A DNA stretch of 64,000 nt from Chrysomallon squamiferum. Lineage: Eukaryota; Animalia; Mollusca. This document shows positions 1-64,000 of this stretch, piece by piece. Within the stretch, counting starts at the first letter, position 1; each line of letters begins with the position of its first letter. Below the pieces are notes generated by a model. That model did not search any database and was not told the DNA's origin. It saw only the letters and a program-made list of their open reading frames with translations. The stretch lies in contig CM022674.1 of the NCBI GenBank assembly GCA_012295275.1, positions 2,108,001 through 2,172,000 on the forward strand. Direction: 5' to 3'. The position numbers and the translations under genes were made by a program.

Positions 1-174
1 GTGTATGTGTAAAAGTATGTTTATATATATATATATATACACACACAAATATATACATTTTTGTATGTGTACAGGTGTGTGTATATCTGCATATGTTTAT
101 TTGTGTTTAAATGTATCTATGTATATATTAATATATGAATACATGTAAGGTTTATGTAACCATGTATTTCTTGT

Positions 175-179
<5 letters not shown>

Positions 180-235
<56 letters not shown>

Positions 236-485
236 ATCTCTAACCCACACAATAAAGATGAATAAAACACCCTAACAGCAATGAGCAGTTTTATGGACCA
301 TACCTCACACACACAGACACACACACAGACACAGAGACACACAGAGAAACAGACGCACACACACAGACATACACACATATATACACACACACAGACACAG
401 ACACACACACACAGACACACACACACACACACAGACACACACACAGACACACACAGACACACACACACAGACACAGACACACACA

Positions 486-534
<49 letters not shown>

Positions 535-590
535 ACACAAGGCACACACACACACTCATACACACACACACACACACACACAAGACACAG
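180..590. repeat. Compound (CT)n/(CA)n microsatellite, representative of dozens of CA, GA, TA, TATC, AAT, ATC and AAAC tracts across the window
   Basis: Read directly. Similar tracts at 5930-6270, 17700-18400, 23530-23845, 37070-37190, 44635-44765 and 60370-60740. Confidence 0.95.
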
Positions 591-991
591 ACATTTATGA
601 CATTCAGAAGAACATTATTAACTCGATTCCGTCTGCCGAGTGTCAGTGGTTAGTGTTGGATTATGGACTGCGAGAGATGATTTTAAATGTGAGTTATGAC
701 ACTGATGAAAAATGATGGCTGCATAACAAGTGATCAATATTGTACGGCGAGGACTGGAATGGTCATGTTTTCAGATGGCTCGGTGTTTATGTTCTGTGAT
801 CCTGGATGGTGATTGATGTTAGCTGCACTACATTAAGTAGCAATTGGTAATCTGCAGGGCTGGAATTTTATGAGTGAATGGTAAAAAAAAAAAAAGTTAA
901 ATATGTAAAAAAAAAAAAAAAAAAAAAAAAGAAAATGATAAATTGAAATATTAGAGAGAATGGGAAAAAACGGTTTTAGAGAGAGAGAGAG

Positions 992-1044
<53 letters not shown>

Positions 1045-1167
1045 AAGAAGAAAGAGAAAAAAAAAAAAAGAGAGACAAAGAGAGAGACAGTGACAAAGAA
1101 AAAAGGGAGAAAAACAGAGAGAGAGAAAGAGAAAGGGAGAAAAAAGACAGAGAGAAAAAGAGAGTGA

Positions 1168-1199
<32 letters not shown>

Positions 1200-2029
1200 A
1201 AGAATGAATAAGATAGAAAGAGACAGACAGAGAGAGAGAGAGACAGACAGAGAAAGAGAGAGAGAGGGAGAGAGAGACATAATACACATTGGAGAATTTA
1301 AACCATAATGAGTTGATGGATTCGCACAAAAATGAACCGATGTGCTATTTATCTACTGTTTGTTTCTTTCAGTGCAGATACGTCAGGAGAAATAAACTGC
1401 GTCTATCATGGTTTCACGTCCCCAGAGACACCCAAACTGTTTTCCTGTCACTGTTAATATTGTCATTATTATTTATGCAAGAAAATCTTCACAGATCCAT
1501 GAACAGATACGTTATCTAACAGGAATACAAATTAAAATGAAAAAAAGGAAATTCATTCAGACATTTTTATTTTTATGGTCCGTGTGGAATTTTCATTAAA
1601 TCATTCTTAAGAGCAATATATCTCTCATAGGGTTTATCTTGCGTGTGAATCCATTTTCAATAATTTATGCTTCTAGCATAGAAAATGTTCAAAAAAAAAA
1701 AAAAAATAGATTGATGTGAAATCCCACTGGGTATCTCTGCTGTTTTATTTTTATTACATACTTTTTTCATTATGCAATAATGATGATGGTGATGATGGTG
1801 ATGATAATAGTAGTAGTAGTAGCAGTAGTAGCAGTAATAATAAAAAGTAATAATAAGAAGAATTGTAAATATGTAATTTTCCTATTCAGTTATGCAAATT
1901 AAAAGAGATAAAATATGAGATAAATATCTGGTTAAAAATAAATTTTTGTTTTTAATTTTTATAAGAATAGAGCCAAGTTTCAAGATATATATATATATCC
2001 ATCTGTCCAACCATCTGTCTGTCTATCTA

Positions 2030-2060
<31 letters not shown>

Positions 2061-3259
2061 ATCTATCTATATCTGTCTATCTATAGCTATCTATATCTAT
2101 CTATCTGTATCTATCTATATCTATCTATCCATCCATCCATCCATCCATCCATCCATCCATCTACCTATTTATGTATTTATATACAAACAATACCTGTTTT
2201 TTAAGGTATAATTTTGTTACTCATTTACTGAAGTTAAAACAGAAGTTCACAGGTGGGTGAACATGTTACCAAAATGAGCTGTAAAACCTGTGTACTTCAC
2301 TTTCTTCTGGTAAAAAAATGAGAAAAACCAACACGAAAGTCACGTTAACAGCACTTCTCAAAATCTGTTGGCTTCAGCCTTTGTCTTCGAAGCAGAGACT
2401 CATAAATGTCACTCACAGAGAAAACAAAAAAAATCTTTTACATCTACCTTAGAAAACAGCAGCGTTTCGTTTCGTTTCGTAAAACCCTGGCATTTCCAGT
2501 TGTTTCCAAGAAGCTGTTCTCCTTCCTCTAGGTAAACAAAGTCTACCTTCCAGCCACCACATGTCATTTCTGTAAACCAGAGGAATCCCTGTAGTATCAG
2601 ATTTGTCTCTAGCACAAGATGTAAACATGCAGAGTATTTACAAAAGGCTTTCTTTCTCTCCGAAAGAGCTGATTTTGCTGATTTGCCGTTGTTTAGTAAT
2701 AAAACAGAAGTTTACATCACAGAGTTGTGAAGATGCTGACTGGATGTGATGATGATGATGATGATGATGGTGGTGTTGGTGGTGATGTAGTGATGACGAT
2801 GATGTACATGATGATGACAGTGATGTGCATGTTTGTGGTAATAAGTATTTCTGACTTCACAGTTTCTTTGCCTTCTTTTTTTTGTAAATGAACATAAATT
2901 TAGTGCTTTGATGATGATGTTGATGATGATGATGATGATTATTATGTCCATGATGATGACAGTGATGTATCTGTTTAATGGTAATAATTGTTTCTGACTT
3001 ACAAATGGTGAAGTTTTGTTTTGTTTTCTTTTCTTTCCTGCCTGGTTTTGTAACCGAAACCTGCGTCTTAACAGATGTTAACGAAAGAGAGTGTAAACAC
3101 AGCTTGTTGTGTTTTGTTGTATCTCACTGGTATAGGATACTCCATGTATGTCATCTCTGAGTTTCCTCTCACACAGAAATAAAACTGCTTATGTTACCAG
3201 CCCAGCTATACTTGTTACAGTATAATACAGTTAACTGTGTAGGTTATATGTGTAATGAC

Positions 3260-3745
3260 ATTGACAGAATACTTGTTATAACTGTAATAAAATTATTAGG
3301 ATACTTGTTATATTGTATAATGTCACTATTAGGATACTTATTATGTCACTGTTGAGAGTAGGATACTTGATGTAATTATGTCATTATCAGTAGTAGGATA
3401 CTTGATATAATTATGTCACTATCAGTAGTAGGATACTTGTTATAATTATGTCATTAACATATTTGGATGCTTGTTATATATATAATGTCCCTAATATATA
3501 ATTGCTCAAATATACAGTACTGCTCAGACATTATTCAGTATTGTTCAAACATTATACAGTATTGTTCAAACATTATACAAGTTTTGTTCAAACAATATAC
3601 AATACTGCTCAAACATCATACAATACCGCTGACACGCTACGCAAAACAATCTATTACCGTTTCTGTTCACTCTTCTCGAATGTAAACACCCTACTGCCAC
3701 GTAAACACCCTACCACCACGTAAACACCCTACTACCACGTAAACA
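3260..3745. repeat. Cluster of short degenerate tandem repeats: ~32-bp agtaggatacttgttataattatgtcactatc, 21-bp attatacagtattgttcaaac, 19-bp gtaaacaccctactaccac x3
   Basis: Read directly from the sequence. Confidence 0.75.
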
Positions 3746-4994
3746 TTTACTTCTCCACCATTCTGACAGACGCACGCACGCACGCACTGACTGGTGTGTG
3801 TGTGTGTGTCTGTGACGGAGACATTCTAGTCTCACTCGCAGAGATGTGCGCTGATTACGAAGGGTTTCGTAAATGGCTCCCAGAGGACAGCTCAGAGTTA
3901 AATTAGGAGTTAAATGATTTGTGTGCAGCAGCGTTGATGATGGTGATGATGATGATTATATTTTGTCAGACGTCTGGCAGTGATGAGGAGGGGGACAAAT
4001 CACTCGTTTGCTGTCTGATTGAGCTGTGAGTCGACTCAAGTGTCTGGTGTGATAGGATTAACACTTTGTCTCTCGTCGGTGACAAGTTTTGTTTTACACT
4101 TTCGGGGGACGTGGTCTGATCTTTCGAGGGTGAGTTTTTTTTTTATCAGTCGAGACCTGCTTATACCAGGCACCTAAGTTAATGAGGGCAAAAAAATAAA
4201 AATAAAAATAAAAAAATGTGCGCCGTACTTTATGACACTTGGTAAATTGTAACTGTTTATTGCAGCCACCTGTGTAATGTGAATTTTTCTCAAGTAAATG
4301 GGAAAAAAAAAACAAAAAAACAATTGGCCAGTTGAATTGCTTCTTGTTGAAACTGCTTATCGCTGGAACTTGAGTTAATGAGGAAAAAAAAAAAAACATC
4401 ATACTTTACAACAGTTGCTAAATTGAAACTGTTTTCAGGACACTTATTTAATGTGAATTTTCTCAGTGACAAGAAATTGGGTAAATCAACTGACCTTTTT
4501 TTTAATTTTTTTTTTTAAAATTTTTGTTGTTGTTCAGTCTGTTTAATTCCACCAAGTTTATGTAAGGGGGTAAAAAAAAAAAACCCAGTGTAGTTTACAA
4601 CTACTGGCAAATTAAAACCCTGTATTGCATGCACCTCAGATAATGAGATGGATGTAACAATTATACACTTTTTTTTTGTCACTTGATTCTTGTTCGTTCC
4701 AAGTTTATGAGGCTTTTAATAGGAAAAATATTGAGGCTTAACCTTACAAGCAAACTATAGTTGTGTTTGGCAGGGACCTATTTCAATGCTTTTGGCACCA
4801 GTGTTGGGTGATATTTCCGGTAAGTGTTTGTTCATTAATGTTCTATGAGACTGGGAAGTTCAGCTTCGTGTACACAATACAAATATTACTGGCACAATCA
4901 TGTTCAGGAAATTAATATTTTGTCAGTTTTTTTTTTCTAATTATTTTCTTCTTGAAATTTATTCACCACTTTCTTGTTTTGGTTGTAAGCATCA

Positions 4995-5530
4995 TGTCAC
5001 CATCACCACATCTTATTTGTACCATGTAACCATCACATCTTATTTGTAACCACCATGTAACCATCACCACATCTCAGTTGTAACCACAATGTCACCATCA
5101 CCTCATCTCAGTTGTAACCACAATGTCACCATCACCTCATCTCAGTTGTAACCACAATGTAACCATCACCACATCTCAGTTGTAACCACAATTTAACCAT
5201 CACCACATCTCAGTTGTAACCACAATGTAACCATCACCACATCTCAGTTGTAACCACAATGTAACAATCACCACATCTCAGTTGTAACCACCATGTAACC
5301 ATCATCACATCTAATTTGTAACCAAAATGTCACCATCACCATCACCTCAGTTGTAACCACCATGTAACCATCACCATCACCTCATTTGTAACCACCATGT
5401 AACCATCACCATCACCTCATTTGTAAACTGTGTAACAACCACCATCACCTCATTTGTAACCACAATGTCACCATCACCATCACCTCATTTGTAAACTGTG
5501 TAACCATCACCATCACCTCATTTGTAACCC
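4995..5530. repeat. ~34-bp minisatellite (tgtaaccatcaccacatctcagttgtaaccacaa), about 15 copies
   Basis: Direct tandem units whose variant changes gradually along the array. Confidence 0.9.
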
Positions 5531-6070
5531 CCATCCCATTTCACCACCTTCTTGTAACCTCCTCCAGGCATTACCTGACCACATCTCGAATCCCTACCCC
5601 AACTCCCTACCCCACCCGTTTCTGCCTCCCTGCCACCTGCCCACATGTTATCTCAGCCCCGAACCTGCCTCTTTTTGAAGAGCACTGATGAGAAGTGAAA
5701 CTGCTCAGCGATCCAGGAATGTGTATTGACAAAACAATTTTCAGATTCAGGGTTGTTGTGACAGTATCGACAAGTTTGTCATCCTAGTTATCTCTCTCTT
5801 CATCAACTGATCAGGGTAAATAACGCGAAGGTTGGACACTAATGTGGCTGTAATTGGGGGATACCATAAGTTGTAATCTCCTGGTTTTGCCAGTGTATTA
5901 GTGTTTTGTTTATTTTGTAGCCAGAGAGTGAGAGAGAGAGGGGGAGAGAGAGAGGGAGGGAGAGAGAGAGAGAGAGAGCGTTTGTGTTTCATAGTGTGTG
6001 TGATGTGATGTGATGTGATGTGTTGTGTGTGTGTGTGTCTGTGTGTCTGTGTGTCTGTGTCTGTGTGTGT

Positions 6071-6197
<127 letters not shown>

Positions 6198-6214
6198 TGT
6201 GTGTGTGTTTGTGT

Positions 6215-6268
<54 letters not shown>

Positions 6269-6444
6269 TACAGTGAGAGAGATGAGTGATACAGAGAAAA
6301 ATGAAGCAGAGAATAGTAAAAAAAAAAGTGAATGATTTCACACAATAAGATTGTAATTTATTATTTTTGGAATCATTTTTTTTTTTAAATAATTATTTCT
6401 TTAATTTTGTTTATTAATGCTTATCTTTATAACAGTGTAATTAG

Positions 6445-6480
<36 letters not shown>

Positions 6481-6996
6481 TGAGACTGTCTGTATGTTTG
6501 TGTTTATCTATATACATGTTTAGATATGTATGCTGTAATATTTTAGAACCCAAATGGTTGTAAATGTTTATCTATTTCAGTGTGTGATTTCTCTGTAAAA
6601 ACAAACATAACCAAACAGACACATGGGTTTGCTAGTAACTACTACCAACAGTAGCTGAACTTTATATTACCTGTTTGAATGTCTGTCTTTGTGTACAAAA
6701 TCTACACCAGGATGGAAAGTTGTTAATTCCAGTTTAAATCTCACTGACAGTTCATTGCTATGGTCTCTGATGAATGATCAAACATCTGAAGCAAGAGAAA
6801 ACACTGGCAGGCTTCAGACCAAACCAGTCTGTGCTTTACTGTTAATGGGAAGGTACAGTAGCAGATCAAAGTAAAATTCCTTTTATCATCCTTAACCACA
6901 GCCATGTGTCTATCCATCTGTCTATCTCTATCTATCTATCTGTGTGTGTGTGTCTGTCTACATCTATCTATCTATCTCTATCTAGCTATCTATTTA

Positions 6997-7057
<61 letters not shown>

Positions 7058-7200
7058 ATATCTGTATGTGTGTTTCTTTCTATTTTCCTGCCTACATCTA
7101 TCAAGTTATTTATCTATCTATTTGTCATCACATCTCTATTTGGCTGTCTGCCTATCTATCTATCTATCTATATATCTATCTATCTATCTATCTATCTGTC

Positions 7201-7235
<35 letters not shown>

Positions 7236-8527
7236 GCTCACTGTCTGTCTGTCTGTCTATGTCTATAAAACAGTACATAGCCATAAGATAAAAATGTGTT
7301 CAGAGCATTGTTTAATAAAATATTTTTTCTTCAAACTTAAGTCTTTAGTATCATTTGTTTGTTGTTCTATCTTTTTCCTCTTCCTTTTAATGTTATATAA
7401 GAAAGAAAATCTACTTCTGGATACCATGGTTATCAGATATCAGCCACACATTCTCTCCTAACTATGCCAACCCATAGACCGGAAAAATATTTAATCACTA
7501 TGTTCATTAATCAAGTCACAGTTTGTTGGGAGGAATAAAAAATATTGATATGGGTGAGACAGAATTGTGAATATTATTATTGTCAGTGAATGAATAAATG
7601 AATGAATAAGTAATGACTGAATGAATTAATAAGTAAATGGTTGAATGAACAAATGAAGAAATGAAATAAATAAATGAACAAATGAAGAACTTAATGACTG
7701 AATGAATGAATGAACAAATGAATGAATGAGCAAGAAAATGAACAAATGAAGGAATAAATGAGCAAGTGAATGAATGCATTAAATTTAGAAAGAAAGAAAG
7801 AAAGAAAGAAACGGTGAATGAATGACTTCTTAGTACAGCACTACATTGCAGACTGAGTCAAACATGTTTGTTAAAAAAATGAAGAAGAACGAATATTAAT
7901 TTGAGAGCAGCCTAATTCATGTTTGTCTTTATTACCTGTTACCTTGGCAACTGTTTGTTAAATTTCTTCAGAGCATGGTGCTGTGTGCATTGTCACTTTG
8001 TCATTGTTTTGTTTTTATTTTCTTAAAAACCTTTTAGAAGATGATGTTCATATACGTTCACGACAATAATAATTGTAAAAGTAACAACTTTTTCAACAAG
8101 TCTGGTGATTTTTTTTTTTTTTTTTTTGATTTTTTTTTTTAAACCAGAGAAAATGATTTCACAGAATAATGGGTTTCTAGAATAAAGAACATTTTTATTT
8201 TTATTATTCAGTAATAGGTTGTTTTTTTGTTGTTTTTTTTTTTACTAATATTTTTCCACATTATTAATTTTTCCATCGTATTAAGTGATTTCCATTTCGT
8301 TTGATGACTAATAGCAAAACTGTTATTTCTGTTAATGCTTATCTCTTAGATAAACTGTGCAGTATGTACGTGTGTGTGTCTGTCTGTCTGTGTATGTGAG
8401 TGTGTAAGTGTGTGTTTGTGTGTATGTCAGTGTACACAGGTATATGTTAAGTGTGTTTAAGTGTATGTGGGTGTATGAGTGTGTGTCAGTATTTGTGTAC
8501 GTGTGTTAATGTATGTCTGTGTATGTG

Positions 8528-8996
8528 TGTAACATGTAAGATAAGTATGTAGTAACATGTAACAAGTGAGATAAGTATGTAGTAACATGTAACAAGTGAG
8601 ATAAGTATGTAGTAACATGTAACACATTTGATAAGTATGTAGTAACATGTAACAAGTGAGATAAGTATGTAGTAACATGTAACGTGATAAGTATGTAGTA
8701 ACGTAATATTTGATAAGTATGTAGTTACATGTGAGATAAGTATGTAGTATCATGTAACAAGTGAGATAAGTATGTAGTAACATGTAATATTTGATAAGTA
8801 TGTAGTTACATGTGAGATAAGTATGTAGTAACATGTAACATTGTGAGATAAGTATGTAGTAACATGTATCATTGTGAGATAAGTATGTAGTAACATGTAA
8901 CATTGTGAGATAAGTATGTAGTAACATGTAACATTGTGAGATAAGTATGTAGTAACATGTTACATTGTGAGATAAGTATGTAGTAACATGTAACAT
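8528..8996. repeat. ~31-bp minisatellite (gtgagataagtatgtagtaacatgtaacatt), about 15 copies
   Basis: Direct tandem units ending about 60 bp before the gene A exon 1 acceptor. Confidence 0.92.
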
Positions 8997-9074
8997 GATA
9001 TTAGGTTAGTGTTTCCCCGTCTATAAAGTATAAAATATTTCTTCTTCATTTCAGTTATATGGATTTGTACAGTG

Positions 9075-9666
9075 ATGGATAAACAGGTGGCTGCAATACT
9101 CAGGTCATACGTGACACTGCTGCTACTACTACTACTACAACCGCAGCCTACAGCATCAGCTCTGCTGTCCACCGGCTCTCGTGCTCGCGCTGACTCACAG
9201 TCTGCTCACAGACGCAACTACGACGACAACAACAACAACAACGTTTCCTCGAAGATTGACAGCGCCTCGGAACGACAGTTGTACACAATGCTGGTGAAGA
9301 TAATCAAGCAGCTGAAGATTCTGCCGTTGTCCTCCTCATGCATGCAGCTGCAGAAGATTTCCGCGGACGTCATCTCCGAGGACGCGAAGACCCAGACTCA
9401 GACGATCGGGGTGTATTTGTACCTGCGCGCCGAGAACTGCTCTGACATCGTCGTCAACAGCAACGGCATGTCACTGGTCAGAGAGGACGGGATGATGATG
9501 ATGATGAAGGACGCGAGCGATGGTTCACTGATGCATGCTCAGCTGACAACACCGCCCACGACAACGTCGCCAGCTGTAAACCAGAGCGATAACATTACCG
9601 TAGTTGCTGTTGTTCGTTCTCATAGTGATGCTGTGTTAAACTCTAAACCCTCAGATGACAACACAG
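9075..9666 (+). CDS. Gene A coding exon 1: signal peptide and ectodomain of an uncharacterised type I membrane protein (gene spans 9075-25662)
   Basis: Acceptor ttcatttcag ends at 9054; ATG at 9075 begins [29 protein letters not shown] (signal-peptide-like). GC/CpG-rich coding composition, two Cys, Thr/Pro stalk. Donor ACAG|gtaaat, phase 1. The supplied ORF runs on into the intronic (TA)n tract. Confidence 0.8.
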
Positions 9667-9685
9667 GTAAATATTTTAACTTTCT

Positions 9686-10435
<750 letters not shown>

Positions 10436-11635
10436 AAGTAATTGGGAAAGTCAAATGGTAATATTGTATATCTATGGAAAATCTTATAACCATATTGCTG
10501 ATGATAAAAAAAAAAAAAAAAACAACTCAGAATGAATTACTGTATCAGTAGAAAAAAAAAAAAAAAAAAAAAACTGAATTATTTTTAGTTATAGAATTAT
10601 TTTAAGAAAATAAGCCAATAAATGTTTTATTTATTTATACAAATGTGTTTTTGTGTGATCAGTAATATTATTTATTTTAAGTGGTTTTTTTTTTTTTTTT
10701 TTTGTTTCAAGTTCTTCAGTTTTCTGTTCTCTCTCTTTTTTTTTTGTCTGTTTGTTTATGTGTTGTTGTTAATTTTTTATTTGTTTTCCAAAAAGGTTTT
10801 GAAAGTGGTTTTTAGTGAAATAAGCTTTCATGCAGGTGGTAATAAATGTTTATATTAGAAAAATGTTTTTTAGTGATGGAAAAAAAAAAATCCAAAGTTT
10901 GAGATATGTTTCATGGTTATTTAATTTTGTTTTGTTTTGTTTTGTTTTGTTTTATTTTTTGTTGTTTAATTTAATTTTATTGTTATATTTATTTTTTAAA
11001 TTATGTATGTATATATATATATTTTTTTTAAAAATGTATGTATTTATTAATTTATATATTTACTTATTTACTTACTTATTTACTTATATTACTTAATAAT
11101 TAACTTATTTATTTTACATTTCTGCCTGTAACACAAAATAACTAACACACTACATCATTAGCAACTTTCATGTATTCCTTTCAGGAGTTGTTACACTTCT
11201 GTTGTACTTTATCATTAGGAAAGTATGGTTACTACAAAATAACAAATAAAACGACCATTTCGAAACACACAAATTACACATTTTTAACTTTGCTTTCCAG
11301 ACATACAACTGGGACTCAAACTTAAACAGTATTAAAGCAGTCAAGAAAATAAAGGCCTCTGTATCCCAGATTTCACATTCAGACAAATAAAATCATTATT
11401 CCATTCTCCCAAGACTGCAGAATCGACTCATCTCCTTTTCTCTTCATTTCTTTTTTTTTCTTCTTCATTCACTTCAATGTCTACAAACTCACCTCATTGC
11501 AAGAAGAAGAAGAAGAAGAAGAAGAAGAAGAAGGAAAAATTTTACAACTTTAAGTACAACAAATTCACTTAACGGTCTCAATCCGCAGTTTTTATTTGAT
11601 CAGCGATATTATTGTAATTTTCACTTTGACAAGAA

Positions 11636-11668
<33 letters not shown>

Positions 11669-12113
11669 ATTGATCTCTTTGAGTCTAACATCTGCTCAGG
11701 CCACAGATCTTCTTGCTTCAATCACTGAGAGGACTGCCGCTTTGTCAAAACCCATTCATCTCACTAGGAGGTTTAGCCACGAAATCGCTTTCCTCATTCA
11801 AAACCGTGTTGTACATGCTGAAAAAGGGACGTGGTCAGAAAACTGACCAAAGGCTGCACGGTTAACCCTTGTTACCTCGAGGTCCACTGGCTGTCAGAAT
11901 TTTAACTCTTGTTAACATCATTTTGTTTCCCAAACTTTTTTTAATTTATTTTTCTGACTGGTGTTCTCTTCCTATTAGTCTGAAATAGATTATTAACAGT
12001 ATCTACCTACCTTTCTATCATCTATCTTTCTGTCTGTCTGTCTGTCTGTCAGTCCGTCTATCTATATATCTATTTACCTACCTACCTACCTACCTACCTA
12101 CCTACATACATAC

Positions 12114-12228
<115 letters not shown>

Positions 12229-12384
12229 GACAGATAGAGATGTATGTATGTATATAGACAGATGAATAGATAGATAAATAGATTGATAGATATATACATA
12301 AACACATACATGCATACTTACATCATGATACACACTAATCCTATGTAATTCTCTGTCATGACAGCACATTCCATCTTGTTTCAG

Positions 12385-12472
12385 GTATCAGTCACACACA
12401 GCTGGTTGTCATATCAACGTGCTCAGCCATAATTGGAACTTTCTTCATTGTGGCAGGAATTCTCAGAATACG
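12385..12472 (+). CDS. Gene A exon 2: transmembrane helix
   Basis: tcttgtttcag|GTATC...ATACG|gtaaac, phase 1 to 2. Encodes GISHTQLVVISTCSAIIGTFFIVAGILRIR, a hydrophobic stretch followed by basic residues. Confidence 0.8.
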
Positions 12473-12589
12473 GTAAACTTTCTATTTTCTGGTTGACTGA
12501 AAATGTGTCTCTATTTCTTCTCATCACATCAAATGTCAGTGTTGATTTTTACATTATATCTGTGGTATTATTTACCTTTATATTGTACA

Positions 12590-13215
12590 CTTACTGCCAC
12601 CATTGTTTACACTTGTATTGCTGCCACCATTGTTTACACTTGTATTGCTGCCACCATTGTTTACACTTGTATTGCTGCCACCATTGTTTACACTTGTATT
12701 GCTGCCATTGTTTTTACACTTGTACTGCTGCCACCATTGTTTACACTTGTATTGCTGCCACCATTGTTTACACTTGTATTGCTGCCACCATTGTTTACAC
12801 TTGTATTGCTGCCACCATTGTTTACACTTGTATTTCTGCCACCATTGTTTACACCTGTATTGCTGCCACCATTGTTTACACTTGTATTGCTGCCACCATT
12901 GTTTACACTTGTATTACTGCCGCCATTGTTTACACTTGTATTGCTGCCACCATTGTTTACACTTGTATTACTGCCGCCATTGTTTACACTTGTATTGCTG
13001 CCACCATTGTTTACACCTGTATTGCTGCCACCATTGTTTACACTTGTATTGCTGCCACCATTGTTTACACTTGTATTTATGCCACCATTGTTTACACTTG
13101 TGTTGCTGCCATTGTTTACACTTGTATTTCTGCTGCCATTGTTTACACTTGTATTTCTGCCATTGTTTACACTTGTATTGCTGTCACCATTGTTTACATT
13201 GTATTGCTGCCATTG
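12590..13215. repeat. 27-bp minisatellite (ccaccattgtttacacttgtattgctg), array 1, about 23 copies
   Basis: Direct tandem units; source of the CCHHCLHLY, IAATIVYTC and LLPPLFTLV pseudo-ORFs. Confidence 0.95.
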
Positions 13216-14344
13216 TCTAGTTCATTTTACTGCTGTTTACACAATATGTGAGTTTTAATGATGCTCATTCACAATGTATGTCAGTTCTTACTAAAACAAG
13301 CATCAAACATCGTGGTATGTACTGTCCTGACTCTGTTGAAAAGGCTTGTAAAAGAACTCTTAATGCTGAAAAGGATAAATGTAACTTGAATATGTTTCTG
13401 AATTACAGCAGACGATTTCTAGCTTTTGAAAGAAACAAATGTAACAGATGTTTAATTTTAAATTTAATTTTTTTTTTTAAATATGTATTAGTGTAATTTT
13501 GCTTACCTAGATGATGGCAGACAAGTCAGTTGCTGTTCTGTGAATATACTGTTAAATAAAAGAAAACCGACATATCTGTAAATAAGAATTTAATCAGGCT
13601 TGTCAAATGATTATTGCTTACGATCTAAATTTAGATTCATTTTTCAGAAGAATGGTTAATAATAATGATTGGTTTATTCTGGTTATATCTAGAACAGTAA
13701 AAAGTAAAGGAATCTATCCATCTATCTATCTATCTATCTATCTATGTATCTATCTATCTATCTATCTATATATCTATCTATCTATCTCTGTTTTTCTGTT
13801 TACCAATCTATCTTTAAAAAAGAATTCATGTTCAAAGATTCTTGAATATAAGCTTTGTGTCTTAATATTTATAAAGGTATCAGTATTGAGCTATTTTTTT
13901 TGGATAATATATATTTTTGTTATGATACACCTTTTTTTTTCAAGATACAATATTATCTTGTATCCTTAAGCTGCATTGTATTTAAGATACTGTATAATTA
14001 CAGTTTTGTTGTACCTTGTAGCGATTATTACATTATATTGTAAGATGTATCAAATTCGACATTTCTGTATCACACCCATGATTGTATCAGATATCGCACG
14101 CCGCATACAAATCTAGTTTATTACATCCCTGCCTCTTCATCACATTATGATTTAATTATGTAAAAACTTGAGCCAGTTGTGGAGATGAAAAGAGAGCAGA
14201 TTTTCATCAAACCGAGATGCCACAGCCAGCAGATAAAGCTGCATTGTTCTCTTGTGTTATTCAGCAGAAATTAATTGTATGTAAGCTTCAGTGTTACATG
14301 CCGGTGGTATTGATTTCACAGAGAATGTCACATTTAAATAAAAA

Positions 14345-14438
<94 letters not shown>

Positions 14439-14639
14439 AATGTGTACTCTGCAAACTGCTGTTTTACATTTTGTTATTTTAACTCTGTTTTTGTTATTTT
14501 TTTTTTTGTTATGTGTAAAGATTTGTATTGTTGTTATACTGTCTCTGTGTGCATGTTTAAACATTTGTATTGTAGTTTATACTGTCTTGTTTACATTGTT
14601 TTGTTCCATGTTTACATTGTATTTCAGTCACACTTGTTT

Positions 14640-15140
14640 GTTTACATTATTACTGCCACCATTGTTTACATTATATTACTGCCACCACTGTTTACACTTG
14701 TATTGCTGCCACCATTGTTTACACTTGTATTACTGCCACCATTGCCACCATTGTTTACACTTGTATTGCTGCCACCATTGTTTACACTAGTATTACTGCC
14801 ACCATTGTATACACTTGTATTACTGCCACCATTGTTTACACTTGTATTGCTGCCACCATTGTTTACACTTGTATTGCTGCCACCATTGTTTACACTTATA
14901 TTACTGCCACCATTGTTTACACTTGTATTGCTGCCACCATTGTTTACACTTGTATTGCTGCCACCATTGTTTACACTTATATTACTGCCACCATTGTTTA
15001 CACTTGTATTGCTGCCACCATTGTTTACACTTGTATTGCTGCCACCATTGTTTACACTTATATTACTGCCACCATTGTTTACACTTGTATTACTGCCACC
15101 ATTGTTTACACTTGCAATTCTGCCACCATTGTTTACGTTG
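14640..15140. repeat. Same 27-bp minisatellite, array 2, about 18 copies
   Basis: Same unit and orientation as array 1; merges into the exon 3 acceptor. Confidence 0.95.
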
Positions 15141-15160
15141 ATTTCTCTGCCACATTTCAG

Positions 15161-15305
15161 ATACTACTACAAGCGATATCAAGAAGAACGAATGATGGCA
15201 CGACGGCCGACGTTTCGCAGCTGCAGCATCGCGCTGCGCAATCCAGCAGTGTCCACGGAGCAGTTGCGACGTGACTCAGTGTTGAGCAAATCAAGCTCTC
15301 ATCAG
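15161..15305 (+). CDS. Gene A exon 3: juxtamembrane cytoplasmic region
   Basis: cacatttcag|ATAC...CATCAG|gttttt, phase 2 to 0. Encodes YYYKRYQEERMMARRPTFRSCSIALRNPAVSTEQLRRDSVLSKSSSHQ, with RRPT and RRDS PKA-type motifs. Confidence 0.8.
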
Positions 15306-15463
15306 GTTTTTATCTGTTTGTTGTTTTTCTCCCGTTCTAGCTAGAGCTCTGTAGGTTAGTAACCAAAGACTGTTCCATGAGAATTTTTTTTTTTTAATTA
15401 ATGGAAAGAAGATGAAAAAAAGAGTTGTCAGTAGATTTCAGTGTACCGTTTGTGTGTGTGTGT

Positions 15464-15516
<53 letters not shown>

Positions 15517-16169
15517 TACGTATGTATGTATATATAAATGTATGTACGTACGTACGTATGTATGTATGTATGAATGTATATATATATGTATGTATGCATG
15601 TATATGTATATGTATGGTTGTATGTATGTATGTAAGTATCATGTATGTATGTATGTATTTATATATGTATGTATGTATATATGTGTGTATATGTATATGT
15701 ATATTTGTATGTGTACTAAAACATTTTGAACATATCCATAACTATAACACATTCTTCTTCATTCTTTTTTCTTTTAATACCATAATTATATAAGACATAG
15801 AAACAAACAAACATGAAACAGTCCATTACTACTAATAATGACAATCAGGTATTTTTATATAGTGATACCAAGAAAGAAAGAAATGCAAACTAATTAATGT
15901 AGATGATTTGCAAACATCTCTTACGAATGAAAATGGTCAGTTAATGGTTTGATCAATATTTGATGTTTTTTGATTACAGAGAGATCTGTTTATCCGAGCT
16001 TTCATCGTGTAATTATATTATCATTAACTGACAAATGAGCAGTGGAAATATTTTCATATCGGTGGAATGTATAGAATTTTGGAATATGGAATAAATTTTT
16101 GTTTGATTATGGATTGAATGTAGTTTTAGTGTGTAAATAAAATTTATTGTAGTGTTAAGTAAATGTTAT

Positions 16170-16540
16170 TTTGATATGAAATGAATCTTGTTTTAATATG
16201 AAATAAAATTTGTTTTAATATGAAAAATATTTATTTTAATATGAAATGAATCATATTTTAATTTGAAATAAATTTTATTTTAATATGAAAATGAACCTTG
16301 TTTTAATTTGAAATAAATTTAATTTTAATATGAAAATAAACCTTATTTTAATTTGAAATTTTTTTTATTTAAATTTAAACTAAACCCTATTTTAACAAGA
16401 AATAAAATTTATTTTAATACGAAATGATTCTTATTTAATACGAAATTAACCTTATTTCAGTCTCTTAATTTGAAATAAACCATAATAAAATACAAAACTA
16501 AATTTAATTTTTCGATATGAAAAATGAACCTTATTTCATT
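16170..16540. repeat. Degenerate ~23-bp AT-rich tandem repeat (tttaatatgaaataaaccttatt)
   Basis: Recurring unit visible in the sequence. Confidence 0.75.
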
Positions 16541-17017
16541 CTCGTCTATTGTTTCTGCTGAAACGACCATTATCAGCAGAAAAACGTGGACAAACTGCCG
16601 AGTAATCACTAATTTCTATCTTTCACAACAAAACAAAACAAAACAGAACAGAAATCTAAATAAACAGCCCAGCTATTTATCACTTAATCAATGGAAACAT
16701 TGCAGCCGCAAACAGACCTGTTTTGGGACTTTCGTGCCATGGAACGAAATAGATTTTGAACCATAAACAGATTCACCATGGGAATTCTTCGCATTGGTTT
16801 CTGCTGCAGTTTGTAGATTGTTCGGTTGTTTCCAGTTTCCACTTTTTGGAAAGGAAATCGGTTTTCAAGAGATATGTAGCATTCGAATGATGGGATTATT
16901 GTCAGAATGCAGTGAATTATTCAAACGTTTCCGTAACGGATCCCGTCAAATGGTTTAATTAATGATGTTAGATATTGTGTGTGTGTGTGTGTTTTTTTTT
17001 AAATTTATTGCTTAGGA

Positions 17018-17053
<36 letters not shown>

Positions 17054-17340
17054 TATGTGTGTGTGTATGTATGTGTGTGTGTGTCTGTGTCTGTGTCTGT
17101 GTTTGTATGTGTGTGTATGTATGTCTGTGTGTGTGTTTCTGTGTCTGTGTGTTTATTTGAGTGTGCGCATATGTGTGTTTGTGTCTGTGTGTGTGTGTGT
17201 GTGAGTGTATTTGGTTTTTGTACATGTGTGTGTGTGTATGTGAGTGTGTGTGAATGTGTGTCTGCATGTGTGTGTGTGCAGTTTTGTATGTATGGATGTC
17301 TCATAATCTTATGTGGTTTGTGTCTCTCTCTCTGTCTCTG

Positions 17341-17385
<45 letters not shown>

Positions 17386-17695
17386 CTAATCTATCTATCT
17401 TATTTGTATGTATGAGTTTATGAACTTCTGTGTTAGTGCATTTTATCTCACATTTTGTAAATTAACTATGTATATCGGTGTATCTCTAACCTCTGTAATG
17501 TTATTAACTTGTGGTTACTATGTTATCTCTCAGTAAATATTATTTGTTATTCTAAAGCAGTGGGTCCCAAGATAATTGATGTTTTTTTTTTTTCAAAGAG
17601 GAAAAGTGTGAACATGTAATAAATAGAGTAATAGGAGACAGCTTCTACTCAGCTTCTGTATTTTGTCTGTCTGTCTGTATCTTTCTGTCACATGC

Positions 17696-17808
<113 letters not shown>

Positions 17809-17842
17809 CTCTCTTAATTTCTCTCTCTCTCTCTCTCTCTCA

Positions 17843-17913
<71 letters not shown>

Positions 17914-17941
17914 AATTTCTCTCTCTCTCTCTCAATTTCTT

Positions 17942-18010
<69 letters not shown>

Positions 18011-18422
18011 TGTTCTATCTTTCTATCTCTCTCTTTATCTGTCTCTACATTTTTCTCTCCAATACTTAAATAAATGAATAAATATATGAACAGATAAATA
18101 AGTGAATCAACAGAAAAATAAGTGAATCAATCAATCAATAAATAAATTAATTAATAAGTGAATAGATAAAGCAATAAATAAGTGAATAAATAAATAAACA
18201 AACACACAAACAAATAAACACACAAACAAACAAACAAACACACAAACAAACAAACAAACAAACAGACACAAACAAACAAACAAACAAACAAACAAACACA
18301 CAAACAAACAAACAAACAAACACACAAACAAACAAACAAACAAACAAACATACAAACAAACAAACAAACAAACAAACAAACAAACAGACAAACAAACAAC
18401 TAAATAAACTGATTGCTTTCAG

Positions 18423-18627
18423 AGCACCTGTGCACATCCGAAGTCGGTGAATCCAAGTCAGAACGGAGTTTTTTCTAAAGATCCGCCTGGAAGCAACTCC
18501 CCCAAAGTCTCCGCGAGACAAGACACCCCTCCTCGTTGTCACTTCTGCCTCAGACAATTCCTCGCCCATCTCCAGCCTGTCCCAGCAGTCCTTTCAGTAC
18601 ATTGATGAAGAACCATCCAAAAAAAAG
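18423..18627 (+). CDS. Gene A exon 4 (contains a 1-nt frame discrepancy, or uses an acceptor at 18481)
   Basis: gctttcag|AGCACC...AAAAAG|gtaacg is 205 nt, but flanking phases require a multiple of 3. The 3' part reads IRLEATPPKSPRDKTPLLVVTSASDNSSPISSLSQQSFQYIDEEPSKKK. Confidence 0.65.
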
Positions 18628-18724
18628 GTAACGATTTTATTTTTGTTTTTTTATTTGTGCTCCGTTTATGATTGAAAAAGGTGACATTTTTGCTTTTCTT
18701 TCTTCTTCTTCTTCCTGTTGTTGC

Positions 18725-18764
<40 letters not shown>

Positions 18765-18785
18765 ATTATTATTATGATTATGATT

Positions 18786-18816
<31 letters not shown>

Positions 18817-18922
18817 TTAATTTTTTTGATTAATTTCACACCATTTGTAATTTTATTTTCATTATCTGTTATTCCTTTCTGAATAATCATATCCAGAGTA
18901 CTGCCCATATAAAATGAATTGG

Positions 18923-18999
<77 letters not shown>

Positions 19000-19499
19000 A
19001 TATATTTTTGTTTGATGTTTATGCATATATCCTCAGTCAGCAGACAATTTCAGTCACACCTCATATTTTAAAATTAAATTAAAGTACAAAAAAAAAAAAA
19101 AACAAAAAAAAAATAAAGGTTGACTTATACACTGTTAACTACAGTACCTCAGAAACTAGTTCAGCATGTGTTTTTCTTTTTGTTCTTGTTCTTGTTGTTT
19201 ATTTAAATATAGTAGGTGTGTGTGTGGTTTTTTTTATGTTTTGTCATTTTATTTATCTGTATGATGAGTGTATTTATATGTGTATTGTTTTACTGCAGTC
19301 AAGTATTCAGAATCTGACTGATTCTAACTGTTAAGTTTAAATAATTTTAATCTCTGTGTCTATTTTTCATTGTTGTGTGTAAATTAAACTTTATGACATA
19401 TTCTACAGGTGCAATGTTTGTTTGTGTAATCTTGTTGAAACTAGTATGTATATTATTTTTAGTTTATTCTACTTAACTTTCTCCTTCACTCCTCAATTT

Positions 19500-19800
19500 T
19501 GTTCTTGTCTCCTTCAGTTTCTCCTTGCCTCCTTAAAGTTTTTCTTATCTCTTTTAGTTACTTCTTGTCTCCTTAAATGACTCCTTGCCTCCTTAAATTT
19601 CTTCTTATCTCCTTTAGTTACTCCTTGTCTCCTTAAATTTTTACTTGTCTCCTTTAGTTACTTCTTGTCCCCTTAAATGACTCCTTGTCTCCTTAAATGT
19701 CTTCTTATCTCCTTAAATTTCTAGTTGTCTCCTTTAGTTACTCCTTGTCTCCTTAAATTTCTTGTCTCCTTTAGTTTCTCCTTGTCTCCTTAAATTTCTT
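19500..19800. repeat. ~20-bp pyrimidine-rich minisatellite (cttgtctccttaaatttctt / cttgtctcctttagttactc), about 15 copies
   Basis: Direct tandem units with alternating variants. Confidence 0.85.
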
Positions 19801-19900
19801 TTTCTTTCCTTAGGTTTCTACTGTCTCTCATTTTCTGCTTTACTCCTTTAATTTCTCCTTCACTTTCTCCTTCACCACATCAATTTCTCCTATTTTCCAG

Positions 19901-19933
19901 GCTCCTACATCAACCCTCTTGCTTTCTGTTTAA
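19901..19933 (+). CDS. Candidate alternative terminal exon of gene A (APTSTLLLSV*)
   Basis: Long pyrimidine tract ending tattttccag, then a phase-0 reading to TAA. No independent support. Confidence 0.3.
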   Translation, partial: APTSTLLLSV

Positions 19934-20246
19934 ATGTATTTGTTTCAGCCTTGTTTCGATTCACTTTTTTTTTATTACTTTATCTGGATTTTTTTTTTTT
20001 TTTTTTTTGTTTTTTTCTTTCACCAGTTTTGTTTATATTCCTTGTCTCTGTGTTCTTGGTTTCATTTTGTTCGTTCTGGCTCTGATGTGGGATGTTTTCA
20101 AAGACTACTATCATTAAGATAAAAACTTGTAGAAACACCCAGTTTAAGTAAACAGCGAGGAAACTGACAATAACACTGCAAATTAAAAAAATAGTTAAAA
20201 TGATTTATACAACACTCTTTGTAAAACACACATACACCCATCCATT

Positions 20247-20303
<57 letters not shown>

Positions 20304-20499
20304 GTAGATACATACATACATACATAAATATGTCCATACCCATGCACAAACATACTTAGATACATACATACATACATACATAAATATGTATGTACATATT
20401 TAAATACATGCATGCATAGTCCAAAATGTATATTATATTTCATACATATGATAAAATACATGCATTATATTTCAGTCCAAAAAATTACAGTATAACCAA

Positions 20500-20822
20500 A
20501 AAAATAATTGTTATTTTCATGTGTATATTAACATACAGAATTAACCACACCTAAAAATTATTGTAAATAATTCATTATATTTCATGTGTATGGTAAATTA
20601 CAGTATTAACCACATCTAAAAATGAATTATAAATAATTCATTATATTTCATGTGTATATTAACATACAGTATTTAACTACATCTAAAAATGTATTGTAAA
20701 TAATTCATTATATTTCATGTGTATATTAACATACAGAATTAACCACACCTAAAAATATATTGTAAATAATTCATTATATTTCATGTGTAATGTTAACATA
20801 CACTAGTAACCACATCTAAAGA
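20500..20822. repeat. ~62-bp tandem repeat, about 5 copies
   Basis: Unit taattcattatatttcatgtgtatattaacatacagaattaaccacacctaaaaa..ttgtaaa. Confidence 0.88.
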
Positions 20823-20855
20823 TGTATCTGCCTATAACCAATTGTATTTCGTGGC

Positions 20856-20888
<33 letters not shown>

Positions 20889-21286
20889 TGTGTGTTAACA
20901 TACAGTATCAGTGAAGATGTAGTCTGATCATTATCCTCTCTGTTACAGTTATTAACTGTTGAGATAGACTCGGATCAATAAACAGAGCCGTATTTTGGAT
21001 CAGATCTCTCATTAATCTCCCCCAGTGTTGGTTGTTAACTGGGGGGTGGGGGGTGGAGGGGATGGGGGTGTCACGGAGTAGTGCAATGTTTTGTTTCATT
21101 GACTGTGAAGTCTTACAAGCTACCTAGTGTTACGATTTCATCCAGTTTTGGAAATTTTTACAATTTTTGCTTTGTCTTTTCATTTATTTTTATTTTTATT
21201 TTTTTATTATTATTATTATTATTATTAATTTTTTTTAATTGTTAAAATATTGTTTTTTTTTTATCTGGAGTTGTTTTTGTTTCTGA

Positions 21287-21317
<31 letters not shown>

Positions 21318-23526
21318 TTGTATATTTTATTTGTAATTGTTTTTTGTTGTTTGTTTGTTTGTGGGTTTTTTATTCTTGTTTTTAATGGGTTTATTTTTTT
21401 TGGGACAATGACCTGTATTTTTTATATTTTAAAAGCAAGTATTTTTTAAATTGTAGTTTTCTAATATTTTTAAAATAAGGGCAAGATGTTATATTTTTGA
21501 TTTGATTTTCGTTGAATTATGGATTTTTATTCATAATAAAAATAATAATAACAATATATTTAGCAGTTGTATTAGTAGCGTTAATAAAAAAAACAATAAT
21601 GTTATAATTATGAAATAAAATCTCTTTTTAATAATCAGATATCTTATTTCAAATTTGTTTAGATTTTTTTTTTTAATTGCAGAAATATTTTTAAAAATAT
21701 TTTTTAAAAAGGATTTCTTCATTTAGCCAGAAAATTTATTTCGAAAATGATTATACTTATAATTGCTTTTTTTTATATAACCAGAAAAAGAATAACATTG
21801 ATTATTTTTCTCATTTCTTTTTCTTTTCTTCTTCTTCTTCTTCTTCTTCTTCTTCATATTTTTGAAATCCTGATAAAAGCTTTGAATCTGAAAATGATGT
21901 AAGGATTCCTTTTAAAATAAGAGAATATAATTCATTTTGTTGCATATAGGTTCTATCTAGATATTTTTTACAATGTTGTCTTTTATTTATTTATTTTTAC
22001 ATCATTTTTTGATAACAGAATTTAGTTACAATTAGTAATGTGAGATGCATGTAATATAAAAATAAAGGATAATAGGTTAAAAAAAATGGCATTGTTACTT
22101 TGTCACTTCCTGATTGAAATGTTTTTTTTTTTTTTTTTTTTTTTTTTTGCATTGTTTATTTATTTATTTTATTATTTATTTATTAATTTAAATATTTGTT
22201 TTAACAAACCAGCTGTGTTAGTTTGATTGGAATGGGAAATCAGTAGATATAAACAGATATTAAAAACTGATTAGTCATTCTTGTGTTTCTTAAGCAATCA
22301 TTCTAACCCCAGGGACATGGCATTGTCCATTATAATCTGCTGTGAGATAAAAATAATAATAACAAAAAAAAAAAAAAAAAGTCATTCTAATTTTGGTGAT
22401 AATAATAAAATTGGATTTACACAAAATTTTCATGTAATTAAAAAAAAAAAAAAAGGTTACCTAATTTTCTCTTCATCCATTATCAAGTTGAGAACAAAAA
22501 AAAAAAAAAAAAAATCAATAAATCAATAAATTATAAAAATAAAAGAAATCTGTTTATGAGTATTTAGCACCTAATCAAATTATGTCTATTGTCATCATCA
22601 ACAAAGCTTACAAAAGCTTCTTTTTATTGTTATTTTTTAAGCTAGTTAATGATGCATTATTAATTTATTTTATTTTAATTTTTTTTTTTTTTTTGTTATT
22701 ATTAATATTTATGTTTGACACAGATAAAATAATTGATTTTGATGGTTATATTTTTTCTACCTCTGATTAAGATATAATGTTGTTTTATATTGTGTGTATA
22801 TATATATATATATATGTATGTTTATTGTTTGTTTCTTGTAAGGAATATGAACTTAATAATTACAATAATACAATAAAGCAATAATAATAGTAATAGCATA
22901 ATAATAATGATAATCATAATAACAACAATAATAATAACAATAATAATCTTCATATTAATAATAATAATAACAATAACAATAATAATAAGAAAATAACAAT
23001 AATAATAACAATATCAAATAACAATAATAATAATAATAATAAGAAAAGAAGAACAAGAAGAATTTCTGTGCTGAAAATAACATACTTATTTCTGTGCTGG
23101 AAAGGAATATATATATATATATATATATGGGACACAGAGACCTAAAACGTACTTTTAACAGGAAACGAAGGTTGTTTATAATTAGCTATTTTAATAAGCA
23201 TCTGTAATCACCTTACTCATTGATTAGTTTTTGAAATTAGCCTCATCCTCAGCCTCAATCCAATTATGATGGAAAAAGTCATTAGTGGGTTTTAACACTC
23301 TAGTGAACATGTTTGTTTTGCACCGAGTTTTCTGCCTGACTCAGTCTTGTAGGGTGAATCTGTTAGAGGAGTGCAACTCTCAGTTTTTGTGGATTATTTT
23401 TTTGTGTCTGTCTGGATATGTGTCTGTCTGTGCGTAAATCCATGTGTAGATCTTTCTGTTGTTTTCTGTGTTTTTCTCTCTTTTTTTTTTTTTTTTTCTC
23501 TCTTGAAATCTCTTTCTCTAACTGTA

Positions 23527-23601
<75 letters not shown>

Positions 23602-23710
23602 GTCTGTCTGTATCTGTTTTTCTCTCTTTCTGTTTTTCTTTTCTTTCTCTCTCTCTCTGTCTGTCTGTATCTGTTTTTTATTCTTTTCTCTTTCATCTGT
23701 TCTCTCTCTG

Positions 23711-23847
<137 letters not shown>

Positions 23848-24033
23848 CCCCTATTAGAAATACATTTTTTTAAACAAAAATTACAGACATAAAAACATTC
23901 ACAGCTATATGGACATGTAATTAATTATTAAGACTATTTTATGTGGTTATTTTTTTTTTTTTTTTTTTAAATTAACTTTCATTCACAAATCAAATGCACT
24001 CAGCTGATAACTAATTTTTTGTGTGTTTTACAG

Positions 24034-25662
24034 AATTTCCCTTGTCGCCAAGGCGAAGCAGAGCGACAACCTCTTTTGACAGAAGATCAAGAGGGAAGGG
24101 AAACAACTCCAGCCGTGAACCAGAACGGATCTAACAACAACAGAGTAGTGGAACTTGGCAAATCAGGTAATAGTCTGCCTGAACACACAACAAGGGACAC
24201 AACTCCGGAGCAGACAGGGGACACAACTCCGCTGATAGAAAATCCTCATCATTCGGAGTTTGGCCTGTCCCAGTCGGACAGCAGTCTGAACTCAAACAAC
24301 CCTTTCAGACTGAGTGCCCAGACGGAGTACACTCCACCTCCAGACGACGTCGTCTGCAGCTACGTCGGCTACAGCAGCAACAACAACATCTTCGTCAGTA
24401 GCCTCTGGGACCACAGGAACAACAGCTACCACAACAACTCGCCGAAGTGTCTGCTGCGCAGCGAGTCGCTGCCAGTGAGCGCCGGTGTGGATGTGCACGG
24501 ACATCACCGGTTCAACCCTTCGTACCTGACCCAGGCTGATCACAGCCGCTCCCTGGGCGAGGCACAAGCCAGGTACGACAGCAGCTCCCTGGTGTACCAG
24601 TCCAGTATGGTGGATCCAGGTAGCAGACAGTCCAGCATGGATTCGTCATGTGCGGATCCAGGTAAGAAACAATCCAGTTTGGATTCTTCATGTGCAGAGG
24701 ATCCAGGTAAAAGACAGTCCAGTGTTGATCCAGTGTGCGTGGATCCAGGTAAGAAACAATCCAGTTCGGATTCTTCGTGTGTGGATCCAGGTAAGAAACA
24801 GTTCAGTGTGGATTCTTCAAGTTTTGATCCAGGTAAGAAACAGTGTAGTGTGGATTCTTCATATGTGGATCCAGGTGAAAAACAATCCATTGTAGATTCT
24901 TCAGGTTTGGATCCAGGTAAAAAACAATCCAGTTTGGATTCTTCATGTGTGGATCCAGGTAACAGACAGTCCAGTATTGATTCAACGTGCATGGATCCAA
25001 GTAAGAAACAAGTTTCTTCAGGTCTGGATTCAAGTGAAAAACAATCCACTGTGGATTCTGCGAATCTGGATCCAAGTGACAGACAGTCATCGTCCACTGT
25101 GGATTCGTCTGGTTTGGATCCAGGTGAGAGACAATCCAGTGTGCCGTCATCAAGTGTTAACCCATCCAGCTCAGACAGAGTCGCTGGGTCTGGTGTTGAT
25201 GAGTCGTCATCACCCAGTGTCGACAATAGTCCAAAACAGTCCACCAGTGATAACACTGAAACAGCGTCCAGCATTAGACAGTCCAGTTCTGAACGTTTCG
25301 TCAGACAGTCCAACGTGGATGGACAGTCCAGTTTAGACTGTCCAGATCCAGATGACAAATGGAGTAAAATCTCACCTGATGCAAAGGATGCAGAGATTTC
25401 CAGTGAACGTGATAACGAAACATTAAATTTGCAGCAGATGTCTGCGGATAGTGTAAAGGGAGATAACTCACCACCGACAGCTTCGTGTGGTGAGAGAGGA
25501 AGCGACACCGAAGAGTGCAGCAGTGAAGGGAAAGATAACTCTGGTAGGAGATGTGGTGAAAAGGTTGTCCCTAAGGACAGAAGGTTGGTGAAGAGACCAG
25601 TGTTTGATAAGAATGCTCTGGAGACATTACTGTCTTCTGAAAAGCAATCCACTTTACTTTAA
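24034..25662 (+). CDS. Gene A terminal exon: long Ser/Asp-rich disordered tail with 14-aa repeats, ending EKQSTLL*
   Basis: gtgttttacag|AATTTC, phase 0, in frame with the 547-aa non-microsatellite ORF; stop TAA at 25660-25662. Confidence 0.85.
   Translation, partial: NFPCRQGEAERQPLLTEDQEGRETTPAVNQNGSNNNRVVELGKSGNSLPEHTTRDTTPEQTGDTTPLIENPHHSEFGLSQSDSSLNSNNPFRLSAQTEYTPPPDDVVCSYVGYSSNNNIFVSSLWDHRNNSYHNNSPKCLLRSESLPVSAGVDVHGHHRFNPSYLTQADHSRSLGEAQARYDSSSLVYQSSMVDPGSRQSSMDSSCADPGKKQSSLDSSCAEDPGKRQSSVDPVCVDPGKKQSSSDSSCVDPGKKQFSVDSSSFDPGKKQCSVDSSYVDPGEKQSIVDSSGLDPGKKQSSLDSSCVDPGNRQSSIDSTCMDPSKKQVSSGLDSSEKQSTVDSANLDPSDRQSSSTVDSSGLDPGERQSSVPSSSVNPSSSDRVAGSGVDESSSPSVDNSPKQSTSDNTETASSIRQSSSERFVRQSNVDGQSSLDCPDPDDKWSKISPDAKDAEISSERDNETLNLQQMSADSVKGDNSPPTASCGERGSDTEECSSEGKDNSGRRCGEKVVPKDRRLVKRPVFDKNALETLLSSEKQSTLL
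24610..25145 (+). repeat. Coding 42-bp tandem repeat (consensus peptide DPGKKQSSLDSSCV), about 13 degenerate copies
   Basis: Recurring GGATCCAGGTAAGAAACAATCCAG units, visible in both DNA and translation. Confidence 0.9.
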
Positions 25663-25776
25663 CCTTTCATTTTGATTACAGTCTTGTGTGTGTGTGAGTG
25701 TGTGTGTGTGTTTGTGTGTGTATGTGTGTGTTCATGTGTTGTGTGTGCGAGTGTGTGCATGTGTTTGTGTGAGTGT

Positions 25777-25816
<40 letters not shown>

Positions 25817-26649
25817 ATGTGTTTGTGTGTGAGAGTGTGTATGTGTGTGTGCGTGTGTGCTTGTGTGTGCTTGTGTGTGTGTGAGTGTGTGTGTGTGTTG
25901 TAAAGTGATGTTTAAATAAATTAAAAAATTTTAGGTCATCAATTCCACAAAATTCATAAATATTGCTCTATTAGTTTATATTTTACACATGAAAAAACAA
26001 TCTAAGAAGAAAAGAAGAAGAAGAAGAAAATAAAAAACAGGTCTGCATTCATTTAAGAACAGTTAATGGATACTGAAAAAACCAGACTCAAAAGTGATGA
26101 AGAAGAAGAAAAAAAATTAAAATATTTGTGAATGTATATTCTATAACCTCCATATAAAAAGAATACTGAATGGATAAGCTTGCGTGAACATCTAAGAATT
26201 GATTTGTCAACAAGATGGGATCCATTTGTAAACTGATTTAGATTGTAAACAACATTCATTTAGTTTGTAAACACAGTTCCATTGGTTTGTAAGAAAAAAT
26301 ATACTGACACACACAGACACACATACATATGGCATGCACACATTCTATTTGACATCTCACTTTGTTTTAGTGCTAACACTAGAAGGTTTGTTTATAGACA
26401 GTTACGTATTTTTCACAATGCAATTTTCATATAAAAACAATTATATCATGTTAACCACAAATGTTTAGCATTAAAATAATCATGTTTAAGCCGAATGTTA
26501 TTGTTTATATGTGATATGGTATTAAACTGAATTCAACTGAATCAGATTATATTTTTTGTTATTATAAAATAAAACCATTATATAATAATAATTATGATGA
26601 TGATATAATGATGATGATGATGATGCAAACTGACTATTTAAATATTACA

Positions 26650-26680
<31 letters not shown>

Positions 26681-29320
26681 AATATCTGTTAGTGAGTATA
26701 TCAGATTATGTTTGTATATAAAATAGATTGCATTTGAAATCTTTTAACCCATGGAAATTAATTATTTAATCACACATACACCCAAATTTTGAAATACAAA
26801 TTTTAAAAAAAAAAATCCCAAAAACTTAGTCCATGTTATTTTAATCAATACAATAAACAAAGTACACACTAGATAACAATAGATTAATGAGTTTATTGTT
26901 GTTTTACAACCATTTTACAGTTGGTGATAGTAACAGTAATGATAACAGTGAGGATTTCCTGACACAAACATCATCAGCAGATTGCTTTATTTACACACAA
27001 ATTAATTAGAATATTTCTTTTGTTAATAATATCTAACTTACAACATTACATAAATCTCTGCTAACATATGTTAAATAATAACAATAACATCTTTAGCCAT
27101 AACACACCATTGTAACAGCCGAAAAAAAAAAAAAAAAATTTTTAATTTTAAGTCTGGTGTGTTTGAATATAATTAATAAATGAGTTATTGCAAAACTTAA
27201 CAAATGAAATATACTCTGCAAACAAATGTAGTTTTAAAAACAATATAAAAAATTTGATAATAAATTATTTTTTTTTTTTTTGTAAAACATGCAAACAAAC
27301 GTCTTTACAAAAACTGAACTTACAAACAGGCTTTACAAACAAGATTTACAAATAAGATTTACAAAATGCTGAAATTACTAAATGTCTTACTGATAAAATT
27401 TAGAAAGAATTTTATTTTATCAAGATGTGATTTATTAGTAGGATTTTAGAAAAAGGACTGAAAAATAAATGCCTTAAAGAATGTTCTTTTAAATGACAGA
27501 ATTTAGAAACATGATTTAAAAATGACAGGATTTACAAAAAAAGAAAAAAAAAATGTTATACAAAAATAGGATTTACAAACATGATTTGTAGAGCAGAATT
27601 TACAAATAAGGATAACAGAAAAAAATATTTACAAATTTTACAAAGACAGAAATTACAAGTATGCTTTAAAATGAAAGAACAAGATTTACAAAGAGGTTTT
27701 ACCAAAAAAACAACAGAATTTACAAACACGTTTCACATAAGAAAAATTATACAACAATACTTCAGAAATATAAAATAAAGTAAAAAACAGCATCGGTAAT
27801 ATTTACAAACAGGGCTTTGTGAAATCACACTTACAAACATCTGTACCAGTCCTTCGCTTACAAAATGATCTGTCCCAATAATTCAACAGTTTTTTTCTTA
27901 TTTATTTCTTTGACCAAATGACGAAAAATGAATTATATGTCAGCCAAATCAGGAACAACAGTCTTGTTCAGTAAAAAAAAAAAAAAACCCAAAACTAAAA
28001 ACAATTCTGCGAAATTAATTATTTTCAAACAGTTAAAAAAAACTCTTCAAAGTTTTGTCTCATACCATACTGAATGGACCATTTGAGTATTACCATTTAC
28101 TGGTCTAAAAATGAATCGGTCCAGTATACTATAAATCTAATTAACAATGTCCTATGGCATAAAAGAATCCATTGTATTTCAGATTTAATGTACAGGGATC
28201 TTTAACAGGGATCAATCTAGGATGTTACTTAGTCACTATATAATCGTCTATCATGGCTTAATCCACAACATTTCAGAGTTAATCCATAAAGATCCAACAC
28301 AGCATGGATTAAATCCAGTATTTTTGGATGATTGTCTAAAGAAGCGTTGATTAATCTGCTTCATTACCGAATTCGTAAATAACGTTCTAACAAATATAAC
28401 GGCATATATTTTTTTGGATTTACTTTTTTCACTCGCTATTTGTTATGTCAGCTTTAATGTGTTCGATGGTGATAACTATCTTGTTAATGAAGATGAAGAT
28501 TTAATAGGAGAGACACTTCAGTGAATGGAAGAACTGAAATATAAATCTAACATCGAAGGTACTGAGTACCAGTCTATTTGATCACAAACACAAAACCAGT
28601 CTATTTAATCACAAACACAAAAACCAGTCTATTTGTACTTTGTACCCTGCAGACTATATTTAAAATGTATTTCACATTTCATACAGTTTGGCACGTGATA
28701 ATAATGTCAATAATGATAATAATAATAATAAAAAAAAAAAAAAAAAAATAAATAAATAAATAAATTAATAAAATAAATAAATAAATAAATGTATATAAAT
28801 AAATAATATAATTAAAGTAAAGTAAATAAAATAAATATTTAATAACAAAACCAATAATTAATAAAAAAAAAAATAATAATAATAATTATCATTAGCAGAA
28901 GAAAAACAAGATGAACAACAACAAAAGCAACCAAAAAAAACAACAACAAACAAACAAACAAACAAAAAAAAAAAAAAACAGTGAAAAGAAAATTTAAAAC
29001 AATAATTAAAATTTGAAATCATGATAAAGTCTATCACTTTCCAGTCCCAATAAATAACGACAATAAAAAAAAGCGAAACTGTAAATAAACGAAGAAAGCA
29101 ACAACAAAGTAAAAATAATAAGCAAAGAAATAAAGAAAGAAAGAAAAAAGGGAGACAATTTCATTGAGAAATTTTGTTTAAAAACAAAAATGGAAGTTTT
29201 ATCATGTCTAAACTCTTCTGTCTTTGGCACAGTTACCTTAGCAACACTAACCTTCCCCCATTAGTCGTAACCATACACAGTTTCTTTTTCTCTAAAAATA
29301 ATAATAATAATAACAATAGC

Positions 29321-29351
<31 letters not shown>

Positions 29352-29415
29352 TAAATTAAAAAAACGATAAAAAAAAAAAAAAAAACGAGAAAAAATTAAA
29401 ATTAAAACTAAACAG

Positions 29416-29525
29416 GTTGCTACGGTAACACCCCCCCTCCCCACACACGCGCGCGCGCACAACATCTGCCCGACTGGTGTTTCGGAGACTCTTTACGCCC
29501 GCTTCGCCGCCGTTTCCATGGTAAC
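29416..29525. promoter_or_regulatory. Pair of RFX X-box-like palindromes: GTTGCTACGGTAAC (29416-29429) and GTTTCCATGGTAAC (29512-29525)
   Basis: Match to the X-box consensus GTTNCCATGGNAAC; function unverified. Confidence 0.4.
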
Positions 29526-29955
29526 GTAGCGCTCTTCGTCCGCGGCCGCCTCGCTGTTTTTCTTCTCCTGCATGGCCAGCGCGGCTTTCATGTTCTGCAG
29601 GTTCTCCAGCGACTCGTAGAAGTTCTCCTCCCGTCTCCCCCCCTGCCACTCGCCCAGGGACTTGGGGTAGTCGTACTGCGTGCACGCGGCGAGGGTGCGG
29701 CGTCCGCACGGACGGGGTGGGGGGCAGTCGTAGGTGGCGTCAGTGCCCGACAGCATGGCGCCTGTGACGTACGTCGGGTTGGTCAAGCTCATCGACGGCA
29801 GGTTGACGTCACTGATGTACGTTTTGATGTTGACGTTGTTGTCGTCGTCGTCGTTATCGGAGGGGAGGTCTTTCTCTGTGAGAGGTTTCGCTGCGTCACC
29901 GTAGTAGCGGTTTTCGAACACGACCGGGGGGTAGTCGTCAACGTGTTTGCGTCTT
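29493..29955 (-). CDS. Gene B terminal exon: Tyr-motif-rich cytoplasmic tail
   Basis: atttcag|AAGAC, phase 2, GC-rich. Encodes RRKHVDDYPPVVFENRYY...NPTY...YDCP...YDYP...YESL...YVTMETAAKRA*. Confidence 0.88.
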
Positions 29956-29985
29956 CTGAAATAAATAAATAAAATAAAATAAAAT

Positions 29986-30016
<31 letters not shown>

Positions 30017-30579
30017 TAAATAAATGTACAAATAAATAAATAATGAAATATATAAATAAAATAAATTAAAATAAGTAAATAATTAAATATATAAATACAC
30101 AAATAAACAAATAAAATAAATACATAAATAAATAAATAATGAAATAAATAAATAAAAAAAACAACAAATAAATAAATACATATACAAATAAATAAACAAA
30201 TAAATACAGAAATACATAAATAAATAAAAAAATAAAAAAATAAAATAAATAAATACATAAATAAATAAATATAGAAATAAATACACAAATAAATAAATAA
30301 ACAAACAAATACACAATTAAATAAATAAAATAAAAACAAAAATTTGTAACAGTAATATAAACACAACAGTAAATATTTATAAATTAATAATAATGAAAAT
30401 TAAAACACACTTTTCTGTACACATATAATTATTAATACCACTGATGTTTTTAATTAAAAATTATTATAAAAAAATAAAAATATAAATAAAAATAATTCAT
30501 ATTTGCTTTCATTAACAAAATGAAATAAAATAGGTTAATTCCTTTATGATTCTGAAAATTAAAAACAATGATAGCAAAC

Positions 30580-30661
30580 CTCCTGAAGAAAATGAAAGCT
30601 CCAAAACAGATTCCAATCACAAGCCCCAGCAGTATTCCCAGAATTAAACCAATGGCTGTGC
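30580..30661 (-). CDS. Gene B exon 6: transmembrane helix
   Basis: tgtaacag|GC...GGAG|gtttgc, phase 1 to 2. Encodes GTAIGLILGILLGLVIGICFGAFIFFRR. Confidence 0.88.
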
Positions 30662-31074
30662 CTGTTACAATTAGTGAAAACAAGTTTAAGCCAATGGCAG
30701 CCGATGTTACAAAATAAGACAACTAATGCATCAAAGAGACCAATAGGGATTTCTGTTATAAACTAAAATATTAACACAATTCCAGTACAAACAGACAACT
30801 AGATTTGTAGTTTTCTGTCACTAACATCTGTTTGTGTTAATAATAATAATAATAATCATAATAATAATAATAATAGTAATTGTAATAATAATAATAATAA
30901 TAACAGTAATAACAATAAGAATAATAACAACTGTAATAATAATAGTAATAGTAAAAGGAATAATAACATTAATAATAATAATAATAATAACAATACAAAT
31001 AATAGTATTAATAATAATAAAAAATAACAGTAACAGTAAAAGTAATAATAATAAAAGTGATAATAATAATAACA

Positions 31075-31162
<88 letters not shown>

Positions 31163-31236
31163 TATCTAAGTGACATAGCTAGTGATATTGTTTCTCCATG
31201 TAATTAACTGTTAAGTTTCTATTTTTAGATTCTTAC

Positions 31237-31290
31237 CTGTGTCAATTTGTTTCTCTGATGAATGGCTTACTGATTCAGCTCCGATCATAC
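31237..31290 (-). CDS. Gene B exon 5: short juxtamembrane exon
   Basis: attacag|GT...ACAG|gtaaga, 54 nt, phase 1 to 1. Encodes GMIGAESVSHSSEKQIDT. Confidence 0.75.
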
Positions 31291-31679
31291 CTGTAATTAA
31301 ATTATTCACAGGTTGTACCTTAACCAGTTTACTGCACATCAGTATGTATAAATAAAATACACTTCAGATGTAATACCTTTAACCAGTATATATATCAAAA
31401 TTAATACCCACTTTTAAACATAAATGCATTTTAATACGTGAATTAAAACTTTCAAGGTGAATTTCAGTTTAACTGTGTTAAATAAAAATAAATATATAAA
31501 TAAAATAAATTAAATAAATTAAAACAAAACAAAATAAGTTAAAAATAGAATTAAAGAGAATAAGAATTATTTATTAGCATTTGTTGTCTTATTTAACTTA
31601 TCAATAATAATGATGATGATGACAATAATGATAATGAGGAATGAATCGTGTTCTAATAACATTTCGAGTTTATCCTCAC

Positions 31680-31962
31680 CTTGATGAATCAAAATAGCTC
31701 CAGAGTGAGATGTTGTTGTAGCTGCTGTTGTTGATGTTGTCACTGGGTGATTCCGCTGGTAACCTGCTGACAGGTTTTTCTTCCCATGCAAAACTTGCTG
31801 CTTCACAACCACTACTTCAGGAGTTGCTGTTGTTGTTGTTTGCTGTGTAGTTGAGTTTGTTGCCAGTGTCTTTACGACTGTTGATGCCACTGTTGTTGTA
31901 GTTGTTGTTGTAGTTGTGGTGGCAGGTGGTTGTGGTAGATGTCGTAGTGAGAGGCTTCATTT
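31680..31962 (-). CDS. Gene B exon 4: Thr-rich mucin-like stalk (1-nt frame discrepancy near 31927)
   Basis: cattttag|AAATG...CAAG|gtgagg, 283 nt. KMKPLTTTSTTT is followed, in a shifted frame, by [29 protein letters not shown]...ILIHQ. Confidence 0.75.
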
Positions 31963-32139
31963 CTAAAATGGAAGAACATTTAAATTAACGATTTTCTTCA
32001 TTAACATTTCTTTATTAAAAAGTTGTTTGTCTCTCTTATGCTTATGATACATAAATGTTATGGTTATAGAATTCCTATGATAACAACACTTATAACTACA
32101 GTTTTCTTGAATGAAAATAATTTTATTTATAATGTTCTT

Positions 32140-32410
32140 ATGACGACTATGGTTACAGATTTCTACTTTTGGTTACATTTTTCTTATGGCAACAGGTTTC
32201 TGCTTATGATTAAATTGTTTTACTTACGGTAACTTTAACATTACAGATTTCTACTTATGGTTACAATTTTCTTATGGCAACAATTTTCCACTTATGATTA
32301 CATTGTTTTACTGTCCATTATAATTTTCCACTTATGCTTACATTGTTCTATAATATGGTAACTATAACATTATTCACAATGTTGATGCTATGGTAACAAT
32401 CTTCTTATGA
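32140..32410. repeat. Degenerate intronic repeat with recurring atggttac/atggcaac cores
   Basis: Near-duplicated ~100-bp block (acagatttctactt.tggttaca.ttttcttatggcaaca). Confidence 0.6.
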
Positions 32411-32472
32411 TGATGATTTTCTAGCTCTGCCAGCACAATGTTCTGTTTATAATGGGTGACAGATTTACTTAC

Positions 32473-32631
32473 TGTACTGACAGATGAAGGAGTAATGGAA
32501 GCTGAGACCACCGCAAGGGTAGTCATGCCATTTCCCCCCTTTGTCCAGTCGAAGTTGTGCACAGTCTTCAACACAGAAATATTTACAGTTTGGCTGTCCT
32601 GAAGCAAAGTTGTTCCACGCTATCTTTTCAC
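32473..32631 (-). CDS. Gene B exon 3: C-terminal half of the CTLD
   Basis: gaacag|GT...TACA|gtaagt, 159 nt, phase 1 to 1. Encodes EKIAWNNFASGQPNCKYFCVEDCAQLRLDKGGKWHDYPCGGLSFHYSFICQY. This frame is not in the ORF track. Confidence 0.92.
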
Positions 32632-33054
32632 CTGTTCAGGTAGAAAGGAGAAAAAAAAAAAATATATATATATAGGTTTTTGTATCAGTGCTGGGTTTGA
32701 AACAAAAACAACAGCATCAACAACAGCACTTTTTATTCAGGACAATGTATATTGTGTATTTCTAGATAGTAAAGGATTAAACTTCTCCAGTTATCTAATA
32801 GCCCATCTTTTAAGAAAAGTTTCAGCTCTGTAATCTGCTGCTTTTATCAGCTGAAGTGACACTGCCAATGTAACAACTCTTCCTTTTAAATAAACTTTAC
32901 ACTTTATGCACTCGTTACCAAAATACTTCTCTGAAGTTTCAACTTTATGTGCCAGTTATGCTGTCATTTTCATTTTTTCAATGAAATTTAAAGAAATTTC
33001 TGCTTTTCATTATCTTTCAGTGAGGTTCATAAAATACATCCAATTCACCCTTCA

Positions 33055-33265
33055 GTGAAGTTCACAGAACACACACACCTGTCACCCATCTGTGAAGCTC
33101 ACACAACACACACATACCTGTCACCCATCTGTGAAGTTGACACAACACAACACACACACACACCTGTCACCCATCTACGAAGTTCACACAACAGACACAC
33201 ACACACACACACCTGTCACCCAATCTCTGAAGTTCATACAACACAACACATACCTGTCACCCATC
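33055..33265. repeat. Tandem duplication of the gene B exon 2 donor junction: 4 extra copies with variable (CA)n spacers
   Basis: acctgtcaccca(t) occurs five times, the last being the true exon end. Confidence 0.9.
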
Positions 33266-33529
33266 GCCAATCCATTTCTCTGTCTCTGTCTGAGGCTCCT
33301 ATCCAGACTCCGTTATATGGCCAGTGGAGACTTCGCAGACTTCGCATGATGAAGTTCTGAGTCTCCTGGTCTTTGATGACCACAAGGTGACCGTTCTTCC
33401 TCCTGCACACAGACTGGGCACTGGTCCAGAACCTTTCGTACTCGTAGAACTGGTAGCAGTGATCTCGGAACGTTTTCAGTTTCGTGCCTCTGTACAGGTC
33501 ATCCGGACACCGGTACATGTCATCTGTGG
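33254..33529 (-). CDS. Gene B exon 2: N-terminal half of the C-type lectin domain
   Basis: actttcag|CC...ACAG|gtatgt. Encodes ...CP...CYQF...WTSAQSVC...GHLVVI...VWIGASD...WRWVTG, the canonical CTLD signature. Confidence 0.93.
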
Positions 33530-34487
33530 CTGAAAGTAATGATAATGATAATGATAATAATAATATTAATAATGATAATAATAATGTTGATGATGATGAT
33601 GATAATAATAATGACCATGATGTTGTTGATTATGGTGATGATAATAATAACAATTGATGATAATGATGGTAATAATAACAGTATATACAACAACAACAAT
33701 AACAATAACAATAACAATAATAATAATAATATGACAAAAAAGGAAAAAAAAGGAAGAGTATTACGAGGATTAAAAAACAGCAAAAACAAAGAGGAATGGA
33801 ACAATCAAAAGCTGATTCAGTTATTACAAACAACCAACCAACCATGCAAAACAAACAGAACAAATAAAACAAAACAAACTGAAATCACTGTTTTTTTTTA
33901 TACTGGAAGACTTCTAGATGCAGGATTAACCACTAGGTCTATAAAAATTCTTCGATCCAGCAATCAAATAACATATATCCTTTTTATTCTAATGTTCCCG
34001 ACTCTTCTGTTTTGTTGCTTTACTTGTGAAAGAATGAAATAACAAGAAATGTGAGAGAAATCTTCTTCTGCAACTTCACATGCTTTCCTTCACACACACA
34101 TTACTTCACACACACATCACTTTGTAAGATAAACAAGCTATACCACAGGAACTTTCAACTTTCATGCATTTCCAAATCTGTTGGATGCAAAAGCATATTG
34201 TTCTTTTTAAGGTATTTAGAGCTTTTGTTGTTCATAGTATATTTAAGTAAGTTTTCATTTCTGAAATACTGGTGTAATTTAATGTACTGATTATGAGGAA
34301 GAATGCATAAAGATAATTTTTTAATAAATTGTTTATTGTTTGTTTTCAAAGAAAGGAATAAAAATCAAATCAAATCAAATTAAATCAAATCAAAGAAATC
34401 AATAAACAAGATTTAATTTTAAAAAAAAAAAAATGCATGCATCCATATTAAAATCAGTTGTTATTTTAAAGATATTTTGGATTTATG

Positions 34488-34572
<85 letters not shown>

Positions 34573-34719
34573 TTTGTACCAAAATGAATACTTAATAATA
34601 AACAAATATATATCTATAAGTCTACAAGCATATTTTATTATACAGATATAGTCACGAAAACGTGACATTTAGTTTTTCACTTATTAAATTTGTATTCTGT
34701 AATGGAGGCTTCCTGTGTG

Positions 34720-34736
34720 TGACCTTTGCATGACCT
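34720..34736 (-). promoter_or_regulatory. Perfect DR5 nuclear-receptor element AGGTCA-TGCAA-AGGTCA in gene B intron 1
   Basis: Plus strand reads TGACCTttgcaTGACCT; both half-sites extend to AAAGGTCA. Confidence 0.4.
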
Positions 34737-37060
34737 TTGTCAAGCAATGACAAACGTATTTCAGTCAATTTCAATTCTCACAGTCAAAACTGTTCCAACA
34801 AATTGTCTCTGTCAATTATTGTGTCTTTGTTGTTGACTGCACTGCATAAACCTTCTTTTTTTTTTAAATGAGTTTTTAAATTAATTTTTTTGTGGTTTAT
34901 GAAAGTCATTTTAAATTGTATGATTGTTAAAATGTTTTTACAACTTTGCAGTTGTAACTGTTGTTGTTGTTGTTATTATTATTATTTATTATTATTATCA
35001 TTATGATTATTATTATTTGTTTTTGTTGTTGCTGGTGTTGATTATTTACTTTTTATTTCTATTATCTTTAGACATATTTTTCAAGCTGCATGAAAATAAT
35101 TCTAAATAATATATTACATGTAGCATAAATTATGATTTTAATGGCTATAAAAAAATTGTAAGAACTACAGCTTTTGTTAAAGTCAAAAATATTTATTTTT
35201 TATTACATTTATAAATAATTTAAATGGCAGTTCAAATATATTTTAATGTCTACAATTGTTGTCAAAAATTACATAGCATAAATATTTACATTAATAATAT
35301 AAACAGTTTACAAAAATACATTTGATTAATCATTTTATGATTGTATGAAGTATATTTTTATTGTTATACCATTTGTTTAACTTCAGTTTTGTATCTATAA
35401 ATATATAGTTTTCAAAAAGCTGTAAAAAGTATCTATACAAACATTATTTTATGTGCAACAAGTGAACAACTCTCATAATGTACAGTTCACCTTTTCATCT
35501 CATGTTGTCAATACACATCTGCTATTATATCATTCTACTTTACATTATATATCACATTTACATGTCACATTATATATCACATTTACATATCTTCGTGCTA
35601 TATCACATTTATTGATCATAGTGTCATCATATATCGTATTTTAATGACTGTGGGAAGTGTCTTAGTATAACATTCTACTGTTACAGAATGAAATGTTTGC
35701 AATCTAATACTAAATACTACAAAAGGTGGATAGATAATTTTTGAATGAATATAGTAAAGATATTATAAAAACATCATTTTTATTAAAAACAAACTGCAAC
35801 TAGGAATGTTTCTACTTATGTACAGAACTTTTTTGAAAAATGTTTTTTTTTGGATGAAGCCTGTATGTTGCCAGGAAAGTGATTTTAAAAACTGTTTTTT
35901 GTGTTTTTATTTAAGGTTTTCTAGAAGTGAGGAAAAAATGTAGATATATTTTTGTGCAGCAATTGAGAGAACAAGAGAGAGTGACAAATATATATATATT
36001 TATATTTTGAGAGAGAGTATTTTGAAGCCAAATTATTTACCATGGATATGGTTAAACAGTGTGTGTGTGTATGTATGTATATATGTATGTTTGTGTATGT
36101 ATGTGTGTGCGTGTGAGTGTGTGTGTATGTATGCATGTATATGTGTATGTATATATCTATGTATTATTATTATTTAAAAAAACCAATTAGAAATATTTGT
36201 CTTCACAAAAACAAAACTACAATTCAAAGAGGCTATTTCTTGACTTTTCAATTCTCTGTATTAGTCTTTTGTTTACATTCGCAGGTGTGGCCTGAAAAAC
36301 AACTTAACTTGTTCAGTGACTCATGAAATCGATAATACCATTAAACATGAGTATGTGCATTTACTCATTTAAGTATTCATAAATACACACACACACACCT
36401 GTGTAATTATATACTGATATAAAGTCTGCTGTAAGTCTAAAAGAAAGCCTGTTGGATATACAAGTCAGTGGTAACAGTTACCGTCATCTAAAACATGGAC
36501 TGAAACTTAAATTTCAATCGGGTGACTAATTCAAAGTGCACCATTCGTAGTTTGAACAACCATCCCAGGTGAATTGATACTTCAGAGTGAATGTTTTGTT
36601 TTGATGACAACAATGACAGCAGCTGCAGCAACAACAACAACAACAACAACACATAGAACAAAAAAAAAAAATAGAATAATAATAAAATAATAAACTCTGG
36701 GCAACATTTTTGTTGCTTTATGATGTCATTTTGTAGATATGGAAATTTATGAGGTTTTTAAAAAGATCTGAGAGATGTCTGATTAGACAGTTTTGTAAAC
36801 ATTTGTTCAGATTCTTTTTCTTAAAAAAAAAAAAAAAAAATAAAAAAGAAAAGAAAACAAATAGAAAGAAAAAGAAAAAGAAAGTTTGATGGCTAGAAAC
36901 CAAACAACATCCTGTGAACAAAACCTGTTTAACCAAATTTACTAAAATTAATTAGAAAAAAAAAAAAAAAAAAATTATAAACCTTTTGATGTAAATATAA
37001 CAACAAAAAGAACATCACAAACAACAACAACAATTACTAGAACATAACAATAACAACATC

Positions 37061-37188
<128 letters not shown>

Positions 37189-39527
37189 GTATCGCCATAA
37201 GCATACCACAAAAATGTTTATTTATTTATTTATTTCTGGCACTGATAGAAAAACCTCTTTATTACAGAAGCAGAGTTTTTCTGTTTTTAAAAAAGAAAAA
37301 AAGAAGAAAAATAAAGGTTTGTCAGCGTTTTTAGAATTGTCATATTGAATGAATTATACAGATGTTAAAGGGAGTGGCTCTGTTTTCTTTCCGTTTCAAA
37401 ACACAGCAGCTTAGATTTTCTCTCGTTTTTTTTTAAAAAGGTTATAAATGACATTTCAAAGCCGTTTCATTATTTCTGTTTTCTGTCTTATTTTCCCCAC
37501 CCCCTCACTTCGGGTGATAAATATTATTATTAATAAATCTTGAAAAAATTCACATAAAAGGAAACTGCAGCTGAAATACTGGTTTATTTATTGCTTAAAA
37601 GTGATATAAAGAATTTATGTCACATCTTTATAGACTGTTAAAACAAAATTAGCTTTGGCAAGATTATCATTTATGATTTTTCACTTAATATGAGGTATTA
37701 TCTGTATCTCTGTTATTCATCCTTATTTTCAACAACAATAATAATTCATAGTATATATTATGTATTATATACACATATATAAATAATAATAATTAAAAAA
37801 AGAGAGAGAAGAAGAAATAAATAAAAACAAAAACAAAAACAAAACAAAAAGACAAAAAACAAAAGAGAGTGAAATAGAGAAAAGAAAAGAAACCTTGATA
37901 AAACAAGACAAAACTAAACTATGTCAGCAAATGTAACCTTCCGTTTCAGAGAATAAATTCATCTTTCTGATTCACTGAGAAACACATCAGGATATGATGT
38001 AATTATTTTAATACATGATTTCCATGAACTTACTCTGTCATTAAGTGTAAGAAAAACAATGGATGAGAAACTTTACAATTCATAATTATTATGTTCACAC
38101 TTTTTTTTTTAATTAATTAATTAATTAAATTATTTGTTTATTTATTTGTCTGTATTTATTTATTTATTTATCTTTATTTAATTATTTGTTTATTTTTATT
38201 TATTTATTTATTTATCAGTTTAAGAAGAAAACAAATATATAAACACTGTACAAAGTTTTAACCCTTCTCTGCATTTTTAATGCAACATTAATGTTCACTG
38301 GTATCAAATGACGTTATGACAGATTACTGATTGTGACGTCACAGTTAAAACAAATCTGGTAATTGTCATTATCAAACCTAATTAATCCGATGATGCCACA
38401 TTACAGTTCCAATACAAAACAAGAAGTAATAACCATCAGACAAATTTTATCACGTAATCTGACTGTGACGTCACAAAACTGAATACAATGTATTAGTCTC
38501 AGACGAAATGTTATAAGTGCAGGATGATATTCCCATGACAAAGCTAAAAGTAATGCACTTAAATGTAGTGATTGTTGTTTGAAGAATGGAGTTTTAACAG
38601 TACCGAACTATTTTGCTTTCTCTTTGATATCAGATGCACGAACAGTTAGAATAGGAAATCCTTGAATCTTAGAGGGAAATATCAAACACTGTAATTCTTA
38701 ATTCGGAAATCTGGTACATCCTGTAACATAATGTTACCAATTTAAACAATACAATACAGTGTTATATAACGTGTTTGTTTTATATTACTACTTTATATGT
38801 ATCAGAAACTTAAGGTGATGTTAAGTTTTATGTTTTACTAAATTAAATATATTAATCTTCTATCTATCTATCTATCTATGTGTATGTGTGTGTGTATGTT
38901 ATATATATATATCTTTCTGTTTATTTTTACTAAAGGTATTAATAATATAGTTTATTAACTTTTTCTTGTGATTGTTTTTAATAATATTCAATAACACTGC
39001 TTTATAAACTTCAAATTTATTTATTTGATTATTTCTTTATTTCTTTATTCATTCATTTATTTTCTACTGCTTCTAACTTCAATGCATTAAATAGGATACG
39101 AAGTTCTCTCACTTCCTTCCTCCATTTTATATACATACGAGTACATATCACTACGGCTGGGATATATAATTCTAGAACAGTTTTCTGGTTCAGTGGTCTC
39201 AAAATCTGTCTGATCCACTTCCAAGTTCCGTTCATTGTTTATAGTATGTAGATGTGTCAAGTTTGTGTTCGCTCTACTGCCCCAGATGTACTCAGTGTTT
39301 GTGTTCATTCTCCCGTTTTTATTTCAATGTTTACGTTAGACACCAAATGTGGCGTCCTGGATTGAGGAACTTTAACGTATTTCATAAGTTATACTAAAAA
39401 GTATAAAGAGAATTAATTAGAAGATAAATAATAGAAGAAGAAAAAATCGCAAAAAATTGGGAGTGAAAAAAAAAAAAAAAAAAAAAAAATATGATAAATA
39501 GAAAACGAATAAAAACGAAATAAAAGT

Positions 39528-39588
<61 letters not shown>

Positions 39589-42500
39589 GTCACTTTATTT
39601 CATTTTAAGATTTCCTGATCATACTTAAAAACCCCACAAAAAAACCCACAACCACAACAAAACGACGATGACGACGTCAATAAAGAAAATAAAAATAAAA
39701 TAAAAAATCCTTATTTTGCTGCAGTACTGAAACTAACCAACTGTCTGTATATTTAATTTAATTATGATGTCACCCATACAGAGCCCCCGAACAATAGCAG
39801 TGAAAAGGGGGAAACAGACCCGTTTTGTGCGAGAAATGAGTCACTGGTTCACCAGCGGTGATTAAATATTTTGTCACATACAACGAAAAGATCCTTCTTT
39901 TTTATTTTCTATATTAAGTGTACGATGCATGAACAACAGAGGCACTCCATTATTTACTTGTTTATTTAAATATTTAAGTATATATATATATATATATATA
40001 TAAAGTATCTTCTTATTTATTTTATAAATACGTACATATAGATAGATAGATAGATAGATAAGAGATATTAGCCTATTTTATTTCTGTTTTCTTTGAAAAG
40101 AAATTAATTTTTTCTTGAAACTTTTTTTCAGCTCAGTTCATTCCACTCATTTTTTTTTTTTAATTAATTTTTGTAGCGAACTACTTGTGATTAAGGACTG
40201 AAATTTTATCAGAGGACCATGAATTAAAAATTAAAAAAAAAATTAACCAAGTAAATAAATAAACAAACAAACAAACAAACAAACAAACAAATAAAAAAGT
40301 AAATATATAAAATAAAATACATTCGAGGTACAAGGGTTACATAACTTGCTTGAAGAAATGTACGGGATTTGTTCGATTGCCAGCTTTGCTATTAATAGAG
40401 ATAGCGTGAGGAAATATTATTACTAATCTATCAGGCATTCGTCATTCACTGACACACAGAAGAGAAACCGAAAGAGAAAGAGTTAACCTTTGTGAGAAAG
40501 ATAAAAACAGCAATTCAGATAACTTAGTCTAGTCCGAGTTCAAGGAAAAACGTGCTCTTCCTTTTTGATAGTGTTTTGTTTTGAAAATGAATGAATGAAT
40601 GAATGAATGAATGAATGAATAAATAAACGATTGAATAAACTAATAAAAAATAAATAAATAAGTGAGCAAAAAGATTACAAAAATAATATAAAAGATAAGT
40701 AAGTAAATAATTAACTAATTAAAAAATAAAAAATCATGCGAAAAAAAAAGTTAGTTAGTAATTAACAAACTAATTAAAATAAACAAGTAAACAAACAAAA
40801 AGTAAATAAGTAAGTAATTAACTAACTAAATAAATAAACAAGCGAACAAAAAAGTTAATGAGTAAGTAAGTAAGTAATTAACTAACTAAATAAATAAACA
40901 AGTAAACAAACAAACAAAAAAGTTAATAAGTAAGTACGTACGTAAATGAAAAAATATAAACAAGACAGACACTTTTGATGAAGAATACAGGAGAGGGTAA
41001 ATTCACAGTGCTCTTAGCGATATATCTGTAATCATTACTTGCTTCTGATACTAGATCAGATTACACTGACTAGTTCTTCTTGCTTATTTCAACTAGAATC
41101 TTCACGTATTTCTAAGTAGAATCGATAGTAATTACGACGAGACCTGTGGGTAACCAAACTGTGAGTAGAAACGGTGATAACATGTGTAGATTTGACCAAG
41201 CTATTGATTTGTCAGTCAGTTAAATGCTCTCCAAACTGCGACATCGTCCTTATTGATTTCTCAAACATCTCTAATTCATGTTTGTCACCTTTGACAAATC
41301 CATCTGTCTTCTGTGACAGCTCTCCTTAGAGTTACAGGAATAAATGGAAGAAGAAGAAGAAGAAGAAGAAGAAGAAAAAGAAGAAGAAGAAGATGATGAC
41401 GGAGAAAAATAAAAAGGAGAAATGTAAAAGAGAGAAAAAAAGTTAATTACGAAGCTGCTGTTTAAAGATCTTGCTCGATTTTATATTTCAGTATTCCTCT
41501 TAGAAAACATACAAACAAATTAACAAAAATAAATAAATATATAAATATCATCATTAAAAAAATATAAATAAAATTTAAAAATAAACAACAAACGAACTAA
41601 CGATAACGAAAATACTAGACAAACTGTGAATAAGCAAATAAATAAAGAAAGAAACGGCAATTAATTAACAACGTTAAAACATTCAGCTGTTGAAACATTA
41701 TTGATGAAAAGTAGTAACTGACACTTCAAGTACTTTCAGAAAGCCAACAGAAACAACGTCTAAAATTTCTGAATAAATCAGGCCACCACCAAAACAATAA
41801 GACCCGGGAAACAGGGTGCGTAGTTAACAGTGCACGAGATTGGACGGACGCCATTAAAGACTGTAATTGACAGGACTGCTGTTTAAAAATGTTTTTTCTA
41901 ACGAAATACTGAATTTACAACTATATCACAACATCAGATAAATGTTGTGTGTGTATATGTATGTGTGTGTGTGTGTGTGTGTGTGTATGTATATATATAT
42001 ATATCTATATATATATCAGACTTTTGCAATTAAAATGTGTTTGTGGTGTGCGTGTGTTTAAATTTATCACAGACAAACTGCGTATTTCTATTCCAAGTCA
42101 TTATAGATAGGTTTACTGTATAAATCAAACAATTACAAGTAAGATGAACGTAGTATAAAATTGTCCTGGACATTACAGATTGTTTGAAACTCAGCCAAAT
42201 AAAATGTTTACATAAATTTTTCCTGTTGCTATTGTTATGACTATTATTATTATTATTTTTTTTTTTCTGCTATTTTAATATCAAGGGTAAATGAACAATA
42301 AATGTTTATAAATATCTTTCATGCGATATGACAATATTTAGTAGTTTCATAACATGTTGTATATATTCAAGTCATGGATACATTTGTAACTAACATTAAT
42401 AATAATAATGAGTGACAATGAGTGACAATGAGATTATTGTAATTTGTGTAACCATGACGTCATGTCATCAGAAATGTGAGAATTTTGTAAAATCAGTTTA

Positions 42501-42629
42501 TAATAGAAAATGTTCCTTTGTGAAACGAATGTATTTATGTGTGTGTGTGTGTCTGTGTGTGTGTGTGTGCTTATATATAAAGAAAGAAAGAGATTGAGAG
42601 AGAGAGAGGGGGAATGAAGAGAATGACGG

Positions 42630-42683
<54 letters not shown>

Positions 42684-42993
42684 GGCTTTGGTGTATGTTA
42701 AACACAAACGAAACACATCAGTTTCCACACAGTTAAGTCATGTATCCATGCAAACAGACACAAAAATTTAATATTTTCAAACCCTTTAAAGATAAATTAA
42801 CACAGTCAGTCCAGAACACTTATTTTGAAACTTCAAACTGCACCTACTGCGCAGAGAATGATATTAATGTTTTCAGTCACCGTTTCGAAAGTTTTAGAAC
42901 GGTAAAAAAAAATCGGGAAGTTAGTTACACAAACAGTTTATAACTTCGCAGTTTCTAACCTAAGCATTAAAACTTCATTATGTTGTAACATGC

Positions 42994-43064
<71 letters not shown>

Positions 43065-43399
43065 GTTGAAAAGCCAAAGAAACGAAAAACTTTCCCGCAA
43101 TGATTTGTAAAGTGGTTTCGATCAATACTTTTAAGGAACACATACAATTTACGATTTCTTTTTCCGTAACAGTTTTCTGTGATGTATAAAAAAAACCCAG
43201 TAGTTACTCTTAGTATTATCACTTTTTCAAAACACTGAATGATACGATTTTGCAAGGCAAAAGTTTCATACTTTGTGAGTGTAACAACAAAGTATCTGTT
43301 AATCTTGCGACTGTTTGTGAAAAAAAAATATTGACGAGTACAAAATCGTGTGACCTGACTAGTTTTTCTCGTCTGCTGGCAAAAACTACTTGTACTTAC

Positions 43400-43454
43400 C
43401 TAAACAAGAAACTGCCGTTAGCGTCACTAGAATGACCAATGTATCAAAATCCAT
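43400..43454 (-). CDS. Gene B exon 1: signal peptide of a C-type lectin transmembrane receptor (gene spans 43454-29493)
   Basis: aaacgATGG... encodes MDFDTLVILVTLTAVSCL, followed by consensus donor TAG|gtaagt. Phase 1 matches the phase-1 CTLD exon. Inr-like and CCAAT motifs lie upstream. Confidence 0.7.
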
Positions 43455-43495
43455 CGTTTTCGATCAATAAGTTAGCCACCAGGCTGGGCTGTTCC

Positions 43496-43604
43496 GACTG
43501 ATGTAAATAACAGTAATGGACGACGCAATCGGTGGTTCAAGCAATCACCACAAACCTCAAATGTGAAGCTATGAAGGTATCCGATCTTCGCCGTTTCATT
43601 GGCT
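43496..43604 (-). promoter_or_regulatory. Putative gene B core promoter: TCAGTC initiator-like motif (43496-43501) and CCAAT box AGCCAATGA (43596-43604)
   Basis: Motif matches about 45 and 145 bp upstream of the signal-peptide ATG, in a locally CpG-containing segment. Confidence 0.45.
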
Positions 43605-44103
43605 GTCGGAGGTATTCTTAGCACGTTGACCTCCTGTCAAAAATACCTCAAAGAGGCCTTAAAGGGGTTGAAGTATTTACAAGCTTGTTTGTTAATGCAG
43701 CATTTTTTTTTTATTTTATTTATTCACCTTTTATACGCTAAAAAGTTCTGATTTGATACTTGAGACAAAGTAGTGCAATTTCTTGTTCATTAATGCAGAA
43801 ATTTGCTGGGATAATGTGAGACAAAGTTCATTGTTTTTTGTTTTTTAAAAATGAAACGTCCTTTTAATCCTCAATTTGAAGAATCAGCAATATTTTCCGA
43901 TTTTTTCCGTATTTTTTAAGTTTTTAATTTTTTTGTAGTTTTGTATGTTTATTTATTTATTTATTTATTTATTAGTTTTTACACATAAATGGAAATAAAA
44001 ATTAAAGATGTTATATAAGACTGACACAAAGTATAAGGAGTTAAAATTCAAGAGAATGTTTTTTTGCAGGACGCCATTTTATTTAGCTACTTGCGTGTTT
44101 CTT

Positions 44104-44201
<98 letters not shown>

Positions 44202-44674
44202 ATTTCTGTGTATGTACGTGTTTCTCAGTGTATATATATATATATATATAAAAAAGCGTATTTCGTCTTCTGAATGTACGTGTTAGATACAGTTTAAAGA
44301 AATACAGAATATGAAACTTTTTAGCTGAAACTGGCAGAATGTTTAAGAACTTTCTAAGAATGCAAACAGGCGATATAAATATTTAGTAAATATTCAAAAA
44401 ATGTTAAATAATCTTTTTCATCTGCAACTCACTCTAATTTAGCTTATATAAAATAATTTTGTGAAAATCTGCACAACAGTATATATACTTTTCTGTGCGT
44501 ATCTATATGTATGTTATTCTGAGTGAATGTTTGTGTGTGTTTACTATCAATGTTTTTAATATTTGGTGCCTAAATAAATAACACACACCAATACAGACAA
44601 CAACATCAACTACTAAGTCATCCTAGAATCCTAATAATAATAATAATAATAATAATGATAACAACAACAACAAC

Positions 44675-44755
<81 letters not shown>

Positions 44756-45504
44756 AAGAAGAAGAAAAATAAAACAAACAAAATAATTATTGTTATCATA
44801 TTTTATTTTACAAAAAAAAAAAAAAAAAGAATGATATAATTACATATATATATAAAAAAATAAAAATCTGATTTAAAAAAATAATAGCTTTAATATTTTC
44901 AAAAAGGACGGAAAATTGTGAAACATTTCATATTCTGCATTTGAGATAAAAACATACACATTGAACCAGAATCTATTTACACAGTATATATATATATATC
45001 TATAACACTATTGTTTAAGAGGATAACATTTGTACAATACGAGTAATTATTACGATAATTATCAAAGGCATTTACTGACATCCTGACAGAGTAGTCTGCC
45101 CGTGCTCATTAAATGTAGATGGCACTAAATTACGATACCAATAGAAGATAAAGAAATATATATATATATATATATATATAATAAAATAAAATAAATATTA
45201 TAAATAATAATAATAATAATAGTAATAATGATGTAAACGAGTTGAAATATTATATACACCTACTCCAATGAAGAATACAGTGTTTTGTCAGTAAACACAC
45301 AAACACTAAGTGCCCTATGTTTATCGATACATTTTAAATATTTTTCGTTTTCCCGGAGGGTGTGTGTATCAGAAGTTACGTTCGATTTTATTTTATATTT
45401 TTATTTTTTTTATATCCTAAAAATATTCTGCATATGTCAATAGAAATTATCACAGAAAATGGTGGTTGGGGAACTAGATAATAAATAAATAAATAAATAA
45501 ATAA

Positions 45505-45535
<31 letters not shown>

Positions 45536-45996
45536 AATAAGGGGCTTTTGAAACGAAAATCTTATTGGACACAAAAGACATGGAGAACGCTTCTTTGAGC
45601 AGTATTAAACTTTAAAAATACATTTATGACGTCACAATGGTTGCGTCAAAGCGTCATTAACTTAGTTTACCAGAGAAGCCTTAACTTTGGATTTTCTTCT
45701 CCTATTAATGAAGACTATTTCTTCATTTTCTCATTTAAAAAGCGACGACTCAGTAAATCACGATTTATCAAGCGTTATAAATGAGAAATAACTCGAGATG
45801 GTTCTGAAGCAGGATAAAGACAATCTAATAATGATCTATTTTTAGTAACAAGTAATCTTGTATCGCTTATGTCATGAAATTTAATGTGACACTTTGCCCT
45901 TGTCGTCTTTGTTGTAACTGCTTGTCAGTAATTTACTGTTCCTCGGTTATTCACCATAGCAACAAATACTGTGGCATAATGAATGCAGACATATCA

Positions 45997-46048
<52 letters not shown>

Positions 46049-47139
46049 CAAAAGTACCTCTTTTTTTTTTTTTTTTTTTTATCAACCCTGAAATATACAT
46101 AGTTTCTGGAAATTATTGTGTTGTTGTTGTTATTGTCATTATTATAATTATCATAATTACCATAATCATTATTATTATTACCATGATGAAGATCATCATC
46201 ATTTGTGCTTTTAACATCATCGTCATCATGATCATCCTGTTGTTGTTGTTGTTATTGTTCTTGTTGTTGCTGTTACTATTGTTGTTGTTGTTGTTGTTTG
46301 TGTTGTTGTTATTATTATTATTATTAAAAATAAAGAACTAAACTGTATACAAATTAATAACTTTCAGAATTTTCTGGAAACCGGATGGTGTATGGTCTGG
46401 TATCCTGATCTTTCAAATCACTGGTATCAATAATTATTTTATTTTGTGCTAGATACATTCCTTTGCTAATAATAAAATATTACAATAATTATTACAAGAA
46501 GCAGCCAGACGATTCAATGAAGCCTCATTTTCCATTCTTTCTTTAAGCACTCATAACGTGATGTCTCACCTAAAAATGTAAAAAGAAAGAAAAGGAAAAA
46601 AAAAAAAAAAAAAAACGAAGAAAAAAAAGAAGACGATAGCTTGCATGGCTGCATCAACTTAAAGTCTTAAATGAGTAAATCATTGACCTTGACCTTAGCA
46701 AGTAGTTTATCTAGTTTTTGTTTCATTCTATACATGAGGTGAAAAGTTAAAGGAAAATAATTATCAGTATCTGACTCCTCAGTTATTATAATTTCTTTAT
46801 TATTGGCAAAGGATAGGATGTTAGAAAAATAAATGATTTGTTATAAAACTATTACGTTGATACAAACATAGGTAAAAATTTGTTTATAAAGAACAATAAA
46901 AGAAAAATAAATAAATAATATAAATATATAAAAAAGATTAAAAAAAAGATAAATATAAAATAAACAGAGAATGACAAATAAATAAAATTAAATAAATTAG
47001 AAAATATAACAGTACAAATAATAATATATATACACCACTCATTTGGAACTGTAACTGAGATTAATAATGTTTGTAGTTTCAGGTTTGATGTTTAAAAATA
47101 AAAAATAAACCAATCACTTCGAAGTACTTAATACAATCA

Positions 47140-47705
47140 CTTACCACCATGAGCATACCGTAACAAAGTTTGTAAAAGTGAAAATTTTAATATATTACGA
47201 TGGGCAAATCTTAACAAAGTTTGTAGATATATGATGGGGGCACCAATGCCCTATGATGGGTACATCTTTATCAAGTTTTTATATGTGAAAACAATGCAGT
47301 ATATTGTGATGGACACACCTTAACGAAATCTCTAAATCTTAAAATTTCACATGTCACGATGGGATACATGTTAGCAACGATTTAGTTGTAAAAACAATAT
47401 AGTTACGTTATTGAGAGCATAACTTAACAAAGTTTGTAGATGTGAAAACACTATAGTACATTATGATGGGCACATTTTTTACGTGTCAATACAATACAAT
47501 GGTATATCATGACGGGCACTCCTTAACACAGTTCGTAAATCCGATTTTTTTTTTATCACATTACGATAGGTACATCTTAACAAAGTTTGTAGGTGTGATA
47601 ACAGTATACAGTACACTACGATGGATGCATCTTAACGAGGTTTGTAGATTTTACAACACTATATCAGATTAGGATGGGCACGGCTTGACAAAGGCTAAAT
47701 ATGGA
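47140..47705. repeat. Degenerate ~57-bp tandem repeat, about 10 copies, in the presumed gene C 3'UTR
   Basis: Recurring gatggg.acatcttaacaaagtttgtaga core, starting right after the stop codon. Confidence 0.8.
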
Positions 47706-47720
47706 AACGGTTATCACAGT

Positions 47721-47882
47721 TTAATAGCAGGATTTTAACAACGACATTTTTCTCTTGGTGGCCTTTTGTGTCTTAGCTTTTTGAGACAGGGGGTGTTTAG
47801 TTTTAGAAACTTTAGTCCTGGGACGAACCTTGTTCATTTCTTCCCCGTGGCGAGTCTGAATTTCGTTGATGATGCCTTTCGT
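47721..47882 (-). CDS. Gene C terminal exon: basic tail ending KRKMSLLKSCY*
   Basis: ccttccag|ACG, phase 0. Exon lengths sum to 3057 nt with exon 1b, an intact 1018-aa frame. Confidence 0.82.
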   Translation of the reverse strand, partial: TKGIINEIQTRHGEEMNKVRPRTKVSKTKHPLSQKAKTQKATKRKMSLLKSCY

Positions 47883-48499
47883 CTGGAAGGAGAAAAATAA
47901 AAAAGAAAAAGTAATTAAAAATAAAAGAAAAAAAATATTTAAAAAAAATAAAATAAAATAAAAAATATTTTTGACGCTCACAATCTTTATTTATAAGCAA
48001 ATGTAACGTGAAAAGCATAACGTTAAAAAAAATCATTTGTAAGCGTCGATGTGTTTTGTAAGTCGTGACGTCATCTCGTAGACGTCAGATATATATATAC
48101 ACATACAGTTTCTTTTAATGAGTTTCAACCGCCTACACGATGTCTTTTTCAGGTGTGTTATTTTGGCTAACAACAATATTATTTACTTTTTTGTTACTGG
48201 AGACGATGGATAAAGTACTAACTTAAAGTACTGTATTGATCTATACCGTCATACTCTCACTAGAAAACGTTAGATGCTGTAATTAAAGAAGAAGAAGAAG
48301 AAGAAGAAGAAGAAGAAGAAGAAGAAAAAGAAGAAGAAGAAGAAGAAGAAAACGGAAAAAGAAGGAAGAAGAAAAAGGTTTATAAATAGAAGAAGAAAGA
48401 CACGAATCACTTCAGTGTAATTAATAGTTCCATCAGTCAAAATCAGTTGAACTGAACCGTTGCCATTGAAACCTAACGACGTCATGGACAAAAACGTAC

Positions 48500-48685
48500 C
48501 CAAACGAAAAACGTTGCTGCTCCGGCACTGACGACCCTGACCTCGTCCAGCGTGTGGCCGTGAAGTAGGTCACGTGCTCCTAGTGCAATGTCAAGGTCGA
48601 CTTTGTCGATGTTGAATTCTTCTATGAGACGTTTCGGTGAGTCTTTTCCAGTTTTACCCATCAGTACTTGTACCTTCATCCAGTC
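48500..48685 (-). CDS. Gene C exon 7: dynein-MTBD-like module, continued
   Basis: atcaag|GAC...TGG|gtacgt, 186 nt, phase 0 to 0. Encodes DWMKVQVLMGK...FNIDKV...LDEVRVVSAGAATFFVW. Confidence 0.85.
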
Positions 48686-48698
48686 CTTGATGATGATG

Positions 48699-48744
<46 letters not shown>

Positions 48745-48814
48745 AGCAGCAGCAGCAGCATAAACAACAACAACAACACAACAACAACAATAATAATAAT
48801 AATCATAGAGCAGC

Positions 48815-48853
<39 letters not shown>

Positions 48854-48988
48854 AATAATAATAATAGCAACAACAAAAACTACAAAAACAATAATAACAT
48901 TAGAAATAGTAACAGTAATAATTGTAGTATTAAAAGTAAAAGTATTCGTAAAATAATAATAATAATAATAATAATAATTAATAAAAAC

Positions 48989-49269
48989 CTGGGTTTCGTC
49001 TGTGAAATGTCCAAGCAGTAACAAGGCAGCCATTAGAATTCTGTGCACGACCGGCGGAGGAGAATGGTACCCCTTCAGTTCCGCAATAGTGGACTGGTCC
49101 AGCTGCATGACGTCATGCCACAGCTTGTGAATGTGATCCAACCTTTCCATCAGGCACTTGGCTTTTTTCATGTCGTCTGTCATGGCCGGTTCGGAGCCTT
49201 TTTCTTTGATCAAATTTGTGATCGCTTCAAGTCGTTTCAAATCCCTAGAGTTTATCGCTTCGGCAAGTT
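48989..49269 (-). CDS. Gene C exon 6: helical region and start of a dynein-MTBD-like module
   Basis: ttttacag|AACTT...CCAG|gttttt, phase 1 to 0. Encodes ELAEAINSRDLKRLEA...LDQSTIAELKGYHSPPPVVHRILMAALLLLG. Confidence 0.88.
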
Positions 49270-49314
49270 CTGTAAAATAATGCTGTTAAGTTTAATTTCG
49301 TTATGTGGTTAAGG

Positions 49315-49413
<99 letters not shown>

Positions 49414-50278
49414 AAATGTACTGCAGATTGTTTGGAAAAAACTACTAAAACACATTTAATATTCTTGTTGTATTCATTTGTTAACTTTTGTACTTGGTAA
49501 TTAAAATAGAGTATTATCGACTTCTCTGTTAGATTTACTAAATATTGGCGACCAATCTTTGTTCATTGTATAGTTTTACAATAATATAATATATAATGGA
49601 TGTATACCGAATTTCTCTAAATCGTTTTTATTGATATTGTTGTTGTTGTTGTTATTATTGTTATTGTTATTATTATTATTATTGTTATTAAGCAAACTAT
49701 ATTCTGTAAAAACTCATATTAATCATATTGTTTTTGCTACAGATGTCAGCATATAATAAATAATTTCTTTGTCCAGCGCCATCTTTTCGCGGAAGAAATA
49801 TGACGTCGACAATCAGCTGACGTCATTCATTACCGTCAAACGTAAAAAATACAGTCGAAGAAATTTCGTTTTTATGAATTTTGTTAGGGTAAGGTAAGTA
49901 TTGAATTTTCTGTTTTGAAGTTGTATTAGCACTAAAACTGGGTTTGTCGCGCAGATTCTCACAAAATTATTTTATATAAGCTAAATTAGAGTGAGTTGCA
50001 GATGAAGAAGATTATTTAACATTTTTAAAAATATTTAGTAAATATTTATATCGCCTGTTTGCATTCTAGAATGCTAAAAACGTTTCAGGTCAGTATTTCT
50101 TTAAACTGTGTCTAACATGTACATTTAGAAGACGAAATACGCTTTAATATATATATATAAAAAATATTTTTCGGTAAGGAAATGCCAGGGACTCAGTCTT
50201 TTCAGTACATTTTCAAATACTGCATCATTACTTCCCTTAGTTTTGTACGCGGCTGTAATAAACTGTTATTTCTCGAAC

Positions 50279-50689
50279 CTTTCTTCATCTGAATCACTTC
50301 CAGCTCTTTCTGCGCTCTCTCCAGCTCGTGCACTGCTTGTTCAGCGGTCAGCTTTTTCCTCACTTCGTACAGACTCGTGTTCATTTGCGAAATCTGCAGG
50401 GCCGTAAGTCCTTTCTCCCGCGTTTCACTCGCGACTTTGACGTGGTCGTAGAAGCCGTTGTTGTCGTTGTCGTTGTTGTCGTTGTTGTCGTTGTTGTCGT
50501 TGTCGTTGTTGTCGTTGTCGTCGTTGTTGTCGTTGTCGTCGTCGTCGGGTTTGTTGTCCTCTTCTGCGATCGGGAAGGGCTCAGTTTTGACGACTTCCTT
50601 CAGTTCGTTGATCGTCTTCTGAAGTTCTGGTTCGTCCATCGCTTCAGCGGCCAAAGCGATTCTGTTCTCGATGTGTCCAGCTTTTGATT
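50279..50689 (-). CDS. Gene C exon 5: helical/coiled-coil linker with an Asp/Asn trinucleotide insert
   Basis: ccccacag|AATC...AAAG|gttcga, 411 nt, phase 1 to 1. Confidence 0.85.
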
Positions 50690-50849
50690 CTGTGGGGAAA
50701 AAAGATTTTAAAAAATCTAAATTTAAAAAAATTTTAAAAAAAGAAAAAAAAAAAAATAATGAAATACGAAAGTAAAATAATAATAATCTTGAGTATAATG
50801 AAATACGAAAGTACTATAAAATAATAATAATTATAATACTACTACTACA

Positions 50850-50916
<67 letters not shown>

Positions 50917-51192
50917 GTGACAGCAGTAATATTTAGAAGGCATATAGACACAGTAAAAGAAAAAGAAAGTATGTGAGAACAGTGTGATAAAAATTGCAGA
51001 TAATATATGATAAACAGAAAATTATAATAAAGCAAACATGTGATGAAACACGGAAGAAAATAAAAAAAGAAGATGTTTTGTGAGTGGACGATTGAGGATA
51101 TGAGAAAGAATATACAGCAATATAAAAACAGAAACAAACTGATAGTGAAAGAAAAGGATATGAGAAAGAATATGTGTGTGTGTGAAACAAAC

Positions 51193-51280
<88 letters not shown>

Positions 51281-51380
51281 AGACGGACAGAGAATGTGAA
51301 CAAGTGTAATTGATGCCTGTATGAATCTGGAAGAGACAGACCACGCAGAATAAGACAGACTGAAAATGTTCTGTACGAAC

Positions 51381-52948
51381 CTTCGTCAGCAGACGTGCTG
51401 ACTGTGGCAGCAGACGACACTTTGAGTCTGATGATCTGAGGAGTCAGAGGAGAACTGAATGTTCCCATGGCGCTCTCCACCGACTTGTACTCAACGACGT
51501 AATCAAACAGACCCTGGAAGTCACTCTGGTCTTTGCGCTTCCCCACCAGCTTCAGCCCGTAGTTGCCATATCTGGGCAACGTCACCGTGTACGTGACGAC
51601 GTCGTCGTCGACAGCCTCTTCGACGTACCTCCCGAGGTCTGAGTCCAACGTCTCCGAACCCGTCAGCGACATCGAAACGTCGATGGGCCTCGAGAGGAGA
51701 AACGACACCTGAACTTCGTCCGTTTCCGTGAAGATCATCCCCGACGGGTGGGACACGGGCACCACGCCCAAGTCCCGGCAGGCGATTCTCTGGCCGAGCT
51801 GGTCCTCGAAGCCTTTCGGGTACCCGGCCCTCTTCCGTCTCTGCGATGAGGTGATGAGGTAGTTGAAGAAGTTGCGGTCCTCGGACGCGGCCGCGTAGAG
51901 ACACAGAGAGTACTCTCCCTTCTTGGGCAGTCTGACGCTGAAGATGAGCTTGTTGTCGACGTACCTGTGCACGACGCGGTGTTTGATTATCTCCTCCTTC
52001 ACTCCGGATTTCGACAGGATCGCCGTGAATTTGAGCTTCTTCACTTGCTCCATGTCTTTTATTTCGAACATGATGTCCACCTCGCCGTTCTCGTCCGCCT
52101 GGACCAGTCCGCTCGGGTGACTGACCGGTGACAGCCACCTGGCGGCCGTCTCCTCCGTCGGGCCCCACCCGTTCTCGGGGGTCTCCGGGAACGGCAGGCA
52201 TCTGACTTTCGCTCGCGTGAAGACGATTTTGTAGATGGCGATCCAGTCGTATTGGTATCCCAGCTCGTTGATTCGGCTGTCCTTTCCGACGATTTCCAGA
52301 CGGAAAGTCCCGACGACAGGCGAGCGAATCGTGACGCTGAGAACGTCCGGTTTCGGCTTGTGCACGAACACGTAGCGATCGTACTTCGGGGAGAACCCCG
52401 TCACGCCTTTCGACTCCTGCCTGAACAGCAGGCAGTAGAACCTGAGGTGCATCCCGGACTCCGCGGGAATCCTGAAGAGGATCTCCTCTTGTCCTGCGGA
52501 CGTGATGACGCAGTCGGGGTGCGTCATGACGGCGAGGCCCAGGTCGAAGAAGCGGTCCTTGAGGAAAACCATCTGCTCGAATCGTTCGGCCGTTATCGGC
52601 GCCTCCCTCAGCTGCCACTCGGGCAGGAACGGCAGGTGGGTGGAGATGAGCTGGCGAGGGTCGGTGAGGAAGTAATTCTCGTCACACGTGTAGACGAAGT
52701 TCCTCTCCCGCTTTCTGTCGGTGTCCGGGTCCGATTCGGCGGCTTCGTCCGGATTCGCCAGCCACTCGTCGCCCCCGTCGATGCCGACGGCGCATGCGCC
52801 CCAGTAGGCGTTCATGAACCGCCAGTGCCCGTCAACGAGGACCGCGTTCCACTCGCCGTAGTGAGCGTCGTCGTCGATTTTCTGGCCCACGTCGTAGTTG
52901 GAGCCTTTGAGCTTGCCGTTGACGATGACGCACACGATGTCGCACAGT
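51381..52948 (-). CDS. Gene C exon 4: rest of the transglutaminase-like domain plus three KY-type Ig-like beta-sandwich repeats
   Basis: ctctgcag|ACTG...GAAG|gttcgt, 1568 nt, phase 2 to 1. Motifs CVIVNGKLKGSNY, WNAVLVDGHWRF..AYWGA, DENYFLTDP..LISTHLP..PEWQL. Three repeats start at [ST]HP and contain P..G.[FY].L. Confidence 0.92.
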
Positions 52949-53304
52949 CTGCAGAGGGGAGAATTCCAGTTATGACAGTTTGTGGCGGGATATTTAAATT
53001 ATCAAGAAATTATCACGTGACGTGTGGTAGAGATTTGTTTAAATCGTAAAATTAACATACGTTAAATACATACTGTATTATACTACTGAAAAGATTCTAT
53101 AACGCGATAATTGTACTTACAAGTATTCTAGTGTAAGATTATTGTAGTATTTTTAAAACCACCATTCCACAGTTTCTTTAACGTCATCCTAAGTAACTAA
53201 GAAACTAATTAATTAAATAACTAATTTACTAACGAATTAATAACCAACGATCTAATTAACTAACCAACGAGTTACCAAATATGTCTGAAACTAGCTACTT
53301 AGTG

Positions 53305-53412
<108 letters not shown>

Positions 53413-53415
53413 CCT

Positions 53416-53451
<36 letters not shown>

Positions 53452-53702
53452 CCTCCCTCCCTCCCTCTAACAATCGGTCTGTCTTTTTCGCTTTCTCTGC
53501 CTTTCTGCCTGTCTGTCTGTCTGTCTGTCTCATTCTCTCTCTGCGTGTGTTACACTCGAACGCAACACACATACACACATAATACGCACATGCACTCAAA
53601 TGCTTACTGAGAAAGATAAACACATACACACACACAGAGACACAGACAGACACACACACCACACACACAGACTGAACTAACGTAGTAACAACGTATACAG
53701 AC

Positions 53703-53935
53703 CTGCACAAAATACTAACAAGCTGAGCGTAATTCCCCTTCCCATTTTTGATCCTCCACAGCTGGTGCAGGGGCGTGGCAGGGTCGGGCTGAGTCTGGGG
53801 CAGGAGCTGCTCGTCAAGCTGAACTGACGTAATCCAGCGGTAGATAACTCTAACTTTGGACAGCGTGTCTCTCAGGTTTTCAGTCAGGTACTTGGTCAGT
53901 TCAATGTAGGGTTCTTTCAACAGGCTGCCTGGAGT
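53703..53935 (-). CDS. Gene C exon 3: first part of the transglutaminase-like domain
   Basis: tatttcag|ACT...TGCAG|gtctgt, phase 0 to 2. LTKYLTE...KVRVIYRWIT...GKGNYAQLVSILCR matches the KY/Hillarin/Cyk3 pattern. Confidence 0.9.
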
Positions 53936-53994
53936 CTGAAATAAACAGGTAATCATTAAGTAATTAACTCAGGTACAGGTAAGAATAATTTAGT

Positions 53995-54230
53995 AATTAA
54001 TTTCTTAACATATATATTATTATAATTAACTAATAAATTTCTTAACATATATTATGATAAAGTAATAAATTTTTGGCATATATCATCGTTAACTAATTAC
54101 TTCATAACATTTATTATAATTAACTAATTAATTCATAACCTATATCATAATTAACTAATTAATTCATAACCTATATCATAATTAACTAATTAATTCTTAA
54201 CCTATATCATAATTAACTAATTAATTTTTA
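53995..54230. repeat. ~29-bp AT-rich tandem repeat (taattaactaattaattcataacctatatca)
   Basis: Direct tandem units next to the gene C exon 3 acceptor. Confidence 0.8.
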
Positions 54231-54783
54231 TTTTAATTAGTTCTCCTTTTTTCTTTCATTCCTCCTTTCATTCATTCAGTCAGCCTTTCTTTCATTCACT
54301 CGTTATTCATGGCTGTAGAAATAGTAACGTCTCCCATTTGTTACACGTCCCGTTTGTTATACAGTCAGCTTAGAGACTAATTAATCAAACCCCTAAAACA
54401 TTAGTGTGGAACAGTCGCCGGCTGAACTCAGCCAAAACATTTACATACTGACAGATAACACTGTAGTACATGCCCTACTGCTACTGCCTGTATCATTCAC
54501 ATACGCTAAATGTGACGTAATAATTCATATTACTCACGTGTCACGTGACTGAATTTATAATAAATAAAAGTGAATATATATTTCTGTTCTTGTTTCTTAA
54601 TTGTTAGTAAGGGTTTTGCTCAATTGTTCTCTAAGCTGATTGTGCAACAACTCGTAAGACGAGTCCATTATTGCAAGGCAGGTAGGAGGCATATTAGAAT
54701 TTTACTCAGCCTGTTTTAGTTTGTAATGTTTGCGACAAACTGGGTGTGTAACAAATGGGAGGATTCCGCGTTTGCATCTTTAC

Positions 54784-54984
54784 CTTGTCGGCTCTCGAAT
54801 CTAAGCAGATGTAATCCCGGGGGTCGAAGATTTCCTCTTTGGTGGTGGGCGGTGGGTGGGGCGGTGGTAGCGACTTCACGCTTTCCAAGTCTTGAACCCA
54901 GAGCCCGTGACGCTGGGAGAATTCGTAGCTGGGGTGAATCTGGTAGGTGGCGAGAAACGATCCCGGGACCCGCTCGGCAGAAAC
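54784..54984 (-). CDS. Gene C exon 2: N-terminal region of a KY/Hillarin-like transglutaminase-like protein
   Basis: catttcag|GTT...AAG|gtaaag, 201 nt, phase 0 to 0. Encodes VSAERVPGSFLATYQIHPSYEFSQRHGLWVQDLESVKSLPPPHPPPTTKEEIFDPRDYICLDSRADK. Confidence 0.85.
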
Positions 54985-55100
54985 CTGAAATGTAATTTAG
55001 CATCGTGGAAATGTCGTAATGCTGGACAACATCAACACAGCAACAACAGCAGCAGCATCAACAAAAGCAAAAAAAACAACAACAAAAAAAACTACAACAA

Positions 55101-55138
<38 letters not shown>

Positions 55139-55168
55139 ATAATAATAATAATAATGATGATGATGATG

Positions 55169-55200
<32 letters not shown>

Positions 55201-55473
55201 CGTTAGATGAAAATGTTGAAGATCATGATGAATATAAAGAAGAAGAAAAACAACAACAAAAACAGAAGATGAAGATCAGCAACGATAACAAAAGCAACAT
55301 CAATAACAACGACAACAACTGTTACAACGACGACAACATCATTCGCAAGAGGGAAAAGAAATACCTGTTTCTCGACTCATCGTCATCATCTTATTATTAT
55401 TATTATTATTAACGAAGATGATTATGATTATGAAACAGGATGATAACATTCATTTCTCAAAGAAAGAAAAAGA

Positions 55474-55505
<32 letters not shown>

Positions 55506-55689
55506 AAAAAAATAGAAGAAAAAAAAAAAAAAAAGAAAAAGCTGTTAAAAGGGACAAACAATTACGACAAACGATAAAACCACAGCCTGTTAATCGGTTA
55601 ATCCACGTAATACGTATTAATCTACTTAATAATATCAGCTAATCCGATAATCCAGCCGGTAATGGCATTGTTCGTGGACTCAACCTTAC

Positions 55690-55704
55690 CTTTTTAGTCG
55701 TCAT
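55690..55704 (-). CDS. Gene C alternative first coding exon 1b: MTTKK
   Basis: caaacATG start context with an in-frame TAA upstream; strong donor AAG|gtaagg, phase 0; TCAGTC Inr-like motif at 55744-55749. Confidence 0.55.
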
Positions 55705-57304
55705 GTTTGAAGCCGTTTATAACAACGATGACCGCGTTACCACGACTGAACGAAGCAGGGTTAGTGATAGAGTCAACTACGTATTGCGTAATCACTACAT
55801 CGTATCTCTTTTGTCGCTTCAGATAAAAATAATAAACTTGTCCATATTTCCTGTACACGTTGCAGTGTGCATGTTTGATAGTGTTTGGTGTTTTTCACTA
55901 CTTTACGCAGATTTCATAATAAAATATGGTTGAAAATATTTTAGTGTCGAAAAATAAATATTCGTCAGTTTTGGTTTTTATTTTTTTTTTTTTTTTTATT
56001 AATTTTGTCCTTCGTTTAGTTATTTCTTTTTTTATTCATTACTTATTCACTGATGATGATGATGATGATGATGATGATCACGACTACAACAATAATTATA
56101 CTAATGCTGCTTCTACTGTAACAACAACTACTACTACAACCTCTACTACTGCTATTACTACTTAGTACCTCGACTTGTACTAGTACTACTACTATTATTA
56201 CTACCACCACTAGTACTACTAGTGCTAACAAAAATAGCCATTAATAATAATTAATTTATTAATATAAATTAGTTTATTTGTTTGTTTTTTTTATATTTAT
56301 TTATTAGTATTATTATTATCTTTTTTACTAATAAAAAATTCTTGTTTTTTTTTTTCTTCTTCTTCCTTGTTTCTTGCTGACTTATTTTATGTCACTTATT
56401 TTTTTTGAGGTCAAAAGTGTTTGCTTTAGTAATCTTTATTGATTTAGTTATCACTTCGTTGCAAGTTATCTATTTAGAATACAGCTACCGAAAACATTTG
56501 TCAAAAATTGTCCTTTCAAAAAACAGACCTGATAAAAAGACGATCACAGTGCTTAAAAAACATGATTATACATTTCTTTTTTGAGGATTAAAATATTTTA
56601 TTAATTCTAAAATTTAACTGCGACAGTAAATCAAAACAGTATGAGTACAAACTCATTACTAAAATGATATCTGTTCAATATGTTCGCTAGTTTAGATCTA
56701 TTCTCAACTTCTGTTAAAATATTCGTTTATACTACTTCTGTTAAAATACTGTTAAATAAATTACAACAACTGCACTTAGGACAAACCTCAGTCTACAATT
56801 TCTATAAGGCTAATTGAAAACCGATATTCGAAACCACTGTAAAAACATGGTCTGGTGAAACATTTTAAAAATACGACGGGTTGTATAATACTAATTGCAG
56901 ACATCGCCAAAAGGTATTAAACTATTTAAATATGAAAGCTCTACATTAAGTCATTGTCTCTATATACCTATATTACAAAACGGTCAATTGACACCTGCAC
57001 CAAACAACGATACCTTTAGACACGATTAACCCCAAAATCAACACGTTATTTATTCCACACTTGACTAAACTTCATTATAAAATCAACAGATACTTTGAAA
57101 ATTCTAAATACTGATTTCAATTAGCTGCATACAATATACAGTGATAAATATGATAACAGCATAAAATTTATAAAAACGTAGACATTTTCAAAGTTATCTG
57201 TATCTCTATTGTGACTCAGACATAAAATTTTCTAAATGTAAATAACGGTGGCTATCATATATAAAAAAGCTGTAACATGAAAATAGAAAGGAAATAAAAT
57301 TTAC

Positions 57305-57337
57305 CTTGCTTGGAAACGTAGAGATTCCGCATCCCAT
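57305..57337 (-). CDS. Gene C alternative first coding exon 1a: MGCGISTFPSK
   Basis: ataATGG start context; donor CAAG|gtaaat; 33 nt, phase 0, compatible with the exon at 54984. MGCxxS is a myristoylation/palmitoylation-type N-terminus. Confidence 0.65.
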
Positions 57338-58463
57338 TATTTCCAGATTTATTTTACGTCAACCTTTTTGAAATATTTCATATTCACCATCGTGGTTATA
57401 TCCAGTCACAAACTGAAAAGTTTCGAAGACGTATTTTTCACGTAGTCATCCATAAAACGTAAGGTGAATAATTTTCAGAGACATATTTTCACCGAAGCAC
57501 TCAAGGATCGTAGTTTGTATAATTACCGAGATAAATTTGATAAAATTATCATAAAACAATATACAGATTTTTTTTTTTTAAAGACCTGTAATTTTCGTTA
57601 TTTTTTAACAGTCACATAAAAAAAGGTATATAAAAACGTATTCTTTCATTCGTTACCTTAGAATTTAATGTGATTTCACAAGTCACCATAACATCACAAT
57701 GTTTACCATTCACGAATATATGATTTTTTGTATATTTTCTTTCAATGCTGGAAAAGAAAAAATAACTGGTGATCTTTTTCTAACGATTGATTTTTCACGA
57801 AATCGCAATAAAAAACGTAGCTTGCAATAAGCCAAAGAAATATCCTCCGTTATCAACACAAAAACGAAACTTCTAGAATCGAGAGTAAGATGGCGTTTTG
57901 ACCCGAAAAAAAAAACAAGGTTTATACAAACGTGTACATACAATCACTTAAACATTTCGTCCACCACGTTTTAGAGATAAGACAAAACTGCATAGCCTAC
58001 CAGTATAAACTGTTTGAATGATATGTCATAACACGACCGAACACGCTGAATAGTAACCGTCCCAGAGTTTAACTCAACAATGAGCTTTCCCCTTCATTAA
58101 CTCACAGACGTAAGTAAAAGTAAGTAAGTACTTCTGACTCACAGAATGACCCACGGTGAATGTGTGTAACAGAACATGGTTTTATTTCACAAAGTTTCCG
58201 CGTAAGATTCTCAATCCAGTTGTATGCTGCTGATTGAAAACTGTTATAGTAAATAGGTGTTTAGAATATCGTGTTTGTAAAATAATAATAATAATAATAA
58301 TTATGATGATGATGATATAATAATAATAATAATAATAATAATAACAGAGACAATAATAAATAAATACACAAATAAATAAATAAAAATAAATAAAAAATAA
58401 ATAAATAAATAAATAAATAAAAAAAATAAACTTATTAATTAATATAACAAATTAAATAAAAAT

Positions 58464-58524
<61 letters not shown>

Positions 58525-58897
58525 CTATCTATCTCTACGTCTATGCCACATGTATGTGTTTGTGTATGTATATCTGTGTGTGTAAGTGTGTGTTTGTGAG
58601 TGTGTGTATTTAAGAATGTATCAATACACTGGTTTACTATTTAAATTTGTCTCGAGGTACTGATTACAAAGAAATAGGTAAAGGAAATTAAGTTGTCGGA
58701 ATGACTGTCCTTGGAGTGGGGTATGACTAAATAGCAGGTGAGATTTTGGGTCAGTGAAAAGGTAAGATTAGGATTAGTGTTGCGATAACAATTAATATAG
58801 AGTGGGATTATACTAGCGAGAATTAATGGGTTCATTTGCGCACAGATATCAGTGTGATAACTTATATAGTTTAAGAAAAAAGTTTAGAAGCAAAATA

Positions 58898-58955
<58 letters not shown>

Positions 58956-59801
58956 AAATATTTTTGTTATCAGTACTTTGGAATGATTAATATTTTCTTG
59001 TGTATCCGTGTTCGCTTTTTTATATACAATTTCCAGTAGATTGGAATGCCTGTATAACAACTGACAAACCAACGACAAGATATTGACTTACACACATATG
59101 CACACGCACGCACGCACGCACGGACGCACATAAAGACGACACGCATATACATAGATTACTATGGCAATGAAAACGACCTAAGACGCAACCGGTTTCGGTT
59201 TGATGTTTTCCGAAACCAGTCTATGACGTCAACAATTAAATGACGTCATACATCAGAGACAAAACTGCTGCAGTGAAATATACAGTCAACCGATTTGTCG
59301 TTGATTTTGGAGATAATTTTCTTAAGGTAAACTTTTATTTATTTTACATTTTAAAGCAGATAATAATTTTAACAAATAACACTCTTGAAATATGAGTTGT
59401 CGGTAATATATCTCGTTTCAGTTTGCAATTTTTTCAGAAAGCACTTCCAAAATTTGTTACTGTAGATGAAGTAAAGCAGTTATTAATTTAATAATACGTA
59501 ATACTATAAGATTGGGGTCTCCAGTATTTCTGAAATGAATCTGCTGAGACTGAAACTATTTAATAATAATAATAACAACAACAACAACAACAACAACAAA
59601 AAAATAAAATAAAATAAAATAAAATAAAATAAAATAAAATAAATAAATAAATAAATAAATAAAATAAAATAAAGAACGGAAATACAAAGAAAAGGTGTTT
59701 AGTAAAGGGAGTGAACTCGTCTTCCATTAAAAGTGTTCTTCTCTTTTAATTTCTTTGCTTTTATTCTTCCTTCATTATTTTATTTTATTTTATTTTCCTT
59801 C

Positions 59802-59863
<62 letters not shown>

Positions 59864-60027
59864 TTTTTTATATTTTGTTTATTTCATTTTTATTTCAAAA
59901 GCGGTTCGGAACAATGTTGGCAGTATCTGGAACATGAAAACATTTCAAAATTTTAAATAGTCACGATAGATTTATAAGACTGAGTCTCCAAAACACGTTA
60001 GCTGGGAAAACACTCGAACAAGTTATC

Positions 60028-60068
<41 letters not shown>

Positions 60069-60675
60069 TGTTGCTGCTGCTGCTACTGTTGCTGTTTTTC
60101 TTCTTCTTCGTGTTGCTGTAGTTGTTACAGAAACATTCTACTTATTCTGGTTTTTACTTTTGTCTCAGTCGCTGTGTTAAGGTTTCAGCATCACGTGACA
60201 GACACGTGACTTCTAGAAAAGTTCATAGACGTCACATTTTACTTGCACAAAAAGTAACGTTCTGTAACATGCAGAAAATTCAAAACTTAAAACAATGTAA
60301 CAACGTTAGGCTTTGCGTAATATTAAAGAGCGTACGTGTGTGTGTGCGTGTGTGCGTGCGTGTCAGTCCGACAGCATGTATGTATGTATGTATGTTTGTA
60401 TGTATGTATGTATGTGTATGTATGTATGTTTGTATGTATGTGTGTGTGTATGTGTGTGTATGTATGTATGTATGTATGTATGTATGTATGTATGTATGTA
60501 TGTATGTATGTATGTATGTATGTATTTATATGTGTGTGTCTTTGTATGTATCTGTGTATGCATGTGTGTGGGTCTGTATGTGTATGTATATGTAATATAT
60601 ATATATATATGTATGTTTGCATATAAGCTCTATGTACGGATGTATGGATGGAAGAATGAGAGAGCGAAAACGAAG

Positions 60676-60741
<66 letters not shown>

Positions 60742-60783
60742 CGAAAAAATAAAGATCTAGGTGAAGCCAATTAACACGTACGT

Positions 60784-60814
<31 letters not shown>

Positions 60815-62139
60815 GCTTTACTTATTTATTTTATTTTCCCCCTTGTTCTTTCCCTCGTTAACTAATGGAGTAACGGTCACGTGACAATTAAACCTAATTA
60901 TCATTATTCTCTTTTAAATCCCAGCTAAGAAGATTGGCCCGCACGGAAATAGCCGATATTTCTAATTACTTTTACCGTTGTTACGGAAATCGAAGTGGAG
61001 GGCTTATCACGCAAAGAAACGTTTTACTTTGATATATCCGACCCAATCTGCCGAGTTCGTACATCAGCTGGCAGGTGGATCAACGTCATTAATTCAGAAT
61101 GATTGGCAGTTGTCAGGCACGTGCCATCTTGAGATAGAGACGCGCGAGTGCCAGGTGCAAAATAAAATGAAAAAAAAAAAAAAAAAAAAAAAAGGACAAC
61201 GACACATAAACAAAATCCGGAACGAAGGAAAATACGAATTAAGATTGTGAAATATTTAAGTATGGTTTTTTAGCGTTTGAGCAAACAGGAATTAGGAAAA
61301 TGAGAAGAGGAAGATGAAGATGATGATGAAGAAGAAAAAAAAAATGAAGAAATAGAATAAAATAAAATAATAAAAAAATAAAAATAAAAATAAGATAAAA
61401 AATGAAAAATGGAAATAAGTAAATAACAATAAAAGAAAATAAGATAAAAAACACAACAACAAAGAAGTGAAAAGAAAATAAGGAAAAGAGATTAAGCAAA
61501 TGAAAGAAAGTAAAAAAGTTAATATAAATAGAAAACGATAACTTTTGTTTGATTAAAAAAAAAAAAAAATTTTTTTTTTCACCTCATACTCTCTCCTTTT
61601 TTTTTTTTTTTTGTCGCTTTAAATTTATTTATTTATTTTTATATCTTCATTACCTCGAGAAAGCCTCATTTTTTTCTTTCTTCTTCTTCTCGTATATCTT
61701 CTGAATCAGTTAAAAAAATGTTGACCTCACCATATACCGAGACCGGTGGATAAAGAAGATAACGGTAGATATAAATTCAGGAACTCAACAGGTTAGCGGA
61801 TAAAGATCTGCGCGCTGTCAGCTGAAATACGTTTTACGTTAAATTACTTTTTTTTTAGGGGGGCTGTTTTTTTTTCACGTATCTATCAGAGGTTTTATCT
61901 CAGTTCTGATATCTGGACCGGTTGCTTAATGGGCGGAAAGTGGCTTGATAAATCCACCTAATCCAACAGAGAATGTTTTTCACCTGCACGATATATTTTT
62001 TTTTAAATTTTTCTGTTTCTTTTTCTTTTATTATTTTTTTTTTTCCAGAGCCAAAATGGCAACTGAAAGCGATGTAGCATCATAATTTGTTGGTGTGGAA
62101 CTTTCGTTAGTATGTCTTAAAGAGCTTTTAATTTAATTA

Positions 62140-62171
<32 letters not shown>

Positions 62172-62564
62172 CCGTTTCTCGTATTTACTGTGTTTCTTTA
62201 TTTCTTTGTTTCTGTTATATACATAAACTTGTTCATACAGACATACACAAAAATATAAATACAAATTTCATCACAGATATATATTAATACTCACATATAT
62301 ACAGACATGTATTATTTATTTATTTTTGTTTTATTCTTGAATGTCATTTACAAATCGCTTTGAAAGGCTAACCTGAATTTGTGTTAATATGTTTCCAGAT
62401 AGCTGTCTGGTTTTTGTTCCTGGCAAAATGTTCTTTCTTCCTTTCTGTTTATCTTTTAAAAATAACTCTACATATCCAGCAGATTCCAGGAATATGACGT
62501 TTTATTGTCACTTACTGTCTGTGACGTCATCTTGCAGCAATTACAAACGCTAATTATTAAGAAC

Positions 62565-62617
<53 letters not shown>

Positions 62618-63318
62618 GAAGCAAACAATAACAAAAGAAAAGAAAAAAAAGAAAGAAAAAAATGAAAAAAAAAAGAAGCAATTAAGATGGTTCTTTCTGT
62701 TTCGAAATCTAAAATTAATAATTTAACGTTTCTTTAACTTTATTTTGGCATTTTAATTGTCTGCCAGTTTGTCTCTCATTATTCACACTGCACTCTCTTT
62801 TTGTGTGTGCGTGCGTTAAAAAAAATAAATAAAAGAAAATAAAACGTAAAAGAAAAGAAAAGAAAAAAAAAAAAAAACACAGCAAAAGAGAAAATTAAAT
62901 GAAATAGAAATACACTGCAGAAAATGTATAATTAATTTCCTACAGGCATTTACTATCACATTCATTAAGGAAAAAAAAAAAAAAAAATAAAAAAGAAAGA
63001 AAGAAAGAAAGAAAAGGAAAGAAAGAAAGAAATAAAGAAAGAATGATAGAAAGGAAAAAGAAGATAAATATATAAATAAATAAAAGAAAAAACAAAAAAA
63101 AAAAAAAAAAAAATCCTCCCGAGCATGAAACTATTTCATCAACCCCCCAAAAAACACCCACCCCCCAAAAAAACGATTCCTTTTGTATGTAAACCCCCCT
63201 CACCCCCCTCCCTCCTCCCTCTCCTCCCACAGTCTTGAAACAAACACGCGGGAATAATGGATGAGCGGAAATATCGAACAGTTTTTATCATCAACAAAAC
63301 GATCTGGCGATTATTAAC

Positions 63319-63355
<37 letters not shown>

Positions 63356-63623
63356 TTAAACGAACAAGAACGCGACAGAAATCGCGAAACGAAGCCGGGG
63401 AGCCGTCCACGTGTTTGCACATTACCCGGCAGTGTTTGCGCAGCCGGAACAAGGAAAAAAGGAATACTGGGATACGGCCCGTGTTAACACAGCTGCCTCG
63501 TCAAATATTTCTCTCTATCTGATTAGCGGAATTTATTGAGTTTCGTCGGATATGATATCGATAAAAATGTGTGTATGATTCCGATATTAGACGAGCGCAG
63601 AAATTTCTCGATCGATCACTCAC

Positions 63624-63671
63624 ACGGGCTGACAAATACGTTGCCCGCGACTTAGTCGTAAAGCGGTTCAT
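63624..63671 (-). CDS. Candidate distal first exon (MNRFTTKSRATYLSAR), phase 0, possibly belonging to gene C
   Basis: agcATG start with an upstream in-frame stop, donor CGT|gtgagt, inside a CpG-rich segment (63240-63880). Speculative. Confidence 0.25.
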
Positions 63672-64000
63672 GCTGTCGTTGTCGAGGTTGGTGAGGTCGG
63701 TCTTGTTTGGCTCTGATAAGAAGATTACGAAGGGTTCTTATTTCTATCAGCTCCCCGTAGTCAGACAGAAGATAAATTCTTTTTGTAATCAATCTAGCGC
63801 AAATGGCGAAAACATTGGTCCAGCTGAAATTGCGACACTTTTTTTTTTTTTTTTTACAAGTGCTTTGCCGCGCGGGAATGAAAAACGAGGCAACTTTTTT
63901 TTTAACTTTCGTTTTCATCTTTAACTTATTCTTTTTTTTCCTTTTTTTTAAATTTTTTTTAACCCATATTGCCAGCAGTTTGTCTGAATAATGTCTGTTC

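What the first reader, a model, noticed from the sequence alone, without database searches (positions are those of the whole stretch)
47860..49120. Dynein microtubule-binding-domain-like module fused to a KY/Hillarin-type pseudo-transglutaminase scaffold
Seen: spliced exons 6-8 of gene C read LDQSTIAELKGYHSPPPVVHRILMAALLLLG...DWMKVQVL...IEEFNIDKV...LDEVRVVSAGAATFFVWTKGII. Established: the dynein heavy-chain stalk tip has the pattern L...I.E[LI]KS..[NS]PP..V..V..A.C.LLG...W......F..D.I......V..[VA]S.A...L..W, flanked by coiled coil. Here the module also follows long helical segments, but there is no AAA ring. It sits behind a transglutaminase-like domain and three Ig-like repeats. Vertebrate KY and fly Hillarin are not, to my knowledge, described with such a module. 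Inference: a motorless microtubule-binding scaffold that reuses the dynein MTBD fold. Combined with the acylated N-terminus it could tether membrane to microtubules, for example in cilia or flagella.
Basis: partly seen in the sequence, partly recalled or inferred. Interest (0 to 1): 0.85.

Follow-up and report, generated by a model that had tools for sequence, protein, structure and literature searches.

The report
Motorless dynein foot on KY scaffold
This animal gene, likely from a mollusc, ends in a copy of the small domain that dynein motors use to grip microtubules, attached not to a motor but to a KY-type scaffold that lacks its catalytic residues and has a predicted lipid anchor; the design recurs from molluscs to amphioxus and likely ties membranes to microtubules.

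Summary
Confirmed. An 8-exon minus-strand gene (57337-47721, 1024 aa) encodes: an MGxxxS start, a transglutaminase-like domain lacking its triad, three KY-type Ig domains, short three-helix repeats, and a C-terminal homolog of the dynein microtubule-binding domain (MTBD; residues 872-976). Profile searches of the PDB return almost only dyneins (best E 2.5e-7, then 1.8e-13). A model of the abalone homolog matches dynein MTBDs (Z 13-17). The fusion is no gene-model artefact: 16 of 17 mollusc homologs carry the whole module, and the same architecture occurs in an annelid, a brachiopod and amphioxus. The module is a large, apparently unnamed animal family (624 clusters at E<=1e-10; also sponges and tunicates), usually C-terminal and often with a myristoylation-type start. 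It keeps three of six dynein-tubulin salt-bridge residues (the H1 glutamate in 99%), shifts or loses the rest, and lacks the long stalk. Microtubule binding is untested, and this gene's junctions were not checked on reads. Best reading: a static membrane-to-microtubule linker (about 50%). The scan noted motorless MTBDs on other DNA before, but not this architecture. Ten literature searches found no description.

The parts
57305..57337 (-). Exon 1 (aa 1-11): MGxxxS start with Cys3, predicted N-myristoylation plus S-palmitoylation
   Evidence: family statistic
54784..54984 (-). Exon 2 (aa 12-78): conserved N-terminal region with a Pro-rich stretch
   Evidence: homologs align from about aa 1-19
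53703..53935 (-). Exon 3 (aa 79-156): first half of the transglutaminase-like domain; K144 sits at the catalytic Cys position
   Evidence: (Transglut_core E 0.2)
51381..52948 (-). Exon 4 (aa 156-679): second half of the TG-like domain (G187 and N202 at the His and Asp positions) and three Ig-like_KY domains (about aa 277-645)
   Evidence: PF23265 E 4.5e-55, 3 stretches
50279..50689 (-). Exon 5 (aa 679-815): first three-helix repeat, split by an acidic D/N low-complexity insert (about 50561-50454, net charge -15)
   Evidence: this repeat copy is inferred from the alignment, the repeat HMM did not detect it
48989..49269 (-). Exon 6 (aa 816-909): second three-helix repeat, whose last helix is CC1, then MTBD helices H1-H2 (E879, K881)
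48500..48685 (-). Exon 7 (aa 910-971): MTBD helices H3-H6 (K920, R959)
47721..47882 (-). Exon 8 (aa 972-1024): short CC2 helix, basic tail (net +12 in 44 aa) and stop codon
47868..49102 (-). Dynein-MTBD-like module as a whole (aa 872-976, spliced over exons 6-8)

Best explanation
The gene encodes a KY/Hillarin-type pseudo-transglutaminase scaffold that ends in a motorless homolog of the dynein microtubule-binding domain and likely acts as a static linker from a membrane (predicted myristoyl/palmitoyl anchor) to microtubules. Shown: the architecture, homology and predicted fold of the module, the lost TG triad, and conservation of the layout across molluscs, an annelid, a brachiopod and amphioxus. 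Inferred steps: (1) Gly2 is myristoylated and Cys3 palmitoylated, holding the N-terminus at a membrane. (2) The dead TG domain and Ig domains bind partner proteins, as KY, Hillarin and Cyk3 do. (3) A variable number of three-helix repeats sets the reach. (4) The module docks in or near dynein's intradimer cleft through E879, K881 and K920, with R959 and a new basic patch after H3 standing in for lost contacts, helped by the basic tail. (5) With no AAA ring, a stalk of only a few turns and no kink prolines, affinity is not switched by ATP, so it holds rather than walks.
For: Homology. Fold of the abalone homolog's module (56% identical to this gene there): pLDDT 87; Foldseek's 9 hits at E<=0.001 are all dynein entries; VIA Z 17.0 to 5ayh (rmsd 5.7, 148 aligned), 14.3 to 6l4p_B (2.5, 124), 13.2 to 6kio_M (2.4, 126), against 7.8 for the first unrelated row. 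Tubulin-facing residues, mapped on yeast MTBD by the alignment and the salt-bridge list of PMC7042235 (passages): E3122, which that paper calls the sole acidic residue of the binding face, is E in 99% of 155 family domains; R3124 is K/R in 79%; the position matching mouse R3342 is K/R in 76%; further K/R columns after H3 are 79-80%. Membrane anchor: 44 of 159 Met-starting proteins begin MG and 42 of those 44 have S/T at position 6 (32 of 32 among KY-bearing ones), versus 9 of 115 internal MG sites. Dead enzyme: human KY triad C225/H267/D282 and C236/C243 (PMC13434911 passages) map by spacing to K144/G187/N202 and C155/C162; 0 of 60 KY-type relatives with a residue at the Cys site have Cys, 0 of 61 have His. 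One gene: 16 of 17 homologs carry the whole module and one part of it, including intron-free contigs of 3224 and 3110 nt holding 928- and 915-aa ORFs. Possible precedent: a motorless chain on Toxoplasma intraconoidal microtubule 1 matches the model at Z 9.6 and fits ICMAP2, which binds between protofilaments (PMC12819142 passages; chain identity inferred from residue numbers).
Against: No binding or localisation data exist. Of six yeast salt-bridge positions this gene keeps three: K3117 is Q874, R3152 is M912, and the H6 arginine R3201 is V960. In the family that H6 position is K/R in only 11% and D/E in 39%; none of 155 domains keeps all six. The K3117 and R3201 positions are basic in the three axonemal dyneins shown, so both changes depart from working dyneins. 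This gene's module is net acidic (-5; family median +2). The R3159 assignment is ambiguous by one residue between yeast and mouse. Radial-spoke and sperm-doublet chains also match the fold (7jtk_C Z 12.3, 9fqr_Xl Z 10.2), so the fold may serve other contacts. The Toxoplasma match (Z 9.6) is below the tool's caution line for helical folds. Family members were chosen by a profile in which the glutamate is invariant, which can inflate its conservation. Several close bivalve homologs and the abalone record do not start with MG.
Confidence: 0.5

Rival explanations
1. The module came from a dynein MTBD but was repurposed as a general protein-binding cap of a helical-repeat rod, and no longer binds tubulin. 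The protein would be a cortical scaffold working with actin, septins or Rho, like Hillarin, LTD-1 and Cyk3.
For: The H6 arginine and H1 lysine are lost, and this gene's module is net acidic. The fold recurs in radial-spoke chains. The module is also fused to VWA, CLCA, EGF and CD20-like domains in some records. Known relatives act at cleavage furrows, Z-discs and on Rho1 (PMC3718969 and PMC6078408 passages).
Against: The surface glutamate and the H1 and H3 basic residues that face tubulin in dynein are among the best-kept polar columns across 155 domains from sponges to chordates.
Confidence: 0.3
2. The protein is a ciliary or flagellar structural part that links the ciliary membrane to doublets or occupies dynein's binding site as a brake, rather than a general cortical linker.
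For: The best Foldseek match of the full-length homolog model is the central-pair protein FAP246 (E 2.4e-14). The first profile's best hits were axonemal dyneins. The named carriers are heavily ciliated aquatic animals. Dual-acylated N-termini often target cilia (recalled).
Against: No expression or localisation data. The wider profile ranks yeast cytoplasmic dynein first, tied with DNAH6, so the donor is unresolved. The FAP246 match covers only the TG/Ig part, at 14% identity.
Confidence: 0.15
3. Exons 6-8 belong to a separate small gene, or are a decayed dynein fragment mis-joined to a KY-type gene.
For: The exon 7 acceptor is weak. This gene's own junctions were not checked on reads. Short stand-alone proteins with the module exist.
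Against: Exon phases join in one open frame. 16 of 17 homologs, including intron-free contigs, carry both parts. 52 of 113 scanned module-bearing proteins have KY-type Ig domains.
Confidence: 0.02

Closest known systems
Dynein heavy-chain stalk head / MTBD (Pfam PF12777 middle; PDB 6KJN/6KIO yeast, 3ERR/6RZB mouse, DNAH6, DNAH2)
   Same: Six-helix fold between CC1 and CC2; about 17-22% identity; conserved H1 Glu and Arg/Lys, the PP turn, the LG-W core and the S...W of H6-CC2.
   Different: No AAA ring or linker; CC1 continues into a three-helix repeat instead of a 15-nm coiled coil; stalk prolines absent (a Pro in 11 of 150 CC1 and 3 of 71 CC2 windows); H1 Lys and H6 Arg replaced; extra basic patch after H3; no H2-H3 flap; scores mostly below Pfam's cut-off.
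KY (kyphoscoliosis peptidase) / Hillarin / LTD-1 / Cyk3 transglutaminase-like scaffolds
   Same: TG-like domain followed by Ig-like_KY repeats; the KY cysteine pair C236/C243 is kept at the same spacing.
   Different: Human KY keeps the C/H/D triad; here all three are replaced. No LIM or SH3 domain in this gene; an acylation start instead. No C-terminal repeats plus MTBD module is mentioned for these proteins in the passages read. Their sequences were not compared directly here.
Chlamydomonas FAP246 (central-pair C1 protein, PDB 7N6G/7SQC)
   Same: Best structural match of the TG plus Ig part (E 2.4e-14, 564 columns) and a weak profile hit (E 0.009); a microtubule-associated scaffold.
   Different: 14% identity; the MTBD-module profiles did not hit it (as shown).
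Non-motor chains with a similar fold in solved cytoskeletal structures (9ya2_L, likely Toxoplasma ICMAP2; 7jtk_C and 7jrj_I radial spoke; 9fqr_Xl bovine sperm; 9e5c_2e T. brucei)
   Same: Motorless proteins whose domain aligns to this module at Z 7.5-12.3.
   Different: 8-16% identity, other architectures, no profile hits among those shown. The passages read do not call them dynein-like. Chain names were not given by the tool.
DNAHX (non-motile dynein heavy chain; PMC11785096, abstract and outline only)
   Same: A dynein derivative that does not move, from an externally fertilising animal.
   Different: The reverse case: it keeps the whole heavy chain and is reported to have a disrupted stalk-MTBD, whereas this gene keeps only the MTBD.

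Membership tests
Dynein MTBD domain (homolog) | Significant sequence-profile similarity to dynein MTBDs | tested here: met
   E 2.5e-7 and 1.8e-13 with homolog profiles; the gene's single exons alone are not significant
Dynein MTBD domain (homolog) | H1-H6 helical fold flanked by CC1 and CC2 | tested here: met
   model of the abalone homolog, pLDDT 87; Z 13.2, rmsd 2.4 over 126 residues to 6kio_M; Z 17.0 to 5ayh
Dynein MTBD domain (homolog) | Pfam PF12777 score above the curated cut-off | tested here: not met
   5 of 17 close homologs hit at E 0.0012-0.075, all under 24 bits. The model spans 344 positions including the long stalk. Three distant members pass: P0034, P0045, P0062
Dynein MTBD domain (homolog) | Six tubulin salt-bridge residues on H1, H3, H6 | tested here: inconclusive
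   3 kept (E879, K881, K920), 1 shifted by one residue (R959), 2 not basic (Q874, M912)
Dynein MTBD domain (homolog) | Binds microtubules | not testable with these tools
   needs co-sedimentation or cryo-EM
Dynein heavy chain | AAA+ ring, linker and long coiled-coil stalk with conserved prolines | tested here: not met
   1024-aa ORF with no Walker A; no AAA family in Pfam scans; prolines absent
KY/Hillarin-type TG-like scaffolds | Transglutaminase-like core followed by Ig-like_KY repeats | tested here: met
   PF23265 x3 at E 4.5e-55; PF01841 in 17 of 17 homologs at E<=0.0061
KY/Hillarin-type TG-like scaffolds | Orthology to vertebrate KY or fly Hillarin | not tested
   no vertebrate KY or Hillarin sequence was fetched; no tree of the TG domain was built
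Active transglutaminase / cysteine protease | Cys-His-Asp triad | tested here: not met
   K144/G187/N202
N-myristoylated peripheral membrane proteins | MGxxx[S/T] start | tested here: met
   present in this gene; 42 of 44 MG-starting relatives versus 9 of 115 internal controls; the modification itself is untested

The most novel reading that the evidence does not exclude
Early in animal evolution the dynein foot was cut loose and became a mobile C-terminal module on a three-helix-repeat rod. It now defines a large, unnamed family of lipid-anchored membrane-to-microtubule linkers (with KY-type, EF-hand, VWA and other heads) from sponges to invertebrate chordates. They bind at dynein's own footprint, set membrane-microtubule spacing by repeat number, and may compete with motors. 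The ancestral bilaterian KY-type protein carried this module.
Probability: 0.4. Interest if true: 0.85.

Novelty: new variant of a known kind. Interest (0 to 1): 0.7.

Why it matters
The dynein MTBD is treated as a part found only at the tip of the motor's stalk. Here it is a free module in hundreds of animal protein clusters, about half of the top hits on KY-type scaffolds. If it binds microtubules, it defines an overlooked class of non-motor microtubule-binding proteins and a simple candidate for membrane-to-microtubule links in invertebrates. It also gives a natural test of how an MTBD behaves without stalk sliding. It would tie the KY/Hillarin family, so far linked to actin, septins and Z-discs, to microtubules. 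One co-sedimentation assay with a 150-200 aa fragment decides the main point.

Tried and rejected
RNA support for this gene: no RNA holder was listed. No whole genome is held for the window, so paralogs in this genome were not counted. Pfam on single exons 6-8 gave no MT hit; the AHD hit on exon 6 (E 0.017) is below cut-off and was set aside. A region search with the oyster homolog returned only 6 close proteins; the word-indexed search with the wide profile returned only 8, none from vertebrates or arthropods, which is weak evidence of absence. The ESM Atlas gave three mollusc-dominated clusters at 0.85-0.87 (PF12777 on 14% and 54% of members of two); under 0.9 this is a lead only. 'MTBD-like' in the TTLL11 paper refers to TTLL6/7 motifs, not dynein (PMC12366701 passages). 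The module tree (155 domains, midpoint-rooted, no dynein outgroup, weak deep support, fragments labelled as non-KY) does not resolve the donor dynein or the order of fusions. No complex with tubulin was predicted: the session held no tubulin sequence. Literature searches that found no description of a KY/Hillarin-MTBD fusion or of this module. The library lacks most subscription papers, and no supplements were read; supplementary domain tables of the axoneme and conoid papers may note the dynein likeness of the non-motor chains.

Full report
Gene. The finding lies in a minus-strand gene of eight exons (57337-57305, 54984-54784, 53935-53703, 52948-51381, 50689-50279, 49269-48989, 48685-48500, 47882-47721). 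All introns are GT-AG and the frame is open for 1024 aa. The window is AT-rich, microsatellite-laden animal DNA, and the closest proteins are from gastropods (50-53% over exon 4), so a mollusc is likely. The exon 7 acceptor is weak. It is one of two AGs in a 303-nt intron that holds one in-frame stop, and the junction aligns without a gap to homologs. This gene's junctions were not checked on reads.

Architecture. Exon 4 has three Ig-like_KY domains (E 4.5e-55) and exon 3 a weak Transglut_core hit. A search with exon 4 among proteins of 915-2610 aa gave 17 hits of 6196 candidates, all named ones molluscan. All 17 have both families. 16 of 17 carry the whole C-terminal module (15 as separate matches at 39-56% identity, one inside a full-length match) and one carries part of it. 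Two are on contigs of 3224 and 3110 nt that hold 928- and 915-aa ORFs, so they are intron-free. The human KY triad is C225/H267/D282, with a C236/C243 pair (PMC13434911, passages). The same spacing puts K144/G187/N202 and C155/C162 in this gene. Among 70 KY-type proteins, 0 of 60 with a residue at the Cys site have Cys, 0 of 61 have His, and 20 of 63 have Asp. The domain is a pseudo-enzyme, like that of Cyk3 (PMC3718969, passages).

The module is a dynein MTBD homolog. Five of 17 full-length homologs, and 6 of 12 isolated stretches, hit PF12777 weakly. A profile of 12 stretches gave 48 PDB hits at E<=10; 46 are dynein heavy chains or constructs, best E 2.5e-7, and the two others score 0.35 and 2.6. 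A wider 25-sequence profile gave 82 hits; the 60 shown are all dynein-type, best E 1.8e-13 for yeast MTBD, with DNAH6 nearly tied. This gene's exon 6 alone gives only two dynein hits at E 0.54 and 0.67. The abalone homolog's module (56% identical to this gene's) folds at pLDDT 87. Foldseek's nine hits at E<=0.001 are all dynein entries, with target TM 0.71 for isolated mouse and yeast MTBDs. VIA gives Z 17.0 to 5ayh (rmsd 5.7, 148 aligned), 14.3 to 6l4p_B (2.5, 124) and 13.2 to 6kio_M (2.4, 126); the first unrelated row scores 7.8.

What differs from dynein. There is no AAA ring or Walker A. In the model, CC1 is the third helix of a three-helix unit and CC2 ends after about 20 residues. A repeat HMM finds this unit in 145 of 166 proteins, in two or more copies in 61, and in none of the shuffled controls. 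In this gene it detects one copy; a second, split by an acidic insert, is inferred from the alignment. Dynein MTBDs are bounded by conserved prolines (PMC6629372, passages). Here a proline occurs in 11 of 150 CC1 windows and 3 of 71 CC2 windows. PMC7042235 (passages) lists six yeast salt-bridge residues, which I mapped through the alignment and the numbering. E3122 is E879 (E in 99% of 155 domains). R3124 is K881 (K/R 79%). R3159 / mouse R3342 is K920 (76%; one-residue ambiguity). K3117 is Q874 (K/R 15%). R3152 is M912 (39%). R3201 is V960 (K/R 11%, D/E 39%), with R959 next to it (61%). No domain keeps all six; 121 of 155 keep three or more. The family adds basic columns after H3 (79-80% K/R). 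This gene's module is net -5 and its tail +12. The face is therefore partly kept and partly rebuilt: compatible with binding, not proof of it.

Spread. The profile found 1413 clusters at E<=0.001, 624 at 1e-10 and 101 at 1e-30 among 1.84 billion representatives. Only the best 150 were seen; the longest is 1861 aa, so none is a dynein heavy chain, but weaker unseen hits may include dyneins. Of the 148 new proteins, the 113 of at least 260 aa were scanned: 52 carry Ig-like_KY, a few carry VWA, CLCA, EF-hand, EGF, CD20-like or SH3 domains, and many carry no Pfam family. Thirty were looked up, and 23 of those clusters name an organism. The KY-plus-module design occurs in bivalves, gastropods, Owenia, Lingula and Branchiostoma. 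Other fusions occur in Branchiostoma, Styela, Sycon, Oscarella, Lamellibrachia and gastropods. The module ends within 60 aa of the C-terminus in 129 of 152 proteins. 44 of 159 Met-starting proteins begin with MG, and 42 of the 44 have S/T at position 6, against 9 of 115 internal MG sites; 21 of the 44 also have a Cys at positions 3-6, as this gene does. Small proteins of about 300 aa with this start, the repeats and the module but no KY head also exist, which suggests that anchor plus module is the functional core.

Mechanism. Best reading (0.5): a lipid-anchored scaffold whose C-terminal module grips microtubules statically, the repeats setting its reach and the dead TG and Ig domains recruiting partners. 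Rival (0.3): the module no longer binds tubulin and is a general protein-binding cap. Rival (0.15): a specifically ciliary part. The full-length homolog model (pLDDT 71, pTM 0.44) has the central-pair protein FAP246 as its best match over the TG/Ig part. Rival (0.02): a mis-joined gene model.

Known context. Non-motor chains in solved structures share the fold at lower scores: 7jtk_C (radial spoke; Z 12.3), 9fqr_Xl (bovine sperm doublet; 10.2), 9ya2_L (Toxoplasma intraconoidal microtubule; 9.6) and 9e5c_2e (T. brucei; 8.4). 9ya2_L fits ICMAP2 by residue numbers. That protein binds between protofilaments, and the passages read do not call it dynein-like (PMC12819142). PMC11779644 passages mention the MTBD only for dyneins. 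A 2026 review of microtubule-associated proteins has no hit for MTBD, dynein-like or dynein stalk (PMC13406575, term search). PMC4987762 passages and section 6 of PMC6629372 support the role of H1, H3, H6 and electrostatics. PMC6078408 passages report no shown enzymatic activity for KY. DNAHX (PMC11785096, abstract and outline) is the reverse case. Ten searches found no paper on a KY-MTBD fusion or on this module. Automatic annotation such as InterPro/Gene3D could not be checked and may already flag the domain. Earlier notes of this scan report motorless MTBDs in other genomes and a giant octopus KY-like repeat protein, but none with this architecture; I did not test them.

Verdict. Observation confirmed; interpretation supported up to the untested binding step. 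A new variant built from two known kinds, and a window on a large uncharacterised animal family. Interest 0.7.

Noticed in passing
PDB chains 9ya2_L, 7jtk_C, 7jrj_I, 9fqr_Xl, 9e5c_2e: Non-motor chains of solved cytoskeletal structures (likely Toxoplasma ICMAP2; Chlamydomonas radial spoke; bovine sperm and T. brucei doublets) align to the dynein-MTBD-like model at Z 7.5-12.3. The passages read do not mention a dynein likeness.
   Followed up: partly
proteins P0054, P0058, P0062, P0063, P0100, P0132, P0143: A group of 270-350 aa proteins with an MGxxxS start carrying a Cys, helical repeats and the MTBD-like module but no KY head: a minimal version of the design.
   Followed up: partly
proteins P0047, P0064, P0074, P0106: The module is fused behind CLCA-type and VWA domains in amphioxus and Styela records; whether it lies on the cytoplasmic side was not checked.
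   Followed up: no
proteins P0039, P0044, P0046: KY-type proteins (two named as amphioxus) insert a CARD-like domain before the repeats and expand the Ig domains to as many as eight.
   Followed up: no
window 33237-33629 (-): Exon of a C-type lectin domain gene (PF00059, E 4.5e-12); a Thr-rich ORF at 31567-31956 and a Tyr-motif ORF at 29493-30065 on the same strand may be further exons.
   Followed up: partly
window 23971-25662 (+): 563-codon Ser/Asp-rich ORF with about 14-aa imperfect repeats; no Pfam hit.
   Followed up: partly
window 50454-50561 (-): A D/N microsatellite-like acidic insert splits the first helical repeat; the abalone homolog has a different, longer insert at the same place, and most other homologs have none.
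   Followed up: partly
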